From Candidatus Auribacterota bacterium (GTDB lineage: Bacteria > Auribacterota > UBA6266), in NCBI GenBank assembly GCA_023136205.1, contig JAGLRQ010000042.1, forward strand, positions 24,873-56,872: a stretch of DNA of 32,000 nt, read 5' to 3'. The first letter of the stretch is position 1. Every line of letters begins with the position of its first letter. Under the pieces are notes generated by a model. It was not told the origin of the DNA. It saw only the letters and a program-made list of their open reading frames with translations, and did no database searches. Positions 1-32,000 of this stretch are shown here, in pieces. The position numbers and the translations under genes were made by a program.

Positions 1-269
1 TCCGGAGCCTTGCCTGTTCCATCCTGAATCAACTGGCGCTTATATAATATATCCAGTCCGAATTTTGACCCGTTCCCGAAGTAACCTTCAATTACTTCAG
101 CCTGATATCCGGTAATCAGCATAATCTTCTTAATACCCATATGCTTTAAGGAAAGAACTATGTATTCCAGAACGGGGGACCCATGGGCCTTGAGCATGGG
201 CTTTGGGCAGTCCTTTGTAAGTTCTTTCATTCTTTTCCCTTGCCCTGCCGCTAAAATCACCGCTTTCAT
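1..269 (-). CDS. sugar-phosphate nucleotidyltransferase (NDP-sugar pyrophosphorylase family), N-terminal ~89 codons; the rest lies outside the window
   Basis: Hand translation of the minus strand from ATG (269-267): MKAVILAAGQGKRMKELTKDCPKPMLKAHGSPVLEYIVLSLKHMGIKKIMLITGYQAEVIEGYFGNGSKFGLDILY... The LAAGxGxRM...PKPML signature is typical of RmlA/GlmU-like nucleotidyltransferases. GAGGAG RBS lies just upstream. Absent from the ORF track because the window edge truncates it. Confidence 0.75.
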   Translation of the reverse strand, partial: MKAVILAAGQGKRMKELTKDCPKPMLKAHGSPVLEYIVLSLKHMGIKKIMLITGYQAEVIEGYFGNGSKFGLDILYKRQLIQDGTGKAP

Positions 270-455
270 AAGTTTCTCCTCTTTGTCTGATAAATCATTT
301 TTTTCTATATCAACGGGATACTATTAAAAGAACCGCGTAAAATCAAGGATTAATTTTAGGTCATCCACAAAATGGTTGACATGCGGCAATATATAATTCA
401 GAATATTTTGCTAGTCGTTATTGAGAAAATCAAGGAAAAGGGGAGGATAAACAGC

Positions 456-1736
456 ATGAACAGACTATTATCTATTATTGTTCTAACCGCTGTAATTATT
501 TCATTTCTTGGCGGATGCGCTAAGGTCGGAAAACAGGACGATGCAATAAAAATTGAGGTGGCCTACTGGGGTTCACCCGAAGAAATAGACATTATTACCG
601 CCACAATCAGGAACTGGGAAAAAGACCACCCGAATATCAAGGTTGTTTTAAGCCACGTAGCCGGCGGCGGCTATGAGTCAAAAATACTTACTCGTATAGT
701 AGCCGGTTCGGCTCCGGACATAATGTTTGCCGAGGTTAATATATTTACATCGTTCATGACAAAAGGCGCTTTCCTCAATCTTACGCCTTTTGTTGAACGC
801 GACCCTGAAATTTCAATAGAGAACTTTTTTCCGGAGGTCGTTAACCGTTTTACAATAGACGGACAATTATACTGTATCCCAAGGGACACAGCTCCGTTTG
901 CCTGCGTGTTTTATAACAAAGACCTCTTTGATATGGCAGATGTACCTTATCCTTCCGATGACTGGACGCTTGACGAAATGCTTGAGATCGCGAAAAAACT
1001 CACCGTAAGAAAAGGCCATCGGCTTACGCAATACGGATTTTACTCATGGTGCTGGATGAATTTCATACACGCTTTTGGGGGTAGTATTGTTGACAATGTA
1101 GAAAATCCTACAAAATTTACCCTCGGCAAAAGGGAATCTATAGACGGCCTTCAGTTTTACGCGGACTTAATGAACAAACACGAGGTTATGCCCGACGCAA
1201 CCACACTGGCCAATGTCGGGATGGCATTAAATGAATTATTCGTCTCCGGTAAACTGGCAATGTACAACTCCGGTATCTGGGAAACGCCTCAATTCAGAAA
1301 AATAAAAACTTTTGACTGGGACGTCGCAATGTTTCCAAAAGGCCCTTCAGGAATCCGGGCATTCGGAACCGGAGGTTCAGGCTACTGCATATACAACAAA
1401 ACCAAGCATCCTGAAGAAGCCTGGGAGGTCCTGAAAGCGCTCAGCGGGTCTTATGGGCAGGGAAGACTGGCTGAAAACGGCCTTGCCCAACCGGCGAATA
1501 GAACAATTGCCGAAGGGAAAGACTGGGCCTTAAGCCCTAAAAAACCAAAGAACAAGAAAATGCTGAATGACGCTGTAAAATACGCTGTTTATGAGCCTTT
1601 TACTCCCAAATGGAGAGAAATACTGGACAACGTAATAACAAAAAAACTCGACCTGGTTTTCAATGGCAAAGAAAAGATGGAAGACATCGCCCCTCAAATT
1701 GATAAACACGCTGATGCTATACTACACGAAAAATAG
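456..1736 (+). CDS. ABC transporter extracellular solute-binding lipoprotein (family 1, carbohydrate type)
   Basis: ORF 372..1736. The likely true start is ATG 456, preceded by GGGAGG at 441-446, giving [21 protein letters not shown] with lipobox L-G-G-C. The remainder (YWGSPEE..., [13 protein letters not shown]) looks like sugar-binding SBP_bac_1 proteins. No permease or ATPase genes are adjacent. Confidence 0.85.
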
Positions 1737-1762
1737 GCCGCGTTAAAGGAGGCTTTGCGAAA

Positions 1763-1978
1763 ATGGAATGCGTAAACAAATCAAAAAACATGCAAAATTG
1801 CAACTGCACCTATGAACCTTGTTCAAGAAAAGGTGTTTGCTGTGAATGTATTCAATACCATATGTCTATAGATCAACTTCCTGCGTGTTTTTTTCCGAAT
1901 GACGCAGAAAAAACATATGACAGGTCATTACGATATTTTATCGAACTTCATAAAGATACGGGTAGGTTCAAGCGATGA
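1763..1978 (+). CDS. small cysteine-rich protein (8 Cys; resembles the family I recall as DUF6485)
   Basis: 71-aa ORF with AAGGAGG RBS 8-9 nt upstream. Motif [22 protein letters not shown]...LPACFFP...EKTYDRS matches my memory of a conserved small cytoplasmic Cys-rich family. The family assignment is unverified. Confidence 0.65.
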
Positions 1979-2553
1979 GAAAAACTCTAATCTCTCTTTT
2001 TTTAATCTTTGCCGCCTCCTGTTTTTTTAATCCGGCATACAGTTCCGAAATAGTAGACAGTGAGAAAATTAAAGCTGTGTCATGCTGGATTTATGAATAC
2101 AAAGGGGCAGAGATAATCGTCTCCTTTTTCAAACATGAAGACATAAAAGACATTGAAAATAAATGGGCCAAATTAACAAAATCTGAGATAACAATAGGAA
2201 TGATTTTCATCAATAATATAGGTGGCAGAAAAAAGGTCATCTTCGACACACAATACGGGGGAGTCAACATTCGAACCTTCTCAGGCGGCGCGCATGTAAC
2301 CTACGACGCAAGGGCTACTGCCAAATGGCTTTTCGGAGAGGAATATGAATCAAAATTTTCAGCCGTAACCGTTCTTCCCGGAAAAACCGACAGAAGGCTT
2401 ATAATGTTCTATGGTTCGGTTAACCCAATGGATATTGAATCCGTGGGACTCTGTTTCGGTGGGAAATCCACCTGGAACATGCTAAGATCCAAAAAAGATA
2501 AAAAATACAAGGCTATGTCCTACATAAGCCCGGACAAAATTCTAAACGACTAA
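1975..2553 (+). CDS. hypothetical exported protein (N-terminal signal peptide)
   Basis: 192-aa ORF. Its start overlaps the upstream stop (ATGA at 1975-1978). N-terminus [23 protein letters not shown] is signal-peptide-like. I recognise no family. Confidence 0.6.
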
Positions 2554-2687
2554 TATTTCGCGCAGTGTAATTCTGAACTCCCGGTATCTTAAAACGCCGT
2601 ATATAAGGGCTAAAACCTTCCATATTTGACGCTCTAAGCCACACAAAGAGAGAACTTCGACCATAAATTTCATTGGTTGGTATTTTT

Positions 2688-2733
2688 TTATCAACAACAC
2701 TTATCAACAGTTTTTCCACACAAGATATCCACA
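2688..2733 (+). promoter_or_regulatory. cluster of four direct DnaA-box-like 9-mers
   Basis: TTATCAACA (2688-2696), TTATCAACA (2701-2709), TTTTCCACA (2712-2720) and ATATCCACA (2725-2733), all in the same orientation with start-to-start spacing of 13, 11 and 13 bp. The consensus is TTATCCACA, relaxed to TTWTNCACA. One box fits the relaxed consensus exactly and three have one mismatch. Confidence 0.4.
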
Positions 2734-2798
2734 ACTTCTTAACTGTCGATGTCACAATATGTTATGTATGTTTTTCCAGGGGTTTTTAAATAAGCCTA

Positions 2799-2826
2799 AG
2801 TTTACATAATATATATTATCGGACGT
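2799..2826 (-). other. dif: dif chromosome-dimer resolution site (XerC/XerD target)
   Basis: Minus-strand reading is ACGTCCGATAA-TATATA-TTATGTAAACT. From memory, Bacillus subtilis dif is ACTTCCTAGAA-TATATA-TTATGTAAACT. That gives 25/28 identical, with the central hexamer and XerD arm identical. Escherichia coli dif is GGTGCGCATAA-TGTATA-TTATGTTAAAT. The site lies exactly where gene orientation switches from + to -. Confidence 0.8.
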
Positions 2827-3291
2827 TGTAAAAATAGAATAACCTACACCAAAAAAGTTCTCCAATTGAAAATACATCCTACAAGGTATGACTACCCTTC
2901 ATCTATTTTTACAACATCCGATAATATCAGAGGTTTATAAGACGTTCTTGCGAACATCCCATAAACCTCTGACGAATCTGAATTGTAGAATAACCGACAC
3001 CCAAAAACCTCTCCAATTAAAGAATTACATCCTAAGGTTGGCCTTATAAGGCTCATACTCATCTATTTTTACAACATCCGATAATATCACAGGTTTATAA
3101 GACGTTCTTACGAACATCCCATAAACCTCTAACTGAAACTCGGACGTTGCAAAAATAGAATAACCTGAACCCAAAAACCTCTAACGAAAAGGGTCATTTT
3201 TTAATAAACATACTTAAACATCCCTATAAGCTTTTTCATCCCATATAATAAAAAAGAGATTATATGACGTTTTTGCAAACATCTTATAATC
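2816..3291. repeat. three decaying tandem modules (~150-170 bp) built from XerC-arm-like 11-mers, a 22-bp inverted repeat and 34-44-nt palindromic hairpins
   Basis: Period markers TAGAATAACC occur at 2835, 2986 and 3156. The 22-bp inverted repeat is 2816-2837 (TTATCGGACGTTGTAAAAATAG) against 2903-2924, with one mismatch. The inverted (2903-2924-type) arm recurs at 3063-3084 and the direct (2816-2837-type) arm recurs, partly, at 3141-3157. Hairpins: 2928-2971 (11-bp perfect outer stem CAGAGGTTTAT/ATAAACCTCTG), 3091-3128 and 3258-3291. 11-mers of type TTAT(C/A)(G/A/T)GACGT: 2816, 2935, 3095, 3137 (degenerate), 3260. Complement type ACATCC(G/C)ATAA: 2914, 2954, 3074, 3114, 3279. Confidence 0.85.
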
Positions 3292-3344
3292 CCTTGCTTA
3301 TAATTTACATTGACAGCGCAAAATGGATTTTCTTAATGTAACTG

Positions 3345-3440
3345 TGGTGCTTCGCGCCTATCCTTATCGCTGCGTCTATCCTGCTCGGCGCGCCGCTGCT
3401 CACCTTTGCTACGCCTATCTTTGCCCTCGCGCCGTTTTTT
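3345..3440 (+). ncRNA. candidate small structured RNA or attenuator (GC-rich, pyrimidine-rich island)
   Basis: TTGACA at 3310-3315, then a 17-18-nt spacer and a weak -10 (TTAATG/TAATGT, 3333-3339). About 90 nt downstream has roughly 63% G+C by hand count in a ~40% genome. CGCGCC (3353-3358) and CGCGCC (3428-3433, followed by G+T6 at 3434-3440) can each pair with GGCGCG (3387-3392). There are three C/U-rich motifs: CCTATCCTTATC, TCTATCCTGCTC and CCTATCTTTGCCCTC. I recognise no known RNA family. Confidence 0.3.
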
Positions 3441-3527
3441 CTCGTTTAGCCGGTCTTCCATACCGCCCCCCTTCTATACCGCCATGTTATCATTTAAGGC
3501 AGAATTTTAAAATAATATTTTATACGA

Positions 3528-4556
3528 TTAATCACAGATAATAACTCTATTTCTACCAGTGCTTTTCGCTTTATATAATGCCTCATCGGACTTTTTTATT
3601 AACGTATCTAACTCTTTTTTAACATCTGTCTCAATCACTCCTTTTGCAACGCCAATACTAATCGTCACCGGTAAATCTCCCTTGGTTCCTGTCTCTACCA
3701 GCTTACATATCTTTTCAGCTATTTTCTTTAAAAAACCTACGTCAACAGGGGCAAGAAAAATTAAAAATTCTTCCCCGCCATATCTTCCAATTACATCGGA
3801 ACTCCTTATATTTCTTTTAATAAGGCCGGCAACCTGCTGCAGAACTTTATCACCTTTTTGATGGCCGTAGGTATCGTTGATCTCTTTAAAGTGATCAATA
3901 TCCATCATCATAATCCCAATATTATACCTGTGCCTTTTTGCCAGGGTTGATAAAAGGTTAATAGCATTGAAAAGCCCCCTTCTATTGAGGACATTGGTCA
4001 GAGTATCAATAGTAGTTTGCATTGTTAACAACTTGCTGTCATGCCATAATCTTTTGATGGTTTTTCCAAGAAGCTCCAATTCCGAAGTTACCATACCGTA
4101 TTTCTTTAAAGCATCAATAACCTTTTGGATGTGATTTTCATAGTCGTCTTTAGGCTTGCTTTCCTCCGGCAATGTTCTCATAAAGTGAAATAACAATACA
4201 AACGCGGGATGCAGTAAATAAAACTCTAAGCTGTATGCTAAAAGGAAACTATTCGTATGGCCAACCATATTTTCACATTCTTTTAATAAAAGATTGCTTT
4301 CGGCATCTATTGTTTCAAGCTCATCTTTGACCTTAACCGGATCATCAAAAACCTGAGGAATCATGCCTTTTTCCGCGAAGTACAACATTTCCCTCCAGTA
4401 TTCAACAGGAAATTTCTCTCCTAATGACATCTCCTTCCAAAAATCTCTTAGATTGTTATCTTTTTCAACCTTTGATAATTTTTCATAAATTTTATAGGAT
4501 TTTCGGTCTATTGATAAACACAGGCTAATTATATCCAGTAAAAGATTCTCTGCCAT
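3528..4556 (-). CDS. diguanylate cyclase (GGDEF domain) with an N-terminal all-helical putative sensor domain
   Basis: 342-aa ORF. C-terminal half: DIDHFKEINDTYGHQKGDKVL...RSSDVIGRYGGEEFLIF...ALYKAKSTGRNRV. The GGEEF active site is intact and RxxD (RSSD) lies five residues upstream, the I-site position. N-terminal ~170 aa are helical with ferritin-like/four-helix-bundle-like spacing, but the metal ligands are not clearly conserved. Confidence 0.9.
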   Translation of the reverse strand: MAENLLLDIISLCLSIDRKSYKIYEKLSKVEKDNNLRDFWKEMSLGEKFPVEYWREMLYFAEKGMIPQVFDDPVKVKDELETIDAESNLLLKECENMVGHTNSFLLAYSLEFYLLHPAFVLLFHFMRTLPEESKPKDDYENHIQKVIDALKKYGMVTSELELLGKTIKRLWHDSKLLTMQTTIDTLTNVLNRRGLFNAINLLSTLAKRHRYNIGIMMMDIDHFKEINDTYGHQKGDKVLQQVAGLIKRNIRSSDVIGRYGGEEFLIFLAPVDVGFLKKIAEKICKLVETGTKGDLPVTISIGVAKGVIETDVKKELDTLIKKSDEALYKAKSTGRNRVIICD

Positions 4557-4582
4557 ATCAACCTCCTCTTTAATAACAATTA

Positions 4583-5512
4583 TTATCCAATGAGGTCTTC
4601 TCTATAAATTGATGTTCTGTTTCTTCCGTTAATCTTTGAATAATACAACGCTTTATCTGACTTTTTCCTTAAATCTTCTCCGTCCATTATGCTCTGCTCA
4701 GGATAAGATGAGATTCCCAGGCTAATTGTCACCTGTACCTTTTTCCCATCATAAATAAATTCTTTTTCTGCCAACTCTTTTCTAAGCCGCTCCACATATA
4801 CATAAGCTTCTTCCGCGGTAGTTTCCGGGGCAAGGATAATATATTCATCGCCGGAGGGCCTGAAAATCACATCATTACACCTCTTCCTGTCAAGCATATG
4901 CTTCGCTATTCCGATTAGAACACAATCCCCCGCCGGATGGCCATATAAATCATTAACCCTCTTAAAAAGATCTACATCTATCCCAATACAGCTTAAAGAG
5001 CGGCTATACCTTTTGGAACGTTCCAACTCTTCATTTAAATATTTGTTAAAGTATCTCAGATTATATAACCCGGTAAGGCCATCACGAATTGCCATTTCTG
5101 CAAGCTCAGCATTTTTCTCTCTTAATTGATCATGTAATTGTTTTAGCCTCAGCATTGACTTAACCCTGGCAATAACTTCCTGAGAAGATACCGGCTTAAC
5201 AAGAAAATCGTCTCCCCCCTCTTCAAAGCCTTTAAGCTTGGATTCCTGGTCTCCCTTCGCCGTAAGGAAAATTATGGGTACATAATTATCGCTGGACGAG
5301 TGTTTCCTAATTTGCCTGCAGACTTCAAATCCATCAATCTCAGGCATCATAATATCAAGCAATACGACATCCGGCGGGTTATTATGATACTGATTCATCG
5401 CTTCTTCACCATTTTCAGCCACGTTAACCTCGTAACCTTCTGTTTCCAGAAGAACCCTCAAAAGGTGTACTATATCAAGCTCGTCATCGACTATAAGTAT
5501 TTTCTCTTTCAT
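4583..5512 (-). CDS. response regulator (REC) fused to a GGDEF domain with SGDEY active-site variant
   Basis: 309-aa ORF. REC motifs: ILIVDDE, VVLLDIMMPEIDG, IIFLTAKG. A coiled linker follows, then the GGDEF domain: GIDVDLFKRVNDLYGHPAGDCVL...RCNDVIFRPSGDEYIIL...ALYYSKINGRNR. RxxD (RCND) is at the I-site position and the signature is SGDEY instead of GGDEF. Confidence 0.9.
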   Translation of the reverse strand: MKEKILIVDDELDIVHLLRVLLETEGYEVNVAENGEEAMNQYHNNPPDVVLLDIMMPEIDGFEVCRQIRKHSSSDNYVPIIFLTAKGDQESKLKGFEEGGDDFLVKPVSSQEVIARVKSMLRLKQLHDQLREKNAELAEMAIRDGLTGLYNLRYFNKYLNEELERSKRYSRSLSCIGIDVDLFKRVNDLYGHPAGDCVLIGIAKHMLDRKRCNDVIFRPSGDEYIILAPETTAEEAYVYVERLRKELAEKEFIYDGKKVQVTISLGISSYPEQSIMDGEDLRKKSDKALYYSKINGRNRTSIYREDLIG

Positions 5513-6411
5513 CTAAGATAACCCCATCTGCTGGATATCGGAAACCATATAAAAAACGCTCGGCCTAAAATATTTTCCCTTGGTACAAAACCCCAAAATC
5601 TGCTGTCTTTGCTCACACCGGTATTATCACCCAGTACAAAATACATCCCTTCGGGAATGTTCACAGGTTTGCCCTTCTGTCCGTATTCCCCGCCTCTGGC
5701 AGAACCGGCAAAAACAGTGTTTTCATATTTTATTTCCTTGCCATCCATTCCTTTCAAATAATCAGGTTTTTTAATATACTTCCCGTTTATATATATATCT
5801 CCATCCCGAATTTCCACCGTTTCTCCGGGAAGGCCAACAACCCTTTTAATAAAATCTTTATACTGGTGCTCAAGCATTGGTATGTTACGCGTCTGAAAGA
5901 TCATTATATCCCATCTTGCCGGTTCTTTAATAGGCAAAATAACGGGTGTGTGTTTAACTTCGTATGGTTTCCCTTTTCTTGCGGTATTAATAACAATGTA
6001 GGGGATCCTAAAGCCGTAAATTATCCTGTTTGCGAATATCCTGTCTCCATTCCGGTAATCACCATGTAAGGTGGGCTCCATTGAGCCCGTCGGGATCTTG
6101 AACGGTTGGAGAAAAATGCCCCTGACTATGAGCGCCAAAATACCTGCCCATATTAATGACTCGATAAAATCTCTCACGGGACCCTTGACGTACCTGTTAA
6201 GTTTTTCCTTTTTAAGGCTCATAAGCTTTTTATAAAGAACATCCGTATTTTTACCGGTTTTAATAGATTCTTTAACATTTTTTAAAAGCTGATTTGCTTC
6301 TTTATATCCTTCTACCCCTAAAGCCTTCCTTCCCCTTCTGATGAGATCTTTCATTTCTTTATATAATTTTTTTAATTCTCTAATCTTCTTCCGGGTTGTT
6401 ATCTCTTTCAA
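5509..6411 (-). CDS. lepB: signal peptidase I (S26 family) with a long Lys-rich N-terminal extension
   Basis: 300-aa ORF with PTGSMEPTL (catalytic Ser box), KRVVGLPGE (Lys box) and GDNTGVSKDSRFWGFV. About 85 Lys-rich residues precede the single TM segment. The stop overlaps the downstream start by 4 nt. Confidence 0.92.
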   Translation of the reverse strand: MKEITTRKKIRELKKLYKEMKDLIRRGRKALGVEGYKEANQLLKNVKESIKTGKNTDVLYKKLMSLKKEKLNRYVKGPVRDFIESLIWAGILALIVRGIFLQPFKIPTGSMEPTLHGDYRNGDRIFANRIIYGFRIPYIVINTARKGKPYEVKHTPVILPIKEPARWDIMIFQTRNIPMLEHQYKDFIKRVVGLPGETVEIRDGDIYINGKYIKKPDYLKGMDGKEIKYENTVFAGSARGGEYGQKGKPVNIPEGMYFVLGDNTGVSKDSRFWGFVPRENILGRAFFIWFPISSRWGYLR

Positions 6412-6452
6412 AATATCCTCACTTTCTTACAACACATTATTTTATAAAAAAA

Positions 6453-8252
6453 TTAGTCTGTCTTTAATATTGCAGTAAACGCTTTCTGGGGAATACTGAT
6501 TTTCCCCACCTGTTTCATCCTTTTCTTTCCTTCTTTTTGCTTTTCCAGCAACTTCCTTTTCCTTGTTATATCCCCGCCATAACATTTCGCGGTAACATCT
6601 TTTCTCATAGCTTTAATTGTTGTCCGGGCAATAACCCGATTTCCCACTGTCGCTTGAAGAGCTATCTGGAAAAGGTGTCTGGGCATTAACTCTTTTAATT
6701 TTTCAATAACCTGCCGGCCTTTTGTCTCCGCCTTAGAACGATGAACAAGTGTAGAAAAAGCATCTACAGGATCCCCGTTAATAAGAATCTCAAGTTTTCC
6801 AATATCAGAGATTTTATATTTTTCAAACTCATAATCCATTGAGCCGTATCCCTTTGTCGCGGATTTAATTTTATCGTGAAAATCAATAATTATCTCATTC
6901 ATGGGGATGTTAAATGTCATCATAACTCTTTTGGAATCAAGCGTTTCGGTTTGTAAAAGTTCGCCCCTTCTATCCCTGCAGATTTGCATAATAGAACCAA
7001 TCGAACTTGCAGGACAAATAACATATACCTTTACATACGGTTCTTCAATGCTCTCTATGTTATCCTGCTCAGGCAGTTTTAGCGGATTATCTATCAATAT
7101 ACTACTCTGTCCGCCTTTAAGATTCACCTTGTATACAACACTTGGATGAGTCATTACAATATCAAGGCCAAATTCTCTTTCAATCCTTTCCTGAACTATT
7201 TCCATATGGAGAAGGCCAAGGAACCCGCACCTAAAACCAAATCCCAGTGCAACAGAATTTTCAGGTTCGTAACTGAGTGACGCATCGTTCAGCGCAAATT
7301 TATCAAGAACATCCTTCAGGATCTCGTACTCCGCGCTATTTGATGGATAAACACCGCTAAAAACCATGGGATGAATCTGCTTAAAGCCCGCTACCGGCTC
7401 GGAAACAGGACTTCTTGCATCAGTTATCGTATCGCCGATTACAACCTCCGAAGCAGTCTTTATATTGGAAATGATATACCCAACCTCTCCGGACTCCAGT
7501 TTATCTACTGATGTCGCTTTGGGCCTAAAGATACCAACTTCCGTCACTTCTAATTCTTTCCCTTTGCCCATCATGAGAACTTTCATTCCCTTTTTTATGC
7601 CCCCTTCAAAAACTCTTACATACAAAACAACTCCCCTGTAAGTATTGTACACTGAGTCAAAAATCAGAGCTTTAAGCTTATTTTCTTTAGGTTCAGGCGG
7701 CGGTGGAATATCTGACACAATTTTCTCAAGAACTTTTTCTACCCCTTCCCCGGTCTTTGCACTTGTTAATATTGCGTCCCCTGCAGGTATTTGCAGCACA
7801 TCTTCTATCTGACGCTTTACGCTTTCTACATCAGCATTGGGTAAATCAATTTTGTTGATGACCGGTATGATCTCAAGATTGTATTCAGAGGCAAGATGAA
7901 CATTTGCAACCGACTGAGCTTCAACTCCCTGAGACGCGTCAATTAAAAGAAGCGCCCCCTCACATGAAGCAAGGCTTCTTGAAACCTCGTGAGTGAAATC
8001 AACATGGCCGGGGGTATCAATCAGATTAAGCATATAAGTTTTACCATCCAGAGCCTTATAATCAATCCTCACGGGATGAGCTTTTATGGTAATGCCTCTC
8101 TCCCTCTCAAGATCCATATCATCAAGAGTCTGTTCTTTGATATCACGTTTACTGACAGTATGCGTAAGCTCTAAGATTCTGTCCGCAAGCGTGGATTTCC
8201 CATGATCTATATGGGCTATAACAGAAAAATTTCTAATGTTTTGACTCGTCAT
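6453..8252 (-). CDS. lepA: translation elongation factor 4 (LepA)
   Basis: 599-aa [34 protein letters not shown] and NKIDL G-motifs, plus the LepA-specific C-terminal region. Confidence 0.97.
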
Positions 8253-8908
8253 ATTAAACTCACTGTTTCCCTGAATTTACGGATAGCTTCACATACATTG
8301 CTTTCTCCAAAAATAGAACTTCCCGCGACAAGAATATTTATACCGGATCCAACCGCTTCAACCGCATTACTCAAATTTATACCCCCGTCAATTTCAAAAT
8401 CAACATTAAGATTCCTGGAATCAATAATCTTTTTTGCGGCTTTAACCTTATCCAGCACTGCTGGCATAAATTTCTGGCCGCTGAAGCCGGGATTAACCGA
8501 CATAAAAAGAATAAGGTCAACCTTGTCAATTATACTTTCAATTTCGAAAAGCGGCGTCGCAGGATTTATCGAAACACCGCACTTAACACCAAGTCTCCTG
8601 ATTTCTCTTATAACAGCTTCGGGATTTCTTTCCGCTTCTATATGAAACGTTATAAGATCCGCACCTGCTTCGGTAAAAACTTCCGCATACTTTAGCGGGT
8701 TAGATATCATAAGGTGGACATCCAGAAAAAGCTTTGTTGATTTTCTTATAGCCTTTACCATCCTGGGGCCAAACGTTATGTTAGGCACAAAGTGCCCATC
8801 CATAACATCAATATGAAGCCAATCCGCCTTACCTTTTTCAATTTTTTTTACATCTTCAGCCATTCTTCCAAAATCAGCTGAAAGTATTGAAGGAGCTATT
8901 TTTACCAC
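8249..8908 (-). CDS. rpe: ribulose-phosphate 3-epimerase
   Basis: ORF 8249..8974. The conserved sequence starts at (M)[12 protein letters not shown]...[15 protein letters not shown] at 8908 is preceded by GGGAGG 5 nt upstream, so the 22-codon N-terminal extension in the track is probably not translated. The stop overlaps the lepA start by 4 nt. Confidence 0.93.
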
Positions 8909-9017
8909 TTTTACCTCCCGAAATCCCCCCGTTTTGTTTTTCTGCCTGTCCCCGCGGAAAGATTTGCGCCGCAAATCTGCCGGGACAAAACTGGAGGGAT
9001 AGTCCTTATCGTTTTTT

Positions 9018-10286
9018 CTAAAACTTCATTAATTTTTTAATTTTGTTTTCGTCTTTCTCAGGGCCAATAACCGCAAGTTTCATCTCTTTCTCAATAAAAT
9101 ATCTCTGCGCAATTCTCTGAATGTCCTCCAAGGTTACCGATTCTACTTCATTTACAACCTCCTGCTGAGAAATAATTCTGTCAAGAAGCACCAAGCCTTC
9201 TCCTATACGATACATTTGAGATGTCGTTCGTTCCATTGCCAGCATAAACTGACCAATATAAAACTCTTTCGCTCTTTCCAACTCACCCTTAGAGACTTTT
9301 TTTTGCCGCACTCTATCCAACTCCCTTAAAATAAGTTTTATAGCTTTTGAAAGCCTTGCACAATCAACTCCCGCCGAAACCACAAATGCTCCGGTATCCT
9401 TAAAATACTCAACCGAAGAGCCTATGTTATAAGACAATCCATGTCTTTCCCTTATTGACTGAAACAACCTGGAACTCATATTCCCACCCAATAAAACACT
9501 TAAGATATTAAATGCATACCTGTCTTTGTGAGACCTCTCAACACCTTTAAAGCCTATGGCTAGATGCGCCTGTTCGGTTTTCTTATCTCTGATAGCATAT
9601 TTTTTCTCACTTGTCTCTTTTTTGTAGCCCTCAAAAATCGGGGAAGGGCCGCCTCCAATATTACCTGCCCATTTCCTTACTTCCCTGACAACAATGCCAT
9701 GATCAATATTACCTGCTACCGATATAACGGTATTTGAAGCAACATAATTGGTTATCATGTAATCTGAAAAATCTTTTTTGCGGATCCCTGAAACCGTTTG
9801 AATCGTTCCTATTAGAGACCTTCCAAGCGGATGACTTCCCCATAGTAATCCTTTAATCAGATCGAGGATATGGTGATCAGGCATATCATGATACATATTT
9901 ATTTCTTCTTTTATCACTCCGCGTTCACGCTCGATCTCCCTGGGGTCAAAAGTCGAGTTCTTATATATGTCAAAGAGTATATCCAAGGCTAATGAAAAAT
10001 ACCTGGAGGCAACTTTCGCCATATAAAACGTATATTCTTCCGATGTATACGCGTTCAGCAATCCTCCTACTCCTTCTATGCTTTCGGATATTTTTTTACA
10101 ACTCCTTTTTTTTGTGCCTTTAAAAAGCAAGTGTTCAATGAAATGCGATATACCCGTATTTCCCCGTGTTTCATATCTCCCGCCTGTAGCAATCCATACG
10201 CCCATAGCAACAGAATGCATGTGCGGCATATTTTTTGTAGCTATTCTGATACCATTCGAAAGCGTATCTGTTTTTGTCTTTTCCAT
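9018..10286 (-). CDS. M16 family zinc metallopeptidase (insulinase/pitrilysin-like)
   Basis: 422-aa ORF with the inverted zinc motif HFIEHLLFKG (HxxEH) and the typical two-domain M16 length. Confidence 0.88.
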   Translation of the reverse strand: MEKTKTDTLSNGIRIATKNMPHMHSVAMGVWIATGGRYETRGNTGISHFIEHLLFKGTKKRSCKKISESIEGVGGLLNAYTSEEYTFYMAKVASRYFSLALDILFDIYKNSTFDPREIERERGVIKEEINMYHDMPDHHILDLIKGLLWGSHPLGRSLIGTIQTVSGIRKKDFSDYMITNYVASNTVISVAGNIDHGIVVREVRKWAGNIGGGPSPIFEGYKKETSEKKYAIRDKKTEQAHLAIGFKGVERSHKDRYAFNILSVLLGGNMSSRLFQSIRERHGLSYNIGSSVEYFKDTGAFVVSAGVDCARLSKAIKLILRELDRVRQKKVSKGELERAKEFYIGQFMLAMERTTSQMYRIGEGLVLLDRIISQQEVVNEVESVTLEDIQRIAQRYFIEKEMKLAVIGPEKDENKIKKLMKF

Positions 10287-11509
10287 TATAGTTCCTTCCT
10301 TATAATATCACCGAGAAATATATTCACCGGAAATTTAACACATATATTCGTTCCGGGATTGGCATCGCAAATGTCAACGCCTTTTTCATCTCTCATTTCT
10401 CCTACCCTTGTAACTCTATCCTTCTTCATATCAGGCCCAATAATCTCTATCTTTTCATTTTTCCGGATTTTGTTCCTTACGTTTACTACAGCACAATCTT
10501 TTTTTACTTTTATAACAATACCTAAAAAATCATACTTTCTGTGATACGCGGAACTGGAATACTCCTGCATATCATAATCATTTTTCCCGTTTATATAGAA
10601 ACCTGTTGTATATTTTCTGTGGCTTACCTTTTCAAGCTCTTCCCTTATTTTCCTGAAAGGAAAGTTTTCCTTCCCATAGCAGTTATCTATCGCTTTTCTG
10701 TATGCCCTTGTTACACAAGCAATATAATAAAGGCTTTTCATTCTACCCTCAACTTTTATTGCGCTTATTCCCGCAAGACGGATTTTTTTAACATAATCTA
10801 CCATGCACAGATCTTTAGAGTTAAAGATAAAGGTTCCCTCATCCGTTTCATCAACGGCAAAATGTTCACGGGGCCTTTCTTCTTCTATCAGTCTATATTT
10901 CCACCTGCATGGATGGGCACACTTTCCTTTATTGGCTTTTCTTCCTGTCATAAAAGAACTCAACAAACACCTCCCCGAATAGGACACACACATAGCGCCA
11001 TGACAAAATATCTCAAACTCTATGTCCCGAACTTTGGAATAAATCTTTTTAATTTCCGATAATGACAGTTCACGCCCTAATATAATTCTTTTTATTCCCT
11101 GCTTTTTCCAGAAAGACACTGCTTCGGAATTTAAAGTATTTGCCTGAGTGCTAAGGTGAATACTTATTCCTTTATCAAGTCTTTTTAAAACCAAGTTAAT
11201 AACACCCGGGTCCGAAACAATAACCGCATGGGGTTTTATTTCATTAATTTTATCAATGGCCCGTTCTGCTTTTTTAAAACTATTTTCTTCAACATAAGCA
11301 TTTAGAGCAATATAAATTTTCCTCTCAGATTTATTTGCTTCGTCCACAGATTTTTTAATATCTGAAATGCTAAACTTCTCCGCATAGGACCGAAGACTTA
11401 AATCCTTAAACCCGATATAAACAGCATCCGCTCCGTAGAGAAAAGCAAATTTAAGTTTTTCCCTGTTACCTGCCGGGGCTAAAAGTTCAATTTTATTTTT
11501 CTGATACAT
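10286..11509 (-). CDS. U32 family peptidase-like protein (family also includes RNA/quinone hydroxylation factors)
   Basis: 407-aa ORF. N-terminus ELLAPAGNREKLKFAFLYGADAVYIG and the Cys-containing core (CHGAMCVSYSGRCLLS) are typical of U32/YhbU/YrrO-type proteins. Confidence 0.85.
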   Translation of the reverse strand: MYQKNKIELLAPAGNREKLKFAFLYGADAVYIGFKDLSLRSYAEKFSISDIKKSVDEANKSERKIYIALNAYVEENSFKKAERAIDKINEIKPHAVIVSDPGVINLVLKRLDKGISIHLSTQANTLNSEAVSFWKKQGIKRIILGRELSLSEIKKIYSKVRDIEFEIFCHGAMCVSYSGRCLLSSFMTGRKANKGKCAHPCRWKYRLIEEERPREHFAVDETDEGTFIFNSKDLCMVDYVKKIRLAGISAIKVEGRMKSLYYIACVTRAYRKAIDNCYGKENFPFRKIREELEKVSHRKYTTGFYINGKNDYDMQEYSSSAYHRKYDFLGIVIKVKKDCAVVNVRNKIRKNEKIEIIGPDMKKDRVTRVGEMRDEKGVDICDANPGTNICVKFPVNIFLGDIIRKEL

Positions 11510-11575
11510 AGATAAGCAAAAATATCTTAACCCTTACAAAAAATTAAGAGAGGGATTAACAAATTTACCGGGTTG

Positions 11576-12004
11576 TCAAGTTTCTTCAAGGTTTTTCACG
11601 TAATCAAGATAACTTTGCAACATTACCTGTGCTGCCAGGCTATCTATCTTTTGCTTCCTTTTTTTTCTTCTCACGTTTGCTGATATTAAAATCTTTTCGG
11701 CAGAAACCGTAGTTAACCTTTCATCCCACAATACAGCATCAATACCGGTTTCATCCTTTAACCTTTCAGCAATTTCTTTTGCCCTGAGTGACCCGGAGCT
11801 TTCAGTCCCTTTCATATTGCGCGGATTGCCAATAATAAACCTCGTAACTCCTTTTTCCGCAACAAGTTGAATTATATCATTAACAAATGAAGTTAAATCC
11901 TTAAAATCTATAAAATCAAGGACTTGAGCTGTAATATTCAAATCATCGCTAATTGCTAAACCTATTCTTCTTTTGCCTAAATCTAACCCGAGGTATTTTA
12001 TCAC
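11576..12004 (-). CDS. ruvX: Holliday junction resolvase-like nuclease RuvX (YqgF)
   Basis: 142-aa ORF. MIKYLGLDLGKRRIGLAISD...DERLTTVSA is the YqgF/RuvX signature. Confidence 0.92.
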   Translation of the reverse strand: MIKYLGLDLGKRRIGLAISDDLNITAQVLDFIDFKDLTSFVNDIIQLVAEKGVTRFIIGNPRNMKGTESSGSLRAKEIAERLKDETGIDAVLWDERLTTVSAEKILISANVRRKKRKQKIDSLAAQVMLQSYLDYVKNLEET

Positions 12005-13077
12005 AGGTAGTGCTTCTTTCCTTTTTTGCCAATAAGCTGAACCACTTTTTTAACGTTTTCAGATTTGTCTATCGGACAAATCATCACCGCATCACTTGTC
12101 TTTACCGCGATAATATCCTTCATATCGGACAGGCCAAGGGCTCCGCAGTCAGATATGGCCAGACAACCCGAACAGCTATTCAAAAACACATCCCCTTTTA
12201 CATAGTTTGCGTTTTTGTCGCATTTCATAAATCTCAATATGCTTCTCCAGCCCCCCAGATCATCCCATGTAAAATTGCCTTCTACAACAGCAATATTTTT
12301 CGATTTCTCCATGAGAACATAATCTATAGAATCTTTAACAAGTCCGGGATAAACCCTGGAAAGAACCTTTTCTATAGAGCCTTTGAATTTCAAAAAGGAG
12401 TTAACCGCCTTATTATACTGGGGAGCATGTTTCTTAAATTCTTCAAGGAAAACATCGGCACGCCACACAAACATCCCGCTATTCCATTTCATTCCCTTCC
12501 TGACATACTTCCTTGCTGTTTTTAAATCGGGCTTTTCAATAAATCTTTTGGTTTCGAAAATCTTTATTCCGGTTTTGCCGGTAAGAAGTTTGCCGGGAAG
12601 TATATATCCGTATCCCGTGCTCGGGTATGTGGGGCTTATACCTATGGTTAAAAGTTTCTTCTCTGAATAAGCAAACTCCGCTGCTTTAGAAATAGTCTTA
12701 AGGTAAAGCTTTTCATTTTCAATATGGCTGTCGGCAGGAAGCATAACAATTATTGCGTCTTTTTGCCTCCTGTATACAATAGCAGCCGCAAGGGCCGCGC
12801 AGGGAGCTGTATTCCTCCCAACCGGTTCAGCGATAATATTTCCCCCTGGAATATCTTTAAGCTGGGCAAGCGCCGCTTTCTTCTGTTTCTTTCCGACTAT
12901 TACAAGAATATTTTCGGATGAAACAATTTTTTTAATTCTACTTACGGTAGCCTGAACAAGGGTTAATCTGCCGGAAACCGATAAAAATTGCTTGGGGGTT
13001 TGTTCCCTGCTTCTCGGCCAGAATCTCTCACCCTTACCGCCTGCCATTAGAACAACAAATAATTTCTTTTTCATCAT
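12001..13077 (-). CDS. mannose-1-phosphate guanylyltransferase-like nucleotidyltransferase (no C-terminal isomerase domain)
   Basis: 358-aa ORF. VVLMAGGKGERFWPRSREQTPKQFL and GYGYI motifs of ManC/CpsB-type enzymes. Start and stop each overlap the neighbouring gene by 4 nt. Confidence 0.85.
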   Translation of the reverse strand: MMKKKLFVVLMAGGKGERFWPRSREQTPKQFLSVSGRLTLVQATVSRIKKIVSSENILVIVGKKQKKAALAQLKDIPGGNIIAEPVGRNTAPCAALAAAIVYRRQKDAIIVMLPADSHIENEKLYLKTISKAAEFAYSEKKLLTIGISPTYPSTGYGYILPGKLLTGKTGIKIFETKRFIEKPDLKTARKYVRKGMKWNSGMFVWRADVFLEEFKKHAPQYNKAVNSFLKFKGSIEKVLSRVYPGLVKDSIDYVLMEKSKNIAVVEGNFTWDDLGGWRSILRFMKCDKNANYVKGDVFLNSCSGCLAISDCGALGLSDMKDIIAVKTSDAVMICPIDKSENVKKVVQLIGKKGKKHYL

Positions 13078-13880
13078 TTATTTTTTAATCCCGCGGCTAA
13101 TTTAGAAACAAAGCGGACAACCTTTTCCTCTAAATTTCTCTTACGAAGGTTTTCTTCTATTTTTTTAACCGCAGCGCTGCCTACCACGGCCGCATCAGCA
13201 TATGCCGCCACTTCCCTAATCTGCCGAGGCGTAGAAATGCCGAAGCCAACAGCAACAGGCAGGGTAGAATACCGCTTTATCTGTTTTACCAGCTTCGGTG
13301 TTTCCGTATTTAATTTCTTTCTTGCACCGGTCACACCTGTTCTTGATACACAGTAAATAAACCCTGTAGAAGCTTCTGCTATCTTTTTAATTCTACCGGC
13401 AGGGCTGGTGGGACTAACCAGAAAAACAGTTTTTATATCCTTCTTAGCGGCAAGGTTTTTATATTCTCCCGCTTCTTCAGGCGGCAAATCGAGTATCAAT
13501 ATCCCATCTACACCAAGCTGGGAACACCTTAAAATAAATTTCTTAAGACCGAAATTCATAACAGGGTTATAGTAAGTAAAAAGAACAATGGGTAATTTAA
13601 AATTTTTGCGTTTCCTTAATATCTCAACCATATTAAAAACGCTTTTCATCAAAGCATTTTGTTTCAGGGAACGGGAAGAAGCTTTTTGAATAGTCGGGCC
13701 ATCAGCTAACGGATCAGAAAACGGTACCCCGAGTTCCAGGATATCAACGCCTTTGTTTTCCATATGGGAAATGATATTTACACTTCTTTTAAAATCGGGG
13801 TCCCCGGCCGTTAAATACAGTATAAAAGCTTTTCTGCGCGCTGCTTTAAGTTCTTGAAATTTTTTATCTATCCTGTTCAT
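13074..13880 (-). CDS. trpA: tryptophan synthase alpha chain
   Basis: 268-aa [12 protein letters not shown]...[18 protein letters not shown]...GFGIS motifs. Confidence 0.96.
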
Positions 13881-15073
13881 TTTCTCTTCTTCTTGTTTTT
13901 CTTTAAATATTCGCTGACAACCTGAACATCCTTATCCCCCCTGCCGGAAAGATTTATAACTATGAGCTTATTTTTACCAAGTTTCTTTCTGTTTTTAATC
14001 ACATACGCAATTGCATGTGAACTTTCAAGAGCAGGAATGAGGCCTTCGGTCTCGCTAAGCTTTACAAAAGCGTTAACAGCTTCCCCGTCTGTGACATTGT
14101 CATATTTAATTCTCCCCTCCTCATAAAAATAGCTGTGTTCAGGCCCCACCCCGGCATAATCAAGACCCGCTGAAATAGAATGGGTTAAACGTATTTGCCC
14201 ATCCTCGGTCTGGAGAATATATGTTTTCGCTCCATGAAGGACACCAACACTTCCTCCTTTGAAACGCGCGGCATGTTTGCCTGTTTTCAAGCCAAGGCCA
14301 CCCGCTTCGACCCCGATGAATTTTACGCGCGGATATTTTAAAAACTCATAGAAAAGCCCAATTGAATTACTTCCCCCTCCTACACATGCCACCATGTAAT
14401 CAGGCAGTCTTTTTTCCATCTTGAGTATTTGCTTTTTCGCTTCTTTGCCTATAACCCTTTGAAAATCCCTCACAATCATTGGATAAGGATGGGGGCCTCC
14501 GACAGAACCCAGGATATAATGCGTATTTCTAACATTAGTAACCCAATCCCTTATCGCTTCATTCATAGCATCTTTCAATGTTCTACTACCGGATTTCACC
14601 TTTATTACATTCGCGCCCAGAAGCTCCATCCTGAAAACATTAAGATTCTGCCTGTAAATATCTTCCTCACCCATGTATATGTCACACTGAACTCCAAACA
14701 TCGCGCACACGGCAGCAACTGCAACTCCATGCTGCCCGGCACCCGTCTCGGCAATTACTCTTTTTTTGCCCATTCTGACAGCAAGCAGTATCTGCCCGAT
14801 AGCGTTATTTATTTTATGCGCACCGGTATGAAGCAAGTCCTCTCTTTTCAGGTAAATCCTGTGTCCGAGCTCTTTTGACAGTCTTTCAGCAAAATAAAGA
14901 GGTGTTGGCCTTCCAGCATATTCTTTCAGGTAATGATTCAGTTCTTCTTTAAATTTTCTGTCGATTTTATATTTGTAATAACACTCTTCAAGCTCTTTCA
15001 AAGCTGTCATAAGAGTTTCGGGCACATACTTACCTCCGAACTCCCCAAACATTCCTCTTTTATCAGGATTCAT
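13877..15073 (-). CDS. trpB: tryptophan synthase beta chain
   Basis: 398-aa [29 protein letters not shown] (PLP Lys) and GGGSNSIG. Confidence 0.97.
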
Positions 15074-15121
15074 AAATTAATTCCCCTCGATAGCACAAGC
15101 AACACGAATCATTTTTTCAAT

Positions 15122-15745
15122 TTAAAAAATTAACGCTTTTTTCGCCAGGGCTATAAATTCCTTTAGTTTGGCATGGTCTTTTTTACCGGGAGAGCTTTCA
15201 ACTCCACTACAGGTATCAACCGCATCAGGTTTCGTTGCCATTATCGCTCCGATAAGGTTACCCACTTTTAACCCGCCCGATAATATTACCAGTTTTTTGT
15301 CTCTTTTTAATTCAGACACCAGGTGCCAGTCAAACGGAACACCGGTTCCTCCTCTTCTGCCTTTAGAAAACGTATCAAGCATAATAAAATCAGGGGTATT
15401 ATACTCGCTGATTTTTTTTACATCATCCTTGCCGGAAATACTAAAAACCTTTATAACCTTTCTCCCGAAACTGCCGCAGTACTCGGAATCTTCATCACCG
15501 TGAAACTGAAGATAATCAAGGTCACAAAAATCTGCTATTCTTTCTACTTCGCGTTTGTCTTCATTAACAAAAACCCCCACCGTAGTAACAAACGGAGGAA
15601 GTGATTTAATTATCTTTCTTGCATCTTCAGGCTTCATTCTACGGGGGCTCTCCGCAAAAATAAACCCAAGAGCATCCGCTCCATGAGCACACGCGGCATC
15701 CGCGTCTTCAATATTAGTAATCCCGCATATCTTTACTCTAATCAT
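15122..15745 (-). CDS. trpF: phosphoribosylanthranilate isomerase
   Basis: 207-aa ORF. IRVKICGIT...GADALGFIF...LSGGL pattern. Confidence 0.94.
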   Translation of the reverse strand: MIRVKICGITNIEDADAACAHGADALGFIFAESPRRMKPEDARKIIKSLPPFVTTVGVFVNEDKREVERIADFCDLDYLQFHGDEDSEYCGSFGRKVIKVFSISGKDDVKKISEYNTPDFIMLDTFSKGRRGGTGVPFDWHLVSELKRDKKLVILSGGLKVGNLIGAIMATKPDAVDTCSGVESSPGKKDHAKLKEFIALAKKALIF

Positions 15746-15764
15746 TATCAGTCCTGTTTAGTAT

Positions 15765-15891
15765 CTGGTCCCCTACGGGGAGGCTACGCTACACTTCGCA
15801 CTATTTCGTGAATCGTGAACCGTTAAAAAGCAAAAAACCTTTTAAACCATTTGTGGTATAAATTTTAAAAATATACTATTCACTATTCACC
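15765..15891. repeat. intergenic repeat element between trpC and trpF (GTGAAT-type tandem/inverted repeats plus CCTCCCC..GGGGAC mini-hairpin)
   Basis: TCCCC-TAC-GGGGA hairpin at 15769-15781. CGTGAATCGTGAAC at 15807-15820 is the imperfect inverted partner of CTATTCACTATTCACC at 15876-15891 (12-bp core, 1 mismatch). Related copies are at 20785-20800 and 23950-24033. Confidence 0.7.
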
Positions 15892-16681
15892 GCTTTTTAA
15901 TCTTTTCTATTTTAAACTCTTTTATCATTTTTCCTTTGTCTTCGGATTTCATAAGCGACTCCCCTACAAGAATCGCATCTGCACCGGCATCGCGGACTCT
16001 CTTTACATCCGACAGAGTAACAAGACCACTCTCGGATACCTTAACAACTTCATTTGGTATGTGTGAAAGCAGTTTTTCGGACACTCCTATATCTATATCA
16101 AATGTTTTAAGGTCCCTGTTATTAATTCCTATGATTTTTACACCCTGTATATCTTTAACAGCATTTAATTCTTTTTCGTTATGCACCTCCACAAGAACAT
16201 CGAGGTACATATTAAAGGAAAGCTCTATCATTTCTTTAATTTCTTTGTCCGTTAAAGCTGCCGCAATAATCAGAACAGCATCAGCCCCGGCAGCTTTACT
16301 TTCATATATCTGATATGATTCAATTATAAAATCTTTTCTTAAAACCGGTAATTTTGTATTGGCCTTTACAATAGAAAGATATTCAAGTTTACCTTCAAAA
16401 TATTTTTCATCCGTAAGGACTGACAACGCATCAGCCCCGGCTTCCGTATAAACTTTCGCTATGTTAACCGGATCAAAATTAGAAACTATTTGTCCCTTCG
16501 ACGGAGAAGCTTTTTTTATCTCAGAGATAACAGCTATGCCGCCGTTTTTTTTAATAGCCGCGGAAAACGGGCGCGGAAGAGGAGCCATTTCACATTTCTT
16601 CTTTAAAAGATCAATCGGTACCCTTTTCTTCCTGCTGTTAACTTCAAATCGCTTATCCCTTAATATATCATCAAGTATCAC
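15887..16681 (-). CDS. trpC: indole-3-glycerol phosphate synthase
   Basis: 264-aa [16 protein letters not shown]...LRKDFI...IGINNRDL motifs. Confidence 0.95.
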
Positions 16682-17694
16682 TGTTTCATCCTTGTATATT
16701 CAATCAATCTGTTTAACTTTTTCAGGGCAGCACCGGAATCTATTGAATTTTCAGCCGCTGTAATACCTTCTTTAAAATCTCTCGCCGCAGCACCGCATAT
16801 TATAGCAGCAGCGGCATTTAAAATAACAATATCCCGTCTCGCTGATCTCTCCCCTTTTAATATTGAAAAGGCCGTTTTAACGTTTTCTTCGACATATCCG
16901 CCTTTTATATCATCAATTGAGCCCTTTTTTATACCAAATTCTTCGGGATTAAACTCATAATTGCTGACCTCACCATCCTTAAGTTCGCTAATATAAGTAT
17001 TACCCGTAATAGTTATTTCATCTATCCCGTCCAGGCCATGAACAACAAAAGCCCTTCCGGATCCCAGGTTTTTTAGTACCCCGGCAATCTTAACTGTCAG
17101 GTTTTTATCAAAAACACCTATTACCTGATTCCTCGCTCCCGCAGGATTCGTCAACGGCCCCAGTACATTAAATATGGTTCTTACACCCATTTCTTTCCTG
17201 GGGCCAATTGCATGTTTCATCGCAGGATGAAGAGTCGGAGCAAACAGAAAACCCATCCCAACATCCTTTATACAGTTCGACATCTGCACTTCGTCAATAT
17301 TAATATTAACTCCCAGGCCGGCGAGAACATCCGCGCTTCCGCACTTGCTTGAAACAGCTCTATTCCCATGTTTAGCCACCGGAACACCGGCCCCGGCAGT
17401 AACAAAGGCGCTAACGGTAGATATATTAAAAGTATGAGCCCCGTCTCCTCCCGTGCCGCACGTATCAACAACATTATCACCTGCTTTAACCACAGTCGCA
17501 GCCTTCCTCATTGCCAGAGCGCCCCCTGTAATTTCCTCGACAGTTTCACCCTTCATTCTTAAAGCAATGAGATATGCCGCAATTTGAGCCGGTGTGGTAT
17601 TACCGCTCATTATCTGGCCCATCACCTGTTCAGCCTCTTCGATAGACAGATCTTCCCTGACAATTACTTTTTTAATTGCTTCCTTTATATCCAT
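16678..17694 (-). CDS. trpD: anthranilate phosphoribosyltransferase
   Basis: 338-aa [12 protein letters not shown]...[17 protein letters not shown] motifs. Confidence 0.96.
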
Positions 17695-17703
17695 ATCTTT
17701 ACC

Positions 17704-18675
17704 TTAGCCTTTAAGCCGTTTTTCAATTTCCGGAAGAACTGCTTCCGCAGAATCACACCCAATCTTAATAATTTCCTTGCTCCTTAAATATCCCATAGGT
17801 GAAATATTGCTAATATCCGGGGTAATAACAAAATCCGGCTTATCCTGTTTTAATCTTAACAGAGCAATAGTGTCTTGCATAATATATACAGAGTTCAATA
17901 TTACATCAAACATATTCAAACTCTCTTTTTCTCCTTCTTTTTTGTTTTCTATAGTTATATCAATGATATCCTTTAGTTTAACTTTCACCTCATCTTTCGG
18001 CATCTTGTCTAAAAATGTCATAACTTTATCTCTTATTTTCCCGTAATCAACTAATATTTTCCTTCCTTTTGTTTCTGAAACTTTTACCTGGTTTACAATC
18101 TTTTTAACCTCGGTTGTAATTTTAACTCCAATCGAAATATCCGCTCCCATCGCTTTTATAACAGAAACAGGAACAGGATCTGTAATACCTCCATCAATAA
18201 GGCTTCGGCCATCCATTTTAACGGGTACAAAAATACCTGGAATTGAAATACTGGCCCGTACAGCTTTTATTAACGGGCCTTTGGAAATAACAACTTCCTC
18301 TCCGGTAAAAACATCTGTTGCTACCACTGTAAATGGTCTTTCAAGGTCAGAAAAAGTTCTATCTCCGAGCAAATAAAACAAAAACTTTTCAATATTATCA
18401 CCATTTACAAGTCCGGATTTCGAAAAGGTCGGTGTAAAAAGTCCCAGCATTTCTCTCCTGTTAAGAGAAGTAATAAGGTCAGCAAAATCTTTCATAGGTA
18501 AACCTGAACAATATATGGCACCTACCAGGGCCCCCATGCTTGAACCGCAAACATAATCAGGACTGATTCCTTTTTCCTCCAGAGCAAGAAGAATTCCGAT
18601 ATGCGATAGCCCTTTTGCGGCCCCGCTGCCCAATGCAATCCCCAGTTTAGATTTTTTCTTCTTTAAAAAAGCCAT
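17704..18675 (-). CDS. patatin-like phospholipase (RssA-like)
   Basis: 323-aa ORF. Oxyanion box GSGAAKGLSHIG, nucleophile elbow GSSMGA (GxSxG) and catalytic Asp motif IDGGITDPVP. The gaps are 16 nt after trpG and 9 nt before trpD. Confidence 0.88.
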   Translation of the reverse strand: MAFLKKKKSKLGIALGSGAAKGLSHIGILLALEEKGISPDYVCGSSMGALVGAIYCSGLPMKDFADLITSLNRREMLGLFTPTFSKSGLVNGDNIEKFLFYLLGDRTFSDLERPFTVVATDVFTGEEVVISKGPLIKAVRASISIPGIFVPVKMDGRSLIDGGITDPVPVSVIKAMGADISIGVKITTEVKKIVNQVKVSETKGRKILVDYGKIRDKVMTFLDKMPKDEVKVKLKDIIDITIENKKEGEKESLNMFDVILNSVYIMQDTIALLRLKQDKPDFVITPDISNISPMGYLRSKEIIKIGCDSAEAVLPEIEKRLKG

Positions 18676-18691
18676 TTGCTTAACCCGTCAA

Positions 18692-19255
18692 CTATAACTT
18701 AAGAAAATTTCTAATAATCTTTTTGCCTTGCACGGTTAATATTGACTCGGGATGAAATTGGACACCCCAGACAGGATACTTTTTATGCTTCAATGCCATT
18801 ATTTCTTTTTCTTTTGTTTCCGCAATTACCTGCAGGCATCCGGGAAGAGATTTTCTTTCCACAATTAATGAATGGTACCTTGTCGCATCAAAGGGATTTT
18901 TTATGTCTTTAAAAATCCCTTTACTATTGTGGTATATTAATGAGATTTTACCGTGCATCAGCCGCTCAGCCCGCACAACCTTTCCTCCAAAAGCTTCTCC
19001 TATACATTGATGCCCGAGACAAACACCAAAAAGCGGAATTTCGCATGCAAATTCTTTTATTATATTAACCGATATGCCGGCTTCTTTAGGTGTGCACGGC
19101 CCGGGAGATATAACAATCTTTTCAGGAGAAAACTTTTTTATTTCATTTATTGTTATCTCATCGTTCCTGAAAACCTTCGGCATAAACCCGAGTTCACCCA
19201 TATACTGAACAATATTATAGGTAAAAGAATCATAATTATCTATCATCAATATCAT
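18692..19255 (-). CDS. trpG: anthranilate synthase component II (glutamine amidotransferase)
   Basis: 187-aa [13 protein letters not shown]...GVCLGHQ...QFHPES class-I GATase triad context. Confidence 0.95.
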
Positions 19256-19257
19256 GC

Positions 19258-20736
19258 TTAACTCCTGAATGATTCAGCCAGCTCCACGGCCTTTATCATT
19301 CCTTTAGCTTTATTCACCGTTTCATAATATTCTTTTTCAGGCACTGAATCCGCGACTATTCCTGCCCCTGCCTGTATGAAAGCCTTTTTGCCTTTTACAA
19401 CAATTGTCCTTATGGTTATTGCCGAATCAAGGTTGCCGGAAAAACTGAAATACGCTATAGCACCGGAATATATACCTCTCTTTGTATTTTCCAGCTCATC
19501 AATTACTTCCATGGCTCTTATTTTAGGGGCACCGCTGACAGTCCCCGCAGGGAAAGTAGCTTTCATCAGGTCATAAATATTTTTACCCTTTTTCAAGGTA
19601 CCTCTCACATCCGAAACTATGTGCATAACATGAGAATATTTTTCTATAACCATCAACTCGGGAACACTTATAGATCCCACGCCGCAAACCCTTCCTATAT
19701 CATTACGCCCCAAGTCTACAAGCATAATGTGCTCGGCTTTTTCTTTTTCGTCGGACAATAATTCTTTTTCCAGACTGGCATCTTCCACGCGGCTTTTTCC
19801 TCTTCTTCTCGTTCCCGCTATCGGACGAAGTTCCACATTACCATCCTCGCATCTGACATGGATTTCAGGGGAAGAGCCGATTATATTCAGGTCTTTAAAC
19901 TTAAGATAATACATGTACGGCGAAGGATTGACAGACCTTAAAGCCCTGTATAAGTTAAAATTATCCGTTTTAAAATCCATTTGAAATCTCTGCGAAAGAA
20001 CCACCTGTACAATATCCCCCGCTCTGATATATTTCTTTGCCTTAGATACAATTTTCTTAAATTTGTCCTTTGTGAAATTTGAAGAAACCTTTATCTTTTT
20101 ATCCCGGGCATACGATTCTGCAGGAAGAGGTTTTAAAGGCTGTTTGAGAAGTTTTACCAACGTATCAATTTTCTTTATAGCTTCATTATATGCCTTTATC
20201 GGACTATTTTTGATAAATGCGTTTGAAACTACCTTGATAGTGTGATTAACGTGGTCAAAAATGAGAATGGTATCAGTGAACATAAAGAAAGTATCCGGAA
20301 AATTGAACTTATCCGCATTACCATCCGGAAGTTTCTCAAAAAACCTGACAGTATCATATCCGATATAACCGACAGCACCGCCGTAAAAGCGGGGCAAGCG
20401 GTTTTCTTCCACCGCTTTATACCTCGACATGAGTATCTTCAGTTCTTCGATAGGAGTTTTGTTCATCCTGTATTTTTTTTCTTCTCCGTCTTCAATAACA
20501 GATGCCTGCTGCCCTTTGCTGGAAAAAAGAATACTTGGATTTGAGCCAAGGAAAGAATACCTTGCTATATTTTCACCGCCCTCAACACTTTCAAGGAGAA
20601 AACAAAAATTCTTTGACGATATCTTCCTGAAAGCTGACGCAGGCGTTTCCATGTCGGCAACAATTTCCTTAAACACAGGAACCAGGTTTCCTTTTTTTGC
20701 CTTCTTAATAAATTCTTTTTTGTCCGGATAATACAT
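19258..20736 (-). CDS. trpE: anthranilate synthase component I
   Basis: ORF 19258..20745. ATG at 20736 (MYYPDKKEF...) has AAGG about 11 nt upstream, whereas the track start is a [21 protein letters not shown] and GAGIVADS motifs are present. Confidence 0.95.
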
Positions 20737-20809
20737 AATTACCAACCTTTTACCCCGCGCTTCAATCTTTCTACGGTTTTTTTACAATTCACAATTCACG
20801 AACAACGAT

Positions 20810-21202
20810 TTACGGCCCCTTATTGTACACTTCATCAGGATTAAATACCTTTTCCCCGTCCGTGAGCCACTGCCCGTTATCAAGTTTTCTGTAAAAACAG
20901 CTTCTGTAGCCGGCATGGCAAGCCGCTCTTCCTTTTTGTTCAACTTTAAAGAGAAGGCAATCTTTATCACAATCAACTCGAATTTCCTTAACAATCTGCA
21001 CATTGCCGGAAGACTCCCCTTTAACCCAGAATTTCTGCCTGGACCTGCTCCAGTAAGTCATCTTTCCCGTTTCAAGGGTTCTTTTTAATGACTCCGCATT
21101 CATATACGCAACCATAAGGACTGCTGCGTCTTCAAGATCAACTACCACTGCTGTTACAAGGCCGTCCGGGCCATACTTTATATCATTGATAATATTATTC
21201 AT
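20810..21202 (-). CDS. hisI: phosphoribosyl-AMP cyclohydrolase (monofunctional, no HisE domain)
   Basis: ORF 20810..21238. ATG at 21202 (MNNIIND...) follows AGGGAAGGG and avoids overlap with his[19 protein letters not shown]...DCDKDCLL...[10 protein letters not shown] motifs. Confidence 0.93.
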
Positions 21203-21218
21203 TATAAAACCCTTCCCT

Positions 21219-21977
21219 TTAATTTCGTACACACACACCGTGTTTTTTCAAGTAATCCTTCACTTCCTCAATCTCTATTTCCCTGTAATGGAAAATCGAT
21301 GCTGCAAGAGCCGCATCAGCCATTCCATCCGTTAAAACTTTTAAAATATGTTCACAAGTGCCGGCACCGCCTGAAGCAATAACCGGAATTCTAACCGCAG
21401 AAGAAATTTTTCCTGTAAGCTCGATATCGTATCCATTTTTCGTGCCGTCAGAATCCATGCTCGTTAAAAGGATCTCCCCTGCTCCCAGTTTTTCCACTTC
21501 CAGGGCCCACTCAACTGCATCACGCCGGGCAGGTGTTCTTCCGCCATTGATGTATATCTGCCATTTACCTTCACATACCCGCTTTGCATCAATTGCTACC
21601 ACTATACACTGCGAACCAAACATCGATGAGGCTTCCTTGACAAACTGAGGATTTTTTACCACCGGCGTATTAATTGAAACCTTATCAGCTCCGCTCTTAA
21701 GCAGTTCACGTATATCCTCCAGCGAAGAAATCCCTCCGCCTACTGTAAGCGGCATAAAACACTTTTCCGCCGTTTTCTTCACAACATCAATCATTATTTT
21801 TCTTTTTTCATGGGATGCAGTTATGTCAAGAAAAACAAGCTCGTCTGCTCCCGCCCGGTCATAAACCTCAGCTATTTCAACAGGGTCACCCGCATCTTTT
21901 AAACCCTCAAAATTTATACCTTTTACAACCCTGCCCTCTTTAACATCCAGGCAGGGAATTATCCTTTTAGCCAGCAT
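21219..21977 (-). CDS. hisF: imidazole glycerol phosphate synthase cyclase subunit
   Basis: 252-aa [14 protein letters not shown]...[13 protein letters not shown]...ASGGAG motifs. Confidence 0.97.
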
Positions 21978-22695
21978 TTGCTGCCCCTGTTATATCCCTT
22001 AAATTCAATTTTCCATCATAAAGAGCTTTACCGATTATCGCAGCCGAAATACCTTTAGGCGCAAGCCCGGACAGCCTCTTTACATCTTCAAGCGTAGAAA
22101 TACCGCCGGAAGCAACAATTTTTATACCTGTGGCATCCAGAAGATCCTCGCACGCTTTGATATTCGGGCCTTCAAGCATACCATCTTTCAATATATCAGT
22201 ATAAATTATCTCTTCGAATCCAATTTTTTTTAGATCACGGACAAATTCCTCAACCTTAAGCTGGGACGTTTCCAGCCAGCCTTTTTTAACCACAAAACCA
22301 TCTTTTGTATCAACCGCTATTATTACCCTGTCTTTAAAACTTTGATAGGCATCGCGCGCAAAGTGAGCATTCTCACATGCCGAAGTCCCAACAACAACTC
22401 TCCTGGCCCCAAGAGAAAGGTATTCCTCTATATGTTCAAAGCTGCGTATTCCGCCCCCAACCTCTGTGTCAATATTCAGGTTTTTTATTATTTCCCCTAT
22501 TGTTTTTTTGTTTGCGGGTTTGCCCCCGAAAGCCCCGTCAAGATCTACAATATGCAGAAAAGACGCCCCCTCTTTTTGCCATCTTTTTGCCATCTCAACA
22601 GGAAAATCCGAATATACGGTTTTTTCCTCAGCTTTACCTTGTTTAAGGCGGACACATTTACCATCCACTATATCTATTGCAGGAATTATAATCAT
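21967..22695 (-). CDS. hisA: 1-(5-phosphoribosyl)-5-[(5-phosphoribosylamino)methylideneamino]imidazole-4-carboxamide isomerase
   Basis: 242-aa [20 protein letters not shown]...HIVDLDGA...VGGGIRS...ASGGIS motifs. Confidence 0.96.
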
Positions 22696-23321
22696 GTTCT
22701 TGCTTTCTGTGTATATTTCACAAAATTCTCTATCAGTTTCAGTCCTGCTTTCTGGCTTTTCTCAGGGTGAAACTGGCACGCAAAAATATTTTTGCTGCAA
22801 ACGGAAGAAGTAAATTCCACATCATAATCTGTGGTTGTGGCAATAATACTTTTATCTTCAGGCTTTACATAGTAAGAATGAACAAAATAAAAATACTCGC
22901 CATCCTTTATATCTTTTAATATTTCACATTTCTTACCTGAAGCAGTGAACTCTAAAGAATTCCATCCCATGTGGGGAACTTTTAATATAGGAGAAAACCG
23001 CAAAACTTTGCCCTTAAAGATCCCAAGCCCTTTTTCCCTGCCCTCTTCGCTTCCTTCAAAAAGTATATGCAAACCCAAACATATACCCAAGAAAGGGCGT
23101 CCCGAAGAAATAAATTCTGTTATTGTCCTGTCCAGGTTGTTGCGTTTGAGATTCCTGATGCAGTCATCAAAAGAACCAACGCCAGGGACAACAAGAGCTG
23201 CCATAGCTTTAATTTCTTCAGGGTGAGAACTTAAAACAACCGAAGCTCCATACTTCTCAAGAGCTTTTTGAACACTCCTTAAGTTACCCATTCCATAATC
23301 TAGAATAACTATCTTACTCAT
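22692..23321 (-). CDS. hisH: imidazole glycerol phosphate synthase glutamine amidotransferase subunit
   Basis: ORF 22692..23327. ATG at 23321 (MSKIVILDYGMGNLRSV). GICLGLH and FHPEKS catalytic-triad context. Confidence 0.95.
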   Translation of the reverse strand: MSKIVILDYGMGNLRSVQKALEKYGASVVLSSHPEEIKAMAALVVPGVGSFDDCIRNLKRNNLDRTITEFISSGRPFLGICLGLHILFEGSEEGREKGLGIFKGKVLRFSPILKVPHMGWNSLEFTASGKKCEILKDIKDGEYFYFVHSYYVKPEDKSIIATTTDYDVEFTSSVCSKNIFACQFHPEKSQKAGLKLIENFVKYTQKART

Positions 23322-23341
23322 TAACAAAACCTTAACGGCTT

Positions 23342-23929
23342 TTATAGTTTCCCTTTTGTCGAAGGGGTTCCCTTAACCCTTTCATCGACTTTCAAGGCCT
23401 CTCTAAACACTTTTGCAAGAGCCTTAAATGCCGCTTCATAAATATGATGCACATCCTCTCCGCTTATAAGAATAAGATGAAGTGTAATCTGCGCATTCTG
23501 CACAAATGCCCTCATGAATTCCTTCACCAGCCCTACATTAAAAGAACCAAGTTTAATCCTTCTGGTTTTAATCTTGTACGCCAGGTAGGCTCTACCGCTT
23601 ACATCCAAAGATGCTTCTACAAGAGATTCATCCATGGGAACACGCGCGCTGGAATATCTAACTATCCCTTTCTTGTTTGCAAAAGCTTTTTTAAATGCCT
23701 CACCCAATGCAATACCAACATCTTCAACTACATGGTGGTCATCAATGTGTACATCGCCTTCAGCTTTTATTTCAATATCAATAAGCGAATGTTTGGAAAA
23801 AAGTTCCAGCATGTGGTCAAGAAAACCTACACCGGTAGATATCCTGCCCTTCCCTTCGCCATCAATGTTAATCTTAACCCGGATATCAGTTTCTTTTGTT
23901 TTTCTTTTTACAACAGCAGACCTTGCCAT
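23342..23929 (-). CDS. hisB: imidazoleglycerol-phosphate dehydratase (monofunctional)
   Basis: 195-aa ORF. RKTKETDIRVKINIDG...GFLDHML...DDHHVVEDVGIALG motifs. Confidence 0.96.
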   Translation of the reverse strand: MARSAVVKRKTKETDIRVKINIDGEGKGRISTGVGFLDHMLELFSKHSLIDIEIKAEGDVHIDDHHVVEDVGIALGEAFKKAFANKKGIVRYSSARVPMDESLVEASLDVSGRAYLAYKIKTRRIKLGSFNVGLVKEFMRAFVQNAQITLHLILISGEDVHHIYEAAFKALAKVFREALKVDERVKGTPSTKGKL

Positions 23930-23949
23930 TAAAGCCCCCCTTTTAAAAA

Positions 23950-24155
23950 ACAGTATTGAGTATATCAGTAACAGTATTGCGTCGTGAGTATTGAGTTAAA
24001 AGCGTACAAAAACAAATCCTCCCCTACAGGGGACTTAATCCTGGAAATTATTTTAATTTCACAGGGCAAACAATATACAACAATTACCAAAATTCTAAAC
24101 TAACTACTGATCCTTGTTTTTAATTTTTTCTCCGTGTCTTTGCGTCTCTGTGTGA
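23950..24155. repeat. composite intergenic repeat region between hisC and hisB
   Basis: AGTATTGAGTAT (23952-23963) and AGTATTGCGTCGTGAGTATTGAGTT (23972-23996). CCTCCCC-TACA-GGGGAC hairpin, core at 24020-24033. TTCTCCGTGTCTTTGCGTCTCTGTGTGA (24128-24155) is about 80% identical to 30087-30114, with a decayed inverted partner near 24059-24075. Confidence 0.65.
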
Positions 24156-24170
24156 TTAAATATTTTTTTA

Positions 24171-25235
24171 TTATTTTAACAGTGTTTCTGTTTTCTTTAA
24201 AAATATCTTAATTTCTTTCATTGTTCCAACACTTATTCTTATATAATCTTTCAACCAGCCTATACAGAAATAGCGAACCAGGATGTTTTTTCCTTCGAGC
24301 CGGACAGTCAGCTTCTTCGCATCAACAGCCTGCCTGTCCGGTAGGCAGGGAGGTTTCGCAAAAATAAAATTAGCCGATGAAGGCAGTGTTTCAAATCCCA
24401 TAGATTTTAATCTTTTATCCAAAAACAACCTGGTTTTTATAACATTTTTTTTGATTTTGCGAAAATACTGCCTGTCATCCATTGCAGCTTTTCCGGCCTT
24501 TATACTAAGCCTGTTTATATTATATGAATCTTTAACCTTTAACAGCATATCAATAGTTTTCTTATTCGCTATGCCAAGTCCTATTCTCATCCCCGCAAGA
24601 GCATATGACTTGGAAAGAGACCTCGTTACGACTACATTGCGGTATTTTCTTGCCATGTACAAACAATTGTATGTTGAAAAATCAACATAGGCTTCGTCAA
24701 TTACAATCAGAGCCTTCTTTTGAGCCCTGCAAAGTTTTTCAATGTCCTTCTTCGGAAAAGCACATCCCGTAGGAGCATTAGGATTTGAAATAATAATCAA
24801 TTTAGCTTTTGTCTTAAAAAATGAGGCCGGCAGCCTATCCTGCTGTTTAAGCCTGTGCTCTTCAATCCCGGCCGCCTGGATATCCGCGAGAACCTTATAA
24901 AGAGAATATGTGGGAAATGTTATAGCTGCCTTATCCCCTTTATCAAGCACAGCCCTGAATATCAAAGACAGAATCTCATCTGAACCATTCCCCGGTATTA
25001 TGTTTTCAACTTTGAACCCCAGAACCCTGGCTGCCGCGGATTTTAATTCAGCCCCGGAAGGATCCGGGTATAAACGCAGGCTCACTCCAATATTATCCCG
25101 GATTACCTTTAAAACACGCTTTGAAGGAGGATAGGGATTTTCATTGGTATTTAATTTAACAAACTCCTCCCTGCCAGGCTGAAAGCCGGGTATATATGGT
25201 TTAAGTTCTTCAATATTTTTTCTGAAATAGCTCAT
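24171..25235 (-). CDS. hisC: histidinol-phosphate aminotransferase
   Basis: 354-aa ORF. LNTNENPYPPS, GNGSDE and SLSKSYALAGMRIG (PLP Lys) motifs. Confidence 0.94.
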   Translation of the reverse strand: MSYFRKNIEELKPYIPGFQPGREEFVKLNTNENPYPPSKRVLKVIRDNIGVSLRLYPDPSGAELKSAAARVLGFKVENIIPGNGSDEILSLIFRAVLDKGDKAAITFPTYSLYKVLADIQAAGIEEHRLKQQDRLPASFFKTKAKLIIISNPNAPTGCAFPKKDIEKLCRAQKKALIVIDEAYVDFSTYNCLYMARKYRNVVVTRSLSKSYALAGMRIGLGIANKKTIDMLLKVKDSYNINRLSIKAGKAAMDDRQYFRKIKKNVIKTRLFLDKRLKSMGFETLPSSANFIFAKPPCLPDRQAVDAKKLTVRLEGKNILVRYFCIGWLKDYIRISVGTMKEIKIFLKKTETLLK

Positions 25236-25255
25236 TTAAAATCAGTATACAGCAT

Positions 25256-26557
25256 TTAGTATATACTATTCTTTTTCATCCGTATTTTTACAGAATTTCC
25301 ATGTCCATCAAGCTTTTCTATATCAGAAAGCTCCACCGCGTATTTTGATGCCTTTTTAAAAGCTTCTTCACTGTAGTTTATAAGTGAAATCCTTTTCAGA
25401 AAATCACTCACTGACAAACCGGAAAACCACCTTGCTCCTCCGGAAGTCGGCAAAACATGGCTCGGGCCGGCAACAAAATCACCTATTGCTTCAGGGGTCC
25501 ATTCTCCGACAAAAATCGCCCCCGCATTATTTATTCTCCTTACCACAAATTCAGGATTTTCAACCATTACTTCAATGTGTTCCGGCGCGATTATATTAGC
25601 AACATTTATTGCCTGGGTAAGATCCCTAACAACAACAAGAAACGCCCCCCTGCTCAATGATTCTGAAATTATCTTTTTCCTCGATAACATGGTTGACTGG
25701 CGGTAGATTTCTTTTTCAATATTGACAATTAAATCCTTGTCAACCGAAACAAGGTAAATCCTGCTGGCAGTATCGTGTTCAGCCTGAGCAAGCATATCAG
25801 CCGCAATAAATTTAGGATTTGAAGTCTTGTCCGCAATAATCAAAACCTCACTCGGGCCAGCCACCATATCAATATCAACAAACCCATACACCTGTCTTTT
25901 CGCACAGGAAACATACACGTTGCCGGGGCCTACAATCTTATCCACTTTGGGAACCGTTTTGGTGCCAAATGCAAAAGCCCCAATTGCCTGAGCACCACCA
26001 ACCCTGAAAACACTGTCAACTCCCGCGATACTGCAGGCAGCAAGAATTCCGAGGCTAATGTCACCGCCCGTACACGGAGGCGACGCTACAAAAATTTCCT
26101 TAACTCCTGCAACTCTTGCAATAACCGCAGTCATAAGAACCGTTGACACTAACGGGGCCGTGCCCCCGGGAACATATATACCCACCTTTTCAACAGGCCT
26201 CATCTCTTCACCCAAAACCGAACCGTCTCTCCTTTTATATGACCAGCTTTTTCTCAAAAGTTTTTTCGCGTACTCTTCAATGTTTTTCTTAGCGTATTCA
26301 ATAGAATCAGCCAATTTCTTGGAAATAGATGCTCTTGATACATTTATTGCGTCTTTTCCAACTTCTATCATCGAAGGGCACAAAGAATAACTGTCAAATA
26401 CTTGCGTATATTCAATAAGGGCTTTGTCTCCCAAGACCCTGACCTTTTGTAAAATCTCAGAGACCGATTGTTCCACTTCTTCATTATATAAAGCGGTTTC
26501 TTTTAATCCTTTCAGCCTGCTTACGCCCTTTTCCAGGCGGCAATCAATTATTTCCAT
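25256..26557 (-). CDS. hisD: histidinol dehydrogenase
   Basis: 433-aa ORF. GIYVPGGTAPLVSTVLM, GPGNVYV, QAEHD and PEHIE motifs. Confidence 0.96.
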   Translation of the reverse strand: MEIIDCRLEKGVSRLKGLKETALYNEEVEQSVSEILQKVRVLGDKALIEYTQVFDSYSLCPSMIEVGKDAINVSRASISKKLADSIEYAKKNIEEYAKKLLRKSWSYKRRDGSVLGEEMRPVEKVGIYVPGGTAPLVSTVLMTAVIARVAGVKEIFVASPPCTGGDISLGILAACSIAGVDSVFRVGGAQAIGAFAFGTKTVPKVDKIVGPGNVYVSCAKRQVYGFVDIDMVAGPSEVLIIADKTSNPKFIAADMLAQAEHDTASRIYLVSVDKDLIVNIEKEIYRQSTMLSRKKIISESLSRGAFLVVVRDLTQAINVANIIAPEHIEVMVENPEFVVRRINNAGAIFVGEWTPEAIGDFVAGPSHVLPTSGGARWFSGLSVSDFLKRISLINYSEEAFKKASKYAVELSDIEKLDGHGNSVKIRMKKNSIY

Positions 26558-26593
26558 ATATTCCCTTTTAAATATAACTATGTCGAGCTAAAC

Positions 26594-26623
26594 ATACTAC
26601 CATATTGAAGAAAAAACCTTCAA
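26594..26623 (-). promoter_or_regulatory. candidate sigma-70-type promoter for hisD and the downstream gene string
   Basis: Minus strand: TTGAAG (26623-26618), 18 nt, TAGTAT (26599-26594), about 35 nt upstream of the hisD ATG. It lies directly after the SPFH terminator. Sequence inspection only. Confidence 0.3.
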
Positions 26624-26661
26624 GTAAAAAGGGAAGGCGGCCGGATAACCGGCCGCCTTCC
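26624..26661 (-). terminator. rho-independent terminator downstream of the SPFH gene
   Basis: Perfect 13-bp GC-rich stem GGAAGGCGGCCGG (26632-26644) / CCGGCCGCCTTCC (26649-26661) with a 4-nt loop. On the minus strand it is followed by C-TTTTT-AC. Confidence 0.85.
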
Positions 26662-26687
26662 GCGGATAAACCTTTCAATTATGGCTG

Positions 26688-27557
26688 TTATTCCTGTTTA
26701 GCTTCTCTTTTGAGGGGAAGAACACCGGCAAGCCCCCCTATTACATTAACAAGCTCGGAATCCGTTGGGACAACAACCTTCGCGTTCTCTTTAAGAGAGT
26801 TTTCAACAGTTTCCAGTTTTTTTAGAACCTGCGCGTTACCTATAAAGTATTTATTTGCGGCCTCATTAACAAGCCTTATCGATTCAGCTTCACCCTCAGC
26901 GCGCAATATTTTACCTTGTTTAATTCCTTCCGCTTTCTTAATCTCCGATCTTTTTTGACCGTCTGCCTGCCTCTCCACGGCATTAGCAAAGTCAAGGGCG
27001 GCAATTTTTTCATTTTCGGCTTTAACAACCTTGTTCATTGTCTCCTGAACATCCTTCGGCGGGTCTATTTCTTTAAGCTCTGTCCTTACTATTTCCATAC
27101 CCCAGCTCTCAGTTTCTTTGCTTAATGTACTAAGCAGTTCGCCATTAATTTTGTCCCTCTCGCTGTTTGCCGATTTCAGAGTCAACGTGCCGATAATATT
27201 TCTCAAAGTCGTTCGTGCAAGGTTTACAATCTGCCATTTGTAACTATTAACATTATACTGAGAATTTTTAACATGCTTTTCATCTGCCTTAACCTTAAAA
27301 TAAACCTGAGCATCTACGCTCGCGTTAAGATTATCGTTTGTAATTATCTCCTGAGGCTGAGCATCCACCATCTGCTCCGTAATATTGATAGCAGTCAGCC
27401 TGTCTATAACAGGGATAACCCAGTTAAAACCGGGCATGGCAAACCTTTTATATTTCCCCAGCCTCTCAACAAGACCCCTGTGTGTGGGCCGTATAATTCT
27501 TACTCCAAAAAAGAATATCACCACTGCAATTATTAATATAGTCCATAACCATCCCAT
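26688..27557 (-). CDS. SPFH/band-7 domain membrane protein (stomatin/prohibitin-like)
   Basis: 289-aa ORF. N-terminal TM segment MGWLWTILIIAVVIFFFGV, then the SPFH core (IRPTHRGLVERLGKY..., VDAQVYFKV..., TLRNIIG...) and a coiled, charged C-terminal region. GGAGG RBS. Confidence 0.88.
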   Translation of the reverse strand: MGWLWTILIIAVVIFFFGVRIIRPTHRGLVERLGKYKRFAMPGFNWVIPVIDRLTAINITEQMVDAQPQEIITNDNLNASVDAQVYFKVKADEKHVKNSQYNVNSYKWQIVNLARTTLRNIIGTLTLKSANSERDKINGELLSTLSKETESWGMEIVRTELKEIDPPKDVQETMNKVVKAENEKIAALDFANAVERQADGQKRSEIKKAEGIKQGKILRAEGEAESIRLVNEAANKYFIGNAQVLKKLETVENSLKENAKVVVPTDSELVNVIGGLAGVLPLKREAKQE

Positions 27558-27691
27558 AACAACCTCCTTTCAATTTATTCAATTAAACCGCTTTTCACCC
27601 CAGACTTTTGAAGGAATTACCCGAATTTATACTTCTATAGCAGGCCCCTATCCGTTATAAAATTTAACCGTGTTTGTAATAAGGAATAGGG

Positions 27692-28108
27692 TCAATTTAT
27701 AATGATATGAAAGGCTTTTTCCTTAACCGGCTTTATACCTTCCTCCCATGGGCGTACATACTTTAGACAGATGGTTGTACTGCCTGGTTTTAACGCTTTA
27801 AATACAAATATTTCCTTCCCGCCGGCCCCGGCCATATTAGTTTCAGGAGCTATATATTCCGTTTTCTGTAATTTAACCAGCTTTCTGTCTATCGCTTTTT
27901 CAAGCTCCCAGTGATAGCCTGTAGTGGGATTAGAATCAAGAGAAATTGAAAAAGTTTTCCCGGATTTTACATTAATCTTCTCATATTGCTGTTCAAGTGG
28001 AAATTTATCTGTTATATCCTTTACATCACAGAGTATGATTCTCGTTGCAAACAAGTTCGCACACACCAGAAACAGAATGAAAAATAACATATATTTTTTC
28101 ATCACCAA
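27692..28108 (-). CDS. chagasin-family (I42) cysteine-peptidase inhibitor, exported
   Basis: 138-aa ORF with a probable ATG start at 28102. Signal peptide KKYMLFFILFLVCANLFA. All three chagasin loop motifs are present: NPTTGYHW, GAGGKEIFVF (GxGG) and RPW. Confidence 0.85.
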   Translation of the reverse strand: MVMKKYMLFFILFLVCANLFATRIILCDVKDITDKFPLEQQYEKINVKSGKTFSISLDSNPTTGYHWELEKAIDRKLVKLQKTEYIAPETNMAGAGGKEIFVFKALKPGSTTICLKYVRPWEEGIKPVKEKAFHIIIN

Positions 28109-28126
28109 TCACTTTTTAAAAAGATT

Positions 28127-29941
28127 TCATAAGCCTTCAAGGACAGCCCGGATTCTCCTGATACCCGCGGATGAACTCTGCTCTTTCGTGATTTTGAATC
28201 TGCCAAGCTCTTTTGTATTGGATACGTGAGGGCCGGCACAAATTTCCTTTGAGAAATCCCCGATTGAATATACCGTTACCTTTTCTCCGTATCTGTCACC
28301 AAACAAACCTATGGCTTCCTGTTTAGCTGCTTCGGCAGGAGTCATCTCTTTGCGTTTCACATCCATACCTTTTTCTATTGCGGTATTAACCAATTCTTCA
28401 ACTTTCTTTATTTGCATATCGGAAAGTTTATCAGGGTGTGAAAAATCAAAGCGCAGTCTTTCAGAGGTAATATTGCTCCCTCTCTGCTGTACATGTTTTC
28501 CAAGGATAATTCTTAATGCCTGATGAAGAAGATGCGTTGCGGTGTGGAAGCGGATAACCTTTTCTGAGTCGTCTTCAAGCCCGCCTTTAAATTTTTTTTC
28601 AGCTCCGATTCTTGACTTTTTCTGATGTTCCTGAAAACATTTATTAAAACCCTTATGATCAACTTCCAAACCTTTCTCCTCCGCAAGCTCATCTGTCATC
28701 TCAAGTGGGAAACCATAAGTGTCATAAAGTTTAAAAGCATGTTTGCCGGATATAATACTGATTTTTTTACCCGTTGCCTCAAAAGCCTTTTCATATCCTT
28801 TTACCGTTTTGTCAAACTCTTTTAATCCCTGGGTAATAGTTTTATTAAACCTGTCCTCTTCAGCCGAGAGCTCGGAAAGGATAAACAGTTTGTTCTTTTC
28901 AAGCTCCTTCCATGGATCTTTCATTACACCTATCACAACTTCCGCAAGCTCTGAACAGAACTTTTTATTAACTCCCATAATACGTCCGTGACGGATAATT
29001 CTCCGTATATACTTTCGTAAAACATAACCCTGATCAACATTCGAGGGAACGATAGCCTTATCATCTCCTAGTATAAAAGTTGCCGCGCGTATATGATCGG
29101 CTATAATCCTGAACGATTTTTTACAATCCTGGGTTTCATAAGATTTCCCGGTTAAACCCTCGAGTTTTTTAATAATGGGTTCAAAAAGTTCAATTGTATA
29201 AATATCCGTTTTTCCCTGAAGGACACAGGCAACTCTTTCAAGGCCAAGGCCTGTATCAACATTCTTTTGTTTCAAAGGTTCATATTTACCGGCAGAGGTC
29301 TTGCCATATTCCATAAAAACATCATTCCATATCTCGAGCCAATTCAACTCATCAGTTTCAGGATTGCTCTGCGGAGGCGGTTCCTCTTCGCTGCCGACAT
29401 AAAAGAACATTTCTGTATCCGGCCCGCACGGCCCGACATTACCGGCAGGCCCCCACCAGTTTTTATCTTTAGGCAATGCCGCAATGCGGTCTTCACAAAC
29501 ACCAACACGAATCCAGATGTCTTTCGATTCCTTGTCAAATGGAGCATCTCCGTCACCTTTAAAAATTGAAATAGCAATTTTGTTTTTATCCAGAGCAAGC
29601 CATTTTTCATCAGTCAAAAATTCCCAGCTCATTTTTATCGCTTCTTCTTTAAAATAATCTCCAAGTGACCAATTGCCCAGCATTTCAAAAAACGTTGTAT
29701 GGCTTTCATCACCTACTTCTTCTATATCCTGAGTCCTTATACACTTCTGGCAATTTACAAGGCGGTTGCCCATAGGATGTTTTTGCTGGCCGGTAAGGTA
29801 CGGAACAAGAGGATGCATGCCTGCAGTTGTGAAAAGAACTGTTGGATCATTTTCAGGAATTAAAGAAGCCGATGGAATTTCTTTATGGCCTCTGGTTTTG
29901 AAAAATTCAATGTAAAGGCGGCGTAATTCTTCTGCTTTCAT
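28127..29941 (-). CDS. alaS: alanine--tRNA ligase, short form (catalytic, tRNA-recognition and editing domains; no C-Ala domain)
   Basis: 604-aa ORF. FTTAGMHP, RTQDIEEVG...HTTFFEMLGNWSLGDY and GLGLER class-II motifs. Editing-domain zinc motifs HTATHLLH and CAGPH. The protein ends about 40 residues after CAGPH. Confidence 0.93.
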   Translation of the reverse strand: MKAEELRRLYIEFFKTRGHKEIPSASLIPENDPTVLFTTAGMHPLVPYLTGQQKHPMGNRLVNCQKCIRTQDIEEVGDESHTTFFEMLGNWSLGDYFKEEAIKMSWEFLTDEKWLALDKNKIAISIFKGDGDAPFDKESKDIWIRVGVCEDRIAALPKDKNWWGPAGNVGPCGPDTEMFFYVGSEEEPPPQSNPETDELNWLEIWNDVFMEYGKTSAGKYEPLKQKNVDTGLGLERVACVLQGKTDIYTIELFEPIIKKLEGLTGKSYETQDCKKSFRIIADHIRAATFILGDDKAIVPSNVDQGYVLRKYIRRIIRHGRIMGVNKKFCSELAEVVIGVMKDPWKELEKNKLFILSELSAEEDRFNKTITQGLKEFDKTVKGYEKAFEATGKKISIISGKHAFKLYDTYGFPLEMTDELAEEKGLEVDHKGFNKCFQEHQKKSRIGAEKKFKGGLEDDSEKVIRFHTATHLLHQALRIILGKHVQQRGSNITSERLRFDFSHPDKLSDMQIKKVEELVNTAIEKGMDVKRKEMTPAEAAKQEAIGLFGDRYGEKVTVYSIGDFSKEICAGPHVSNTKELGRFKITKEQSSSAGIRRIRAVLEGL

Positions 29942-30002
29942 TTTATGCTACTTTTCTCTTTTTTTTAGGTAACAACAAAACATTAATAAATAATTTATAA
30001 TT

Positions 30003-30114
30003 CAGCCACAGAGAATCAGAGTCACTGAGCTCACAGGATTGGCTTAAAATATTCTCTTATATAATAATATATCTTATTATAATTTCTCTCCGCGTCTCGG
30101 TGTCTCTGTGGCAG
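30003..30114. repeat. MITE-like inverted-repeat element in the recA-alaS spacer
   Basis: Perfect 10-bp termini GCCACAGAGA (30005-30014) / TCTCTGTGGC (30103-30112). These extend to ~25-bp imperfect inverted repeats flanking an AT-rich core. The right arm TTCTCTCCGCGTCTCGGTGTCTCTGTGGCA is related to 24128-24155. Confidence 0.7.
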
Positions 30115-30146
30115 ATATTCTTTTTCTTGTTTCATTTTTTTGTCTA

Positions 30147-31175
30147 TTATTTCAAACCAGATTTTTTCTTGATCTCCGCAACAATCTTTTTCCTCATTTT
30201 TTCATTTTCTTTCATTTCCCGGACAGCAGAATCACGCCCCTGTCCTAACTTTCCTCCTTCAAAGAAAAACCACGAGCCTTTCTTTTCAACAATATCAAGT
30301 TTTATGCCTGCATCTACAATTGACCCCGTCCTCGATATTCCTTCATTAAACATAATGTCAAATTCCCCAGTCCTGAACGGAGGAGCAACTTTATTCTTAA
30401 CCACTTTAACTCTCACTCTGTTTCCAATGTTCTCTCCAGCCGTATTTTTAATCGCACTGATTCTTCTGATATCAAGCCTGACAGAAGAATAAAACTTAAG
30501 AGCATTCCCACCGGGTGTTGTTTCCGGACTCCCAAACATCACCCCTATTTTCATTCTTATCTGGTTAATAAAAAGACAACATGTCTTTGATTTTGAAATC
30601 ACAGATGTAAGCTTTCTTAAAGCCTGGCTCATAAGGCGAGCCTGAAGTCCGATGTGTGAATCCCCCATTTCGCCCTGTATTTCCGCCCGGGGAACCAGGG
30701 CTGCAACAGAATCAATAACTATAACATCAACAGCACTACTTCTTACAAGCAACTCAGCGATTGAGAGCGCTTCTTCTCCCGAATCAGGCTGTGAAACCAG
30801 AAGATCCTGAAGGTTAACCCCAAGCTTTTTCGCATATGCAGGATCCATAGCATGCTCCGCATCAATAAAAGCAGCAACACCGCCGGCTCTCTGAGCATTA
30901 GCAACCACACTAAGCGCAAGGGTCGTCTTTCCGGAAGACTCCGGGCCGAAAAGCTCCACAACTCTTCCCCTGGGAAGGCCTCCGATTCCAAGCGCTACAT
31001 CAAGAGTTAAAGCGCCTGTTGATATATACGGAATATTAATATGAGCTGACTCGTCGCCAAGCCTCATTATCGCCCCCTGTCCAAATTGCTTTTCTATCTG
31101 CGTTATCGCCATGTCAAGCATTTTCGATTTCCCTTCACCTTCTTTTTCCGTTATCTTAGCTATTTTTGCAGCCAT
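30147..31175 (-). CDS. recA: recombinase A
   Basis: ORF 30147..31190. ATG at 31175 follows GGAGG by 6 nt ([10 protein letters not shown]...). [12 protein letters not shown] Walker A, FIDAEHA and the L1/L2 loop regions are present. Confidence 0.97.
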
Positions 31176-31209
31176 GTTTAGCCTCCACACTTAGTTATTT
31201 GGTAAACAA

Positions 31210-31791
31210 CTATAAAATCGCATCATATAATTTCGTATATATCGGTCCGTCAGGAGTTAAATCACTGGAGAAAAATGATAACATCTCAGCTTCAAAAAAA
31301 GCAACTGGTGAATTATCCATTTTTTCTAAAGCCTCAACAATACCATCAGTTCTCTTTTTACATCTTCCGATCGTAAGGTGAGGGAAAAACTCTCTTTTTT
31401 CCCTTTCAAAACCATACACCTCGGAAATTTCTTCAATAACGTTATTAAGTTCTGCCAATTCCTCTTTCCCCTTATCCACTCCTATTAAGATCACCCTTGG
31501 AGAAATTTTTGATCCAAGATAACCAAAATGCCCGAAACTTAGCTCAAACTTCCCAAATCCTTTTACCCCCTTTCTAATATCATCGGACAATTTATTAATC
31601 TCTTCTTCTTCAACATTCCCATAGAACTTCAGGGTCAAATGCTGGTTTACAGGAGAAACCCACCTAACATTTTTAAACTTATATCTCAGGGGCTGGACAA
31701 ACGGCGTTATCTTATCTTTCACCTTATCAGGCAAATTTACAGCGAGGAAAGACCTTAAACTGCTCATATAAAATTTACTCTCTTCATTCAA
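31210..31791 (-). CDS. thpR: RNA 2',3'-cyclic phosphodiesterase (2H family, ThpR/LigT)
   Basis: 193-aa ORF. Two H-x-T/S-x motifs (QHLTLKF and PHLTIGR) at the spacing expected for 2H phosphoesterases. The start is either TTG at 31791, overlapping the cinA stop, or ATG at 31767. Confidence 0.85.
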
Positions 31792-32000
31792 TCAACAGAT
31801 ACCTGCGAAGAAGATCTAATGCTGACCGACAAGCCCTTTCTCTTACCTGTTCTCTATTGGTACCGGTAAACTTAAATTCTTCAGTTCTGCTTATAAACCC
31901 GTCATCCAACGCGACATAAACCAATCCAACAGGTTTTTCTTCAGAACCGCCTCCCGGGCCGGCTATTCCGGTAATACCTATGGCAATATCCGAAGTAGAT
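31784..32000 (-). CDS. cinA: CinA-family nicotinamide-nucleotide amidohydrolase (PncC domain), C-terminal ~71 codons; 5' part outside the window
   Basis: Hand translation of the minus strand: ...[82 protein letters not shown]...KPVG.VY is the CinA C-terminal signature. TGA stop at 31786-31784. Confidence 0.85.

Follow-up and report, generated by a model that had tools for sequence, protein, structure and literature searches.

An array of XerC half-site copies and hairpins beside the chromosomal dif site of an Auribacterota bacterium

The closest described counterparts of the locus analysed here are integrative mobile elements exploiting Xer (IMEX) of the CTXφ type, which form tandem arrays at dif and have a folded attP(+) hairpin (PMC3442271; Val et al. 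2005, as cited there). The present locus lies in a stretch of 32,000 nucleotides from a Candidatus Auribacterota bacterium, hereafter the window, in which approximately 500 bp on the XerC side of dif are occupied by three units of ~160 bp, each containing a hairpin of ~45 nt and a 26-bp copy of the XerC half of dif whose orientation alternates. To our knowledge, no Xer-exploiting element without genes has been described, and those on record are from a small number of cultured pathogens. Integron attC sites undergo recombination in the form of folded single strands; the tyrosine recombinase responsible is a relative of XerC/D, and conserved non-Watson-Crick features determine which strand is used. 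The plasmid site cer has a small structured RNA, Rcd, encoded beside it, and BIMEs are built from alternating palindromic units separated by short motifs. A conserved gene-free array at dif would mean that the hijacking of Xer through folded DNA, so far described for CTXφ-type phages, has an ancient origin and a wide distribution or, alternatively, that the chromosomal dif of some bacteria is supplemented with structured accessory DNA or RNA.

The dif site and the adjoining array

The dif site contains two 11-bp arms with inner ATAA/TTAT and a 6-bp centre, and a site search returned one copy only in the 32-kb window (Table 1). At this site the gene strands flip from + to − in convergent fashion and the GC skew changes from about +0.05 to about −0.25, the skew on the left side being weak. 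The 22-nt dif core is also single-copy in at least 120 diverse metagenome contigs, and the first 19 nt of the site are identical to the reverse complement of the Bacillus subtilis dif. Judged from these sequence features, the site is a genuine chromosomal dif, placed at the replication terminus by the skew and the gene-strand switch, and recombination by XerC and XerD under the control of FtsK is predicted to occur there. The DnaA-box-like cluster on the other side of dif is kept in relatives; despite its presence, a replication origin is ruled out by the converging genes and the terminus-type sign of the skew. The genes near the array are housekeeping genes, with no recombinase, replication-initiator or phage gene among them, and the window contains no RAYT (REP-associated tyrosine transposase).

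Table 1. Positions of the sequence features at and around dif (window numbering).
Feature	Position	Strand	Remarks
Four DnaA-box-like 9-mers	2688-2733	+	each 1 mismatch to TTATCCACA; XerD side of dif
Chromosomal dif	2799-2826	.	28 bp; XerD arm AGTTTACATAA, centre TATATA, XerC arm TTATCGGACGT
Repeat a, copy 1	2813-2838	+	C-form, GACGT; 26-nt inverted repeat, 96% complementary, with 2902-2927 and 3062-3087
Spacer x1 (loop between a and a')	2839-2901	.	part most variable among strains
Repeat a', copy 1	2902-2927	-	inverted XerC half-site, T-form (ACATCC on +)
Hairpin H1	2927-2972	-	21-bp stem, GCAA loop, three G·T wobbles; model R1 65.4 bits
Start of unit 2: degenerate a (GACGAATCTGAATTGTAGAATAACC) and spacer x2	2973-3061	.	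63% identity
Repeat a', copy 2	3062-3087	-	identical to a' copy 1
Hairpin H2	3087-3132	-	GUAA loop; one transversion mismatch at stem base; model R1 60.7 bits
Repeat a, copy 3 (AACTCGGACGTTGCAAAAATAGA)	3137-3159	+	inner TTA of the arm lost; 86% identity
Spacer x3 and decayed T-form half-site relics	3160-3244	.	AAACATCCCTATAAG at ~3217-3231, TCATCCCATATAAT at ~3236-3249
Hairpin T	3245-3297	-	stem 3256-3295, GCAA loop; model R1 61.3 bits
42-aa arginine-rich small gene (MEDRLNEKKRREGKDRRSKGEQRRAEQDRRSDKDRREAPQLH)	3333-3461	-	called as gene in several assemblies

The array begins inside dif and is a mosaic of two related non-coding modules, a copy of the XerC half-site and a stem-loop. The half-site module of 20-26 bp comprises 3 nt of the dif centre, the XerC arm and 12 nt of flank; its orientation strictly alternates, and copies lie tail-to-tail, or head-to-head at 10-11 bp. 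The stem-loop module has as its stem an XerC-arm-like duplex that is extended by ~6 bp and always contains a T·G wobble. In H1 this stem is formed, on the minus strand, by an XerC-arm-like 12-mer and a 6-bp extension, and the DNA fold amounts to −16.1 on the minus strand versus −12.8 on the plus strand. The first a' copy retains ATAATAT, i.e. the arm plus 3 nt of centre, while the third copy of a is predicted to pair with the second a' copy around H2, giving a composite stem. Spacer x2 includes a small palindrome, GGCCTTATAAGGCT.

The units have start-to-start spacings of 151 and 170 and decay as the distance from dif grows. A 75-nt block (2899-2973 and 3059-3133) is 96% identical between units, outside of which they are only 63-86% alike; Tandem Repeats Finder reported nothing at the array because the units are too diverged. 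In a preliminary description of this DNA, the XerC arm of dif had been noted as the start of a 22-bp inverted repeat. The repeat is in fact longer (26 nt, 2813-2838 against 2902-2927, 1 mismatch), recurs at 3062-3087 and has a 20-nt direct copy at 3140-3159, and its derivation from the XerC half of dif was found to hold, as were the three modules with TAGAATAACC at 2835, 2986 and 3156 and the hairpin belonging to each (2927-2972, 3087-3132 and 3252-3297). The recurrence of XerC-arm 11-mers is likewise real: eight of the 15 matches with at most 2 mismatches in the 32 kb fall within 2816-3270, where shuffles predict ~0.08, an enrichment of ~100-fold; the copies proposed at 3137 and 3279 need 3 mismatches. 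The idea that the hairpins are a collapsed dif with an XerD-arm-like AGGTTTATAA had to be abandoned. In the dif register the unit junctions of the window keep part of the XerC arm and match the XerD arm at only 0-4 of 11 positions, and the window hairpins reconstitute the XerC arm and 3-6 bp only, without an XerD arm.

Protein coding within the array was ruled out, in agreement with the preliminary description, since its ORFs have no family match and the units are repeated and differ by indels. One ORF of the window has no database record, probably owing to a wrong start codon. The same array is present in independent assemblies, including one 538-kb scaffold, and is therefore not an assembly artefact. 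Metagenome assemblies break inside the array, exactly at the terminus.

Pairing, strand asymmetry and distribution of the hairpins

All members of the hairpin family share the motif TTATNNGAYGTT-N5-6-AACRTCNNATAA, with a T·G (U·G) wobble that is invariant in 11 of 11 hairpins. Paired cells make up 87.8% in the hairpins versus 74.9% in shuffles, and double-sided stem changes number 33 where 13.8 are expected; stem pairing is maintained via compensatory changes. Every transition-type stem mismatch is C/A on the plus strand and G·T (G·U in RNA) on the minus strand, as had been noted for both stem types, and the loops read GCAA, GUAA and GCGA on the minus strand. A strong mutation bias between replication strands could cause this strand-specific pattern. 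A T at position 9 of the partner arm occurs in only 2 of 120 real dif sites, so half of the copies may fail to bind XerC. No Rfam family matched the window at gathering score, and a permissive search gave only chance-level, sub-threshold matches to hairpin models of eukaryotic miRNAs and snoRNAs.

Hairpin T has the form of an intrinsic terminator, with an 18-bp stem followed on the minus strand by UUUUUUAUUAU (3245-3255), ~40 nt 3' of the 42-aa gene. It is conserved in related loci L001, L136 and L137, as is the sequence of the 42-aa gene, in which synonymous changes are found. Hairpin T is probably the intrinsic terminator of the operon of the 42-aa gene and the GGDEF gene. Its stem is AU-rich, in contrast to the GC-rich genuine terminators elsewhere in the window, and its U-run is interrupted in L136 and L137. 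A simple promoter and terminator scanner reported no terminator, thus missing hairpin T, and promoter-like sites at chance number. A transcript of the 42-aa gene would enter hairpin T and then the array.

In each of the four Auribacterota species available the hairpin family adjoins dif, without exception on the XerC side; the sample comprises these four species and a few strains, all represented by MAGs. The 12-bp core of the hairpin has stayed intact, although the nearby signal peptidase is only 58-59% identical. Module order, orientation and copy number vary between species, and strains with a 99% identical flanking 192-aa protein differ by one indel of about one unit, so that the copy-number polymorphism sought in relatives was found at both levels. 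The end points of the strain indel lie inside spacer segments and not in XerC arms, which points to unequal crossing-over and not to Xer excision. The block of a' and hairpin is identical among strains whose spacers vary: substitutions and indels of L003 and L137 cluster in spacer x1, and L136 and L137 are without part of the spacer x3 stretch. Units within a genome are far more alike (99% in L135, 96% for the a'-hairpin block here) than units of different genomes.

Searches with the hairpin motif and model R1 gave matches only beside dif, in ~50 kb of this genome and ~30 kb of relatives, which upholds the linkage to dif within that range. A marginal match of model R1 in L056 was rejected as an unrelated perfect palindrome. 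A 20-mer of repeat a was found in one contig of a genome collection, once, in a relative. Scans of viral contigs with two hairpin patterns gave no match, phage BLAST gave nothing, and plasmid BLAST returned the dif core only, in three Firmicute plasmids. No empty dif site was found among the strains and species compared, and the distant signal-peptidase homologues P0004 and P0006 are non-syntenic, with no dif nearby. In ~770 kb from 120 dif loci of other taxa, chosen by the common 22-nt core, no convincing match to the hairpin family was observed, and none of the 120 has an inverted XerC half-site on the XerC side. Relatives with this dif but with neither array nor polymorphism had been named in advance as evidence against the proposal; all four Auribacterota species have the array, and the taxa that share the dif core without it lie outside the lineage.

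The hairpins of relatives differ in how completely they resemble dif. L001 contains two complete inverted dif-like sites, (T/A)xxGxxCATAA-TTCTAG-TTATCGGA(C/T)GT, in a 24-bp stem with a 6-bp spacer, and its Hp2 is a complete folded dif-like site with a geometry like that of the CTXφ attP(+). In the same locus a direct pseudo-dif (CATAA, 6 bp and an exact XerC arm) lies 95 nt from dif. The L128 and L135 hairpins have a bulged central region and an inner XerD-like arm TTATG; such XerD-like arms of relatives are short, with 5-8 of 11 matches, only marginally above chance. The XerC arm with 3-4 nt of adjacent centre is retained in the copies of the window, L135 and L128.

Possible origins of the array

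We tentatively favour, with a probability of roughly 0.4, the reading that the array consists of footprints or miniature copies of Xer-exploiting elements with folded att sites, acquired at dif and later reshuffled by unequal crossing-over, and that the distal hairpin has become a terminator. The modules would be attachment-site footprints, or miniature gene-less copies, of CTXφ-type elements, in which two inverted dif-like sequences fold as a hairpin in single-stranded DNA. XerC would exchange one strand pair with dif, and replication would fix the insertion, regenerating a dif whose XerC arm has an inverted att copy at short distance. Repeated insertion would yield a tandem array on the XerC side. 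Units would afterwards have been duplicated and deleted through ordinary unequal crossing-over, decaying away from dif, and the most distal hairpin, with its U-run, would now terminate the operon of the small gene and the GGDEF gene. The retention of the XerC arm and 3-4 nt of centre, which is the part needed for a XerC-first exchange, supports this proposal, while the differences in order and orientation, the likeness of units within a genome and the change of copy number between strains point to recurrent events rather than static inheritance. Several observations count against element footprints. The collections searched contained no free copy, none in a virus or plasmid and none at another locus; the junctions in the window are not dif-like, and no recombinase, replication or phage gene is nearby. 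The only observed change of copy number ends in spacers, and the hairpins resemble paralogues of an RNA terminator, with G·U pairs and GNRA loops on the strand of the operon and a U-run. We also know of no route by which a 160-nt unit would give single-stranded circles, and the gene cargo of an IMEX is missing from the ~160-bp units, whose ORFs match no family. Of the earlier suggestion of Xer-element footprints, the derivation from dif, the tie to dif and the polymorphism are supported; an element that is free or integrated elsewhere was not found in the collections searched, nor does the strain indel end at XerC arms.

Much of the same evidence can be read at the level of RNA, an interpretation that we consider rather unlikely. 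The hairpins would then be paralogous to the intrinsic terminator that serves the right-hand operon. Transcribed on the minus strand, they would form a structured 3' region by which transcripts are halted or stabilised before reaching across dif, with the a'/a stem ending transcription at the dif centre. The similarity to the XerC arm would arise because the dif arm itself forms one arm of the outermost stem and gave rise to the other hairpins. The predicted RNA fold of the array is indeed far more stable on the minus strand (−189.5 kcal/mol, z −16) than on the plus strand (−116.6, z −9), the G·U pairs and GCAA, GUAA and GCGA loops all lie on that strand, and a U-run follows hairpin T directly downstream of a conserved small gene. 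Furthermore, where Hp2 is flipped in L128 and L135, its G·U strand is that of the left-hand gene transcribed towards dif, and the L128 terminator weakly matches model R1. However, neither H1 nor H2 is followed by a U-run, the genuine terminators at other positions of the window are rich in GC, the scanner gave no evidence of a promoter and Rfam no family, and a replication-strand mutation bias alone would place G·T on the G/T-rich minus strand. A terminator ancestry also leaves unexplained the exact copy of XerC arm and centre in a', the complete dif-like sites with 6-bp spacer in L001 and the restriction to dif. The array may instead be a functional part of the dif region, with extra XerC-binding sites (accessory, decoy or loading sites) under selection and tuning the resolution of chromosome dimers, positioned much as accessory sequences are at the plasmid sites cer and psi. 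The invariable location on the XerC side in four of four deeply diverged species and the identity of the a'-hairpin block where strain spacers vary are consistent with such a role, and the compensatory changes and invariant wobble suggest constraint. Nevertheless, it appears improbable: copy number, order and orientation are not conserved, units visibly decay away from dif, 120 taxa with the same dif core have no such sites, the tail-to-tail and 10-11 bp head-to-head arrangement of half-sites is not that of a Xer core, and real dif sites seldom have the T-form arm.

The array might also be a neutral by-product: fold-back repair, template switching or slippage would have produced inverted and tandem duplications locally, in intergenic DNA at the terminus that tolerates them, with the dif arm as a chance seed and with neither Xer involvement nor function. 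The resemblance of the strain indel to unequal crossing-over, the decay of the units, the breaking of assemblies as at ordinary repeats and the lack of associated genes agree with this origin. At a divergence that leaves 58% protein identity, however, neutral palindromes should not have survived with their 12-bp core intact, an unvarying wobble and changes that compensate each other, and the inverted half-site that the dif arm would have seeded here is seen in none of the 120 other dif loci, so that a purely neutral origin is judged quite unlikely. The alternation of palindromic units with other short motifs between them recalls a genome-wide extragenic palindrome family of the REP/BIME or NIME kind, of which one cluster would lie beside dif by chance. 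This is very improbable: no further copies occur in the ~50 kb contiguous around dif or in ~30 kb of relatives, the one species-representative genome with the 20-mer of a contains it a single time, the unit reproduces a dif half-site exactly, and the cluster is at dif in four species.

A further reading, itself unlikely, is that the ~160-nt units are active gene-less miniature IMEX, Xer-dependent counterparts of MITEs, or that the hairpins form a lineage-specific dif control device that binds XerC in folded DNA or RNA. A single-stranded unit circle would fold into a rod in which the a/a' stem presents the XerC arm and the XerC-side centre of dif, and XerC alone would insert it at dif with the aid of a helper's rolling-circle machinery. 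If true, either would be a kind of Xer substrate so far undescribed. The locus provides a short set of substrates for the recognition of folded sites by XerC: the 26-bp half-site, the 45-nt hairpin and the invariant T·G.

Comparison with known systems

The array shares single aspects of its architecture with several known systems. The pdif modules of Acinetobacter plasmids (for context, PMC7399989) are similarly short and form arrays in which the Xer-type sites at their borders alternate in orientation. They are complete sites, with XerC arm, 6 bp and XerD arm, flanking gene cassettes on plasmids, whereas the array has gene-free XerC half-sites at the chromosomal dif and therefore does not belong to the pdif class. 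The accessory sequences of cer and psi resemble it as non-coding stretches of ~160-200 bp that adjoin a Xer core on its XerC side, but are plasmid-borne, contain PepA, ArgR or ArcA boxes and are fixed in single copy, while the copy number of the array varies. REP/BIME elements (PMC2817692) and neisserial NIME/dRS3 are, like the array, mosaics of imperfect palindromes in alternating orientation, located between convergent genes; they occur in tens to hundreds of dispersed copies and are not derived from dif, whereas the array is seen only at dif in the ~50 kb covered. Integron attC sites (for context, PMC7790495) are also arrayed imperfect palindromes. Unlike them, the array shows no R''/R' (RYYYAAC/GTTRRRY) core, cassettes, integrase or attI.

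The closest parallel is with CTXφ-type elements. The phage is ~7 kb long and carries genes, whereas the array units are ~160 bp, gene-free and situated in an uncultured candidate phylum; neither a free form nor a helper or replication function has been described for them, and their mobility is a proposal. The likeness to a CTX-type attP suggested in the preliminary description extends to relatives, in L001 with a hairpin that folds into a complete dif-like site, but not to the window hairpins, which have no XerD arm. In both systems, inverted dif-like sequences tens of nucleotides apart can fold into a stem with arms for Xer binding, predicted ones in the array; unpaired or mismatched bases occur in the arms and the central region, and homology is retained on the XerC side of the centre. 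Both have tandem units on one side of dif, and inverted att copies next to a regenerated dif, as in the phage arrays, would on the proposed reading be present here too.

Organisation of the array at the terminus

The window contains a single dif, of the canonical 28-bp XerC/XerD type (AGTTTACATAA-TATATA-TTATCGGACGT), at which gene strands converge (plus up to 2553, minus from 3528 to the window end). A 538-kb scaffold from this organism (L140) shows this convergence too, over ±10 kb, and in both sequences the GC skew shifts across dif from approximately +0.05 on the left to approximately −0.25 on the right; the locus is a replication terminus, with a weak left skew. In L140 (1-12000 vs 12400-21365) the skew is asymmetric although gene orientation is cleanly convergent.

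Two further elements lie on the XerD side. Four DnaA-box-like 9-mers (TTATCAACA twice, TTTTCCACA and ATATCCACA, each with one mismatch to TTATCCACA) share one orientation, with 11-13 nt spacing, 65-110 nt from dif. The cluster is kept in all relatives (L001 ~795-850; L128 ~9190-9130, minus-strand reading; L139 ~1030-1090), including a perfect TTATCCACA in L001; it is unexpected at a terminus and may be bound by another protein. Just before it, CGACCA...TGGTTG followed by GTATTTTTTTATC probably serves as an intrinsic terminator for the left-hand operon, and transcription from the left would probably end before dif.

The repeats on the XerC side derive from the XerC half-site of dif. In the 32 kb, 8 of the 15 XerC-arm matches (at most two mismatches) fall in 455 bp, where ~0.08 would be expected. 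The array of XerC-arm repeats abutting dif and its three modules, both claimed in the preliminary description, are borne out, with an inverted repeat that extends to 26 nt and three units spaced 151 and 170 nt start to start. The unit order is a - x - a' - H, in which a denotes the XerC half of dif (central-region ATA, arm TTATCGGACGT and 12 nt of flank), x a spacer, a' an inverted a with one transition (ACATCC for ACGTCC) and H a hairpin of ~45 nt. Since the array is found in several independent assemblies, it is not an assembly artefact.

Features of the dif region in the window
Feature	Position (strand)	Remarks
Probable terminator, left-hand operon	2655-2690 (+)
DnaA-box-like cluster	2688-2733
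dif	2799-2826
26-nt inverted repeat	2813-2838 vs 2902-2927 and vs 3062-3087	one mismatch
75-nt block	2899-2973 vs 3059-3133	96% identity
Hairpin H1	2927-2972
Hairpin H2	3087-3132
20-nt direct repeat copy	3140-3159
Distal hairpin T	3252-3297	shares the common core
42-aa ORF	3333-3461 (-)	conserved, arginine-rich
GC-rich island	3340-3450	at the 42-aa ORF
342-aa GGDEF gene	3528-4556 (-)	adjoins the array

All hairpins share a core of TTATNNGAYGTT, 5-6 nt and AACRTCNNATAA, so that the stem is an XerC-arm-like duplex. Arm position 9 is C in one arm, as in dif, and T in the other. On the plus strand all forward copies are C-form and all inverted copies T-form; consequently every transition mismatch becomes G·T on the minus strand, in agreement with the strand-specific pattern noted earlier. 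The predicted RNA fold of the array reaches −189.5 kcal/mol (z −16) on the minus strand vs −116.6 (z −9) on the plus strand, and as DNA the T-form-first strand of each hairpin is more stable by 2-5 kcal/mol. As duplex, half-sites lie tail-to-tail within hairpins, and a' lies head-to-head with H, 10-11 bp apart; neither layout is a Xer core geometry. The XerD-like hairpin end proposed previously did not hold up, as the XerD position in dif register beside any window copy matches at 0-4 of 11 nucleotides.

Distribution and variation among relatives

The host is an uncultured Candidatus Auribacterota (Aureabacteria) by the NCBI name on one flanking protein; only two relatives other than itself were found for the signal peptidase near dif, both at 58-59% identity. 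Using synteny (LepA, signal peptidase, response-regulator GGDEF, dif region, 190-aa gene), the locus was recovered in three other species, all with the hairpin family on the XerC side of dif in differing arrangements. In L001 the order is dif/a, x, Hp2 (the hairpin type named in relatives), degenerate a' and T. L128/L129 has dif, Hp2 in opposite orientation, an ordinary terminator and an a' remnant. In L135 the unit is a'-H-a-x-Hp2, 165 nt long and present at least twice (99% identity between copies), and the contig ends within the array. Independent metagenome or MAG contigs L005, L006, L143 and L144 also end there; the repeats thus interrupt assemblies precisely at the terminus, and the copy numbers observed, as in L135, may underestimate the real ones. 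As to the copy-number variation that the preliminary description proposed to look for, strains with a 99% identical flanking 192-aa protein are about one unit apart: dif and the distal flank are separated by 507 nt in the window, 504 nt in L003 and 334-336 nt in L136 and L137.

The adjoining 342-aa GGDEF gene is a ~1.1-kb presence/absence polymorphism beside dif: it is absent from L137 (1500-1734), despite its 99% identical 192-aa protein, and from L001 (1345-1490); in both, the response-regulator GGDEF gene comes immediately after the small ORF. The 42-aa ORF (MEDRLNEKKRREGKDRRSKGEQRRAEQDRRSDKDRREAPQLH), downstream of the GGDEF genes, contains three (K/Q)DRR(S/E) repeats encoded by three 27-nt DNA repeats; it has no match in Pfam and is retained in L001, L136 and L137 with synonymous changes.

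In the sequence searched from this lineage, the family is restricted to dif. At least 120 diverse metagenome contigs contain the 22-nt dif core, and many of them the identical 28-mer; an inverted XerC half-site in the first 400 nt of the XerC side is present in none. XerC-arm-like 11-mers within 700 nt on that side number 0-2 in these contigs, 7 in the window and 5 in L001, and the hairpin motif gave no match in their 771 kb. The core TTTACATAATATATATTATCGG is common to >120 contigs (L008-L127) from human gut, marine and sediment sources, so this dif type is not diagnostic of Firmicutes. A covariance model of 11 distinct hairpins, searched against ~910 kb, matched only the dif-adjacent arrays of this lineage, apart from an unrelated palindrome with a marginal score. 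A generic dispersed repeat is disfavoured by the lack of further copies in ~50 kb of contiguous sequence around dif. Viral contigs, phages and plasmids yielded nothing except the dif core itself; the window has no Rfam match and no recombinase, transposase or phage genes, all its genes being housekeeping.

Signs of constraint on the hairpins and possible origins

The stems covary, as the preliminary description had proposed to examine. When 11 hairpins or arm pairs of four species are aligned, 87.8% of cells are paired vs 74.9% in shuffles (none of 500 attains 87.8%), falling to 40-50% when the partner is slid, and 33 cells are changed on both sides vs 13.8 expected. A 6-bp stem extension past the arm consists of wholly different complementary pairs (AGAGGT/ACCTCT, AAGGGA/TCCCTT, TTCTAG/CTAGAA, GGGGAT/ATCCC), and the T·G wobble is kept in all 11. 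The T-form is an unusual XerC arm: of 120 real dif sites sharing TTATCGG, 74 have C at position 9, 41 A, 3 G and 2 T. Survival of a 12-bp core and its asymmetry across species at 58% protein identity counts against pure neutrality; either selection or repeated renewal fits. Strong replication-strand mutation bias could alone be the source of the G·T asymmetry in the window. A role of the hairpins as RNA has support from G·U pairs and GNRA loops that lie on the same strand as the adjacent operon, from the U-run after T, and from the flipped Hp2 of L128 and L135, whose strand is that of the gene reading towards it.

We tentatively favour, at a probability of about 0.4, that the units are footprints, or else miniature versions, of Xer-exploiting elements with a folded att; they would have inserted serially at dif and been reshaped afterwards by unequal crossing-over, with T probably co-opted as terminator of the conserved 42-aa gene. 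Such an origin would involve Xer recombination, single-stranded intermediates and mobility of the units. In L001, Hp2 comprises two complete inverted dif-like sites (TGAGGTCATAA-TTCTAG-TTATCGGACGT and AATGTCCATAA-TTCTAG-TTATCGGATGT), with a 24-bp stem and a 3-7 nt loop; in L128 and L135 the central region is bulged and the inner arm is TTATG. Against Xer-exploiting elements stand the gene-free units, junctions that are not dif-like, weak XerD-like arms and indel end points away from Xer sites, as well as the RNA evidence and the mutation bias described above; neither a free element nor a helper was found. The strain indel has its ends in x2 and x3 rather than at XerC arms, and looks like unequal crossing-over.

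Comparison with known systems

The closest known systems are CTXφ-type arrays of integrative mobile elements exploiting Xer (IMEX), pdif module arrays, cer/psi accessory regions with Rcd, REP/BIME and NIME mosaics, and integron attC; the array misses defining features of each. Being gene-free, it falls outside the IMEX definition, and without complete XerC/XerD sites in the window it is not a pdif module array. No dispersal was seen in the sequence searched, leaving REP/BIME membership unsupported, and, unlike integron attC, the array has no attC core organisation. Full-text searches of the literature on dif and XerC turned up no account of XerC-half-site hairpins arrayed, without genes, beside a chromosomal dif. 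It seems unlikely that the array is of a new type, either a non-coding, miniature IMEX or a structured device accessory to dif. The geometry reported for CTXφ, inverted dif-like sites that fold, is that of Hp2 in the relatives; the window footprint fits it: 63 nt beyond the XerC arm of dif stands an inverted copy in which the central region's XerC side is retained, and this layout recurs in tandem on the XerC side. The array is best placed among Xer-site-derived or Xer-exploiting repeats.
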